Shown here: one piece after another, positions 1 through 16,698 of the stretch
How positions within the stretch are numbered: position 1 is the first letter of the stretch
Layout: each line of letters begins with the position of its first letter
Virus record (IMG/VR): IMGVR_UViG_3300014527_000045
Span: 1 to 16,698 of that record
From: a virus
Taxonomy: Duplodnaviria; Heunggongvirae; Uroviricota; Caudoviricetes
DNA length: 16,698 bases
Direction: 5' to 3' (one strand)
The notes under the pieces: generated by a model
The model's database searches: none
What the model saw: the letters and a program-made list of their open reading frames with translations, nothing else
What the model was told of the DNA's origin: nothing
Made by a program: the position numbers and the translations under genes

Positions 1-789
1 GGGACCGGCAAGTTTAACAAGGGGGGCAACGAAGCCGACTTAAACCCTAACGTCGCCAACCGCAACAAAGGCCCGCGCCGTCAGCCGGAAAAGAATGTTT
101 TCACCGATGAACAGATTGAGAAGCTGGAAGAAATCTTCCATTCCTCCATGTTCAACTACCAGCGCCACTGGTGGGAAGCCGGAAAAACCAACCGCATCCG
201 CAACCTGCTGAAGTCACGCCAGATCGGCGCGACCTTCTATTTTGCCCGTGAAGCCCTGATTGACGCCCTGCTAACCGGACGTAACCAGATTTTCCTTTCC
301 GCCAGTAAGGCACAGGCCCACGTCTTTAAACAGTACATCATCGACTTCGCCAAAGAAGTGGAGGTGGAGCTGAAAGGCGATCCGATGGTGCTTCCCAACG
401 GGGCCACTCTTTACTTCCTCGGCACCAATGCCCGCACGGCCCAGAGTTACCACGGCAACCTGTATCTGGATGAATATTTCTGGATACCGAAATTCCAGGA
501 GCTGCGCAAAGTGGCTTCCGGTATGGCTATTCACAAAAAATGGCGACAAACCTATTTTTCCACGCCATCCAGCCTGACCCACAGTGCTTATCCGTTCTGG
601 TCCGGTGCGCTGTTCAACCGTGGACGCAACAAAGCCGACAAGGTGGACATCGACCTGTCCCATAGCAATCTGGCCCCCGGCCTGCTGTGCGCAGACGGGC
701 AATACCGCCAGATAGTCACCGTGGAAGATGCGGTGCGCGGCGGCTGTAACGCATGGAGTACAGCCCGGACGAATACCAGAACCTGCTGA
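1..789 (+). CDS. Phage terminase large (ATPase) subunit, P2 gpP-like, upstream segment. The frame is open from base 1, so the gene starts upstream of the window; this frame stops at 787-789
   Basis: Frame 1 is open from position 1 ([18 protein letters not shown]...), so the listed ORF at 148 is internal. The position immediately upstream of the portal gene and the size match the P2 gpP terminase. The assignment is from memory of P2 gene order, not a search. Confidence 0.75.
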
Positions 790-1463
790 TGTGCGAGTTC
801 GTGGACGATCTCGCGTCCGTGTTCCCGCTCAGCGAGCTGCAGGCGTGCATGGTGGACAGCTGGGAAGTCTGGACCGACTTTCATGCACTGGCCCTGCGCC
901 CGTTTGGCTGGCGCGAGGTGTGGATCGGTTATGACCCGGCAAAAGGTACGCAAAACGGCGACAGCGCCGGATGCGTGGTGGTGGCACCGCCAGCCGTGCC
1001 GGGCGGTAAGTTCCGCATTCTTGAGCGTCACCAGTGGCGCGGGATGGACTTCCGCGCCCAGGCTGACGCCATCAAAAAACTGACCGAACAGTACAACGTG
1101 ACCTATATCGGCATCGACTCGACGGGTGTCGGTCACGGGGTTTATGAAAACGTGAAAGCGTTTTTTCCAGCCGTCCGGGAGTTTGTCTACAACCCCAACG
1201 TTAAAAACGCCCTGGTACTCAAGGCCTACGACATTATCAGTCACCGTCGTCTGGAGTTTGACGCCGGACACACCGACATAGCGCAGTCATTTATGGCAAT
1301 CCGTCGCGCAACCACCGCCAGCGGCAACCGCCCGACCTATGAAGCAAGCCGCAGTGAAGAAGCCAGCCATGCCGATCTGGCCTGGGCAACAATGCACGCA
1401 CTGTTTAACGAACCGCTGCAGGGCGAGTCCGCCAATACCAGCAATATTGTGGAGATTTTTTGA
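753..1463 (+). CDS. Phage terminase large subunit, downstream segment in a different frame (continuation of the same gene after a frame break)
   Basis: The 236-aa ORF overlaps the upstream segment by about 40-60 nt in another frame. Its stop TGA at 1461-1463 overlaps the portal start ATG at 1463 (ATGA-type coupling). Together the two segments approach the expected size of a P2-type large terminase. Confidence 0.75.
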
Positions 1464-2497
1464 TGGGAAAGAGTAAAAAAAAACGCGCTGCGGCGACGAA
1501 CCAGATCCAGCATAAAAGCCAAGCTTCAGCCGAAGCATTCAGCTTCGGTGATCCCATTCCAGTACTTGACCGCCGCGAACTGCTGGACTATGTGGAATGC
1601 GTACAGACAGATCGCTGGTATGAGCCTCCCGTCAGCTTTGACGGACTGGCGCGCACCTTCCGCGCTGCCGTGCATCACAGTTCACCAATTGCAGTGAAAT
1701 GCAACATTCTGACCAGCACCTACATCCCTCACCCGCTTCTCAGCCAGCAGGCTTTTTCGCGTTTTGTGCTGGACTATCTGGTATTTGGTAACGCCTACTT
1801 GGAGAAACGCACGAACCGATTCGGTGAAGTTATCGCCCTTGAGCCTGCGCTGGCAAAATACACCCGACGCGGGTTAGACCTGGATACCTACTGGTTTGTA
1901 CAATACGGTATGACAACCCAGCCGTATCAGTTCGCGAAAGGCAGCATTTTTCATCTGATGGAACCGGACATCAACCAGGAGATCTACGGCCTGCCCGGTT
2001 ATCTTTCTGCCATTCCGTCAGCCCTGCTCAACGAGTCCGCCACGCTGTTCCGCCGCAAGTATTACATTAACGGCAGTCATGCAGGCTTCATCATGTATAT
2101 GACTGACGCCGCGCAGAACCAGGAGGATGTGAACAACCTCCGCAACGCGATGAAAAGCGCCAAAGGACCGGGCAACTTCCGTAACTTGTTTATGTACTCG
2201 CCTAACGGCAAAAAGGACGGGCTTCAGATCATCCCGTTGTCAGAAGTTGCAGCGAAGGATGAATTTCTGAATATCAAGAACGTGAGCCGGGACCGGGACG
2301 CCATGATGGCGGCACACCGTGTGCCGCCGCAAATGATGGGGATTATGCCGAATAATGTTGGGGGGTTTGGGGATGTGGAGAAAGCTAGTAAGGTTTTTGT
2401 GACAAATGAATTAGTACCTCTACAAAAAAAAATCCATGAATTTAATCAGTGGATAGGGATGCATATTATCAATTTCTCAGAATATAATATAGATTAA
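1463..2497 (+). CDS. Phage portal (capsid portal) protein, P2 gpQ-like
   Basis: ATG at 1463 gives [14 protein letters not shown]..., 344 aa, the length I recall for P2 gpQ. The ORF track starts 3 nt earlier at a TTG. It is coupled to the terminase stop. The last ~30 codons are markedly AT-rich, unlike the rest of the gene. Confidence 0.85.
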   Translation: MGKSKKKRAAATNQIQHKSQASAEAFSFGDPIPVLDRRELLDYVECVQTDRWYEPPVSFDGLARTFRAAVHHSSPIAVKCNILTSTYIPHPLLSQQAFSRFVLDYLVFGNAYLEKRTNRFGEVIALEPALAKYTRRGLDLDTYWFVQYGMTTQPYQFAKGSIFHLMEPDINQEIYGLPGYLSAIPSALLNESATLFRRKYYINGSHAGFIMYMTDAAQNQEDVNNLRNAMKSAKGPGNFRNLFMYSPNGKKDGLQIIPLSEVAAKDEFLNIKNVSRDRDAMMAAHRVPPQMMGIMPNNVGGFGDVEKASKVFVTNELVPLQKKIHEFNQWIGMHIINFSEYNID

Positions 2498-2520
2498 TTA
2501 TATATACATCCCTCTAACCT

Positions 2521-3204
2521 TTAAGGCATTCTATTCTCAAAAACATGCTTTATCGCAGTGGTAAAGCATCTATCTTTTACATTCTTTTTAAACTCATCAA
2601 AGACCATAGATCTAACATCTTCAATTTCACATCCTGATTCAATAAGCTGAGATGCACATCCGACCAGTTCCTTTATTAATGTCATGCTTAATTCTATTGC
2701 ACGTCTTCTTTCCGCCTTGACTCCTCCTGAGGACGGGTTTAAGTTAAATACTCTTAACGTAACCTCTGCCATTTTGTGTTCTTTCTCATTCAAGCCTTCT
2801 CTAATATGAACATCACCATTTTCCAAAAAATGGAAAAAAACATCTGGATTTTGTCTATCAGCTTTAATTAAATCATCATCGTTATATTTTTGCTTATCCT
2901 TATAAAACCCACACCTTTGCGGCTCACCACATGAGCCAAACAAATTAGACCACTCGAAAGTTAAATTTTTGTAATAACTTTTCCTGTAAAAATGTTCAAT
3001 ATGCCTCTCAACTTTATTTTTGCCACCACTTTTATGATGCTCTATTTTTTTCTCGCAATAAGCACATAATTTACCTTGCATTTTTATTATTTCTTCCCAT
3101 ATTTCTTTTTTATCATTTGATGATAGGGAATTCCAATCATCCCTCCTATAGTCAAATTTATTAAGAACGGAAGGCCCTGGCATTTGCCTAGATAGATATT
3201 TCAT
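2521..3204 (-). CDS. HNH-family nuclease (PtuB-like effector of the retron/Septu-type cassette)
   Basis: 227 aa with CAYCEKK...HIEHF...W.NL..SCGEPQRC, an HNH-type Cys/His arrangement. Its start at 3204 overlaps the ATPase stop at 3201-3203. AT-rich. Confidence 0.75.
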   Translation of the reverse strand: MKYLSRQMPGPSVLNKFDYRRDDWNSLSSNDKKEIWEEIIKMQGKLCAYCEKKIEHHKSGGKNKVERHIEHFYRKSYYKNLTFEWSNLFGSCGEPQRCGFYKDKQKYNDDDLIKADRQNPDVFFHFLENGDVHIREGLNEKEHKMAEVTLRVFNLNPSSGGVKAERRRAIELSMTLIKELVGCASQLIESGCEIEDVRSMVFDEFKKNVKDRCFTTAIKHVFENRMP

Positions 3205-4586
3205 TTTACATCCTTACTTCCAGAAAAGTGCTGATTTATCTTATTTTTGAACTCCAAAACAGATATAAGATCATCACACTCTTGAACTAAAGGATGGTCT
3301 AATCCGAAATGTTTAATAACTTTTTCTCTTAACAAAAGAGCCTCGTCACTGCTATAACGATTAAGCTCAACCAATTTTTTATATTCTTCAAGCCAACCAT
3401 TTTCTTTAGTAGAGGGTATAGGATCAGTTCTCATTCCATATAAAAGTGCATCCTGATTACTAACACCTTTTATTTGATAGTCGGGGTGAGACACTATCAA
3501 ATCATTAACACCATCTACTTCCACTTCCTGTAGAATACGCACTGAACGAGAGCTAACAGTGGATAAAACCTGTGGGCTATGGGTAGTAATTACAAATTGA
3601 ACATTTGGGAATGTAGATGTCAAACGCTCAATAATTGTCTGTTGCCATTGCGGATGCAAATGCAAATCAATTTCATCAATTAAAACAATCCCATATCCCA
3701 ATAGAGGATTAGATAAATTTGGATTAAGTAAAATTAAACGTCGAGCCAAATCACCAACTAAAGTAAATATAGTTTTCTCACCTTGAGACAACTGTTGAAT
3801 ATCTAATTCAACCTCTCCTTTTTTAAGGATAATCTTATAATCATCATCACCATAAACAAGCTTAATCCACTGAAATTCAGGCAAGAACTTTAGAATGGTA
3901 TTTATAACACTATCATAAAGTGATACTGCATTATTAAACTTATGTTCTCCTGATTGCAGAGATTTCATGTAGTTCAATTTTTCTTTAAGCGAAAGCTCTA
4001 AACCTTTTATAACTGTTGAATCAATATTATCAATCGCAGATAGTTGAGTTAATGTTGCTTTCAAACTCTGAATATCTGAAAATAACGCATTGATTGTCGT
4101 TTGTGACTCACTCAATTTCTCTTGTGAAGCTCTGTTATGAAGAAATACAAGCCATTGAAAAAAATCGGTAAAATCATTTCTGTCAAACTCGATTTCATCA
4201 TACACATCGAATTTTGACCATACAGTTTTAGTTTTAGCATTTTTTCTTTTCCTATCAACCCCACCGCCTATATAAGAACGCGCAATAGAATAATATGCCA
4301 TCAAAGGCAAGCTTGCATTATCAACATATTTATTCACAAGTCTATAAATACTTGCAAGTTTTTTTATCTCCAACAATTCATTATTTCTAGAATAATATGC
4401 CCCCTCTTTCGCTTTAGTAATCAAAATACTGGTATTAAAGTCCTTGAGTTTTATATTTGCATCAATTGATGCATACTCAACATCAACAGAGTTATTAACT
4501 TCATGGCTTTTAATATAAGTACCAGGCTTACTCTCCTTTTCAATATTTGATCTCAACCAACTCAAAACAATTGCTATTGCATCCAA
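3201..4586 (-). CDS. ABC-type (AAA_15/AAA_21-like, PtuA/OLD-like) ATPase; the N-terminal Walker A region is disrupted upstream of the annotated start
   Basis: Contains LSQGEKT (ABC signature-like), IVLIDEIDLHLHPQWQ (Walker B/D-loop) and VITTHSP (H-loop). The ORF as listed starts at a TTG and lacks a P-loop. Immediately upstream, in the same frame, the DNA reads VYMILNG-TAA-DGFGKSTILDAI, a Walker A motif GxxxxGKST with the stop at the first x (minus-strand codon at 4611-4613). Confidence 0.8.
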   Translation of the reverse strand: MDAIAIVLSWLRSNIEKESKPGTYIKSHEVNNSVDVEYASIDANIKLKDFNTSILITKAKEGAYYSRNNELLEIKKLASIYRLVNKYVDNASLPLMAYYSIARSYIGGGVDRKRKNAKTKTVWSKFDVYDEIEFDRNDFTDFFQWLVFLHNRASQEKLSESQTTINALFSDIQSLKATLTQLSAIDNIDSTVIKGLELSLKEKLNYMKSLQSGEHKFNNAVSLYDSVINTILKFLPEFQWIKLVYGDDDYKIILKKGEVELDIQQLSQGEKTIFTLVGDLARRLILLNPNLSNPLLGYGIVLIDEIDLHLHPQWQQTIIERLTSTFPNVQFVITTHSPQVLSTVSSRSVRILQEVEVDGVNDLIVSHPDYQIKGVSNQDALLYGMRTDPIPSTKENGWLEEYKKLVELNRYSSDEALLLREKVIKHFGLDHPLVQECDDLISVLEFKNKINQHFSGSKDVK

Positions 4587-4596
4587 AATAGTGCTT

Positions 4597-4785
4597 TTAC
4601 CGAATCCGTCTTATCCGTTTAAAATCATGTATACCTATTTTATTTAAATGAAACTTACTCTCATTTAAAGTAGATATTAGCTTTTGAAGCTCAACAGACT
4701 CCTTCAAATAATCCTCGTTTATCACATGTGATTCCAACTCTAAAAAATCAACATAGCAAGTCTCTAAATTCATTTTATTTATCAT
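4597..4785 (-). CDS. Short ORF coupled to the RT stop; probably the displaced N-terminal segment of the ATPase gene rather than an independent protein
   Basis: Its ATG overlaps the RT stop (TAATG). The 62-aa product ends ...KFHLNKIGIHDFKRIRRIR, which resembles the N-terminal strand of ABC ATPases, but it is in a different frame from the Walker A segment and overlaps it on the DNA. Confidence 0.4.
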   Translation of the reverse strand: MINKMNLETCYVDFLELESHVINEDYLKESVELQKLISTLNESKFHLNKIGIHDFKRIRRIR

Positions 4786-5720
4786 TATTTGTTTCCTTCC
4801 ATCAGGAACTTAGTTATTAACTCACAACCATATTTTTTTTGTAACCTTAATAAAAAATCACCCTCCAAATAATTTGCAAACGCAATCATCCCTTTGGTTT
4901 TATTTATTTCTTCGGAAGATAAGAGTCCCAAAGAATATTTATGAATCTTTGCAAACAGCATCCTTTTACGATCGCGACCAATTGATAAATTGCCCTGAGG
5001 TGTAAGTGTTACACCAGTCACGTGCCGATTATGAGCCATCGATGTAAAAATTGTTTTAGATTCATTGATTGATAGACCGGGAACATGGAGCGACAACATT
5101 TTTTTTACCACCTTAGGAACCCTGCACAATATATCCTTAATATTAGTTGAAAAAGTTATATCATCTGCATACCTTGAATAAGTGATACCATTGTTACGGC
5201 ACCAATCATCAAGACTCTTGTCAAAGTCATACATAACAAAATTACTAATAAATGGTGAGCTTGGCGCCCCTACACTTAATATCAACGTTGTACTTCTCTT
5301 TTTTCCCGGACGCCAAAAAAGCAAATTACGTAGGGTGTTCTCATCAAATGAATCCAATTTCAGCCCTGTGTTCTCAAGTTTCGAGAAAAATATATCAGGT
5401 TTAATTTTGTTAAAGAAGTTCTGAAAATCCATTTTAAGAATATAATTATTATCTTTATGCAACAATGCATTATCTTTAATACTTTTTTTATATTCATATG
5501 CCATTGCCTTATGATGAACAGGCAGCTTTGGCTGTAGCAAAGATACTATAAATCTCTGTACGTTTTTTAGTTCCTTTGTCGGCTGAGCTATCACCCGAAA
5601 ACCTGCGCCACGTTTAGGAATATAATAAACTTTATATTTTTTGGGGGCCTCATTTAAAAGTAATTGGAAAGCTAATCTATTATAATTAAACTTACTGATA
5701 ATTTTAGAAGTTAGTTGCAT
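4785..5720 (-). CDS. Retron-type reverse transcriptase
   Basis: 311 aa with YYIPKRGAGFRVIAQP (RT motifs 1/2), ILKMDFQNFF (motif A), GAPSSP, YSRYADDITF (YxDD catalytic motif), SINESKT (motif D) and HNRHVTGVTL (the VTG triplet typical of retron RTs). It is collinear with my recollection of the Ec86 RT. AGAGGGG lies 7 nt upstream of the ATG. Confidence 0.9.
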   Translation of the reverse strand: MQLTSKIISKFNYNRLAFQLLLNEAPKKYKVYYIPKRGAGFRVIAQPTKELKNVQRFIVSLLQPKLPVHHKAMAYEYKKSIKDNALLHKDNNYILKMDFQNFFNKIKPDIFFSKLENTGLKLDSFDENTLRNLLFWRPGKKRSTTLILSVGAPSSPFISNFVMYDFDKSLDDWCRNNGITYSRYADDITFSTNIKDILCRVPKVVKKMLSLHVPGLSINESKTIFTSMAHNRHVTGVTLTPQGNLSIGRDRKRMLFAKIHKYSLGLLSSEEINKTKGMIAFANYLEGDFLLRLQKKYGCELITKFLMEGNK

Positions 5721-5739
5721 ATAACCCCTCTTAAAACCA

Positions 5740-5950
5740 AAGCGCCATGCAACTTTACATAGCGCTTTGACTCTTCACTAAAGACAGCGAAAGACACAGA
5801 TTTCTCCTTCGCATATCTGCCCCGGGCAGGGATGCGAAGGAGAAATCTGTGTCTTTCGCAACCCTAAACCGGACAATAAATTTAAGCCTGGCTAATCACC
5901 CGGCTGGAACCAATGTTCCTACACTAAAGAGCGTAATGATTTTAATGAAC
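5740..5950 (-). ncRNA. Candidate retron msr/msd non-coding RNA region, including a long msd-like hairpin (5787-5859)
   Basis: Directly upstream of the RT on the same strand. Perfect 28-nt inverted repeat (5787-5814 pairs with 5832-5859) around a 17-nt, partly self-complementary loop. I could not find the a1/a2 inverted repeats by eye, so the boundaries are provisional. Confidence 0.45.
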
Positions 5951-5965
5951 AAATAGATATAAGGC

Positions 5966-5984
5966 AAGGCGCGCGCTCGTATCC
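5966..5984 (-). other. Putative cos (cohesive end) site of a P2/186-family phage
   Basis: The minus strand reads GGCGTGGCGGGGA at 5984-5972, matching the first 13 nt of the 19-nt 186/P2 cohesive end as I recall it (GGCGTGGCGGGGAAAGCAT / GGCGAGGCGGGGAAAGCAC). The downstream 6 nt diverge. Orientation and position (between the right-end genes and the portal 3' end) fit. Confidence 0.45.
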
Positions 5985-6033
5985 CCGCCACGCCTGCCCG
6001 CTTTATGTAGTGGTTTTCATGCACCTGCATGAT

Positions 6034-6063
6034 CTACGCAAAAGCCCGCCAGTTCTGGCGGGC
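6034..6063 (-). terminator. Putative intrinsic terminator of the tum/dinI transcript
   Basis: GC stem gcccgcc / ggcgggc (6044-6050 and 6057-6063) with a 6-nt loop, followed on the minus strand by TTTTG. Confidence 0.45.
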
Positions 6064-6198
6064 CTTAGCAAAAACGATCCTCAAACGATCATGCGATCTC
6101 ATGCGGCATAGACATGCACTACAGAGCTAACGCCTCGCAAGGGCTCGTTGTTCAACCTTGCTGACGCCAGAAACAAGTTCAGACGCCAGCAACGTTTC

Positions 6199-6432
6199 TT
6201 AATGCAGCCAGCTGTCGTCTTCCCACACCTTCTGCATAATTTTCATCACTTGTTTTCTTTCTTCGTCCAGTTGCAGTCCGGTCAGTTCCACACCGTTAGA
6301 GCTACCTTTGCGGATACGAATTACCGTTTTGGGATACAGGGGGCGCAGATTGCGGTAAAGCTCGGATTCAAGGGCGTCCAGTGTAGACTGGCTAATCTTC
6401 TGCTCTTTATCGATCATTATTTCAATGCGCAT
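6199..6432 (-). CDS. dinI: DinI-family protein (phage 186 orf97-like)
   Basis: From the internal ATG at 6432 the product is MRIEIMIDKEQ...KVWEDDSWLH (77 aa), collinear with E. coli DinI as I recall it (MRIEVTIAKT...ETWESADDWF). GAGGTGA lies upstream of this ATG. The ORF track extends further upstream, but that overlaps the preceding gene. Confidence 0.75.
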   Translation of the reverse strand: MRIEIMIDKEQKISQSTLDALESELYRNLRPLYPKTVIRIRKGSSNGVELTGLQLDEERKQVMKIMQKVWEDDSWLH

Positions 6433-6442
6433 AAAAGTCACC

Positions 6443-6631
6443 TCAGCTGATGACATCCATTGAGCGGTTGTATTCGTGGGTTCTGATTTTTGCCATGAGT
6501 TCATCTGTCAGTTCAGAAACCCACTGCAGGGCCAGCCCCTTCTCTTCATCACTACACTCACTAGCCGCTACAAGCTTAAGAAAAAAATCAATGCGCTGGA
6601 GCTTCAAAGACTCCAAAAAATAGTCCTGCAT
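6443..6631 (-). CDS. tum: Tum-like SOS-inducible antirepressor candidate (small protein upstream of dinI-like gene)
   Basis: 62-aa ORF with AGGAGG 5 nt before the ATG, immediately downstream of LexA-box-like sequence and followed by the DinI-like gene. This mirrors the phage 186 SOS operon (tum, then orf97) located between gene A and cos. The protein itself is not recognised by sequence. Confidence 0.5.
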   Translation of the reverse strand: MQDYFLESLKLQRIDFFLKLVAASECSDEEKGLALQWVSELTDELMAKIRTHEYNRSMDVIS

Positions 6632-6656
6632 CTTTCCTCCTATGACACCAAAGCAA

Positions 6657-6715
6657 TACTGTATATATAACCACTGTTTATGTTTACAGTATATAATAAT
6701 CTTACTGATGTAAAA
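6657..6715 (-). promoter_or_regulatory. LexA (SOS) box overlapping a candidate promoter for the tum/dinI operon
   Basis: Perfect CTGT-N8-ACAG at 6674-6689 (cactgtttatgtttacagta), plus an adjacent half-site CTGTATATATAA at 6659-6670. On the minus strand, TTTACA (-35-like) and TATACT (-10-like) are spaced so that the box overlaps the -10. Confidence 0.6.
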
Positions 6716-6783
6716 CGTTTTTTTACGCTCATCAGCCTGATATGCCTGGTATTATTAAGAGCACGAATTGTTAACCCGCGTAA

Positions 6784-9156
6784 TTAATACAGGTTTCGCC
6801 ACTTATCATCTTCCTGCAAACGCTGGTTCCGATAGAAGATACGTAGGCCTGCTCCTGACGGAATACTGCCGCCGCGAAGCAGTAAATCGACCTCTTTCTC
6901 GCTGCCATCAAATCCCCTGGACTTCAGTTCATACACGAGCTGCAGTCGCTGATGGTCTGTAATTCGCTGTTTGTAGTCTTTACGCCGTTTCGGTTTCACC
7001 AGGCGTAACCTTGCTGCCAGTTCCCGGCGCTCTTTTTTGCTCATACTGTGCAGGTAATCGTGCAACTCCTTGTCATCCATGCGGGTGATATCCGTTCTGG
7101 TATCTCCATCAGTTGATTTGTCTTTCCCTTGTTGGTACAAATTTTCAGCAAGGGGACAGTTATTGCCACGAGTCCAAGGGGCGCAAGCGCCCTGGTCGGC
7201 TGCCGCCTCCTGAACGTCAACGGCTTTACGAACCATTTTCCACTTCACTGCATGAGTGCAGATCTTACCCTCTGCAATGGGTGACCAGATGCCATAAATA
7301 CGAATACCGTGATCGCCATAGGCGGTCGGCTCTTCGTTAATTTCATAAGCTGTTCTGATAAGGTGATATTTGCGGGGAACCAGCACGCCGCCCTGCTTCA
7401 TGATGTAGGTGGCAAAACAGCCAGCATCAGCAGCAGCCAGGATGGCATCAAGGCGTGGGTTATCCAGTACCGGCGCACCTGCTTTTTTGTCCCCCTGCTG
7501 CCTTGCCGCCTGACCAGCCAGCAATCGCAGTTCACGGTAAGCCTGACGCCCCGGAATACCAAAGAAGCGGAATTGCTGAACACGATGCAGAGACGCCCAG
7601 GCATTAACGTATTCAGCGTTATCACGCAGGGATTTACCCGTTTCCTTGCTGATCTCACCAGCCAGACCACGCCCGTCAATGTTCTTACTGATGTATTTCG
7701 CGATGTAGCTTGTTGGCGTACCTTTGCGCGGGTTTATCAGCTCAGACTTAAAGCGTGGTCCCGTGTTATTACCCAGCTCCTCGCGGTCTTCACGAATGGC
7801 AAACTTACGCAGTAATGCAGTGATGGCGCGGCGGTCTTTTTTGCGCATAAAACACAACAGGTGCCAGTGAACTGTACCGTCATGATGCGGCTCAGCCACC
7901 CGCACGCCATACCAGCGCAATCCGGCTTTGTGCATCGCCTTACGAAATGCAGCAAACATGCCGACCAAATAATCACTGCTTTGTCTTACTGTCGCGTTGG
8001 TCCAGGTCGGGTTTGGCCTGCCGTTATTTAGCGTGGAATGGAAACGTGACGGACAGGTGATGGTGTAGAAAACGGCGCAGTCACCACGCATTTCCGCGAT
8101 AAGCTCCAGGCCTTTAACACAGGCCATCATCTCGTTGCGGCGATGCGCCGGGTTGCTGCTGCTGGCGTTTACCACATCCTCCATGTTCAGCGTGTCGCCG
8201 TCTTCGTTCACCAGTTCATGAGAACGGAAAAACTCCAGCGACTTACGGCGCTGCTCACGTTTATGCATCACGGCTTCATAGCTGACATAGGGAGATGCTT
8301 TTTTGCTGACCAGGCAGACAGCACGCAACTGCTCTTCCCGCCATTCGCAACGCATCTTCCATAATTTCCGATACCACCAGTCGGCGCACAGCATACGCGC
8401 CAGCGAACCCGGAATGAGTTCATAAGGCACAGGTTTGCGGCGGTTTCTTTTCCGGCGGAGTTGCTCAAACGCAGGCGGTATGACATCCAGTCGCAGGGTT
8501 TCTGCAGCCACCTTTTCCCATGTCTTGCGGATTTCTTCTGGCTTAACATCATCGGTGGCATACAAATCACCACAAGCTACATCAAGGCACATACTCATAT
8601 GCGCAGCTACCAGGGTGGACAGGCGTTTCACCTGATCCTGACTCATTTCAGGCAGAATCAGCAGGCCGTCCAGCCCTTCATGGCTTGCCATAAAGCGAAA
8701 AGAAGTGGATAGCTGACTGTCGCGTACATGCTCCAGCCGTTCCAGACATGGCTTAATCGTCTCACGCAAATAGCGGGAATAAGCCTTTGGCCTGCCAAGG
8801 CTGCTGAAGTATTCAATACGTTGCATCAGCGGCTTGCTGATATGGGAAGGCTGGGCATTGACGTCCGCCAGAATGACCATATCTGGATTAAAACGCTGCT
8901 GCTCATGCGCCAGCTTTGCCCGACTAATGAGCTTATCCTGCTCCATTTCGCGCTGGACAGGATCACGGGATTCATTAAAGAAATAACGCTCCCAGACCTG
9001 ATCACTCAGTACCTCGCGGCGCAGGTGTTCCTGCTCGTTATCGGCAGCGTACAGAGCGATCAGGTTTGAAAGCGCAGAAACTGAAGATTGCTCTTCTGTC
9101 TCTACGTAAGGATTGATTGCTTTTTTCTCAGCATTCCAGGAATAGCTGTAGTTCAT
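6784..9156 (-). CDS. Replication initiation protein, P2 gpA-like (rolling-circle nicking enzyme)
   Basis: 790-aa ORF whose size and position (between the early region and the right-end/cos region) match gene A of P2/186 phages. Its start overlaps the stop of the upstream gene. The plus-strand ORFs inside it are antisense artefacts. Confidence 0.85.
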
Positions 9157-9986
9157 TACGCAATCTCCAGTTCGAGCTGTGAAGGCTGCAAACCATTCGA
9201 CAGCCAGTCAGAAACTGAAGGTGGGCGAACAGCTTCAATTGCACCTTTTAAAATTGCGCAACGGTTTTTCAGAATGACAGCTTTCAGCTCCTTTTCCGTC
9301 AGATTGCGCGAATACTCAGCCTCCTGAATAGCCCGCGTAAGCTCAGGATATTTGCTATTAAATTTGGGGACATTGCAGGCAAGATTTGTACTGTCGGCAG
9401 TCGCCAGTGGGTAATTTCCCAACACACGACCGTCAAGCATGCGCAAACCATGAACAGCTGTTTTGAAATTGTGTCGGCAATAAATTGCTTCAAAAGCGTC
9501 CTGCATACGACGATGCCAGTGCGCAGTTCTAATAGCCGCATATTCACCAGACGATCCAAAGCAGACACGAGGCCATTCACGACATAGCTCGATAAGCCGA
9601 TCGATTGACTCGTGCAGATGCCAGACGGGAGTTGCCTTCCCGTAGAACATTTTCGGAACTTCGTTTATCAGGGCATCATTGTCACGTTCACCTCCGTCCA
9701 CAACATCAGGAATGACAAAAAAAGCGACCTTAGGATGGTGGTAATAGTTCAGGAGCCATTTATAAAAATCACTCCAGTTAATTTTTAGCCCACGCCCCCA
9801 TGCAGAAAATGCGCCGTTATCAATGCCAACGACCTGAGCGTGCTGAATGGACGCCGCAATCTGATCTGGTCGTACATAGGAGACGAAAGCACCAGCTCCG
9901 CTCACCGCAATACGATGAACGTCGCCAGCACTTCCCCAGACAGGCGTCCCATGGAAATGATGAATTCCGTGGTGCATTTCTTTCAC
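9156..9986 (-). CDS. Conserved phage protein of unknown function, co-transcribed with Dam
   Basis: 276-aa ORF overlapping Dam at its 5' end (9983-9986) and gene A at its 3' end (9156). I do not recognise the family. Confidence 0.6.
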
Positions 9987-10837
9987 ACTTGCACCCCGAA
10001 AATAACAGTAGAGTCACGTCCCCTACTAAAATCGGCACTAAACCAATTAGCAGATTTAGTGGCAATCATCTCTGTTGCAAATTTTCCCTCCCCCGCTGCA
10101 ACGCCGATGCTGCGTTTCGCCCTGATGTAGTGGTGAGTGAAATTACGATAAAGAGACCGGGTCAAAGACGTGTCACTGTTAGAAACAATGACCGGATGTC
10201 CTTCAGATGCTCGATGTTCAAGAACGGATGCCAGGTGATACTGGTCATCTTCAGTGAAACCATCAGTGTGATAGCCGGAAAACGTACCGTCATACGGCGG
10301 ATCGCAATACACCACATCCCCCGCCTTCAACATCGCCAGCGTTTCATCAAAGCTGGCGCAGAAAAACGTTGCCCGCTGGGCTTTTTCTGCAAATGCGCGA
10401 ATTTCTTTTTCAGGGAAATACGGATTTTTATAATTACCGTAGGGAATGTTGAAATGCCCGCTCTTGTTATAGCGGCATAAACCACGGTAACCGTGACGAT
10501 TGAGATACAGAAAATATACCGCTTTCATGAAATCAGTAATTTCAGTGGAGTAATTAAACTCCTGCCTTATGTTGTAATAAGCCACCTCCCTGTTTGCGAT
10601 CTCAAATAAAACTCTGGCGCGAGATATAAACGATTCACAATCAGCGGCAACCTTTTTATAGAGGTTGATTAAATCAGGATTAATATCCGCAACCAGATAG
10701 CTGGGGTAATCCGTCTCCATCATCACAGCACAGGAACCCGCGAAAGGTTCAACCAGTCGCGGGCCAGCAGGAAGGTGTTTTTTCAGTTCGGACATTATGG
10801 CGGTTTTATTTCCCGCCCATTTCAGGATAGTGCTCAT
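9983..10837 (-). CDS. dam: DNA adenine methyltransferase (Dam family, N6-adenine)
   Basis: From the internal ATG at 10837: [11 protein letters not shown]... (the Dam N-terminal motif) and [11 protein letters not shown] (DPPY catalytic motif). This start overlaps the upstream ORF stop (ATGA). Confidence 0.85.
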
Positions 10838-11061
10838 ACAGCACCTCCGTTGTAATGTTTGCCTTTCAGCTCTGCGATTTCCTGACAGGTAATGCAAAGC
10901 TGCACACCCGGAATGGCACGGCGGCGTGCTGGCGGAATTGGCGCTTCACACTCAATGCAAAGCACGCGAGACACGCCCGGTGTTTTGGCACGGGCAGCAC
11001 GGATATGGCGCTGGCGTTCTTCTTCAACGCGCTGCTGTACGAGATCCATTGCATCAGCCAT
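10834..11061 (-). CDS. TraR/DksA-family C4 zinc-finger protein
   Basis: 75 aa with CIECEAPIP...CITCQ, two CxxC pairs as in phage TraR/DksA-like proteins. Confidence 0.65.
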   Translation of the reverse strand: MADAMDLVQQRVEEERQRHIRAARAKTPGVSRVLCIECEAPIPPARRRAIPGVQLCITCQEIAELKGKHYNGGAV

Positions 11062-11300
11062 TAGTGGATCTCCTGCGCTTCGTTCTGGATTGCTTCAGCA
11101 GTCACACGCAGCAGTTCTGCCGCTTCCACGTGGTTTAGCTGACGGGATGAGATATGACACGCCAGGCTATCAAGGCGAGCTGCCATTGCTTCAGCCCTTG
11201 CCCGGCGTTCTTCCAGACGAGCCTCTGTCAGTAAAATATTAAGCCCTGCATCATCCGGTCCGGTTTTAGTCGTGAGGATTTCAATATTACGCATAATCAA
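11061..11300 (-). CDS. Hypothetical phage early protein
   Basis: 79-aa ORF in the same-strand operon, with a coupled stop/start overlap at 11061. Confidence 0.5.
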   Translation of the reverse strand: MIMRNIEILTTKTGPDDAGLNILLTEARLEERRARAEAMAARLDSLACHISSRQLNHVEAAELLRVTAEAIQNEAQEIH

Positions 11301-11361
11301 TTCTCCTGAATTTAGATAAAGGGATACCCGGCGGGTTTACGCCATTAATTTCATTAGTTGG

Positions 11362-11703
11362 TTAATTCGGCATGGTTAGCCGTCTGGGAAATAAGCTCAC
11401 CACTGCACGAAAATGATTCATTGCTTTAATCAACTCCCGCTTTTCGTCAGTGGTCAGCTCATTGATGCTGATGCTATGACGTTCAGCCGGAATTTTTGCC
11501 ATAAAGAATATGGCTGCCAGTGCTCGTTTATTTTGTTCGTTATTGATATCCCGTGGATCACGCATATCTTTAATAAACCGCTCAAGCTCTGACTCAATAT
11601 TCAGGCCAAAAACTTTCGCCCTTAATTCCGCTATGTGATTAAGTCCATTCAGGCGTTCACCGGGGCTTAATGGAACAGTCGCCGCAGCGCCTTCAATAGC
11701 CAT
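11362..11703 (-). CDS. Hypothetical phage early protein
   Basis: 113-aa ORF on the same strand as the early operon. Confidence 0.55.
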   Translation of the reverse strand: MAIEGAAATVPLSPGERLNGLNHIAELRAKVFGLNIESELERFIKDMRDPRDINNEQNKRALAAIFFMAKIPAERHSISINELTTDEKRELIKAMNHFRAVVSLFPRRLTMPN

Positions 11704-11867
11704 TTGTTCCCCCGTTTTTTCGTAGATAGTTCTGCCAGCAATTCATCTTGTGAACGGCACGGATGCCAGCGTTTACCATCCTCACCCATGATCCAGCCGT
11801 GACCGTAGTGCATTGCCGGGCTTTGTTTTACCAGCAGCGATGCAAATGATGGTTCTTTCGTCAGCAT
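11667..11867 (-). CDS. Hypothetical small phage early protein (start uncertain)
   Basis: The 76-aa ORF overlaps both neighbours; an internal start (MLTKEP...) at 11867 removes the overlap with cII. Confidence 0.35.
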   Translation of the reverse strand: MLTKEPSFASLLVKQSPAMHYGHGWIMGEDGKRWHPCRSQDELLAELSTKKRGNKWLLKALRRLFH

Positions 11868-11874
11868 AAGCACC

Positions 11875-12390
11875 TCACAGCAAACCGAATGAAGCACCGA
11901 GGCCAGTCACGGTATCAACTGCACTCGCCATCGCAGGATTAGCCTGTAAACGGGCCTGCAATGAAACAGCAGCCAGCGCCATCAGTCGTGTTACAGAGTT
12001 AATGCTGCTGATAGCATCACGACGACCGGCACTAGTTTTTACATCACCAGATACCGCACCTGCTGCAACACGTCCGATCTCTGCAGTTGCGCTCATGACG
12101 TAATGCGGCAGTTTCTCTTTTGCAACCTCATTAATCGGTACACATGGCAGGCAGTGAATCTGTGCCAGAAAACCATCTACCAGCGTTGAATCTTCAGTCA
12201 GATCGGTAAGCAGCCAGATTTCTGGTGCGGTTAATAAATGAGGCTGAGCTGGGTTCAGCTTGTTCCGCAGAATCTGCACATTCATGCCTGCACGTTCTGC
12301 CAGTTGCACCAGATTGTGGCGCAGTGCAAATGCACGACAGGCTTCATCAAAATGTGGATGTTTGGAAACTTGGTAATCAAACATGGTCAA
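11875..12390 (-). CDS. cII: CII-like transcriptional activator (phage 186 CII family)
   Basis: 171 aa, M(T)[20 protein letters not shown]..., closely resembling my recollection of 186 CII (about 169 aa) and in the same position after apl. Confidence 0.7.
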
Positions 12391-12416
12391 TGCCTCTGAT
12401 GTATTTCAGAATCGAA

Positions 12417-12638
12417 CTAATTAAGGTTTAGATTGCATTCTGAAAGCGCATCAACGGTCATGGCTGCTATGTTGATCATCACTTTTTCGCGTTTTTTATC
12501 TTTACGCAAACGGTGACGGATAAGGCGTCCATCAGCCAACATGTCATTGATGGTATCGATGGACAGTCCTGTCAGCTCGCTATAGCGTTCAATAGTCACA
12601 TGAGGCGTGGTAAGAGTGATTGAAATGTTAGGTCTCAT
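12417..12638 (-). CDS. apl: Apl/Cox-like excisionase and repressor of the lysogenic promoter
   Basis: 73-aa first gene of the leftward early operon, divergent from the repressor gene, with HTH-like [25 protein letters not shown]. Confidence 0.6.
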
Positions 12639-12757
12639 GATGCAACATTCCTCGTTTAATGATGATTAATCAGGACGAATACGGATCGTTTGTATTTTGT
12701 GAACACCATAAACATACGATCGCATCATGAAATCGTCAAGATAAAAGTTCACTTGGA
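12639..12757. promoter_or_regulatory. Lysis/lysogeny switch region between apl and cI (expected face-to-face pR/pL promoters and operators)
   Basis: 119-bp AT-rich gap between the divergent apl and cI starts. Promoter hexamers were not confidently placed. Confidence 0.4.
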
Positions 12758-13333
12758 GTGACCATGAATTTGGAGAAAGGCGGACGAGGCGCTATAGAGC
12801 GCATGGTAGAAGCTTATGGATTCAAAACTCGACAGGCGTTGTGCGATCATTTAGGAATCTCTAAAAGTACACTCGCTACACGCTACATGCGTGACTCATT
12901 CCCAGCAGAATGGGTAATCCAGTGCGCCCTTGAAACGGGCACCTCGCTTAATTGGCTCACAACTGGACATGGTTCAAAGCAAACTTCAGGTAATACAAAT
13001 ACGATGGAAGTTGCTAAGTATGTATTATCTGATGGTGCCTTGCGTGAAGACGGTTTTTATATTTTTGATAAGGGATTTCTACCCTCTACGTTTAAAAAAC
13101 CTTTTGTCATCACAGATAACAATTCTGAATTTATTTGTGATAAAGAATTTGATGATATACGTGATGGTAAATGGGTAATAAGTATTGATGGCGAAATAAC
13201 AATCCGCGACATTACTCGTTTACCCGGTGGAAGAATCTTCGTTGAAGGTGGAAACAGATCCTTCGAGTGCAAGATAGAAGATGTTGAAATAATTGGAAAA
13301 ATTATAAGTTTAACAATTAAGTACGTTAGGTAA
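12758..13333 (+). CDS. cI: Immunity repressor CI (phage 186 CI family)
   Basis: 191 aa; the N-terminus ...AYGFKTRQALCDHLGISKSTLATRYMRDSFPAEWVIQCALETG... matches the 186 CI HTH region as recalled (186 CI is about 192 aa). Confidence 0.75.
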   Translation: MTMNLEKGGRGAIERMVEAYGFKTRQALCDHLGISKSTLATRYMRDSFPAEWVIQCALETGTSLNWLTTGHGSKQTSGNTNTMEVAKYVLSDGALREDGFYIFDKGFLPSTFKKPFVITDNNSEFICDKEFDDIRDGKWVISIDGEITIRDITRLPGGRIFVEGGNRSFECKIEDVEIIGKIISLTIKYVR

Positions 13334-13348
13334 TACCGGGAGTAAACT

Positions 13349-13540
13349 ATGCTTGGTAAGGTATTTTTTGTGGTTTTATCATGCTCTTTGTTATTAAACC
13401 CACTAACTACCTATGCTAAAAATTATCCTTGTTCTGGGAAAAAGGGAGGTGTCTCTCACTGTACCTCCGATGGAAAGTTCGTTTGCAATGATGGAACCAT
13501 TAGTAAATCAAAAAAAATCTGTACTAAAAACTCGCGATAA
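13349..13540 (+). CDS. Small secreted cysteine-rich protein (possible moron)
   Basis: 63 aa with a signal-peptide-like N-terminus ([23 protein letters not shown]) and several Cys in the mature part. AT-rich, lying between cI and int. Confidence 0.5.
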
Positions 13541-13726
13541 TTTTTGCTTTTATATCTGCGCCTAATATAACAATGAGCCGCAGGCTAACCGCAAAAGTCA
13601 CATACTCACATAGCAAAAAATAGCCAACTTCATTATGGCTTCAGTGAGATGTATGGTCGCAAGATTTCATACATTGACACTGGTTATACATACAGTAAAA
13701 ATGCTCTCTATTGGAGGGCATTTTTT

Positions 13727-14758
13727 ATGGCAGTACGAAAACTCACCACAGGAAAATGGCTTTGCGAATGTTACCCCGCCGGACGTAGTGGGCGTCGTGT
13801 GCGTAAACAATTCGCCACCAAAGGCGAAGCACTGGCTTTTGAGCGTCACACGATGGAAGAAACCGAAGCAAAGCCCTGGCTGGGCGAATCAGTAGATCGT
13901 CGAACCCTGAAAGACGTGGTTGAGCTATGGTTCAAACTACATGGTAAATCTCTGACTGCTGGGCAGCATGTCTATGACAAATTGCTGCTGATGGTTGACG
14001 CTCTGGGCAATCCCCTTGCAACCGATCTCACATCTAAAATGTTTGCCCATTATCGAGATAAACGACTGACAGGTGAGATCTACTTCAGCGAGAAATGGAA
14101 GAAAGGGGCCAGCCCGGTCACCATTAACCTGGAGCAAAGCTATCTAAGTAGTGTTTTTAGCGAACTATCCCGCCTGGGCGAATGGTCGTATCCAAACCCA
14201 CTGGAGAACATGCGAAAATTCACCATCGCAGAAAAAGAGATGGCATGGCTTACCCATGAGCAGATTGTTGAACTGCTGGATGATTGCAAACGTCAGGACC
14301 CAATTCTGGCACTGGTAGTCAAGATATGCTTAAGCACAGGCGCACGCTGGCGAGAAGCAATAAACCTTACCCGCTCACAGGTGACCAAATACCGAATTAC
14401 CTTTGTCAGAACGAAGGGGAAGAAAAACAGAAGCATCCCTATCAGTAAAGAGCTTTACGAAGAGATCATGGCGCTCGATGGGTTCAATTTCTTCACAGAC
14501 TGCTATTTTCAATTTTTATCCGTGATGGAAAAAACGTCTATCGTGCTCCCTCGCGGTCAACTGACACACGTTCTGCGCCATACGTTTGCGGCGCATTTTA
14601 TGATGTCGGGTGGAAATATCCTTGCTTTGCAAAAAATCCTCGGACATCACGACATAAAAATGACTATGCGTTACGCACATCTAGCACCGGATCACCTGGA
14701 AACTGCATTACGGTTTAATCCGCTGGCAACACTACCAACATCAATAGCAAGTTTTTGA
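13727..14758 (+). CDS. int: Tyrosine integrase (P2/186 Int family)
   Basis: ATG at 13727 is preceded by GGAGGG; the ORF track start at 13649 is too far upstream. Product MAVRKLTTGKW..., with C-terminal HVLRHTFAAHFMMSGGNILALQKILGHHDIKMTMRYAHL carrying the R...H..R...Y catalytic signature. Confidence 0.9.
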   Translation: MAVRKLTTGKWLCECYPAGRSGRRVRKQFATKGEALAFERHTMEETEAKPWLGESVDRRTLKDVVELWFKLHGKSLTAGQHVYDKLLLMVDALGNPLATDLTSKMFAHYRDKRLTGEIYFSEKWKKGASPVTINLEQSYLSSVFSELSRLGEWSYPNPLENMRKFTIAEKEMAWLTHEQIVELLDDCKRQDPILALVVKICLSTGARWREAINLTRSQVTKYRITFVRTKGKKNRSIPISKELYEEIMALDGFNFFTDCYFQFLSVMEKTSIVLPRGQLTHVLRHTFAAHFMMSGGNILALQKILGHHDIKMTMRYAHLAPDHLETALRFNPLATLPTSIASF

Positions 14759-14816
14759 AAATGCGTATTTTGCCCTGTTGAGCTAATATTCTTTTTTTTC
14801 ACATGGAGCACTATCA

Positions 14817-15086
14817 ATGAATAAGTTTCAGCATCAGGGAGCGGAATTGCGCAACAGAGCCAAAGAATTGGCTTTATCCGTACTTAAAACTCACCCAGAT
14901 GCCCAAAAAAACGGCAACGGCGTTAAGCAAGCTGAGGTATTTCGTCTAAGCGGCCTCGATTGGGGAGAAAAACGGAAAGCCACAAGTTCGAACCAACAAT
15001 ATTGGGTTGTTGCACTATTGCGTGAACTAGAAGAGGAGGGGTTAGTCGAACAGATTGAAGATAGGGGCCCATGGCGTCTAAGGTAA
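14817..15086 (+). CDS. Hypothetical protein between int and the host junction
   Basis: 89-aa ORF followed by an intrinsic terminator. Whether it is phage or host DNA is unknown. Confidence 0.5.
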   Translation: MNKFQHQGAELRNRAKELALSVLKTHPDAQKNGNGVKQAEVFRLSGLDWGEKRKATSSNQQYWVVALLRELEEEGLVEQIEDRGPWRLR

Positions 15087-15191
15087 AACAAGTGGCGACA
15101 AAGTGGCGGCAGCGGTTGGCATTACCCCGTAATCACCACCACTGACCACCAACCCAACTTATTGTTTTTACTCTAACTTATTGTTTCCATT

Positions 15192-15218
15192 AACCCATTT
15201 ACATAAATGGGTTTTTTG
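15192..15218 (+). terminator. Intrinsic terminator
   Basis: Stem aacccattt / aaatgggtt with loop acat, followed by a run of T on the plus strand. Confidence 0.45.
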
Positions 15219-15236
15219 TTGCCTGAAATTTATCTA

Positions 15237-15773
15237 CTACCCAGCAATCCTCTCAACCATCCTCAAAATCTCCTCGCGTGATAGCGGCTTACGGTCGGTG
15301 ACAAAATGCAGCGTCATTCCCTCAATAAACGCATCAAGCGCGCGGGCGGTTCCGGGTTCAAACCATTGTTCGAGCGTTTGTTGACTGCGCTGCATCCAGT
15401 TTTGCATTACCGTTTTTAAGAGCGGTTTTCGGCTAGCCAGCGCGTAGAGCTGGTACATCAGCTCCATATTATCCGGCGTTGCGACCTGTGAGCTGTAGAT
15501 CATATCGGTGATAGCCTGGCATGCGCCTGGAGCATCACTAACATCGCTAAAAAATGCCTGATATTGCCGGGACATGATCTCAGTAAAACGGCTGAACGCC
15601 TCCAGCAACAACTCATCAATTCCTGAAAAATAGTAGGTCATCGATCCCAACGGCACCCCGGCAAGGGTAGCAATTTTGCGGTGTGTAACAGCATGTATTC
15701 CGTAAAGTTTCACCGCCTCCAGCGTGGCCTGGATAATTTTTTCTCGCCGTTGCGGATCGTTAGCGCGACGCAT
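15237..15773 (-). CDS. rcdA: TetR-family transcriptional regulator RcdA (YbjK), host gene
   Basis: From the ATG at 15773: [43 protein letters not shown]... (178 aa), which I recognise as E. coli RcdA/YbjK. The ORF track start at 15803 adds 10 upstream residues. Confidence 0.8.
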
Positions 15774-15856
15774 GTCATTTCCTCTCTCTGCAATTGTGTA
15801 CAAATGTACACAGTCTTGCTAATGTTGTCTTCCCTCTTCTTATTTTGACGTGGTCT

Positions 15857-16684
15857 ATGACCGTAAATTCTTCACGTAATGCATTGAAACGCCGAACCTG
15901 GGCGCTGTTTATGTTCTTCTTTTTGCCAGGCCTGTTAATGGCGTCCTGGGCAACCCGTACGCCTGCTATCCGCGATATTCTCTCTGTCTCGATCGCTGAA
16001 ATGGGCGGTGTTCTCTTTGGTCTGTCGATCGGTTCGATGAGCGGTATTCTCTGCTCGGCGTGGTTAGTGAAACGCTTTGGGACGCGTAATGTCATCCTTG
16101 TGACGATGTCCTGCGCATTGATTGGGATGATGATATTAAGTCTGGCACTCTGGCTGACATCGCCCTTGCTCTTTGCCGTTGGTCTCGGCGTCTTTGGGGC
16201 TAGTTTTGGTTCTGCGGAAGTGGCGATAAACGTTGAAGGTGCCGCCGTTGAGAGAGAAATGAATAAGACGGTTTTACCGATGATGCACGGTTTTTATAGC
16301 CTGGGCACGCTGGCAGGCGCAGGTGTCGGGATGGCACTGACGGCCTTTGGCGTTCCGGCAACGGTGCATATTTTATTGGCGGCGCTGGTAGGCATCGCAC
16401 CTATTTATATCGCCATTCAGGCAATCCCTGACGGTACGGGCAAAAATGCTGCCGATGGCACCCAGCATGGTGAAAAAGGCGTACCTTTTTATCGGGATAT
16501 CCAGTTGCTGTTGATTGGTGTTGTGGTGCTGGCGATGGCCTTTGCCGAAGGTTCTGCCAACGACTGGTTACCCTTATTAATGGTTGATGGTCACGGTTTT
16601 AGCCCTACTTCCGGCTCGCTGATTTATGCCGGTTTTACCCTGGGGATGACCGTTGGACGCTTTACCGGCGGGTGGGTTATTTAA
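15857..16684 (+). CDS. ybjJ: MFS-type inner-membrane transporter YbjJ, host gene, divergent from rcdA; stops unusually early at 16682-16684
   Basis: From the ATG at 15857: [27 protein letters not shown]..., with multiple hydrophobic segments. The ORF ends 14 nt before the window end, at about 275 aa, whereas I recall YbjJ as roughly 400 aa. Confidence 0.75.
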
Positions 16685-16698
16685 CGCTTCCGGCGCGG

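What the first reader, a model, noticed from the sequence alone, without database searches (positions are those of the whole stretch)
700..790. Terminase large-subunit gene is split across two reading frames
The frame open from base 1 stops at 787-789, and the rest of the gene continues in another frame from about 728-753 to 1463, overlapping by tens of nucleotides. P2-type large terminases are single polypeptides, so this is a frameshift: either a genuine inactivating mutation (defective prophage) or a sequencing error near the GC-rich run cgcggcggc (735-743). Two other genes in the window (the cassette ATPase and ybjJ) are also interrupted, so either systematic indel errors or real gene decay is at work.
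Basis: seen in the sequence. Interest (0 to 1): 0.45.

Follow-up and report, generated by a model that had tools for sequence, protein, structure and literature searches.

The report
22-bp deletion breaks prophage terminase gene
The large terminase gene of a P2/186-like E. coli prophage is split because 22 bases present in every relative are missing, which is ordinary prophage gene decay or, less likely, a flaw in a rough draft contig.

Summary
Frame 1 runs from base 1 to TGA 787-789. Frame 3 reopens after TAA 747-749, has an ATG at 753 and runs to 1463. Together they encode a P2-type gpP terminase ATPase subunit.

The cause is not a 1-2 nt indel in the GC run. It is a clean 22-bp deletion (CCTGTTCGACCTTGACCAGTTG) at 749|750. 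The flanks match E. coli SC475's intact 588-aa gene perfectly. About 1,200 complete E. coli genomes and 60 phage records keep the 22 bp. The junction occurs in no collection searched, so the deletion is private to this sequence.

The deletion removes L345-L351 and shifts the frame inside the Pfam ATPase-domain model, not in the linker. There is no slippery site. As written, the gene is dead.

The retron Ec78 ATPase ptuA carries a similar 50-bp deletion through its P-loop. The ybjJ "interruption" is noise: both window ends are dense with errors, which suggests a whole draft contig.

Other assemblies carry different lesions in the same stretch of gpP, so inactivation recurs. I favour a real deletion in a decaying prophage (about 0.6) over a sequencing, cloning or assembly artefact (about 0.33). 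This is an ordinary finding of low interest.

The parts
1..789 (+). N-terminal part of gpP (terminase ATPase subunit), frame 1. It corresponds to residues 95-344 of the 588-aa protein. It then reads 12 out-of-frame codons ([12 protein letters not shown]) and stops at TGA 787-789. It contains the YQ motif, Walker A (SRQIGAT), Walker B (LYLDEY) and STPSS.
   Evidence: (Terminase_6N profile 1-178 of 215)
749..750 (+). Deletion junction. The 22 bp CCTGTTCGACCTTGACCAGTTG are present in all relatives and missing here. Microhomology is at most 1 nt. The deletion removes L345-L351 and shifts the frame by -1.
   Evidence: alignment with phage 813R9, E. coli SC475 and ST95-32; records span 22 nt more than the query
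736..744 (+). It is intact in this window and is not the lesion. Two other assemblies (L005 +2 nt, L011 -1 nt) do carry small indels in this run.
750..1463 (+). C-terminal part of gpP, frame 3. It is open after TAA 747-749, with ATG at 753, giving a 236-aa ORF equal to residues 353-588. Residues 2-30 still belong to the ATPase-domain model. Residues 58-219 are the RNase H-like nuclease domain.
1463..2497 (+). Portal gene Q, intact. It carries an in-frame 6-bp tandem duplication CGGGAC (2288-2293 and 2294-2299) that is absent from relatives.
3201..4785 (-). Retron Ec78 (type I-A) ATPase ptuA, split by a 50-bp deletion at 4609|4610. The deletion removes the strand and the first half of the P-loop (..DLTVFVGDN|GFGKST). 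This is the second frameshifting deletion in the window.
   Evidence: PtuA profile 10-69 and 92-532 of 535
1..24 (.). Error-dense left end of the window. There are 4 differences from 9 of 9 relatives, which are invariant here, followed by none against SC475 for the next 725 nt.
16676..16698 (.). Error-dense right end of the window. About 10 of the last 23 nt differ from every E. coli ybjJ. It includes the TAA (16682-16684) that 'interrupts' ybjJ.

Best explanation
The window is the right arm of a P2/186-like (Peduoviridae) prophage of E. coli, inserted next to rcdA-ybjJ. Its large terminase gene gpP has lost 22 bp at 749|750.

The loss deletes residues L345-L351 and shifts the frame by -1. Translation from the gene's own start reads 12 wrong codons and stops at 787-789. 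The remaining 236 codons, which hold the end of the ATPase domain, the linker and the whole nuclease domain, sit in another frame behind an ATG with no good ribosome-binding site.

The break falls inside the ATPase-domain model, so neither piece is a complete domain. As written, the prophage cannot cut and package DNA. I take this to be a real, lineage-private deletion in a prophage that is decaying.

Shown here: the deletion, its position, its absence elsewhere and the domain mapping. Inferred: loss of packaging function, and that the deletion is biological.
For: - Alignment shows a single clean 22-nt gap with identical flanks. SC475 differs from the window by 8 substitutions over window 2-4616, 3 of them in the first 24 nt, and by no 1-nt indel.
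- About 1,200 complete E. coli genomes and 60 phage records carry the extra 22 nt within one annotated terminase CDS.
- Pfam places the break inside the ATPase model: the N piece matches Terminase_6N positions 1-178 of 215, C-piece residues 2-30 match positions 186-214, and the nuclease domain starts only at C-piece residue 58.
- Tens-of-bp deletions with at most 1 nt of microhomology are not the usual platform error. The flanks of both deletions are error-free, unlike the true contig ends.
- A third private change, a 6-bp in-frame tandem duplication in the portal gene, is a typical replication-slippage mutation.
- Independent gpP inactivation is common in other assemblies: a nonsense codon, small indels and five multi-kb deletions.
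Against: - The junction is found nowhere else: 5,426 complete E. coli genomes, GTDB representatives, IMG/VR and JGI metagenomes. No independent assembly confirms it.
- The portal variant and the ptuA fragment are also not on record.
- Both window ends are dense with errors, so the source is probably a rough, low-coverage draft contig.
- Three multi-base indels against 8 substitutions in 4.6 kb is a high ratio for natural divergence.
- No reads were available.
Confidence: 0.6

Rival explanations
1. The 22-bp gap, and the 50-bp gap in ptuA, are artefacts of how this sequence was produced. Possible routes are a low-coverage draft in which a single aberrant read or clone set the consensus, deleted clones of toxic genes in a shotgun library, or a mis-join. 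Under this reading the living prophage has an intact gpP.
For: - Both ends of the window carry dense errors seen in no relative: 4 in the first 24 nt and about 10 in the last 23 nt. This suggests an untrimmed, thinly covered contig.
- The junction and the other private variants appear in no collection.
- Three multi-base indels sit within 4.6 kb that otherwise differs by only 8 substitutions.
- Both deletions hit genes whose products could plausibly be toxic when cloned, a nuclease-bearing terminase and a retron effector ATPase. This last point is inference.
Against: - Deletions of 22 and 50 bp with at most 1 nt of microhomology are not typical of Illumina, 454, PacBio or ONT consensus error, and de Bruijn mis-joins need long shared k-mers.
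- There are no homopolymer or single-base indels across 4.6 kb.
- The sequence next to both junctions is perfect, unlike the real contig ends. This argues against concatenated contig ends.
Confidence: 0.33
2. The split is functional. Either the two pieces (a 356-aa ATPase part and a 236-aa nuclease part) assemble in trans into a working two-chain terminase, or ribosomes shift frame by -1 between 750 and 786 to make a near-full-length protein.
For: - All recognised ATPase motifs lie in the N piece and the complete nuclease domain lies in the C piece.
- The C piece starts with a natural in-frame Met.
- PHROGs holds separate 'terminase large subunit' families of about half length, phrog_3746 (374 positions) and phrog_5909 (285 positions), which match the two pieces.
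Against: - The break lies inside the ATPase-domain model, where profile positions 179-185 are lost and 186-214 are separated from the rest. It is not in the linker.
- No X XXY YYZ slippery heptamer occurs in frame-1 codons 745-789 (read directly).
- There is no significant local structure (z = +0.86).
- No Shine-Dalgarno better than GGCGG precedes ATG 753.
- The arrangement is not conserved. The junction is unique, and other split copies have unrelated lesions.
Confidence: 0.03
3. The deletion is real but not random. Either it was templated by a short ectopic copy in gpM, or it arose at a breakage hot spot in gpP that is also used by larger prophage-inactivating deletions.
For: - The new junction 14-mer GCTGTAACGCATGG already exists on the same strand 3.65 kb upstream in the gpM region of the intact SC475 prophage. 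The rough chance in a 48-kb locus is about 2e-3, estimated post hoc.
- Five independent multi-kb deletions in other assemblies end within a few nt of one or other boundary of the 22-nt segment.
Against: - The look-up that found those deletions only recovers events giving the identical 236-aa ORF. Their endpoints are therefore confined by ascertainment to a few tens of nt upstream of the ATG.
- They use ordinary 2-8 nt microhomologies.
- The ptuA junction has no templating match.
- There is no hairpin at the site.
- The 14-mer match was noticed after the fact.
Confidence: 0.04

Closest known systems
P2 gpP / 186 P terminase ATPase (large) subunit, Pfam Terminase_6N + Terminase_6C
   Same: It has the same domain content and order and lies directly upstream of portal gene Q. 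It is identical to the E. coli SC475 prophage gene across the aligned 221-nt region around the deletion, and differs from it by 3 substitutions over window 2-1463, all in the first 24 nt.
   Different: It is not one continuous 588-aa ORF. A 22-bp deletion splits it at residue 344/353, inside the ATPase-domain model.
Pseudogenised morphogenesis genes of cryptic or defective prophages in E. coli (general knowledge), and the other broken gpP copies found here (L005-L014)
   Same: It is a loss-of-function lesion in a late gene of an otherwise recognisable prophage. The same 236-aa leftover ORF is called as a gene in 58 blocks of the assembly collection searched.
   Different: The lesion is private. 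The other copies have a +2 or -1 nt indel, a TAG nonsense codon or 3.6-16 kb deletions instead.
Programmed -1 frameshift of P2-type tail chaperone genes E/E+E' (established knowledge; both genes are annotated in the SC475 prophage)
   Same: There are two overlapping reading frames in a P2-like late gene.
   Different: That signal is conserved and uses a slippery sequence. Here there is no slippery site, no conservation, and a demonstrable deletion relative to the intact gene.
Retron Ec78 (type I-A: RT + PtuA + PtuB) in the cos-proximal hot spot of P2-like phages between gpA and gpQ (PMC9122126)
   Same: The cassette lies between portal Q and DinI/gpA and matches RT_I-A, PtuA and PtuB. An msd-like hairpin lies at 5787-5859.
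   Different: ptuA is broken by a 50-bp deletion through its P-loop.

Membership tests
P2 gpP-type large terminase | N-terminal T4-type ATPase domain (Terminase_6N) with Walker A and Walker B motifs | tested here: met
   E 2.8e-53, but only profile positions 1-178 of 215 are in the N piece. Motifs SRQIGAT and LYLDEY are present.
P2 gpP-type large terminase | C-terminal RNase H-like nuclease domain (Terminase_6C) | tested here: met
   E 2.8e-50, profile positions 1-154 of 155, at residues 58-219 of the 753-1463 ORF.
P2 gpP-type large terminase | Both domains on one continuous polypeptide of about 588 aa | tested here: not met
   a 22-bp deletion puts the two parts in different frames. Relatives have a single 1767-nt CDS.
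P2 gpP-type large terminase | Synteny: the gene is followed by portal gene Q and preceded, divergently, by scaffold gene O | tested here: inconclusive
   Q follows at 1463-2497. O lies outside the window.
Programmed ribosomal frameshift site | Slippery heptamer in the overlap, plus a stimulatory structure | tested here: not met
   No X XXY YYZ heptamer in codons 745-789. The DNA fold of the region gives z = +0.86.
Programmed ribosomal frameshift site | The two-frame arrangement is conserved among relatives | tested here: not met
   The junction is absent from all collections. About 1,200 genomes have the continuous ORF.
Retron type I-A (Ec78) | RT, PtuA ATPase and PtuB HNH genes in one operon, with an msd hairpin upstream | tested here: met
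   RT_I-A 4.9e-131, PtuA 3e-166, PtuB 1.5e-117; 36-nt arms at 5787-5859. However, the PtuA P-loop is deleted and Rfam gave no match.

The most novel reading that the evidence does not exclude
The 22-nt segment of gpP marks a deletion-prone site in P2-like prophages. Its two boundaries are reused by independent multi-kb deletions in other E. coli assemblies. In this window the junction reproduces a 14-mer from gpM 3.65 kb away, which hints at templated (ectopic template-switch) mutagenesis that recurrently disables packaging.
Probability: 0.04. Interest if true: 0.4.

Novelty: already known. Interest (0 to 1): 0.08.

Why it matters
It matters mainly for annotation. This gpP should be called a pseudogene, or flagged as a possible assembly error, rather than two genes. 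The prophage should be treated as probably packaging-defective, and its retron Ec78 as probably inactive. The ybjJ "pseudogene" should be discounted as contig-end noise. The finding adds nothing new about terminases or recoding.

Tried and rejected
- **Small indel in the GC run.** Rejected: the run is intact.
- **Programmed frameshift.** Rejected: no slippery heptamer and no conservation.
- **Hairpin or quasi-palindrome at the deletion site.** Rejected: the DNA fold is no better than shuffles.
- **Repeat-mediated slippage.** Rejected: microhomology is at most 1 nt at both deletions.
- **Concatenated contig ends.** Unlikely: the junction flanks are clean, whereas the true ends are noisy.
- **Finding the source assembly or a second copy of the junction.** Nothing in complete E. 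coli genomes, GTDB representatives, IMG/VR or JGI metagenomes. Exact-protein look-ups of the portal variant and the ptuA fragment also found nothing.
- **Sequence search of PDB with intact gpP, to place the deletion in a solved structure.** Only spurious collagen hits. I did not run the large homologue search or AlphaFold, because the Pfam coordinates answered the domain question.
- **P2 cos 19-mer recalled from memory.** Not found, so I make no claim about cos.
- **Rfam search for the retron RNA.** No match.
- **Templating of the ptuA junction.** No match.

Full report
**Observation**

The frame open from base 1 encodes GTGKFN...VRGGCN and then [12 protein letters not shown], stopping at TGA 787-789. 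Frame 3 has TAA at 747-749, then CGC, then ATG at 753, and stays open to 1463. The two open stretches overlap by 40 nt.

Pfam calls the first piece Terminase_6N (E 2.8e-53) and the second Terminase_6C (E 2.8e-50). The split is therefore real at the stated coordinates.

**What the lesion is**

Megablast of 1-1463 against phage records, and of 500-1000 against complete E. coli genomes, gave full-length matches whose span in the record is always 22 nt longer than the query. The spans were 1484 versus 1462 nt and 523 versus 501 nt. This held in 60 phage records and about 1,200 E. coli genomes, all annotated as one terminase ATPase subunit CDS.

Alignment with phage vB_EcoM-813R9 and the E. coli SC475 prophage shows one gap. 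The window lacks CCTGTTCGACCTTGACCAGTTG between 749 and 750, with a 1-nt ambiguity from the shared C. SC475 is identical at every other aligned position and 813R9 differs at only 3.

The GC run (736-744) is intact. Twenty-two bases equal 7 codons plus 1 nt, so L345-L351 of the 588-aa protein are lost and the frame shifts by -1.

**Context**

The host flank (rcdA, ybjJ) is 99.7% identical to E. coli ST95-32. The window is the P-Q-hot-spot-A-dam-cII-CI-int arm of a P2/186-like prophage.

The P-Q-cargo part is nearly identical to the SC475 prophage, with 8 substitutions over window 2-4616. The cargo between Q and DinI/gpA is retron Ec78, type I-A, with RT, PtuA and PtuB. This is the known cos-proximal defence hot spot of P2-like phages (PMC9122126).

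**Other differences from SC475 in those 4.6 kb**

- An in-frame 6-bp tandem duplication, CGGGAC at 2288-2299, in the portal gene.
- A 50-bp deletion at 4609|4610 in ptuA. It removes ..DLTVFVGDN of the P-loop and shifts the frame. PADLOC PtuA profile positions 10-69 and 92-532 end up in separate ORFs.
- No single-base indels.

**The third "interrupted" gene**

The ybjJ stop (16682-16684) lies in the last 23 nt of the window. About 10 of those bases differ from ybjJ, and none of the 4,655 complete E. coli genomes that match the query covers more than 75% of a 69-nt query ending there.

The first 24 nt likewise have 4 differences from nine relatives that are invariant there, followed by a perfect match. 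Error clusters confined to both ends suggest that the window is an entire draft contig with untrimmed, thinly covered ends. The ybjJ "interruption" is best read as noise.

**Is the deletion seen elsewhere?**

A 44-mer across the junction, too short on each side to seed on intact copies, matches none of 5,426 complete E. coli genomes. Shorter junction patterns match nothing in GTDB representative genomes, IMG/VR or JGI metagenomes. The portal variant and the ptuA N-fragment are not on record as proteins. The lesion is therefore private to this sequence.

**Other broken copies of gpP**

The exact 236-aa leftover ORF is nevertheless a called gene in 58 blocks of the assembly collection. Reading the upstream DNA of ten such places shows different lesions:

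| Locus | Lesion |
|---|---|
| L005 | +2 nt in the GC run |
| L011 | -1 nt in the GC run |
| L012 | -1 nt further upstream |
| L006 | TTG to TAG nonsense codon |
| L007 | N-ridden assembly, lesion not interpretable |
| L008, L009, L010, L013, L014 | deletions of 3.6-16 kb that remove late genes and end just upstream of the ATG, using 2-8 nt microhomologies |

Inactivation of gpP in P2-like prophages is thus recurrent, and this case is one more instance.

**Consequence**

Pfam aligns Terminase_6N positions 1-178 to the N piece and positions 186-214 to residues 2-30 of the C piece. The nuclease model starts only at residue 58 of the C piece. The cut is therefore inside the ATPase-domain model and not in the interdomain linker.

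There is no slippery heptamer in codons 745-789. There is no significant local structure. ATG 753 has only a weak GGCGG upstream. I infer loss of terminase function and a packaging-defective prophage. This is an inference and was not tested.

**Real or artefact?**

For a real deletion:
- Deletions of 22 and 50 bp with at most 1 nt of microhomology are not typical platform errors.
- Their flanks are clean, unlike the true contig ends.
- There are no single-base indels.
- The 6-bp duplication is a classic slippage mutation.
- Real decay of gpP is common elsewhere.

For an artefact:
- The contig is visibly rough at both ends.
- Nothing independent confirms the junction.
- Three multi-base indels against 8 substitutions is a high ratio.
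- Both deletions hit potentially toxic genes, which could be selected against in clone libraries (inference).

I put a real deletion at about 0.6, an artefact at about 0.33, and the rest on the minor rivals.

**Oddities**

The new junction 14-mer GCTGTAACGCATGG pre-exists on the same strand in the gpM region 3.65 kb upstream in the intact SC475 prophage. The chance of this is roughly 2e-3, estimated post hoc. The ptuA junction has no such match.

The five large deletions in other assemblies end within a few nt of one or other boundary of the 22-nt segment. However, the look-up by identical ORF confines the endpoints it can find to a short interval. I record these points as unexplained and treat a templated or hot-spot origin as a low-probability reading.

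**Verdict**

The thing itself is an ordinary frameshifting deletion (pseudogene or artefact) in a well-known gene of a well-known prophage type. It has low interest and no novelty.

Noticed in passing
window 3201-4785 (-), junction 4609|4610: Retron Ec78 (type I-A) ATPase ptuA carries a 50-bp deletion relative to four E. coli genomes. It removes the strand and first half of the Walker A loop and shifts the frame. RT (4785-5720) and PtuB (2521-3204) are intact.
   Followed up: yes
window 1-24 and 16676-16698: Both ends of the window are dense with substitutions seen in no relative. The window is probably a whole draft contig with untrimmed ends, and the premature TAA in ybjJ (16682-16684) lies in this noise.
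   Followed up: yes
window 2288-2299: An in-frame 6-bp tandem duplication (CGGGAC x2, giving ..SRDRDAM..) in portal gene Q. It is absent from SC475 and ST95-32, and this portal sequence is not on record in the protein collection.
   Followed up: partly
window 9156-9986 (-): A 276-aa ORF sits between dam and gpA. It matches phrog_887 'queuine tRNA-ribosyltransferase' (DpdA-like, E 8e-96) and has no Pfam hit. It is absent from the SC475 and ST95-32 prophages but present in about 102 complete E. coli genomes, where it is annotated as hypothetical. gpA here is 790 aa, versus 804 aa in relatives, and has a replaced N-terminus.
   Followed up: partly
window 743-756; L004 (SC475) reverse-complement position 25105: The deletion junction 14-mer GCTGTAACGCATGG is identical to a sequence in the gpM region 3.65 kb upstream, on the same strand, in the intact relative. 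This is either coincidence (about 2e-3, post hoc) or a templated event.
   Followed up: partly
L008, L009, L010, L013, L014 (about 5-30 nt upstream of the 236-aa ORF): Five independent 3.6-16 kb deletions in other E. coli assemblies end at one or other boundary of the same 22-nt segment of gpP, using 2-8 nt microhomologies. Ascertainment by identical ORF may explain the clustering.
   Followed up: partly
L005 and L011, GC run equivalent to window 736-744: Other assemblies have +2 nt and -1 nt indels exactly in the GCGCGGCGGC run, giving the same stop and the same leftover ORF. That run is indel-prone, either biologically or in sequencing.
   Followed up: partly
window 5787-5859: A near-perfect 36-nt-arm inverted repeat lies upstream of the retron RT, consistent with the msd stem. 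Rfam gave no match at gathering thresholds anywhere in the window.
   Followed up: partly
window 1-1463 versus PHROGs: PHROGs contains separate half-length 'terminase large subunit' families, phrog_3746 (374 positions) and phrog_5909 (285 positions), that match the two pieces. This suggests split gpP annotations also exist in deposited phage genomes.
   Followed up: no

What the first reader, a model, noticed from the sequence alone, without database searches (positions are those of the whole stretch)
2521..5960. Retron-type RT + ABC ATPase + HNH nuclease cassette in the P2 old/tin-equivalent hotspot
Four same-strand ORFs with overlapping stop/start junctions form one operon: a retron-like RT (YADD, VTG, GAPSSP), a short coupled ORF, an ABC-type ATPase and an HNH nuclease, with a long msd-like hairpin upstream. 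The locus lies between a cos-like sequence and the portal gene 3' end, the variable position that in P2 carries old/tin and in related phages other anti-phage systems. The gene content matches the retron RT + PtuA/PtuB (Septu-like) effector arrangement, so this is a strong candidate phage-borne defence system. I cannot tell without a search whether it is a known retron (Ec78/Ec83 class) or a new variant.
Basis: partly seen in the sequence, partly recalled or inferred. Interest (0 to 1): 0.85.

Follow-up and report, generated by a model that had tools for sequence, protein, structure and literature searches.

The report
Known type I-A retron, ATPase gene broken
This is a copy of an already characterised anti-phage retron (the E. 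coli FORC 82 type I-A retron, with solved structures) carried by a P2/186-like prophage, and in this copy a 50-base deletion breaks the ATPase gene, so it is a known system that is probably disarmed.

Summary
The cassette is real and lies on the minus strand. It has a promoter-like site, an msr-msd ncRNA (about 5932-5770), RT (5720-4785), ptuA and ptuB (3204-2521). It fills the gap between a cos-like site (5994-5976) and the portal gene stop (2497) of a P2/186-like prophage.

It is not new. The RT and PtuB are 100% identical to PDB 9N69 chains E and F. The msr-msd core is base-for-base identical to the E. coli FORC 82 type I-A retron. That retron was studied by George et al. 2025 (defence against T3 and T5, ~90-nt msDNA, phage flap nucleases as trigger, HNH cleavage of tRNA-Ser).

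It is the first 58 codons of ptuA. A 50-bp deletion (junction 4610|4609) removes codons 60-75 and shifts the frame. A stop codon then sits directly before the Walker A codons, and the 461-aa ORF starts at Leu84.

All 14 other copies I examined have an intact 544-aa PtuA. The nearest sibling is 100% identical over 9,112 bp.

The published ATPase mutants lose defence, so this copy is predicted to make msDNA but not to defend. I could not decide whether the deletion is biological or an assembly error. The same window also has a 22-bp terminase deletion. Novelty: already known. Interest: low.

The parts
5976..5994 (-). cos-like cohesive-end sequence GGCGTGGCGGGGATACGAG. It marks the upstream limit of the cargo.
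   Evidence: It matches 15/19 bases of the phage 186 cos and 14/19 of the P2 cos. Flanking homology runs AGGTGCAT...AAGCGGGC upstream and GCGCGC(C) downstream. Homology to P2/186 ends at about 5968.
5939..5967 (-). sigma-70-like promoter, TTGCCT-17 nt-TAAAAT, placed 6-7 nt upstream of the predicted msr 5' end
   Evidence: Consensus scan. The match is only 9/12, and the scan finds no more sites than chance across the region. The assignment rests on its position relative to msr and is an inference.
5868..5932 (-). msr part of the retron ncRNA. The a2 stem arm is 5932-5925, and the unpaired G at 5924 is the predicted branching (priming) guanosine.
   Evidence: Rfam msr RF00170 scores 45.9 bits (gathering 52), E = 5.4e-07. 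In the fold, GCUCUUUA pairs with UGAAGAGU and the next G is unpaired. The paper gives the priming G as G8 and the preceding A as A7. That fits a 5' end at 5931.
5777..5866 (-). msd, the template for a ~90-nt msDNA, with a long hairpin (arms 5787-5822 and 5824-5859)
   Evidence: Inverted repeat of 36 nt, 94% complementary. DNA fold -41.1 kcal/mol, z = -13.1. Rfam STnc400 RF02058 scores 71.4 bits (gathering 80) over 5866-5729. The paper reports a ~90-nt msDNA. The core 5931-5770 is identical to E. coli FORC 82.
5770..5777 (-). [quoted passage not shown]
   Evidence: MFE and centroid folds.
5738..5769 (-). hairpin followed by UUUU, lying between msd and the RT ribosome-binding site. It looks like a terminator or attenuator.
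   Evidence: Inverted repeat I2, stem in the fold, and it lies inside the STnc400 match. Function is inferred.
4785..5720 (-). retron reverse transcriptase, 311 aa, intact
   Evidence: 100% identical to PDB 9N69 chain E. PADLOC RT_I-A 4.9e-131. NCBIfam retron_St85_RT 321 bits against a cut-off of 235. Pfam RVT_1.
4597..4785 (-). 5' fragment of ptuA: 58 native codons, then RRIR and a stop.
   Evidence: PADLOC PtuA profile positions 10-69. The translation is identical to residues 1-59 of the intact 544-aa PtuA of sibling loci.
4609..4610 (-). junction of a 50-bp deletion. The missing sequence is AGAACTACAGATTTCTTTAGAAGATGATTTGACTGTTTTTGTCGGGGATA. It covers ptuA codons 60-75 plus 2 nt, so the frame shifts.
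   Evidence: Alignments to FORC 82 and to L005. All 14 other copies carry the 50 nt.
4590..4607 (-). Walker A codons (GFGKST), still present but untranslatable. An in-frame TAA sits one codon (GAC) upstream of them, and there is no start codon in between.
   Evidence: Three-frame translation.
3201..4586 (-). 3' part of ptuA. The ORF runs from TTG = Leu84 to the native stop. It retains Walker B D387, the signature LSQGE and Q454.
   Evidence: It matches residues 92-552 of the tagged PDB chain 9N69_A with 2 substitutions. PADLOC PtuA profile 92-532. Residue numbering checked.
2521..3204 (-). ptuB HNH nuclease, 227 aa, intact (catalytic H71 present)
   Evidence: 100% identical to PDB 9N69 chain F. 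PADLOC PtuB 1.5e-117. NCBIfam PtuB 160.7 bits against a cut-off of 150. H71 and G44 checked.

Best explanation
The locus is a copy of the E. coli FORC 82-type type I-A retron. It is carried as AT-rich cargo between the cos site and the portal gene of a P2/186-like prophage.

How the intact system works (published):
- The RT uses the msr-msd RNA to make a ~90-nt msDNA hairpin.
- That msDNA, together with the RT, scaffolds four PtuA SMC-like ATPases, which hold one PtuB HNH nuclease in check.
- Phage flap or 5'-3' exonucleases (T3, T5 D15) degrade the msDNA. This releases PtuA-PtuB activity, and PtuB cleaves tRNA-Ser and arrests translation.

This copy, from the sequence: a 50-bp deletion removes ptuA codons 60-75 and shifts the frame. 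No product can contain the Walker A P-loop.

Inferred consequence: this copy should still make msDNA, because the promoter-like site, ncRNA and RT are unchanged. It should be neither toxic nor protective. It is a disarmed, pseudogenised allele of a known defence system.
For: Identity:
- RT and PtuB are 100% identical to 9N69 chains E and F. The PtuA 3' ORF equals chain A residues 92-552 with 2 substitutions.
- 9N69/9N6B/9N6C are the FORC 82 retron structures.
- The FORC 82 chromosome matches at 99.8% but is 50 bp longer.
- The msr-msd core 5931-5770 is identical to FORC 82.

Family: PADLOC RT_I-A, PtuA and PtuB; NCBIfam.

Lesion:
-.
- PADLOC splits the PtuA profile into positions 10-69 and 92-532.
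- All 14 other copies encode 544-aa PtuA with GFGKST.

Functional inference, from the paper:
- ATPase D387A and HNH H71A abolish defence.
- An RT active-site mutant is unclonable unless the ATPase or HNH is mutated. One such suppressor is V73A, and V73 lies inside the segment deleted here.
- Frameshifts in the ATPase arose repeatedly under that selection.
- Trigger and tRNA-Ser mechanism.

Context: terminase, portal, DinI, gpA, Dam, CI and integrase; cos; hotspot definition.
Against: - No experiment was done on this allele.
- The deletion junction has no exact match in three public collections. None of the window-specific products is on record: the 62-aa ORF, the 461-aa ORF and the 344-aa portal. 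So the lesion is not independently confirmed.
- The window differs from a sibling that is otherwise 100% identical (9,112 bp, 0 differences) only by three indels, one adjacent SNP and four mismatches in its first 24 bases. That indel-only pattern is unusual for natural divergence and could reflect assembly problems.
- Rfam msr and STnc400 matches are below their gathering scores.
- Pseudogenes of defence genes are reported as rare in P2 hotspots (PMC13586616).
Confidence: 0.85

Rival explanations
1. The retron in the source organism is intact and functional. On this reading the 50-bp gap, the 22-bp terminase gap and the 6-bp portal insertion are assembly or sequencing artefacts of the record the window comes from.
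For: - All differences from the nearest sibling (L005) are indels or lie next to an indel, plus a cluster of G/C mismatches in window 1-24. That cluster looks like a contig-end error.
- There are zero substitutions in the other 9,112 bp.
- No other public copy has any of these lesions.
Against: Clean 22- and 50-bp deletions in unique, non-repetitive coding sequence are not typical short-read or long-read error types (my own knowledge). A 6-bp tandem duplication (GTCCCG) is a normal slippage mutation. ATPase frameshifts are exactly what selection against retron toxicity produced in the laboratory. Defective P2-like prophages are common, and the FORC 82 copy itself sits in a degraded prophage.
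Confidence: 0.3
2. The split ptuA is still functional, either through a frameshifting or reinitiating ribosome or as a two-piece or N-terminally truncated ATPase. The cassette would then remain an active defence system.
For: - The 3' ORF keeps the Walker B motif, the signature motif, the msDNA-binding insertions and the C-terminal claw that binds PtuB.
- The TTG at 4586 lies 10 nt after the stop of the 5' fragment.
Against: - Sixteen codons are physically missing. The Walker A lysine K80 lies after a stop codon with no start codon before it.
- I see no slippery sequence or Shine-Dalgarno motif before the TTG.
- Single substitutions in the ATPase (D387A, Q454K, and V73A together with G44S in the HNH) already abolish defence.
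- Three of the four nucleotide-binding domains bind ATP in the complex.
Confidence: 0.03
3. The RT is not a retron RT but a group II intron, DGR, Abi or UG RT. This is the refutation the first reader proposed.
For: None beyond generic RVT_1 homology.
Against: - PADLOC's best hits are all retron RT models, with RT_I-A at 4.9e-131.
- NCBIfam group II RT/maturase scores 65.6 bits against a cut-off of 300. AbiA, Drt2 and Drt3a are also far below their cut-offs.
- The protein is identical to a solved retron RT bound to its msDNA.
Confidence: 0.01

Closest known systems
Type I-A retron of E. coli FORC 82 (George et al. 2025, Nat Commun 16:8459, PMC12475279; PDB 9N69, 9N6B, 9N6C)
   Same: RT and PtuB are 100% identical. 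The msr-msd core is identical. PtuA is identical where present, apart from 2 substitutions (E155G and I156V in native numbering, from ORF positions 72 and 73). Gene order and junctions are the same. Both sit next to cos and the portal gene in a P2-like prophage.
   Different: The window lacks 50 bp of ptuA (codons 60-75 plus a frameshift). There are also 7 point differences over 3.7 kb. Two of these flank the ncRNA core, at 5933 and 5746. The FORC 82 prophage is more degraded downstream of the portal gene.
Retron Ec78 / Retron-Eco7 (type I-A; PDB 9L7P, 9KJX, 9VHE; PMC12819146, PMC12673091)
   Same: Same architecture: ncRNA, RT, PtuA, PtuB. The effector logic is the same, with PtuAB as a tRNA-targeting toxin held in check by RT-msDNA.
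   Different: - The RT is only 50% identical.
- PtuA scores 211 bits against 1007 for the FORC 82 protein, and PtuB 123 against 526.
- The intact FORC 82-type PtuA scores 472 bits, below NCBIfam's Ec78 PtuA cut-off of 500.
- The tRNA target reported is tRNA-Tyr for Ec78 and tRNA-Ser for FORC 82. T5 tRNAs and ORF75 evade Ec78 but not FORC 82.
Retron Ec83 / Retron-Eco4 (type I-A; PDB 9E8Z)
   Same: Same three-gene plus ncRNA architecture. The RT is homologous at 269 bits and the ATPase at 195 bits.
   Different: It is more distant than Ec78 on all compared proteins. It is a different retron.
Stand-alone Septu (PtuA/PtuB, PDB 8EE4/8EE7/8EEA)
   Same: The ATPase and HNH nuclease pair is homologous (PtuA 117 bits, PtuB 26 bits).
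   Different: Septu has no RT or ncRNA. The retron versions have C-terminal extensions and are regulated by msDNA.
P2 old/tin accessory locus, in the gpA-gpQ cos-proximal hotspot (Rousset et al. 2022, PMC9122126)
   Same: Same hotspot as defined in that paper. Both are AT-rich anti-phage cargo next to cos.
   Different: There is no sequence or mechanistic relation. old and tin lie between orf91 and cosR. This cassette lies on the other side of cos, replacing the cosL-to-portal spacer.

Membership tests
Type I-A retron (Mestre et al. 2020 classification; FORC 82 / Ec78 / Ec83 group) | Retron-clade reverse transcriptase with the YADD catalytic motif and the retron VTG motif | tested here: met
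   PADLOC RT_I-A 4.9e-131, full length. NCBIfam retron_St85_RT 321 bits against a cut-off of 235. YADD at residue 184 and VTG at 234. 100% identical to 9N69_E.
Type I-A retron | msr-msd ncRNA immediately upstream of the RT: a closing a1/a2 stem, an unpaired branching G, and a long msd hairpin | tested here: met
   The fold shows an 8-bp a2/a1 stem (5932-5925 with 5777-5770), unpaired G5924, two small msr hairpins and a long msd hairpin, z = -9.95. Rfam msr (45.9 bits, gathering 52) and STnc400 (71.4, gathering 80) are significant by E-value but below gathering. The core sequence is identical to the FORC 82 ncRNA region, which yields msDNA experimentally.
Type I-A retron | Intact PtuA SMC/ABC-type ATPase with Walker A, Walker B and signature motifs | tested here: not met
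   The gene is homologous (PADLOC PtuA 3e-166) but split. Profile positions 70-91 are missing, a 50-bp deletion shifts the frame, and Walker A cannot be translated. Siblings encode an intact 544-aa protein. This copy is therefore a degenerate member of the family.
Type I-A retron | PtuB HNH nuclease downstream of PtuA and translationally coupled to it | tested here: met
   PADLOC PtuB 1.5e-117. NCBIfam PtuB 160.7 bits against a cut-off of 150. Catalytic H71 is present and there is an ATGA overlap with the ptuA stop. 100% identical to 9N69_F.
Type I-A retron | Production of msDNA and phage defence | not testable with these tools
   Both were shown for the intact FORC 82 allele (T3 and T5 defence, ~90-nt msDNA). 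Neither has been tested for the deleted allele. I predict msDNA yes and defence no.
Retron Ec78 (Retron-Eco7) specifically | Equivalog-level similarity of the RT, PtuA and PtuB to the Ec78 proteins | tested here: not met
   The RT is 50% identical to 9L7P_E. Intact sibling PtuA scores 472 bits against a cut-off of 500, and the window fragment scores 402. PtuB just passes (160.7 against 150). This is a related but distinct type I-A retron.
Stand-alone Septu | A PtuA-PtuB pair without an associated RT or ncRNA | tested here: not met
   The RT and msr-msd lie directly upstream in the same transcription unit.
P2-like cos-proximal defence hotspot (gpA-gpQ) | Variable cargo between the replication gene A and the portal gene Q, adjacent to cos | tested here: met
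   gpA is at 9156-6784, cos at 5994-5976, the cargo at about 5967-2498, and the portal stop at 2497. Definition from PMC9122126 and PMC13586616.

The most novel reading that the evidence does not exclude
The 50-bp ptuA deletion is a genuine natural suppressor allele, selected because the intact retron was autotoxic in this host. One possible cause is msDNA degradation by a resident nuclease. The result would be an effector-less retron that still makes abundant msDNA. That would be a wild counterpart of the ATPase frameshifts that arose in the laboratory when retron toxicity was unmasked. It would also be one of the defence-gene pseudogenes that are reported as rare in P2 hotspots.
Probability: 0.12. 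Interest if true: 0.3.

Novelty: already known. Interest (0 to 1): 0.12.

Why it matters
The system's composition, structure, trigger and effector activity were published in 2025 for proteins identical to those encoded here, so the finding does not add a new kind of system. Three practical points follow.

1. Automated defence-system calls on this sequence would report a complete type I-A retron, although the ATPase is broken. The 62-aa ORF is a warning sign of this.
2. The copy documents the prophage context of the FORC 82 retron: the portal side of cos in P2/186-like phages. The structural paper's main text does not discuss this context.
3. If the deletion is real, it is a natural example of a disarmed retron. 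It could serve as a ready-made negative-control allele.

Tried and rejected
- Rfam at gathering thresholds found nothing in the window. Only the permissive search showed msr and STnc400, both below gathering.
- Pfam found no domain in PtuB or in the 62-aa ORF. The PADLOC and NCBIfam profiles were needed.
- I looked for the deletion allele elsewhere and found none. The exact junction gave 0 hits in genome contigs, metagenome contigs and viral contigs. As a positive control, the intact junction gave 4 viral contigs and 1 metagenome contig, but 0 in the one-genome-per-species set.
- Exact-product look-ups of the 62-aa ORF, the 461-aa ORF and the 344-aa portal variant found nothing on record.
- No phage record in INPHARED carries the cassette. 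Only the ~130-bp region upstream of the cassette (cos and its gpA-side flank) matches.
- The paper's supplementary files, where I hoped to find the exact ncRNA boundaries, are not held. The 5' end at 5931/5932 is therefore inferred from the fold and from the paper's A7/G8 numbering.
- I considered repeat-mediated slippage as the origin of the deletion. AACGGAT occurs on both sides, but the junction keeps both copies, so it is not a simple recombination between them.
- I considered a rescue start codon upstream of Walker A. There is none.
- I did not run structure prediction, fold search or the large protein searches. Identical solved structures made them unnecessary.


Full report
**What is in the sequence**

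The finding's interval holds four minus-strand ORFs:
- 5720-4785, 311 aa
- 4785-4597, 62 aa
- 4586-3201, 461 aa, TTG start
- 3204-2521, 227 aa

The interval is about 33% GC, against about 50% in the flanks. The 311-aa protein has RVT_1 and the motifs GAPSSP (residue 151), YADD (184) and VTG (234).

Upstream lies a 36-nt-arm inverted repeat, 5787-5822/5824-5859. The 165-nt RNA from 5932 to 5768 folds with these features (z = -9.95, no shuffle as good):
- an 8-bp closing stem (5932-5925 with 5777-5770)
- an unpaired G at 5924
- two small hairpins
- the long hairpin

The complementary 90-nt DNA folds at -41.1 kcal/mol, z = -13.1. Two points do not. Only two of the three gene junctions overlap, and the "short coupled ORF" is not a gene.

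**Family assignment**

- PADLOC profiles give RT_I-A 4.9e-131, PtuA 3e-166 and PtuB 1.5e-117.
- NCBIfam puts the RT above the retron St85-family cut-off (321 against 235) and PtuB above the Ec78 PtuB cut-off (160.7 against 150). Group II intron, Abi and Drt models are far below theirs.
- Rfam finds nothing at gathering thresholds.
- In a permissive search, Rfam places msr (RF00170, 45.9 bits, gathering 52, E = 5e-07) at 5932-5868. It places the Salmonella sRNA STnc400 (RF02058, 71.4 bits, gathering 80, E = 8e-14) at 5866-5729, which covers the msd hairpin and a second hairpin.

**It is an already characterised system**

- The RT is 100% identical over all 311 residues to PDB 9N69 chain E.
- The 227-aa protein is 100% identical to chain F.
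- The 461-aa ORF equals residues 92-552 of chain A, with two substitutions.
- 9N69, 9N6B and 9N6C are the cryo-EM structures of the type I-A retron of E. coli FORC 82 (George et al. 2025, PMC12475279).
- The FORC 82 chromosome matches the interval at 99.8%.
- The msr-msd core 5931-5770 is identical base for base.

The paper reports the following:
- The cloned operon defends against T3 and T5 but not T4 or T7.
- ATPase D387A and HNH H71A abolish defence.
- RT YADD-to-YAAA mutants are unclonable unless the ATPase or HNH is mutated.
- The complex contains a ~90-nt msDNA and a ~40-nt RNA remnant, one RT, four ATPases and one HNH.
- The T3 exonuclease and the T5 and T7 flap nucleases degrade the msDNA and trigger HNH-dependent growth arrest.
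- The nuclease depletes tRNA-Ser.

Residue numbering in the paper (ATPase V73, D387, Q454; HNH G44, H71) matches the proteins encoded here and in sibling loci.

The system is distinct from Ec78 and Ec83. The RT is 50% identical to the Ec78 RT. PtuA and PtuB score 211 and 123 bits against the Ec78 proteins, compared with 1007 and 526 against the FORC 82 proteins.

**The lesion**

PADLOC aligns the 62-aa ORF to PtuA profile positions 10-69 and the 461-aa ORF to positions 92-532. Alignment with FORC 82 and with the nearest sibling L005 shows that the window lacks 50 bp between 4610 and 4609. The missing sequence is AGAACTACAGATTTCTTTAGAAGATGATTTGACTGTTTTTGTCGGGGATA.

- In the intact 544-aa PtuA, this segment encodes residues 60-75, just before and into the P-loop G74-DNGFGK80-S.
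- The deletion is 16 codons plus 2 nt, so the upstream frame reads ...KRIR-RIR-stop.
- In the downstream frame, a TAA sits one codon (GAC) before the codons for GFGKST (4607-4590).
- The first start codon in that frame is the TTG for Leu84.
- No product can therefore contain the Walker A lysine. Sixteen residues are missing in any case, including V73, a site of a laboratory suppressor mutation.

All 14 other copies I could inspect carry the 50 nt. Of these, 13 were checked by translation and encode a 544-aa PtuA with GFGKST. The copies comprise:
- FORC 82
- seven further NCBI/ENA places from the exact-RT look-up
- four IMG/VR contigs
- one further metagenome contig

The same holds for the four complete E. 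coli genomes that carry the cassette.

**Consequence (inference)**

The promoter-like site (TTGCCT-17-TAAAAT, 5967-5939), the ncRNA and the RT are unchanged, so msDNA synthesis should persist. Point mutations in the ATPase already abolish defence, and ATPase frameshifts are what the authors recovered as suppressors of toxicity. A copy without the PtuA N-terminus and P-loop should therefore be neither toxic nor protective. PtuB translation is coupled to ptuA (ATGA overlap) and is probably reduced as well.

**Is the deletion biological?**

I could not decide.

L005 (ENA ERZ27238276, contig k111_6754) is 100.000% identical to the window over 4609-13720 (9,112 bp, no mismatch or gap). To the left of that stretch, the only differences are:
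- the 50-bp deletion
- a 6-bp tandem duplication plus an adjacent SNP in the portal gene (2294-2301)
- a 22-bp frameshifting deletion in the terminase gene (751|750), which splits it into ORFs 148-789 (Terminase_6N) and 753-1463 (Terminase_6C)
- four mismatches in window bases 1-24

All of these are private to the window.

The deleted junction is absent from three public collections, while the intact junction is found. The window-specific proteins are not on record.

An indel-only spectrum with end-of-sequence mismatches raises the possibility of assembly problems. Against that, clean 22- and 50-bp deletions are not typical sequencing errors. Two frameshifts in a prophage fit ordinary prophage decay, and loss of the ATPase is the expected route out of retron toxicity. 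I put roughly two to one on the deletion being real.

**Context**

The window is the early and packaging end of a P2/186-like prophage:
- terminase and portal on the plus strand
- DinI-like protein, a 62-aa ORF, gpA (790 aa), a 276-aa ORF, Dam methylase, Fil/CII-type genes and others on the minus strand
- CI repressor and integrase on the plus strand
- host TetR and MFS genes beyond the integrase

A cos-like 19-mer, GGCGTGGCGGGGATACGAG (5994-5976, minus strand), matches the phage 186 cos at 15/19 and the P2 cos at 14/19. Conserved flanks run up to about 5968, where homology stops and the AT-rich cargo begins.

In P2 and 186, the ~170 bp between cosL and the portal stop hold only the tQ/tW terminator. 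Here that spacer is replaced by about 3.47 kb of retron. P2's old and tin lie on the other side of cos. The locus is therefore in the gpA-gpQ cos-proximal hotspot as defined by Rousset et al. 2022 and by the 2026 NAR survey, but on the portal side of cos. The 2026 survey reports that recognisable pseudogenes of defence genes are rare in P2-like hotspots (about 2% of pseudogenes). A broken ptuA would be one of those uncommon cases.

**Verdict**

The system is already known down to atomic structure. The "fourth ORF" is an artefact of a frameshifting deletion that most likely disarms this copy. Novelty: already known. Interest: low.

Noticed in passing
window 750-751 (ORFs 148-789 and 753-1463, + strand): The large terminase gene (gpP homologue) is split by a 22-bp frameshifting deletion. 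The 22 bp are present in all 6 comparable sibling prophages. The two ORFs carry Terminase_6N and Terminase_6C respectively. If the deletion is real, the prophage cannot package DNA.
   Followed up: partly
window 2294-2301 (portal gene, + strand): An in-frame 6-bp tandem duplication (GTCCCG on the minus strand) plus an adjacent substitution. It adds two residues to the portal protein. It is absent from 12 sibling copies, and the resulting 344-aa protein is not on record.
   Followed up: partly
window 1-24: Four mismatches (positions 1, 5, 21, 24) against four otherwise identical siblings. They produce a G-run. This looks like a contig-end or read-end error and suggests the window starts at an assembly edge.
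   Followed up: partly
window 9156-9986 (- strand): A 276-aa ORF lies between the Dam methylase and gpA. It has no Pfam or PADLOC hit but a strong match to phrog_887, 'queuine tRNA-ribosyltransferase' (8.4e-96, profile positions 5-311 of 509). It is present in sibling L005 and absent from seven other siblings, which have an 804-aa gpA instead of 790 aa. It may be a DpdA-like DNA-modification or anti-restriction gene.
   Followed up: no
window 5738-5769 (- strand): A 15-bp-stem hairpin followed by UUUU lies between the end of the ncRNA and the RT ribosome-binding site. It falls inside the Rfam STnc400 match. The window has a G at 5746 where FORC 82 has A, turning a U-A pair into U-G. It may be an attenuator that sets the ncRNA:RT ratio.
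   Followed up: no
L001 / L010 (E. coli FORC_082, NZ_CP026641.1 3,050,154-3,065,904): The published FORC 82 retron sits in a degraded P2-like prophage. The terminase is truncated to a 161-aa fragment. It is followed by a TIR-domain gene and then baseplate genes, with the capsid module missing.
   Followed up: no
L004 14078-15301: Another sibling prophage carrying the same retron also holds a SIR2_2-domain gene, inserted among the tail genes. This is a second defence-like cargo position in the same phage family.
   Followed up: no
window 2545-2569 (+ strand): A terminator-like hairpin with a T-run lies on the plus strand, inside the 3' end of ptuB and 48 bp after the portal stop. It could serve as the late-operon terminator, now that the native tQ/tW region has been replaced. 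The scan found no more such sites than chance.
   Followed up: no

What the first reader, a model, noticed from the sequence alone, without database searches (positions are those of the whole stretch)
5776..5933. Long, nearly perfect hairpin upstream of the RT: candidate msd; a1/a2 repeats not found
5787-5814 (gcgaaagacacagatttctccttcgcat) is the exact reverse complement of 5832-5859, giving a 28-bp perfect stem. The 17-nt loop is itself mostly self-complementary (ctgccccgggcag). This is the size and form of a retron msd stem, predicting an msDNA of roughly 75-85 nt, and it sits in the RT leader between an upstream terminator and the RT ribosome-binding site. However, the inverted a1/a2 repeats that normally flank msr/msd were not identifiable by eye. 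Instead a 9-bp direct repeat, cactaaaga, flanks the hairpin at 5776-5784 and 5922-5930. The ncRNA architecture may therefore be atypical, or the element may be something else.
Basis: seen in the sequence. Interest (0 to 1): 0.7.

Follow-up and report, generated by a model that had tools for sequence, protein, structure and literature searches.

The report
Known retron msd hairpin (type I-A)
The long hairpin is the DNA-templating (msd) part of the non-coding RNA of an already characterised E. coli anti-phage retron, and the "missing" flanking inverted repeats are present but short and partly wobble-paired, so the finding is correct but ordinary.

Summary
There is a perfect 28-bp inverted repeat at 5787-5814/5832-5859, extended by a 6-bp tip, and a 9-nt direct repeat at 5776-5784/5922-5930. 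The interpretation as a retron msd is right. The doubt about an atypical architecture is not.

On the minus strand, 5932->5770 is a canonical 163-nt msr-msd ncRNA:
- a1, GCUCUUUA, 5932-5925
- branching G, 5924
- two msr stem-loops
- the msd hairpin
- opposing G, 5778
- a2, UGAAGAGU, 5777-5770

a1/a2 form 8 pairs, 2 of them G·U, which is why they were missed at the DNA level. The helix covaries across 14 related ncRNAs.

The ncRNA and the 311-aa RT are 100% identical to the E. coli FORC_082 type I-A retron (RT + PtuA ATPase + PtuB HNH). That retron's cryo-EM structure (PDB 9n69) and ~90-nt msDNA are published. The predicted msDNA here is 96 nt, or 92 nt after Ec78-type 5' trimming.

The direct repeat is the sequence around the branching G recurring around the opposing G. 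It varies between clades, appearing in 9 of 17 ncRNAs and not in Ec78.

The one local peculiarity is a 50-bp frameshifting deletion in PtuA, so defence is probably dead here. Novelty: already known.

The parts
5939..5967 (-). Sigma-70-like promoter of the ncRNA/RT operon: -35 TTGCCT at 5967-5962, 17-nt spacer, -10 TAAAAT at 5944-5939. It places the transcription start at about 5931-5933, which is the first base of a1.
   Evidence: Consensus scan. The position relative to a1 is read from the sequence. Not tested experimentally.
5770..5932 (-). Complete 163-nt msr-msd ncRNA precursor, from a1 through a2.
   Evidence: 100% identical to the FORC_082 ncRNA. Covariance model R1 scores 176.9 bits. 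The MFE fold gives the canonical retron architecture with z = -9.9.
5925..5932 (-). a1 inverted repeat, GCUCUUUA.
   Evidence: Pairs 8/8 with a2, as 6 Watson-Crick and 2 G·U pairs. The helix is predicted by MFE and by RNAalifold. Pairs 1 and 3 covary across 14 ncRNAs.
5924..5924 (-). Branching (priming) G, directly after the conserved UUA. It corresponds to G8 of the FORC_082 ncRNA if numbering starts at C5931.
   Evidence: Invariant G in 17 of 17 related ncRNAs. 'Priming guanosine (G8)' and A7 are named in PMC12475279. The 2'-5' linkage cannot be tested here.
5906..5919 (-). msr stem-loop 1 (GGAAC-AUUG-GUUCC).
   Evidence: RNAalifold, with 4 of 5 pairs showing changes on both sides.
5885..5905 (-). 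msr stem-loop 2 (AGCC-G-GGU GAUUA GCC-A-GGCU), the RT-thumb handle in the Ec78 and FORC82 structures.
   Evidence: Core of the Rfam msr alignment. 100% of cells paired across 14 sequences, with one compensatory pair C-G/U-A. The structural role is taken from PMC12673091 and PMC12819146.
5866..5884 (-). Conserved linker ('clamp', UAAAUUUAUU, 5884-5875) and termination/template-end sequence (GUCCGGUUU, 5874-5866). Reverse transcription is inferred to stop opposite G5874.
   Evidence: Alignment to Ec78, where rG59-rU67 pairs with the msDNA 3' end dA69-dC77. This is an inference by homology.
5779..5874 (+). Predicted msDNA (plus-strand sequence, 96 nt: TAAAGACAGCG...AACCGGAC). It would be 92 nt (5783-5874) if the first 4 nt are removed as in Ec78.
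   Evidence: Boundaries come from the opposing G and from homology to the Ec78 structure. The DNA fold gives a 28+6-bp hairpin at -41.1 kcal/mol. A ~90-nt msDNA was measured for the identical FORC_082 retron (PMC12475279).
5787..5859 (.).
   Evidence: 22 of 28 msd-helix pairs show compensatory changes in relatives.
5778..5778 (-). Opposing G, facing the branching G at the top of the a1/a2 helix. The base 5' of it (A5779) templates the first msDNA nucleotide (dT).
   Evidence: G in 17 of 17 ncRNAs. The concept and numbering come from the Retron-Eco7 structure paper PMC12673091.
5770..5777 (-). a2 inverted repeat, UGAAGAGU.
5776..5784 (.). Direct-repeat copy 2. On the minus strand it reads UCUUUAGUG: the first six templated nucleotides, the opposing G, and the first 2 nt of a2.
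5922..5930 (.). Direct-repeat copy 1. On the minus strand it reads UCUUUAGUG: the last 6 nt of a1, the branching G, and UG.
5733..5769 (-). Stem-loop after a2 (14 bp, -21.2 kcal/mol) followed by GUUUU, just upstream of the RT ribosome-binding site GAGGGG (5730-5725). Probably an attenuator or partial terminator between the ncRNA and the RT.
   Evidence: (I4). A hairpin of different sequence sits at the same place in 11 of 14 related loci. It is also part of the STnc400 model alignment. The function is inferred.
4785..5720 (-). Retron reverse transcriptase, 311 aa, intact. Motifs: NALLH at 84-88, YADD at 184-187, VTG at 234-236.
   Evidence: Pfam RVT_1. PADLOC RT_I-A at 434.6 bits. NCBIfam retron_St85_RT at 321 bits against a cutoff of 235. 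100% identical to the FORC_082 RT. PDB 9n69_E matches full length at 697.9 bits.
3201..4785 (-). PtuA SMC-like ATPase effector gene, disrupted. A 50-bp deletion at about 4608/4609 shifts the frame before Walker A, leaving a 62-aa and a 461-aa ORF.
   Evidence: PADLOC PtuA/ATPase_I-A matches both fragments. The deletion was mapped against L001, L003 and L020. NCBIfam PtuA scores 401.6 bits, below its cutoff of 500.
2521..3204 (-). PtuB HNH nuclease effector, 227 aa, intact.
   Evidence: PADLOC PtuB at 389 bits. NCBIfam PtuB at 160.7 bits against a cutoff of 150.

Best explanation
Region 5770-5932 (minus strand) is the msr-msd non-coding RNA gene of a type I-A retron (Ec78/Eco7-like: RT + PtuA + PtuB). 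The retron is carried as cargo of a P2/186-like prophage, and its ncRNA and RT are identical to those of the structurally characterised E. coli FORC_082 retron. The mechanism below is inferred from homology and from published work on the identical or related systems.

1. Transcription starts at about 5932 from the promoter at 5967-5939.
2. The RNA folds so that a1 (5932-5925) pairs with a2 (5777-5770). This places the branching G5924 opposite G5778.
3. The RT binds msr SL2 and primes from the 2'-OH of G5924. It copies the msd template from A5779 through the 28+6-bp hairpin and stops opposite G5874.
4. RNase H removes the template. Host processing (ExoVII in Ec78) probably trims the first 4 nt and debranches the DNA.
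5. The resulting ~92-96-nt hairpin DNA is the scaffold on which four PtuA and one or two PtuB subunits are held inactive. Phage nucleases (T5 D15, T3 exonuclease) degrade it and release the toxin.

In this particular window the PtuA gene is frameshifted. msDNA should still be made, but the defence output is probably lost.

The 9-nt direct repeat is not a separate element. It is the sequence at the branching-G junction recurring at the opposing-G junction.
For: - Anatomy: the perfect 28-bp stem. The MFE of 5765-5935(-) gives a1/a2, SL1, SL2 and msd with z = -9.9.
- Rfam: msr matches 5868-5932(-) at 45.9 bits, E = 5e-7. STnc400 matches 5729-5866(-) at 71.4 bits, E = 7e-14.
- Identity to a characterised system: the ncRNA is 163/163 identical to FORC_082. 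The RT is 311/311 identical and matches PDB 9n69/9n6b/9n6c chain E full length. The FORC_082 retron was shown to make a ~90-nt msDNA and a ~40-nt ncRNA and to defend against T3 and T5 (PMC12475279).
- Boundary method check: the same rule extracts a 144-nt ncRNA with 8-nt inverted repeats from ECONIH5. This matches the published Ec78 description exactly (PMC12819146).
- Comparative: model R1 finds a full-length ncRNA immediately upstream of the RT in 9 loci from other bacterial genera with RT identity of 45-50%. Of all cells, 97.3% are paired against 77% in shuffles and 41-46% when partners are slid. 29 of 48 pairs change on both sides. a1/a2 pair 1 occurs as GC/UA/AU/GU and pair 3 as UA/CG/UG. 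The branching G and the opposing G are present in 17 of 17 ncRNAs, and a1:a2 pair 8/8 in 16 of 17.
- Gene context: PADLOC RT_I-A, PtuA and PtuB. NCBIfam agrees. RefSeq annotation of the near-identical loci agrees.
- A promoter-like site is correctly placed.
Against: - No RNA or msDNA data exist for this exact host.
- Both Rfam hits fall below their curated gathering scores (45.9 < 52; 71.4 < 80), and nothing was reported at gathering thresholds.
- The stop position of reverse transcription and the 4-nt 5' trimming are transferred from Ec78, whose RT is only 49% identical. They were not shown for this ncRNA in the text I could read.
- PtuA is disrupted here, so the complete system as described in the literature cannot assemble from this locus.
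Confidence: 0.95

Rival explanations
1. The hairpin is a transcription terminator or insulator of the upstream phage genes (DinI-like / orf at 6199-6631) or of the prophage backbone. On this reading it is unrelated to the RT.
For: It lies in an intergenic region downstream of a minus-strand DinI-like gene. Long GC-containing hairpins can terminate transcription.
Against: - No U-run follows either arm, and the terminator scan does not call it.
- A separate terminator-like hairpin with a T-run already sits at 6038-6069 (I5).
- The sequence is absent from 50,697 phage records.
- Every occurrence inspected in E. coli genomes and in IMG/VR lies about 50 nt upstream of a retron RT.
- Stem sequences differ between relatives but keep pairing, together with the msr and a1/a2 elements.
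Confidence: 0.01
2. A small mobile element (MITE- or IS-remnant-like palindrome) inserted with a 9-bp target-site duplication, the direct repeat CACTAAAGA.
For: Direct repeats flanking an inverted repeat are the classic signature of transposition. The 9-mer occurs only at these two sites in the window.
Against: - The repeats do not abut the inverted repeat symmetrically: 2 nt on one side and 62 nt on the other.
- The 62 nt are the conserved msr.
- The whole 163 nt is conserved as one RNA unit in loci from other bacterial genera.
- The repeat is in register with the two functional Gs and decays gradually across clades (6/7, 5/7, 3/7, 0/7) instead of being all-or-none.
- No extra copies of the palindrome exist elsewhere in E. 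coli genomes except at retron loci.
Confidence: 0.01
3. The region encodes a trans-acting small RNA (Rfam STnc400-type sRNA) rather than, or in addition to, a retron template.
For: The best Rfam hit by score is STnc400, 'Gammaproteobacterial sRNA' (71.4 bits). STnc400 is listed as an sRNA in Salmonella transcriptome and Tn-seq studies.
Against: - The STnc400 alignment covers exactly the msd hairpin, the opposing G, a2 (UAAAGAGU in the consensus) and the post-a2 hairpin. The model therefore describes the 3' half of a retron ncRNA.
- The hit is below the gathering score.
- No target or Hfq evidence was examined here.
Confidence: 0.03

Closest known systems
Type I-A retron of E. coli FORC_082 (George et al. 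2025, Nat Commun, PMC12475279; PDB 9n69/9n6b/9n6c)
   Same: - The 163-nt ncRNA is identical.
- The RT is 100% identical and gives a full-length PDB match.
- The PtuB protein (WP_023135320.1) is the one annotated in the near-identical loci L001 and L003.
- The cargo position between the portal gene and DinI/gpA of a P2/186-like prophage is the same.
- The predicted 92-96-nt msDNA agrees with the ~90 nt measured.
   Different: The window's PtuA carries a 50-bp frameshifting deletion that is absent from FORC_082. The flanking prophage differs by about 0.4-3% depending on the segment, and it has its own indels.
Retron-Eco7 / Ec78 (E. coli ECONIH5, strain 102598; PMC12819146, PMC12673091, PMC12804668)
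   Same: - The operon is the same: ncRNA-RT-PtuA-PtuB.
- It has the same 8-bp a1/a2, with CUCUUUA-G invariant.
- It has the same SL2, linker and AGGGUUGCGAAAG / CUUUCGCU stem base.
- The same mechanism is expected: the msDNA hairpin scaffolds PtuA4-PtuB2, and phage nuclease D15 triggers it.
   Different: - The RT is only 49% identical.
- The Ec78 msd stem is 22 bp, its ncRNA 144 nt and its msDNA 77 nt. Here the figures are 28+6 bp, 163 nt and 96 nt.
- Ec78 lacks the in-register direct repeat: it has UCCUCAAG before the opposing G (3/7 identity to a1).
- Ec78 sits in a different genomic context, an IS-flanked island rather than a P2-like prophage.
- The reported tRNA targets differ: Tyr for Ec78 and Ser for FORC82.
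Retron-Sen2 / St85 family and Rfam RF00170 (msr) / RF02058 (STnc400)
   Same: NCBIfam places the RT in the 'retron St85 family'. The msr and the msd/a2 regions align over the full length of both Rfam models.
   Different: Both scores are below the gathering thresholds. PADLOC prefers RT_I-A (434.6 bits) over RT_II-A (368.9 bits). The effectors are PtuA/PtuB, not the St85-type effector.

Membership tests
Retron (general) | RT of the retron clade with the NAXXH and VTG motifs and a YADD active site | tested here: met
   NALLH at 84-88, YADD at 184-187 and VTG at 234-236, read from the translation. PADLOC retron RT models and NCBIfam retron_St85_RT score above cutoff. The motif definition is taken from PMC12475279.
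Retron (general) | ncRNA directly upstream of the RT with inverted repeats a1/a2 closing the msr-msd unit | tested here: met
   a1 at 5932-5925 and a2 at 5777-5770, 8/8 paired, 2 of them G·U. Predicted by MFE and by RNAalifold. Covariation at pairs 1 and 3 across 14 ncRNAs, with 98.2% of cells paired.
Retron (general) | Conserved branching G immediately 3' of a1 (after UUA), facing an opposing G | tested here: met
   G5924 and G5778. Both are invariant in 17 of 17 related ncRNAs.
Retron (general) | msd region forming a long stem-loop that templates the msDNA | tested here: met
   A 28+6-bp hairpin. 22 of 28 helix pairs show compensatory changes.
Retron (general) | Production of 2'-5' branched RNA-linked msDNA | not testable with these tools
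   Shown experimentally only for the identical ncRNA+RT of FORC_082, which gives a ~90-nt msDNA (PMC12475279).
Retron type I-A (Ec78/Eco7-like) | RT groups with type I-A RTs | tested here: met
   PADLOC RT_I-A is the best hit at 434.6 bits, against RT_II-A at 368.9 bits. The nearest PDB chains are the FORC82 and Ec78 RTs.
Retron type I-A (Ec78/Eco7-like) | Intact SMC-like ATPase (PtuA) encoded downstream of the RT | tested here: not met
   The gene is present but split by a 50-bp frameshifting deletion that removes the segment before Walker A. NCBIfam PtuA scores 401.6 bits against a cutoff of 500. The locus is a type I-A retron with a pseudogenised effector.
Retron type I-A (Ec78/Eco7-like) | HNH nuclease (PtuB) encoded downstream of PtuA | tested here: met
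   PADLOC PtuB at 389.2 bits and HNH_I-A at 191.5 bits. NCBIfam PtuB at 160.7 bits against a cutoff of 150.
Rfam RF00170 msr | Score at or above the curated gathering threshold (52 bits) | tested here: not met
   45.9 bits, E = 4.9e-7, with the full model length 1-69 aligned. No hit in gathering mode. The Rfam seed is biased to other retron types. A homemade type I-A model scores 176.9 bits, but the window sequence is part of that model's seed.
Rfam RF02058 STnc400 | Score at or above the curated gathering threshold (80 bits) | tested here: not met
   71.4 bits, E = 7.4e-14, with the full model length 1-125 aligned over msd + a2 + post-a2 hairpin.

The most novel reading that the evidence does not exclude
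The in-register repeat UCUUUAG(UG) at both the branching-G and the opposing-G junctions might be functional rather than incidental. It makes the first nucleotides of the msDNA (5'-TAAAGA) a DNA mimic of a2 (UAAAGAG consensus). That DNA could compete for a1 after RNase H action and so promote opening of the a1/a2 helix, debranching by ExoVII and loss of a1/SL1, which is the processing seen in Ec78 and FORC82 complexes. The repeat recurs in several distinct lineages (the E. coli P2-borne clade, Shewanella, Cellvibrionaceae, three IMG/VR variants) but not in Ec78 or Methylococcaceae. Separately, the PtuA-null allele could represent natural selection against effector toxicity, leaving an msDNA-only retron.
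Probability: 0.08. Interest if true: 0.35.

Novelty: already known. Interest (0 to 1): 0.1.

Why it matters
It matters little for discovery. This ncRNA, its RT and its msDNA-scaffolded PtuA/PtuB complex have already been solved by cryo-EM and tested against phages.

The result does have three practical uses:
- It gives base-level annotation of an element that RefSeq leaves unannotated ('none' under the match) and that Rfam misses at gathering thresholds.
- It shows that short, wobble-containing a1/a2 repeats of type I-A retrons escape DNA-level inverted-repeat searches.
- It flags that Rfam's 'STnc400 sRNA' family appears to model the msd half of such retron ncRNAs.

The frameshifted PtuA is a small natural-history note. 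It is consistent with the reported toxicity-driven inactivation of this ATPase in the laboratory (PMC12475279).

Tried and rejected
- Rfam at gathering thresholds over the whole window gave nothing. Only the E-value mode exposed msr and STnc400.
- I first considered a 9-bp pairing UUAAAAUCA (5945-5937) with UGGUUUUAA (5739-5731), I12, as a1/a2. I rejected it. It lies upstream of the likely transcription start and overlaps the -10 box. It would put the post-a2 hairpin inside msd. It is not conserved in N10, AREA497 or Ec78.
- I initially recorded a2 as 5776-5770. Base-by-base indexing corrected this to 5777-5770.
- I suspected that the PtuA deletion was mediated by a 7-bp ATCCGTT microhomology. 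Checking showed the repeats are 59 bp apart, not 50, and the junction has at most 1 nt of homology, so I dropped the claim.
- The phage-collection search for the ncRNA returned no match.
- The miRNA and snoRNA Rfam hits on the hairpin (mir-2068, mir-254 and others) are generic hairpin matches far below gathering scores, and I ignored them.
- The terminator and MITE/target-site-duplication readings are rejected for the reasons given under the rival explanations.
- I did not use the large protein searches, structure prediction or fold search. Identity to a PDB entry made them unnecessary.

Full report
**Observation.**
- 5787-5814 is the exact reverse complement of 5832-5859. The longest perfect inverted repeat in the segment is 28 nt.
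- With two mismatches the arms extend to 36 nt, 5787-5822/5824-5859. The '17-nt loop' therefore forms a further 6-bp CTGCCC/GGGCAG helix with a 3-nt loop.
- Stability is far beyond chance. The DNA fold of 5779-5874 has z = -14.0, and the RNA fold of 5765-5935(-) has z = -9.9.
- The 9-mer CACTAAAGA occurs exactly twice in the 16.7-kb window, at 5776-5784 and 5922-5930.
- A direct repeat of that length arises in about 3% of shuffles of the 163-nt segment.

**Context.** The hairpin sits 67 nt upstream of a 311-aa minus-strand ORF, 4785-5720.
- The ORF is a retron reverse transcriptase: Pfam RVT_1, PADLOC RT_I-A at 434.6 bits, and NCBIfam retron_St85_RT above cutoff. It carries NALLH, YADD and VTG.
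- Downstream lie PtuA (ATPase) and PtuB (HNH) homologues.
- The cassette is cargo of a P2/186-like prophage, between the portal gene and the DinI-like/gpA genes. Terminase, portal, gpA, Dam, CII, Cox, CI and integrase are all recognisable. Host genes appear from about 15.2 kb.

**What the hairpin is.**
- At Rfam's gathering thresholds nothing is reported. In E-value mode the minus strand matches msr (RF00170) at 5932-5868 (45.9 bits, E = 5e-7, full model). It matches STnc400 (RF02058) at 5866-5729 (71.4 bits, E = 7e-14, full model).
- The MFE structure of the minus-strand RNA is the textbook retron ncRNA. A terminal helix is followed by an unpaired G, two small msr stem-loops, an unpaired linker, and the long msd hairpin.
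- Base-by-base: a1 is GCUCUUUA at 5932-5925. The branching G is 5924. SL1 is 5919-5906 and SL2 is 5905-5885. The linker and termination sequence span 5884-5866. The msd hairpin is 5859-5787. The opposing G is 5778. a2 is UGAAGAGU at 5777-5770.
- a1 and a2 form 8 pairs, of which 2 are G·U (G5932·U5770 and U5926·G5776).
- A sigma-70-like promoter (-35 at 5967-5962, -10 at 5944-5939) places the start of transcription at the first base of a1.

**Identity with a characterised system.**
- The region is 99-100% identical to four complete E. coli genomes, including strain FORC_082. The 163-nt ncRNA is identical to FORC_082's, and the RT is 311/311 identical.
- The RT matches chain E of PDB entries 9n69, 9n6b and 9n6c over its full length at 697.9 bits.
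- George et al. 2025 (PMC12475279) cloned this FORC_082 type I-A retron. They showed defence against T3 and T5 and purified a complex containing a ~90-nt msDNA and a ~40-nt ncRNA. They named G8 as the priming guanosine, which is G5924 if numbering starts at C5931.
- As a check on my boundary rule, the same extraction from E. coli ECONIH5 gives 144 nt with 8-nt inverted repeats. That is exactly what Wang et al. report for Ec78 (PMC12819146).

**Comparative test.**
- Five distinct E. coli ncRNAs (window/FORC82, N10, AREA_497, Ec78 of ECONIH5, ECNB21-M121) align over their whole length. RNAalifold returns a1/a2, SL1, SL2 and msd, with 14 compensatory pairs.
- A covariance model built from them finds a full-length ncRNA just upstream of the RT in nine further loci. 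Their RTs are only 45-50% identical, and they come from Vibrio cholerae, Shewanella, Cellvibrio, Ketobacter, Methylococcaceae and others.
- On the 14-sequence alignment 97.3% of cells pair, against 77% in shuffles and 41-46% with partners slid. 29 of 48 pairs change on both sides. In the a1/a2 helix, pair 1 occurs as GC/UA/AU/GU and pair 3 as UA/CG/UG. That alignment is fitted to the model, which favours the structure. The independent MAFFT+RNAalifold result agrees.
- Across 17 ncRNAs, a1:a2 pair 8/8 in 16, and both Gs are invariant.

- The ncRNA has no match in 50,697 phage records.
- All seven IMG/VR contigs carrying the conserved stem-base motif have a full-length ncRNA and an RT about 50 nt downstream.
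- Every E. coli locus inspected is a retron.
- The hairpin is therefore not an RT-independent terminator or insulator.

**msDNA prediction.**
- In Ec78 the first DNA base is templated by the nucleotide 5' of the opposing G, and synthesis stops opposite rG59 of the UUAUUG|AACG linker (PMC12673091 and PMC12819146).
- Transferring this through the alignment gives a 96-nt msDNA equal to plus-strand 5779-5874. It would be 92 nt (5783-5874) if the first four nucleotides are removed and the DNA debranched as in Ec78. This is an inference by homology.

**The direct repeat.**
- On the RNA strand both copies read UCUUUAGUG. Copy 1 is the last 6 nt of a1, the branching G and UG. Copy 2 is the first six templated nucleotides, the opposing G and the first 2 nt of a2.
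- The two copies are therefore in register on the two functional Gs.
- Part of the similarity is forced. The pre-a2 tract is pyrimidine-rich because it pairs with the conserved GGG 5' of the msd stem (pairs at columns 105-108/210-213).
- The core TCTTTAG recurs in register in the window clade, in L015 and in three IMG/VR variants, with CCTTTAG in Shewanella. That is 9 of 17 ncRNAs. Identity falls to 3-5/7 in Ec78, ECNB21, V. cholerae and Cellvibrio, and to 0-1/7 in Methylococcaceae.
- Ec78 makes msDNA without the repeat, so it is not required. Its extension to 9 nt here comes from the same A->G change in a2 that creates the U·G wobble.
- A transposon-style target duplication is excluded. The repeats enclose the conserved msr as well as the hairpin, and the whole unit is conserved as one RNA.

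**Mechanism.** Steps 1-3 are shown for the identical or related systems in the literature. Their application to this locus is inferred.
1. The RT primes on G5924 and copies msd.
2. RNase H and host nucleases mature the product.
3. The hairpin DNA scaffolds PtuA4-PtuB and keeps it inactive until phage nucleases destroy it.

**Local peculiarity.**
- The window is otherwise identical to IMG/VR UViG_3300014532_000123, with 0 mismatches over about 14.5 kb.
- Relative to that contig and to FORC_082 and strain 98208, it has a 50-bp deletion in PtuA. The deletion shifts the frame just before Walker A GFGKST. None of the four complete E. coli genomes has it.
- It also has a 22-bp frameshifting deletion in the terminase and a 6-bp duplication in the portal gene.
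- This copy should therefore still make msDNA but is unlikely to defend. George et al. noted spontaneous ATPase frameshifts under toxicity selection.

**Verdict.** The 'atypical architecture' caveat is resolved: a1/a2 are present and the repeat is explained. The element is an already known, structurally solved type I-A retron, so interest is low.

Noticed in passing
window 3201-4785 (-), deletion junction at ~4608/4609: The PtuA ATPase gene is split into a 62-aa and a 461-aa ORF by a 50-bp frameshifting deletion just upstream of Walker A (GFGKST). The deletion is absent from FORC_082, strains 98208 and 98233, LR778148, and the otherwise identical IMG/VR contig L020. The retron effector is probably inactive here.
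   Followed up: yes
window ~750 (terminase, + strand) and ~2294-2302 (portal): There is a 22-bp frameshifting deletion in the terminase large-subunit gene, which shows as two ORFs (148-789 and 753-1463). The portal gene has a 6-bp CCGGGA tandem duplication plus one substitution. Both are relative to L020 and L001. The prophage looks defective, or the record carries indel variants with no accompanying SNPs.
   Followed up: partly
window 5733-5769 (-): A 14-bp stem-loop followed by GUUUU lies between a2 and the RT ribosome-binding site. A hairpin of unrelated sequence, often with a U-run, occupies the same position in 11 of 14 type I-A loci. It is probably an attenuator or terminator that uncouples ncRNA and RT levels.
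   Followed up: partly
window 5729-5866 (-): The Rfam family RF02058 'STnc400 Gammaproteobacterial sRNA' aligns end to end with the msd hairpin, opposing G, a2 and post-a2 hairpin (71.4 bits). This 'sRNA' family appears to be the 3' half of St85/Ec78-type retron ncRNAs. Salmonella papers still list it as an sRNA.
   Followed up: partly
window 9156-9986 (-): A 276-aa ORF between gpA and the Dam methylase has no Pfam or NCBIfam hit. It matches phrog_887 'queuine tRNA-ribosyltransferase' (DpdA-like) at E = 8e-96, covering profile positions 5-311 of 509. The segment 9081-10062 has no counterpart at this position in the FORC_082 and 98208 prophages.
   Followed up: partly
window 6038-6069 (-): A GC-rich hairpin GCCCGCCAG/CTGGCGGGC followed by UUUUG lies downstream of the DinI-like gene. 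It is the likely true terminator upstream of the retron promoter. The consensus scan did not call it because the T-run has only 4 T.
   Followed up: no
L002 (E. coli N10), L016 (AREA_497), L021-L023 (IMG/VR): Several P2-like prophages carry diverged type I-A retrons at the same portal/DinI cargo site. Where scored, their RTs are about 53-55% identical and their ncRNAs about 78-85% identical to the window. The msd stems differ by compensatory changes, while the stem base, a1/a2 and msr stay fixed. This suggests diversification of the msDNA shaft and tip within one insertion hotspot.
   Followed up: partly

What the first reader, a model, noticed from the sequence alone, without database searches (positions are those of the whole stretch)
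5960..5990. cos-like sequence places the accessory cassette between cos and the portal gene
The minus strand carries GGCGTGGCGGGGA, the first 13 nt of the 186/P2 cohesive end as I recall it, in the orientation expected relative to the portal gene. The right-end genes (A, tum, dinI) lie on one side and the RT cassette plus portal on the other. The last 6 nt of the 19-nt cohesive end do not match, so this could be a divergent or degenerate cos. A degenerate cos, together with the broken terminase frame, would suggest a prophage that can no longer package.
Basis: partly seen in the sequence, partly recalled or inferred. Interest (0 to 1): 0.5.

Follow-up and report, generated by a model that had tools for sequence, protein, structure and literature searches.

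The report
Intact Fels-2-type phage cos site
The motif is the genuine DNA-packaging (cos) site of a P2-family prophage, in the intact Fels-2-type form rather than a decayed one, and a retron defence cassette sits beside it in a known cargo hotspot, so the finding is correct but ordinary.

Summary
GGCGTGGCGGGGA is on the minus strand at 5994..5982, 4 nt beyond the stated range. It is unique in the window and absent from 200 shuffles.

The full 19-mer, GGCGTGGCGGGGATACGAG (5994..5976), is not degenerate. It equals the cohesive end mapped from read starts in the inducible E. coli HS prophage, and the cos annotated in Salmonella phage SEN8. Fels-2 and Cartapus carry the same sequence. The whole 55-bp P2/P4-type cos core (5969..6023) is present. 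So is a conserved upstream block: three phased GCATG repeats and a terminator.

Conservation stops exactly at +26. A complete Ec78-type retron cassette then runs to the portal gene. This is the known P2 cos-proximal hotspot (Dodd & Egan 1996; Rousset 2022). Most relatives carry cargo there.

It does get support from the terminase. The large-subunit gene has a 22-nt out-of-frame deletion that separates the ATPase and nuclease domains. A contig otherwise identical to the window lacks this deletion.

Verdict: a known kind of site in a known arrangement. Interest is low.

The parts
5976..5994 (-). 19-nt cohesive-end sequence GGCGTGGCGGGGATACGAG (Fels-2 / SEN8 / E. coli HS type). Nicks are expected before 5994 on the minus strand and after 5976 on the plus strand.
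   Evidence: Identical to the cos mapped in E. coli HS and to the cos annotated in SEN8.
5969..6023 (-). 55-bp cos core (-29..+26): TGCATGAAAACC...AAAGCGGGCA + 19-mer + CGCGCGC. It corresponds to the block shared by P2 and P4.
   Evidence: 42/55 identical to P2, 44/55 to 186, 54/55 to SEN8. Conservation across 61 portal-seeded loci is 0.92-0.95 inside the core and 0.40 beyond +26. The '55-bp core' of Ziermann & Calendar is cited in PMC5694545.
6090..6118 (-). Three phased GCATG repeats at -124, -110 and -100 (6118..6114, 6104..6100, 6094..6090). A fourth lies at -29 inside the core. Candidate terminase-binding array; the function is inferred.
   Evidence: same positions in P2, P4, 186, PSP3, SEN8 and the window. 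GCAT at -123/-110/-100/-28 in 81-98% of 59 distinct loci, against a 2.8% per-position background.
6040..6063 (-). Rho-independent terminator-like hairpin GCCCGCCAG-AA-CTGGCGGGC followed by TTTT. It ends the gpA-DinI (right-end) transcription unit just before the cos core.
   Evidence: -24.6 kcal/mol, z = -5.1, 0 of 200 shuffles fold as well. Conserved in relatives. 186 annotates terminator t95b in the same region, about 160-190 nt before its right end and upstream of the position of this hairpin.
5939..5967 (-). Promoter-like site (TTGCCT-17-TAAAAT) for the retron ncRNA/RT operon. It starts 1 nt after the cos core.
   Evidence: consensus scan only, 9/12. msr begins at 5932.
5729..5932 (-). Retron ncRNA: msr 5932..5868 and msd 5866..5729, including the long hairpin at 5790-5860.
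   Evidence: Rfam msr 45.9 bits (E = 7e-7, gathering score 52); STnc400 (St85-type msd) 71.4 bits (E = 1e-13, gathering score 80). Both are below the gathering score.
4785..5720 (-). Retron reverse transcriptase, 311 aa.
   Evidence: RVT_1. NCBIfam retron_St85_RT 321 bits, cut-off 235.
3201..4785 (-). PtuA ATPase effector, split into 62-aa (4597..4785) and 461-aa (3201..4586) ORFs by a 49-nt deletion at 4609.
   Evidence: PtuA 401.6 bits, below the 500 cut-off, matching profile positions 90-524 only.
2521..3204 (-). PtuB HNH nuclease effector, 227 aa.
   Evidence: NCBIfam PtuB equivalog 160.7 bits, cut-off 150. The annotated relatives carry the same gene.
1460..2497 (+). Portal protein gpQ, transcribed toward cos. 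The last ~110 nt are AT-rich and not conserved at the DNA level (a fuzzy cargo boundary). There is a 6-nt in-frame insertion at 2294-2299.
1..1463 (+). Terminase large subunit gpP. It runs off the window start and is broken by a 22-nt deletion at ~750. The ATPase part ends at the stop at 787-789. The nuclease part is a separate ORF, 753..1463.
6199..9156 (-). Right-end genes: gpA replication endonuclease (6784..9156), a 62-aa ORF (6443..6631) and a DinI-like protein (6199..6435).
   Evidence: Phage_GPA, DinI. Annotation of relatives.

Best explanation
Window 5969..6118 (minus strand) is the complete, sequence-intact cos region of a Fels-2-like (Felsduovirus-type) P2-family prophage.

Expected mechanism. 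A P2-family terminase (small subunit gpM plus large subunit gpP) recognises the 55-bp core. It probably also uses the phased GCATG repeats 100-124 bp upstream. It nicks the two strands 19 nt apart, giving 5'-protruding ends GGCGTGGCGGGGATACGAG. The mature left end would then begin at 5994 and read toward the portal gene.

Cargo position. The cos requirement ends at +26. DNA from +27 up to the 3' end of the portal gene is therefore free to vary, and in this phage family it is a cargo hotspot. Here it holds an Ec78-type retron (ncRNA, RT, PtuA, PtuB) whose promoter abuts the cos core.

Status of each step.
- Shown: sequence identity to a mapped cos, conservation of the core, and the sharp +26 boundary.
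- Taken from the literature: cleavage at this sequence in E. coli HS.
- Inferred: the role of the GCATG repeats, and that this copy would be cut.

In this prophage the cognate terminase large subunit carries a frameshifting 22-nt deletion. If that deletion is real and not an assembly artefact, the intact cos can probably be used only in trans, by a co-resident or superinfecting phage of the same cos type.
For: - Exact unique 13-mer, 0 of 200 shuffles.
- The -70..+26 junction is identical to Fels-2 and vB_EcoM-813R9. SEN8 has an identical 19-mer and core (54/55) and differs at a few positions upstream. Cartapus is identical over the stretch its record holds (-32..+26). The SEN8 record starts at this 19-mer and ends at ...AAAGCGGGCA.
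- E. coli HS cos was mapped by start-site analysis/PhageTerm as 5'-GGCGTGGCGGGGATACGAG-3' at 926016-926034. I confirmed the coordinates in NC_009800. Window versus HS: 26/26 at +1..+26, 120/135 upstream, 3/14 after +26.
- The 55-bp core aligns with P2, P4, 186 and PSP3 at 42-45/55.
- In portal-seeded loci from 80 species-level genomes, 33 of 63 cos motifs are this exact 19-mer, and the related forms with a different base at position 13 followed by TACGAG bring the total to 51 of 63. Majority-base conservation is 0.94 at +1..+19, 0.95 at +20..+26 and 0.40 at +27..+60.
- The 96-nt core is present in 1,277 of 5,426 complete E. coli genomes.
- GCAT sits at fixed positions -123/-110/-100/-28 across lineages, including satellite P4.
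- Cargo between cos and Q is the rule: 74 of 86 IMG/VR loci and 53 of 63 genome loci.
- The window's terminase C-terminal 231 aa are 100% identical to the HS phage terminase.
Against: - No virion DNA ends are available for this prophage itself.
- The small terminase gene gpM lies outside the window.
- The large terminase gene is frameshifted. cos may never be cut in this lysogen, so its intactness could simply reflect how recently the phage was inactivated.
- The HS mapping is a supplementary-table result from sequencing read starts, not a biochemical end determination.
- The SEN8 and Cartapus cos annotations are labelled 'putative'.
Confidence: 0.9

Rival explanations
1. Degenerate cos. Mutations in the last 6 nt of the cohesive end have inactivated the packaging site of a decaying prophage.
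For: 4 of 19 positions differ from 186 and 5 of 19 from P2. The prophage does carry inactivating deletions in the terminase and PtuA genes.
Against: The same 19-mer is the mapped cos of an inducible phage. It is also the cos annotated in SEN8, an isolated phage. Positions 14-26 are conserved across dozens of species. Decay would give scattered private changes, but the window has none relative to Fels-2, HS or 813R9.
Confidence: 0.03
2. Sequence-intact but functionally orphaned cos. The site is a recent fossil in a prophage that can no longer make active terminase. It matters only if a compatible helper phage supplies terminase in trans.
For: A 22-nt deletion truncates gpP after aa 344 of 588 and separates Terminase_6N from Terminase_6C. 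Contig L052 has no substitutions relative to the window across their shared ~14.5 kb and lacks the deletion, so the lesion is very recent.
Against: This concerns present activity, not identity, so it is compatible with the best explanation. The deletion could be an assembly difference. A split terminase with re-initiation at M353 (ATG at 753, overlapping the upstream stop by 37 nt) has not been shown to be inactive.
Confidence: 0.6
3. Coincidental GC-rich match with no relation to packaging.
For: With 2 mismatches allowed, 50 of 200 shuffles give a hit.
Against: The exact match occurs in 0 of 200 shuffles. About 150 bp of flanking homology to the cos regions of P2-family phages lies at the syntenic position between gpA/DinI and portal Q.
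Confidence: 0.005

Closest known systems
cos of Fels-2-like phages (Felsduovirus and relatives): Fels-2, SEN8, Cartapus, E. coli HS 'phage 1'
   Same: The 19-mer and the 7 nt after it (+1..+26) are identical in all of them; SEN8 differs from the window at one base of the -29..-1 part of the core (54/55). The upstream GCATG repeats and terminator are the same. The synteny is the same: gpA-DinI | cos | cargo | Q.
   Different: Only the cargo after +26 differs: the retron here, unrelated genes in the others. The state of the terminase gene also differs.
cos of 186 / PSP3 (GGCGTGGCGGGGAAAGCAT) and of P2 / P4 (GGCGAGGCGGGGAAAGCAC)
   Same: Same 19-nt length by alignment. The first 13 nt are identical to 186. 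The 55-bp core architecture is shared: TGCATnAAAACC...AAGCGGGCr | 19-mer | yGCGCGC. The phased GCATG repeats at about -124/-111/-101 are shared, and so are position and orientation relative to Q.
   Different: Positions 14, 16, 17, 19 and 20 differ (TACGAG-C versus AAGCAT-T). Whether P2 or 186 terminase can cut this variant was not tested.
Retrons Ec67 and Ec86 in 186-related prophages (Dodd & Egan 1996, Virology 219:115), and the P2 cos-proximal defence hotspot (Rousset et al. 2022, PMC9122126)
   Same: [quoted passage not shown]
   Different: The retron here is Ec78/Eco7-type (RT + PtuA + PtuB). The host phage is Fels-2-like rather than 186-like. In phage P2 itself the cargo (old, tin) lies on the other side of cos.

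Membership tests
P2-family (Peduoviridae) cos site | 19-nt cohesive-end sequence of the form GGCGnGGCGGGG + 7 nt | tested here: met
   Window 5994..5976. 15/19 identical to 186, 14/19 to P2, 19/19 to SEN8, Fels-2 and HS.
P2-family (Peduoviridae) cos site | 55-bp conserved core shared by P2 and P4 (-29..+26) | tested here: met
   Window 5969..6023 aligns without gaps. 42/55 to P2, 43/55 to P4, 44/55 to 186. I derived the core limits from the P2-P4 alignment. The 55-bp figure comes from the citation in PMC5694545.
P2-family (Peduoviridae) cos site | Position between the right-end genes (gpA...) and portal Q, with the top strand of the 19-mer reading toward Q | tested here: met
P2-family (Peduoviridae) cos site | Staggered cleavage by terminase at this sequence, giving 5' overhangs | not testable with these tools
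   Literature only, for the identical sequence in E. coli HS: read-start analysis/PhageTerm (PMC8008629 Table S4). Not determined for this prophage.
P2-family (Peduoviridae) cos site | Cognate terminase (gpM + gpP) encoded by the same element | tested here: not met
   gpP has a 22-nt frameshifting deletion. gpM lies outside the window. This bears on activity in cis, not on the identity of the site.
P2 cos-proximal cargo/defence hotspot (gpA-gpQ interval) | Variable accessory genes next to cos between gpA and gpQ, flanked by conserved phage DNA | tested here: met
   The break is sharp at +26/+27. The cos-to-Q gap ranges from 154 to 3,532 nt in 86 IMG/VR loci and from 178 to 5,596 nt in 63 genome loci. 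The window's gap is 3,478 nt.
Retron Ec78 / Eco7 (type I-A) | msr-msd ncRNA upstream of a retron RT | tested here: inconclusive
   Rfam msr 45.9 bits (gathering score 52) and STnc400/msd 71.4 bits (gathering score 80). E-values are 7e-7 and 1e-13, but both hits are below the gathering score. The RT passes the NCBIfam St85-family cut-off, 321 versus 235.
Retron Ec78 / Eco7 (type I-A) | PtuA ATPase and PtuB HNH effectors downstream of the RT | tested here: inconclusive
   PtuB passes (160.7 versus 150). PtuA scores 401.6, below 500, because a 49-nt deletion splits off its N-terminal ~90 profile positions. The relatives have an intact 544-aa PtuA.

The most novel reading that the evidence does not exclude
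The sharp cargo boundary lies exactly at the edge of the cos core (+26). It is shared by Fels-2-like phages, and P2/P4 homology ends at the same point. The array of GCATG repeats on the other side of the nick is invariantly phased. Together these could mean two things. First, the GCATG array may be the real terminase small-subunit binding element (a cosB equivalent) on the right-end side. [quoted passage not shown] Positions 13-20 of the cohesive end would then act as a lineage-specific helper/satellite compatibility code.
Probability: 0.12. Interest if true: 0.4.

Novelty: already known. Interest (0 to 1): 0.12.

Why it matters
The result mainly corrects an annotation. This prophage has a fully intact packaging signal of a widespread cos type. 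The 96-nt core is found in about a quarter of complete E. coli genomes.

The retron sits in the classic cos-to-portal cargo slot. It could therefore still be mobilised if a compatible helper phage supplies terminase.

The practical point is that cos variants should be compared with the right phage lineage (Fels-2-like) before being called degenerate. Prophage viability is better judged from the terminase lesion than from cos.

Tried and rejected
- Chance match: rejected (plus flanking homology).
- Degenerate cos: rejected by identity to mapped and annotated cos sites and by cross-species conservation.
- P4-like satellites carrying this cos type, as independent evidence of function. I examined the IMG/VR loci that lacked gpA and Q hits. 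They were only short or variant P2-like fragments, so nothing was concluded.
- Finding the window's 22-nt terminase deletion elsewhere through the exact 236-aa ORF. The ORF is on record in many differently truncated prophages, but none of those checked has this deletion.
- The primary papers (Ziermann & Calendar 1990; Dodd & Egan 1996) are not held. I rely on how other papers cite them.
- The Q-side cargo boundary has no sharp junction. DNA homology ends at scattered points within the last ~110 nt of Q.
- Not attempted: covariation of cos type with terminase lineage. The two are tightly linked, so co-inheritance would be uninformative.

Full report
**Observation.** The minus strand reads ...AAAGCGGGCA GGCGTGGCGGGGATACGAG CGCGCGC CTTGCC.... 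It is unique in the window. It occurs in none of 200 dinucleotide-preserving shuffles when matched exactly. With two mismatches allowed, 50 of 200 shuffles give a hit, so the short motif alone would be weak evidence. It equals positions 1-13 of the 186 and PSP3 cohesive ends, and P2 differs at position 5. The remaining six bases (TACGAG versus AAGCAT) share two positions, which makes the 19-mer 15/19 identical to 186 and 14/19 to P2.

**Context.** Pfam and NCBIfam scans and the annotation of close relatives give the gene order. Read on the minus strand, which is the P2 map orientation, it is:
- integrase and CI;
- gpA (9156..6784);
- a 62-aa ORF;
- DinI-like protein (6435..6199);
- terminator hairpin (6063..6040; -24.6 kcal/mol, z = -5.1);
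- cos;
- the retron cassette;
- portal Q and terminase P on the opposite strand.

This is the layout of P2, 186, PSP3 and SEN8, whose records start at the cohesive end with Q reading back toward it.

**What the site is.** BLAST of the region against phage records finds a ~150-bp non-coding block. It ends a few bases after the 19-mer in about 90 Peduoviridae records. I rebuilt the circular junctions. From -70 to +26 the window is identical to Fels-2 and Escherichia phage vB_EcoM-813R9. Cartapus is identical over the -32..+26 its record holds, and it annotates a 'putative cos site' over 59 bp that contain the core. SEN8 has the same 19-mer and differs at one position of the core (54/55) and at a few positions further upstream. 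The SEN8 record begins exactly at GGCGTGGCGGGGATACGAG and ends at ...AAAGCGGGCA. Its genome announcement names that 19-mer as the cos site (PMC5427200).

The strongest evidence is experimental. Zünd et al. 2021 (PMC8008629, Supplementary Table 4) mapped the cos of the mitomycin-inducible E. coli HS prophage. They used read start-site analysis and PhageTerm, and report 5'-GGCGTGGCGGGGATACGAG-3' at 926016-926034. I confirmed those coordinates in NC_009800. Against HS, the window is 26/26 identical at +1..+26, 120/135 upstream, and 3/14 immediately after +26. The window's terminase C-terminal 231 residues are 100% identical to the HS phage terminase.

**Independent conservation test.** To avoid seeding on the motif, I collected loci through the portal protein alone, from one genome per species, and then looked downstream of Q. 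A cos-like motif was found in 63 loci.
- 33 of the 63 carry exactly this 19-mer.
- Another 18 carry the same sequence with a different base at position 13 (51 of 63 in all). These span Escherichia, Enterobacter, Klebsiella, Citrobacter, Pantoea and others.
- Majority-base conservation is 0.94 over +1..+19 and 0.95 over +20..+26. It falls to 0.61, 0.39 and 0.30 at +27, +28 and +29, and averages 0.40 over +27..+60.
- The 96-nt core matches 1,277 of 5,426 complete E. coli genomes.

The six 'mismatching' bases are therefore the conserved, lineage-typical form, not decay.

**Anatomy of the cos region.** Aligning P2 with its satellite P4 recovers a shared block from -29 to +26, which is 55 bp. This matches the '55-bp core' attributed to Ziermann & Calendar 1990 (cited in PMC5694545). 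The window has this core at 5969..6023. It is 42/55 identical to P2, 44/55 to 186 and 54/55 to SEN8.

Upstream, GCATG or TGCAT motifs sit at about -124, -111, -101 and -29. The positions are the same in P2, P4, 186, PSP3, SEN8 and the window, although the DNA between them differs. In 59 distinct portal-seeded loci, GCAT starts at -123, -110, -100 and -28 in 81-98% of cases, against a per-position background of 2.8%. I infer that this phased array is part of what terminase recognises. That is not shown here, and I could not check whether it was already described.

**How it most likely works.** From established knowledge of P2-family packaging: terminase (gpM + gpP) binds the cos region and nicks the two strands 19 nt apart, leaving 5' overhangs. 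Here the left end would start at 5994. The conserved signal ends at +26, so everything from +27 to the end of Q can vary.

**The cassette.** The cargo begins at 5968, immediately after the core. Its parts, in order, are:
- a promoter-like site at 5967..5939;
- msr (5932..5868) and msd (5866..5729), by Rfam with E = 7e-7 and 1e-13, both below the gathering score;
- a retron RT (NCBIfam St85 family, 321 bits against a cut-off of 235);
- PtuA;
- PtuB (160.7 bits against 150).

This is the Ec78/Eco7 architecture, annotated as such in E. coli strains 98208 and FORC_082 at the same locus. On the Q side the boundary is not sharp. DNA homology ends at scattered points in the last ~110 nt of Q.

[quoted passage not shown] Rousset et al. 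2022 described the gpA-gpQ interval next to cos as a defence hotspot with 18,150 occurrences, retrons among them. Later work confirms it. In my samples, cargo lies between cos and Q in 74 of 86 IMG/VR loci that carry this cos and in 53 of 63 species-level loci. The gpA-to-cos side also varies, from 486 to 4,116 nt, with a mode of about 792 nt as in the window. Neither the site nor the arrangement is new.

**Packaging competence.** IMG/VR contig L052 covers window 231..14758 and shows no substitutions against it. The window differs from it by three indels only:
- a 22-nt deletion at ~750 in gpP;
- a 6-nt in-frame insertion in Q at 2294-2299;
- a 49-nt deletion at 4609 in PtuA.

The gpP reading frame follows the HS terminase from aa 95 to 344. 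It then shifts, adds 12 aberrant residues and stops. The C-terminal nuclease domain survives only as a separate ORF starting at M353. Other relatives lack this deletion. If it is real, the prophage probably cannot cut its own intact cos, though a compatible helper phage could. If it is an assembly difference, nothing argues against packaging. The PtuA deletion removes the sequence just upstream of the Walker A motif, so the retron's effector arm is probably also inactive.

**Verdict.** The site is an already-known cos variant in an already-known cargo arrangement. Interest is low. The only mildly new points are the phased GCATG array and the exact +26 cargo boundary.

Noticed in passing
window 231..14758 versus L052 (IMGVR_UViG_3300014532_000123): The window has no substitutions relative to a metagenome-derived viral contig across their shared ~14.5 kb. 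It differs by three indels: -22 nt in terminase gpP (~750), +6 nt in frame in portal Q (2294-2299), and -49 nt in retron PtuA (4609). Microhomology at the junctions is at most 1 nt. These are either very recent inactivating mutations or assembly differences.
   Followed up: partly
window 3201..4785 (minus): The retron effector PtuA is split into 62-aa and 461-aa ORFs by the 49-nt deletion just upstream of its Walker A motif. Relatives have an intact 544-aa protein, so the Ec78-type retron here is probably not a working defence system.
   Followed up: partly
window 6090..6118 and 6019..6023 (minus); also P2, P4, 186, PSP3, SEN8 and loci L133-L212: GCATG/TGCAT motifs lie at fixed distances (-124, -111, -101, -29) from the cos nick in every P2-family lineage examined and in satellite P4. 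A conserved GATC-N6-GGATC and a terminator hairpin lie between them. This may be a cosB-like terminase-binding array.
   Followed up: partly
L215, L219, L220 around locus position 2998; window ~750: In three differently deleted P2-like prophage remnants, unrelated tail or head-completion genes are joined to the terminase gene at the same nucleotide (...CAGCT[A/G]C|GCATGGAG). That point is 9 nt from the right edge of the window's 22-nt deletion. L220 also contains the window's junction 14-mer GCTGTAACGCATGG natively, about 60 nt upstream. This could be a recurrent breakpoint, or selection bias from the exact-ORF look-up.
   Followed up: partly
L073 (IMGVR_UViG_3300011853_000021) 3440-3470 and 6699-6729: Two copies of the cos core lie in inverted orientation 3.2 kb apart. 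They are embedded in diverged (80-97% identical) inverted arms that include portal genes. These look like two P2-like elements head to head rather than a simple assembly fold-back.
   Followed up: partly
window 2385..2497: The last ~110 nt of the portal ORF are AT-rich and match almost no relative at the DNA level, although the protein C-terminus still aligns. The cargo replacement boundary seems to lie inside the 3' end of Q.
   Followed up: partly
window 14758..15090 versus L013 and L012: The prophage sits next to rcdA/ybjJ. Relatives differ in what lies between the integrase and the chromosomal flank (for example a DUF4917 gene in strain 98208). This is a second small variable spot at the int end.
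   Followed up: no

What the first reader, a model, noticed from the sequence alone, without database searches (positions are those of the whole stretch)
6199..6720. LexA-box-controlled tum/dinI-like SOS module next to cos
A perfect CTGT-N8-ACAG LexA box plus an adjacent half-site overlaps a candidate -10 element. Downstream lie a 62-aa ORF with a strong ribosome-binding site and a DinI-family ORF, then an intrinsic terminator. This is the 186-type SOS induction module, meaning prophage and cassette expression could be coupled to DNA damage. Here tum and the DinI-like gene are two separate ORFs separated by a stop and a frame change.
Basis: partly seen in the sequence, partly recalled or inferred. 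Interest (0 to 1): 0.45.

Follow-up and report, generated by a model that had tools for sequence, protein, structure and literature searches.

The report
Known split tumA–tumB prophage SOS switch
This is the DNA-damage (LexA-controlled) induction switch of a Fels-2/186-like prophage, a small antirepressor gene followed by a DinI-like gene, and it is an ordinary, already described module found in about a quarter of complete E. coli genomes.

Summary
On the minus strand, downstream of replication gene A, lie two LexA operators that share one base (6674-6689, perfect; 6659-6674, one degenerate half). They overlap a candidate promoter. Next come a 62-aa ORF (6631..6443), a 77-aa DinI-family ORF (6432..6199), an intrinsic terminator (6064..6040) and cos (5976-5994).

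The 62-aa ORF gives no BLASTP hit to 186 Tum. A family profile does match Tum residues 3-44 (hhalign 95% probability, E 3e-8). The DinI-like ORF is 41% identical to Tum's C-terminal half.

Both proteins are 98-100% identical to Fels-2 STM2728 and STM2726.1. The split of tum by a stop codon is already published for Fels-2 and PSP3 (tumA/tumB). The DNA occurs in 1281 of 5426 complete E. coli genomes.

A LexA box sits upstream of every tumA relative examined, in seven lineages.

Most likely mechanism: LexA cleavage derepresses the operon, TumA inactivates the 186-type CI, and TumB modulates RecA. Direct coupling to the retron cassette is unlikely, because a strong terminator and cos intervene. 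This copy of the prophage carries a frameshifting 22-bp deletion in its terminase.

Verdict: correct reading, known biology, low interest.

The parts
6709..6714 (-). candidate -35 hexamer TTTACA of the tum promoter
   Evidence: Read from the sequence. It lies 17 nt upstream of TACTGT. The annotated 186 p95 has TTCACA, 18 nt, then TACTGT. TT(T/C)ACA lies 17 nt upstream of TACTGT in L008/L009; in L006 TTCACA lies 17 nt upstream of TATACT (19 nt upstream of TACTGT).
6686..6691 (-). candidate -10 hexamer TACTGT (alternative: TATACT at 6688-6693 with a 15-nt spacer), overlapping LexA box 1
   Evidence: This is the same hexamer that is annotated as the -10 of 186 p95.
6672..6691 (.). LexA operator 1 (20-mer TACTGTAAACATAAACAGTG on the minus strand; core CTGT-N8-ACAG at 6674-6689)
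   Evidence: only perfect core in the window. (19.8 bits, above every shuffle). (a box at the same position in seven lineages).
6657..6676 (.). LexA operator 2 (CAGTGGTTATATATACAGTA on the minus strand; core 6659-6674, sharing base 6674 with operator 1)
   Evidence: 17.3 bits. (retained in Fels-2, SC475 and 4LV2017). The architecture is the same as the ColE1 cea double operator, whose sequence was verified. The second-box 20-mer differs from ColE1's by one base here and is identical to it in Fels-2.
6636..6641 (-). Shine-Dalgarno AGGAGG of tumA
   Evidence: it ends 4 nt before the ATG at 6631.
6443..6631 (-). tumA: 62-aa homologue of the N-terminal (antirepressor) part of 186 Tum
   Evidence: It is 98% identical to Fels-2 STM2728. 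It is predicted to be a two-helix hairpin with pLDDT 88.
6439..6444 (-). Shine-Dalgarno GAGGTG of tumB, overlapping the tumA stop codon TGA (6445-6443) and lying in the 3' arm of a small hairpin
   Evidence: The hairpin is weak (z -1.0). Translational coupling is inferred, not shown.
6199..6432 (-). tumB: 77-aa DinI-family protein
   Evidence: PF06183, E 6.6e-23. (41% identity to 186 Tum residues 71-145). (100% identical to Fels-2 STM2726.1, 78% to PSP3 TumB). (matches E. coli DinI, PDB 1GHH).
6155..6196 (-). stable hairpin just after the tumB stop, with no U-tract; it stands where 186 has the partial terminator t95a
   Evidence: dG -23.5 kcal/mol, z -3.1. (t95a in 186). Its function is unknown.
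6040..6064 (-). intrinsic terminator of the operon (GGCCCGCCAG/CUGGCGGGCU, then UUUU)
   Evidence: dG -24.6 kcal/mol, z -5.1, none of 200 shuffles as stable. It is the positional analogue of 186 t95b.
5976..5994 (.). cos cohesive-end site GGCGTGGCGGGGATACGAG (minus-strand reading)
   Evidence: 15 of 19 bases match the annotated 186 cos, and the flanks are conserved.
12758..13333 (+). 186-type CI immunity repressor, the inferred target of TumA
   Evidence: 32% identity over 175 aa to 186 CI, E 8e-38. (repressor PHROGs). (TumA type tracks the CI N-terminal domain).

Best explanation
This is the SOS operon of a Fels-2/186-like (P2-family) prophage, in its split tumA-tumB form.

In an undamaged cell, LexA dimers occupy two operators that share one base and cover the -10 region and transcription start of the promoter. 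The operon is silent.

DNA damage activates RecA, LexA cleaves itself, and the operon is transcribed.

TumA is a 62-aa helical hairpin. It binds the prophage's non-cleavable 186-type CI repressor, probably at its N-terminal DNA-binding domain. This removes CI from its operators and opens the lytic promoter.

TumB is a DinI-family protein made from the same mRNA, probably by translational coupling. It acts on RecA filaments and tunes the strength or duration of the SOS signal.

Transcription ends at a strong terminator about 45 bp before cos.

Shown here: the sequence features, the homologies and their conservation. Inferred from 186, PSP3 and Fels-2: LexA binding, the TumA-CI interaction, the TumB-RecA interaction and translational coupling.
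For: - LexA sites: the two operators score 19.8 and 17.3 bits, against an average shuffle maximum of 10.5 bits.
- In about 90 kb of related phage DNA, matrix hits of 14 bits or more occur only upstream of tum(A) and, in some phages, upstream of int.
- A high-scoring box lies 20-45 nt upstream of the tumA start in 186, PSP3, Fels-2 and four further lineages. TumA in those lineages is only 35-52% identical to this one.
- Homology: the TumA family profile matches 186 Tum residues 3-44 with 95.1% probability and E 3.2e-8. PHROG hits are reciprocal. TumB is 41% identical to the Tum C-half and matches Pfam DinI.
- Context: the module lies between gene A and cos, as in 186, where p95, the LexA site, tum and t95a/b are annotated.
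- Target: CI is 186-type, and no peptidase family was among its family hits.
- Identity with a studied system: the DNA is 97.7% identical to Fels-2. The proteins are 98% and 100% identical.
- Literature: PMC3121763 states that Tum binds CI and blocks operator binding. It states that Fels-2 and PSP3 have tum split by a stop codon, and that in PSP3 the upstream gene is the antirepressor and the downstream gene the DinI homologue. It cites Bunny et al. 2002, whose title reports that a lexA null is lethal because of Fels-2.
- Division of labour: some lineages carry tumA alone, without a DinI gene. TumB is conserved (78% to PSP3) where TumA is not (about 22%). This fits TumA tracking the phage-specific repressor and TumB tracking host RecA.
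Against: - No experiment on this locus is available.
- TumA-Tum homology is visible only with profiles (negative). The match to PSP3 TumA, the one homologue reported to have antirepressor activity, is weak (E 3e-3, 10% probability).
- The weight matrix was built from operators recalled from memory.
- The promoter scan tool did not call this promoter. The -10 TACTGT matches the consensus poorly.
- In this copy the terminase gene carries a 22-bp frameshifting deletion. The switch may therefore no longer lead to phage production.
Confidence: 0.85

Rival explanations
1. The operon is a LexA-controlled host-benefit 'moron'. The DinI-like protein modulates the host SOS response, and the 62-aa protein has a role unrelated to prophage induction.
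For: - TumA has no Pfam or NCBIfam family and is annotated as hypothetical.
- Its similarity to PSP3 TumA is weak.
- Prophage dinI paralogues are common.
Against: - Profile homology to the Tum N-domain.
- tumA occurs with a LexA box but without any DinI gene in several lineages, so tumA is the conserved core.
- TumA type tracks the type of the CI N-terminal domain.
- Published PSP3 and Fels-2 data.
Confidence: 0.06
2. The switch is intact, but in this prophage it is a relic. SOS derepression gives at most abortive induction (excision, replication or killing) and no virions.
For: - Compared with the closest complete genome (99.1% identity), the window has a 22-bp deletion in the terminase gene. 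The deletion shifts the frame after ...AVRGGCN and removes the nuclease domain.
- A deletion of about 49 bp also disrupts the retron ATPase gene ptuA.
Against: - The deletions could be assembly errors.
- The operon, CI, int and gene A all have intact reading frames.
- This concerns the fate of this copy, not what the module is.
Confidence: 0.45
3. SOS-induced transcription from the tum promoter reads through into the retron cassette across cos, so the defence cassette is directly damage-inducible.
For: - The orientation is the same, and the cassette begins about 80 bp beyond cos.
- In 186 the first terminator after tum is only partial.
Against: - A strong terminator stands at 6064..6040.
- The cassette has its own promoter-like site, from 5967 to 5939.
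- In relatives the space beyond cos holds unrelated cargo, so no co-evolved transcriptional unit is expected.
Confidence: 0.1
4. The LexA-like sequences are chance matches in an AT-rich intergenic region.
For: A perfect CTGT-N8-ACAG occurs at least once in 27 of 200 shuffles of the window.
Against: - The 20-mer score exceeds every shuffle.
- Two sites lie in a fixed register.
- The position is conserved across seven lineages, and substitutions between relatives fall only in the N8 spacers.
Confidence: 0.02

Closest known systems
Fels-2 (Salmonella LT2) STM2728 / STM2726.1 operon
   Same: The DNA is 97.7% identical over the aligned parts. TumA is 98% and TumB 100% identical. The double LexA operator is the same, and so is the position between gene A and cos.
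   Different: Fels-2 has an orf97 homologue (STM2726) after the DinI gene, which is missing here. The CI repressors are only 38% identical overall; over the region compared the N-terminal domains are 70% identical. The cargo next to cos differs.
Coliphage 186 SOS operon (p95-tum-orf97)
   Same: A LexA operator overlaps the -10 TACTGT. There is a Tum N-domain homologue and a DinI-like part. The module lies next to cos and the CI is 186-type.
   Different: In 186 the two parts are fused in one 146-aa protein, with internal starts that also give the DinI-like part alone. It has a single near-consensus LexA box (27.2 bits). orf97 is present. The TumA part is only about 20% identical.
PSP3 tumA / tumB
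   Same: The split two-gene arrangement is annotated as such. TumB is 78% identical. A LexA box lies upstream.
   Different: TumA is about 22% identical and the profile match is weak. There is a single LexA box. The gap between the genes is 3 nt, against 10 nt here.
Gifsy-1/2 dinI-gfoA/gftA operons (Salmonella)
   Same: A LexA-repressed operon pairs a DinI homologue with a small antirepressor that inactivates a non-cleavable repressor (PMC3121763).
   Different: The gene order is reversed (dinI first). The prophages are lambdoid. The antirepressors were not compared here.
Colicin E1 (cea) double SOS operator
   Same: Two 16-bp LexA cores share one base, and the second core has a GTGG/CCAC half-site. 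The two 35-nt operators are 29 of 35 identical. The second-box 20-mer differs from ColE1's by one base here and is identical to it in Fels-2.
   Different: It controls a toxin gene on a plasmid and there is no homology outside the operator. The consequence usually given for colicins, tight repression and late induction, is my own knowledge and was not tested here.

Membership tests
186-type prophage SOS operon | LexA operator overlapping the promoter immediately upstream of tum | tested here: met
   Two operators lie at 6657-6691 and overlap the candidate -10. The placement is the same as the annotated 186 p95/LexA site.
186-type prophage SOS operon | Protein homologous to the N-terminal (antirepressor) part of Tum | tested here: met
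   BLASTP is negative. PHROG hits are reciprocal. hhalign gives 95.1% probability and E 3.2e-8 over residues 3-44.
186-type prophage SOS operon | DinI-like part homologous to the Tum C-terminal half | tested here: met
   41% identity, E 3e-24; PF06183.
186-type prophage SOS operon | Location between replication gene A and cos in a P2/186-family genome | tested here: met
186-type prophage SOS operon | Cognate 186-type CI repressor with no self-cleaving peptidase domain | tested here: met
   (E 8e-38 to 186 CI). In one search its hits were repressor families and families of unknown function, and none was a peptidase family. Pfam was not run on this protein.
186-type prophage SOS operon | Transcription repressed by LexA and induced by DNA damage; Tum relieves CI repression | not testable with these tools
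   The only support is by analogy with 186, PSP3 and Fels-2, through PMC3121763. Bunny et al. 2002 could not be read.
186-type prophage SOS operon | orf97 downstream of tum (present in 186 and Fels-2; not needed for induction) | tested here: not met
   No ORF lies between 6199 and the terminator. The alignment to Fels-2 breaks into two pieces around its orf97 homologue. This is an accessory feature, and it is also absent in PSP3.
Split tumA/tumB form (Fels-2, PSP3) | Stop codon between the antirepressor part and the DinI part, with a separate start and ribosome-binding site for the second | tested here: met
   TGA is at 6445-6443, GAGGTG at 6444-6439 and ATG at 6432, in a different frame.
DinI family (PF06183) | Match above the Pfam gathering score over the full domain | tested here: met
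   81.3 bits against a cut-off of 24.2, covering profile positions 1-63 of 63.
Host DinI orthologue (NCBIfam NF007893 equivalog) | Score above the equivalog cut-off | tested here: not met
   42.7 bits against a cut-off of 111. This is a phage paralogue, not the chromosomal dinI.
Colicin-type tandem overlapping SOS boxes | Two LexA cores sharing one base pair, the second with one degenerate half-site | tested here: met
Colicin-type tandem overlapping SOS boxes | Cooperative occupancy by two LexA dimers, giving delayed induction | not testable with these tools
   This would need binding or reporter experiments.

The most novel reading that the evidence does not exclude
One TumA sequence, 98-100% identical across phages, is paired with CI repressors of several immunity types. 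Those repressors share only their N-terminal DNA-binding domain (68-78% identity) and have very different C-terminal domains (25-42%). In this lineage int also carries its own LexA-operator promoter.

Together these would make a two-promoter prophage SOS regulon. Its antirepressor would recognise the conserved CI N-domain, and could therefore cross-induce co-resident P2-family prophages of different immunity.
Probability: 0.3. Interest if true: 0.4.

Novelty: already known. Interest (0 to 1): 0.12.

Why it matters
It matters little as a discovery. The module, its LexA control and its split form have been described for 186, PSP3 and Fels-2, and this copy is nearly identical to the Fels-2 one.

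There are two practical points.
- The 62-aa antirepressor homologue has no Pfam or NCBIfam model. It is annotated as 'hypothetical protein', or wrongly as 'levan regulatory protein', in hundreds of genomes and phage records. The profile link to Tum shown here could support a proper name for it.
- The presence of this module predicts that intact relatives of this retron-carrying prophage are SOS-inducible. This copy, however, looks unable to package DNA.

Tried and rejected
- Pairwise BLASTP of the 62-aa ORF against 186 Tum found nothing. Profiles were needed.
- hhalign against PSP3 TumA alone was weak (E 3e-3), so it is not used as evidence.
- Pfam and NCBIfam have no family for TumA.
- A PDB sequence search with the TumA profile gave no hit.
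- Foldseek of the TumA model against the PDB gave only generic helical hairpins, all with E above 2, so the fold says nothing about function.
- The word-indexed homologue search returned only close relatives, all above 80% identity. The exhaustive representative search was needed to get diversity.
- The promoter scan did not call the tum promoter. The terminator scan missed the real terminator and flagged only the small hairpin at the tumA/tumB junction.
- Rfam found nothing in the window, not even the retron RNA.
- A literature search for tumA/tumB/PSP3 returned only noise. Bunny et al. 2002 is not in the held library. A search for LexA-controlled phage integrase promoters found nothing specific.
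- I considered direct SOS control of the retron cassette and rejected it as the main reading. The terminator, cos and a separate promoter-like site argue against it.

Full report
**What the window is**

The window is part of a P2/186-family prophage, read so that the early genes lie on the minus strand. Its gene content is as follows.
- Replication gene A, 9156..6784 (Pfam Phage_GPA, E 8e-127).
- The module under study, 6720..6040.
- cos, 5976-5994.
- A retron of the Ec78 type: reverse transcriptase 5720..4785, ATPase, and HNH nuclease 3204..2521.
- Portal and terminase genes on the plus strand.
- Further right, the immunity region: cox/apl-like gene, cII, a 186-type cI at 12758..13333, and int.

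**Check of the observation**

- LexA operator 1. CTGTTTATGTTTACAG at 6674-6689 is the only perfect CTGT-N8-ACAG in the window. The bare 16-mer is not rare: 27 of 200 shuffles hold at least one.
- I built a 20-position weight matrix from 25 E. coli LexA operators. These were recalled from the literature, so the matrix rests on my own knowledge. On it the site scores 19.8 bits.
- LexA operator 2. The neighbouring 'half-site' is a second operator at 6657-6676 and scores 17.3 bits.
- For comparison, the next unrelated site in the window scores 10.5 bits. The maximum over 200 shuffles averaged 10.5 bits (sd 2.5) and never exceeded 18.6.
- The two 16-bp cores share base 6674.
- Read on the minus strand, the 35-nt element is TACTGTAAACATAAACAGTGGTTATATATACAGTA. 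The colicin E1 operator is TGCTGTATATAAAACCAGTGGTTATATGTACAGTA. I recalled that sequence and then verified it as a 100% match directly upstream of cea on ColE1 plasmids. The two elements have the same architecture and 29 of 35 identical bases.
- Candidate promoter. TTTACA (6714..6709), 17 nt, then TACTGT (6691..6686). This places the -10 inside operator 1, exactly as in the annotated p95 of phage 186 (TTCACA, 18 nt, TACTGT, with the LexA site starting at the -10).
- The 62-aa ORF runs 6631..6443 and has AGGAGG 4 nt before its ATG.
- The DinI-family ORF runs 6432..6199 (PF06183, E 6.6e-23). It is in another frame. Its GAGGTG ribosome-binding site overlaps the stop codon of the first ORF.
- A GC-rich hairpin followed by UUUU at 6064..6040 is a convincing terminator (dG -24.6 kcal/mol, z -5.1).
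- cos (GGCGTGGCGGGGATACGAG) matches the annotated 186 cos in 15 of 19 bases, with conserved flanks.

**What it is**

The C-terminal half of 186 Tum (residues 71-145) is 41% identical to the DinI-like ORF (E 3e-24).

The 62-aa ORF gives no BLASTP alignment to Tum. The link appears once families are used.
- The ORF hits phrog_698 (E 4e-38), phrog_8554 (2e-8) and phrog_1993 (2e-3).
- Tum residues 1-69 hit the same three families in the opposite order of strength (2e-23 for phrog_1993, 3e-12 for phrog_8554, 6e-6 for phrog_698), over matching positions.
- An exhaustive search of 1.8 billion representative proteins gave 66 relatives, down to 36% identity.
- A 30-sequence alignment of these aligns to Tum residues 3-44 with 95.1% probability and E 3.2e-8.

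The family consensus (ES..LQRI.L..RLVA...CS..DK.LAL.W..EL) can be read directly against Tum (EHVMIERVEMIARLTAEGTCQERDREIALNLIAEI). The 62-aa ORF is therefore a distant homologue of the Tum N-terminal part.

**It is a known arrangement**

- The whole region is 97.7% identical to Fels-2.
- The 62-aa protein differs from Fels-2 STM2728 by one residue.
- The DinI-like protein is identical to STM2726.1.
- PSP3 annotates the same two genes as tumA and tumB.
- Lemire et al. 2011 (PMC3121763) state three relevant things. Tum looks like an antirepressor fused to DinI. [quoted passage not shown] - The same paper cites Bunny et al. 2002, whose title reports a lethal lexA-null phenotype caused by the Fels-2 prophage. 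I could not read that paper.
- The DNA occurs in 1281 of 5426 complete E. coli genomes and in 86 phage records.

**Comparative support for function**

I fetched loci for four divergent TumA relatives (35-52% identity to this one), and added 186, PSP3 and Fels-2.
- In all ten loci, representing seven lineages, the weight matrix finds a site of 21-29 bits, 20-45 nt upstream of the tumA start, and no site elsewhere in the locus; Fels-2 also keeps the second, overlapping box there (14.8 bits).
- Across about 90 kb of related DNA, hits of 14 bits or more occur only upstream of tum(A) or upstream of int.
- Between this window and its closest complete genome, the substitutions in the operator fall in the N8 spacers only.
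- Three lineages have tumA with its LexA box but no DinI gene. TumA is therefore the conserved core and TumB is an accessory.
- TumB is well conserved (78% to PSP3) where TumA is not (about 22%).

**Hint on the target of TumA**

Phages whose TumA is 98-100% identical to this one carry CI repressors that differ strongly from the window's CI. The table gives identity to the window's CI for the N-terminal domain (residues 10-72) and the C-terminal domain (residues 86-188). TumA identities come, CI identities.

| Phage | TumA identity | CI N-domain | CI C-domain |
|---|---|---|---|
| KP12 | 100% | 78% | 42% |
| Kp4874-1 | 100% | 76% | 38% |
| Kp4849-2 | 100% | 76% | 32% |
| Cartapus | 100% | 68% | 31% |
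| Fels-2 | 98% | 70% | 25% |
| PSP3 | about 22% | 48% | 28% |
| 186 | about 21% | 41% | 29% |

TumA type thus follows the CI DNA-binding domain and not the oligomerisation domain. The sample is small and the phages are related, so this is a lead and not a result.

TumA is predicted to be a two-helix hairpin (pLDDT 88). It has no informative structural neighbour.

**Mechanism (best explanation, confidence 0.85)**

1. LexA occupies the double operator and blocks the promoter.
2. After DNA damage, LexA is cleaved and tumA-tumB are transcribed.
3. TumA inactivates the non-cleavable CI.
4. TumB, like DinI, acts on RecA filaments.
5. Transcription stops before cos.

The double operator is specific to the Fels-2-like lineage; 186 and PSP3 have one near-consensus box. 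By analogy with colicin promoters it would give tighter repression and later induction. That analogy is inference.

**The cargo cassette**

The retron lies across cos from the operon. It sits behind the terminator and has its own promoter-like site. Direct damage control of the cassette is therefore unlikely (about 0.1). Indirect coupling through prophage replication remains possible.

**State of this copy**

Compared with the closest complete genome (E. coli SC475, 99.1% identity), the window differs in three places.
- A 22-bp deletion in the terminase gene. It shifts the frame after ...AVRGGCN and removes the nuclease domain.
- A deletion of about 49 bp in the retron ATPase gene.
- An in-frame 6-bp insertion in the portal gene.

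If these are real, the switch is intact but the prophage cannot package DNA.

**Verdict**

The thing is ordinary and already described. Interest is 0.12.

Noticed in passing
window 13674-13729 (+): The best-scoring LexA box in the whole window is not at tum. It is CACTGGTTATACATACAGTA at 13678-13697 (22.9 bits). It sits in the spacer of a near-consensus promoter (TTGACA, 16-17 nt, TAAAAA/T) just upstream of the true integrase start (ATG at 13727). The box is kept in phages 813R9 and 4LV2017, where the flanking DNA differs. It is absent in Fels-2 and 186, and in those two phages and Cartapus int directly abuts cI. So int seems to have its own SOS-controlled promoter where cargo separates it from cI.
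   Followed up: partly
window ~749/750, within the terminase gene (1..1463, +): There is a 22-bp deletion relative to the closest genome (SC475). It frameshifts the large terminase after ...AVRGGCN and splits it into two ORFs (148..789 and 753..1463). The prophage is probably unable to package DNA, unless this is an assembly error.
   Followed up: yes
window ~4609, within the retron ATPase gene (4785..3201, -): There is a deletion of about 49 bp relative to SC475, where ptuA is 544 aa and starts immediately after the reverse transcriptase gene. Here only a 461-aa ORF with a TTG start remains, 199 bp downstream of the reverse transcriptase gene. The Ec78-type retron effector gene looks disrupted.
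   Followed up: partly
window 2521-5900 (-): An Ec78-type retron cassette (RNA region about 5900-5730, reverse transcriptase, PtuA-like ATPase, PtuB HNH nuclease) fills the space between cos and the portal gene. Relatives carry unrelated cargo there. Rfam did not recognise the retron RNA.
   Followed up: partly
window 12758-13333 (+) compared with phage records: No phage CI in the collection is more than 55.5% identical to this CI, yet the TumA protein is 100% identical in many of those phages. TumA type follows the CI N-terminal domain (68-78% identity) and not the C-terminal domain (25-42%).
   Followed up: partly
window 13349-13540 (+): A 63-aa ORF with a signal-peptide-like N-terminus lies between cI and int. 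It matches NCBIfam NF007463 (PRK10040 family, 'hypothetical protein'; E 4e-34, above the cut-off). It is probably a small secreted or lipoprotein moron.
   Followed up: no
window 6155-6196 (-): A stable hairpin (dG -23.5 kcal/mol, z -3.1) with no U-tract follows the tumB stop directly. It stands where 186 has the partial terminator t95a and where Fels-2 continues with an orf97 homologue that is missing here.
   Followed up: no
window 6700-6737 (-): A moderate hairpin (dG -12.6 kcal/mol, z -3.2) lies between the stop of gene A and the tum promoter. Its 3' arm contains the candidate -35. It may insulate the SOS promoter from early-operon read-through.
   Followed up: no
TumA homologues in public records: The 62-aa protein is annotated as 'hypothetical protein' in RefSeq E. 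coli genomes. In some phage and UniRef records it is called 'levan regulatory (domain) protein', which looks like a mis-annotation.
   Followed up: no
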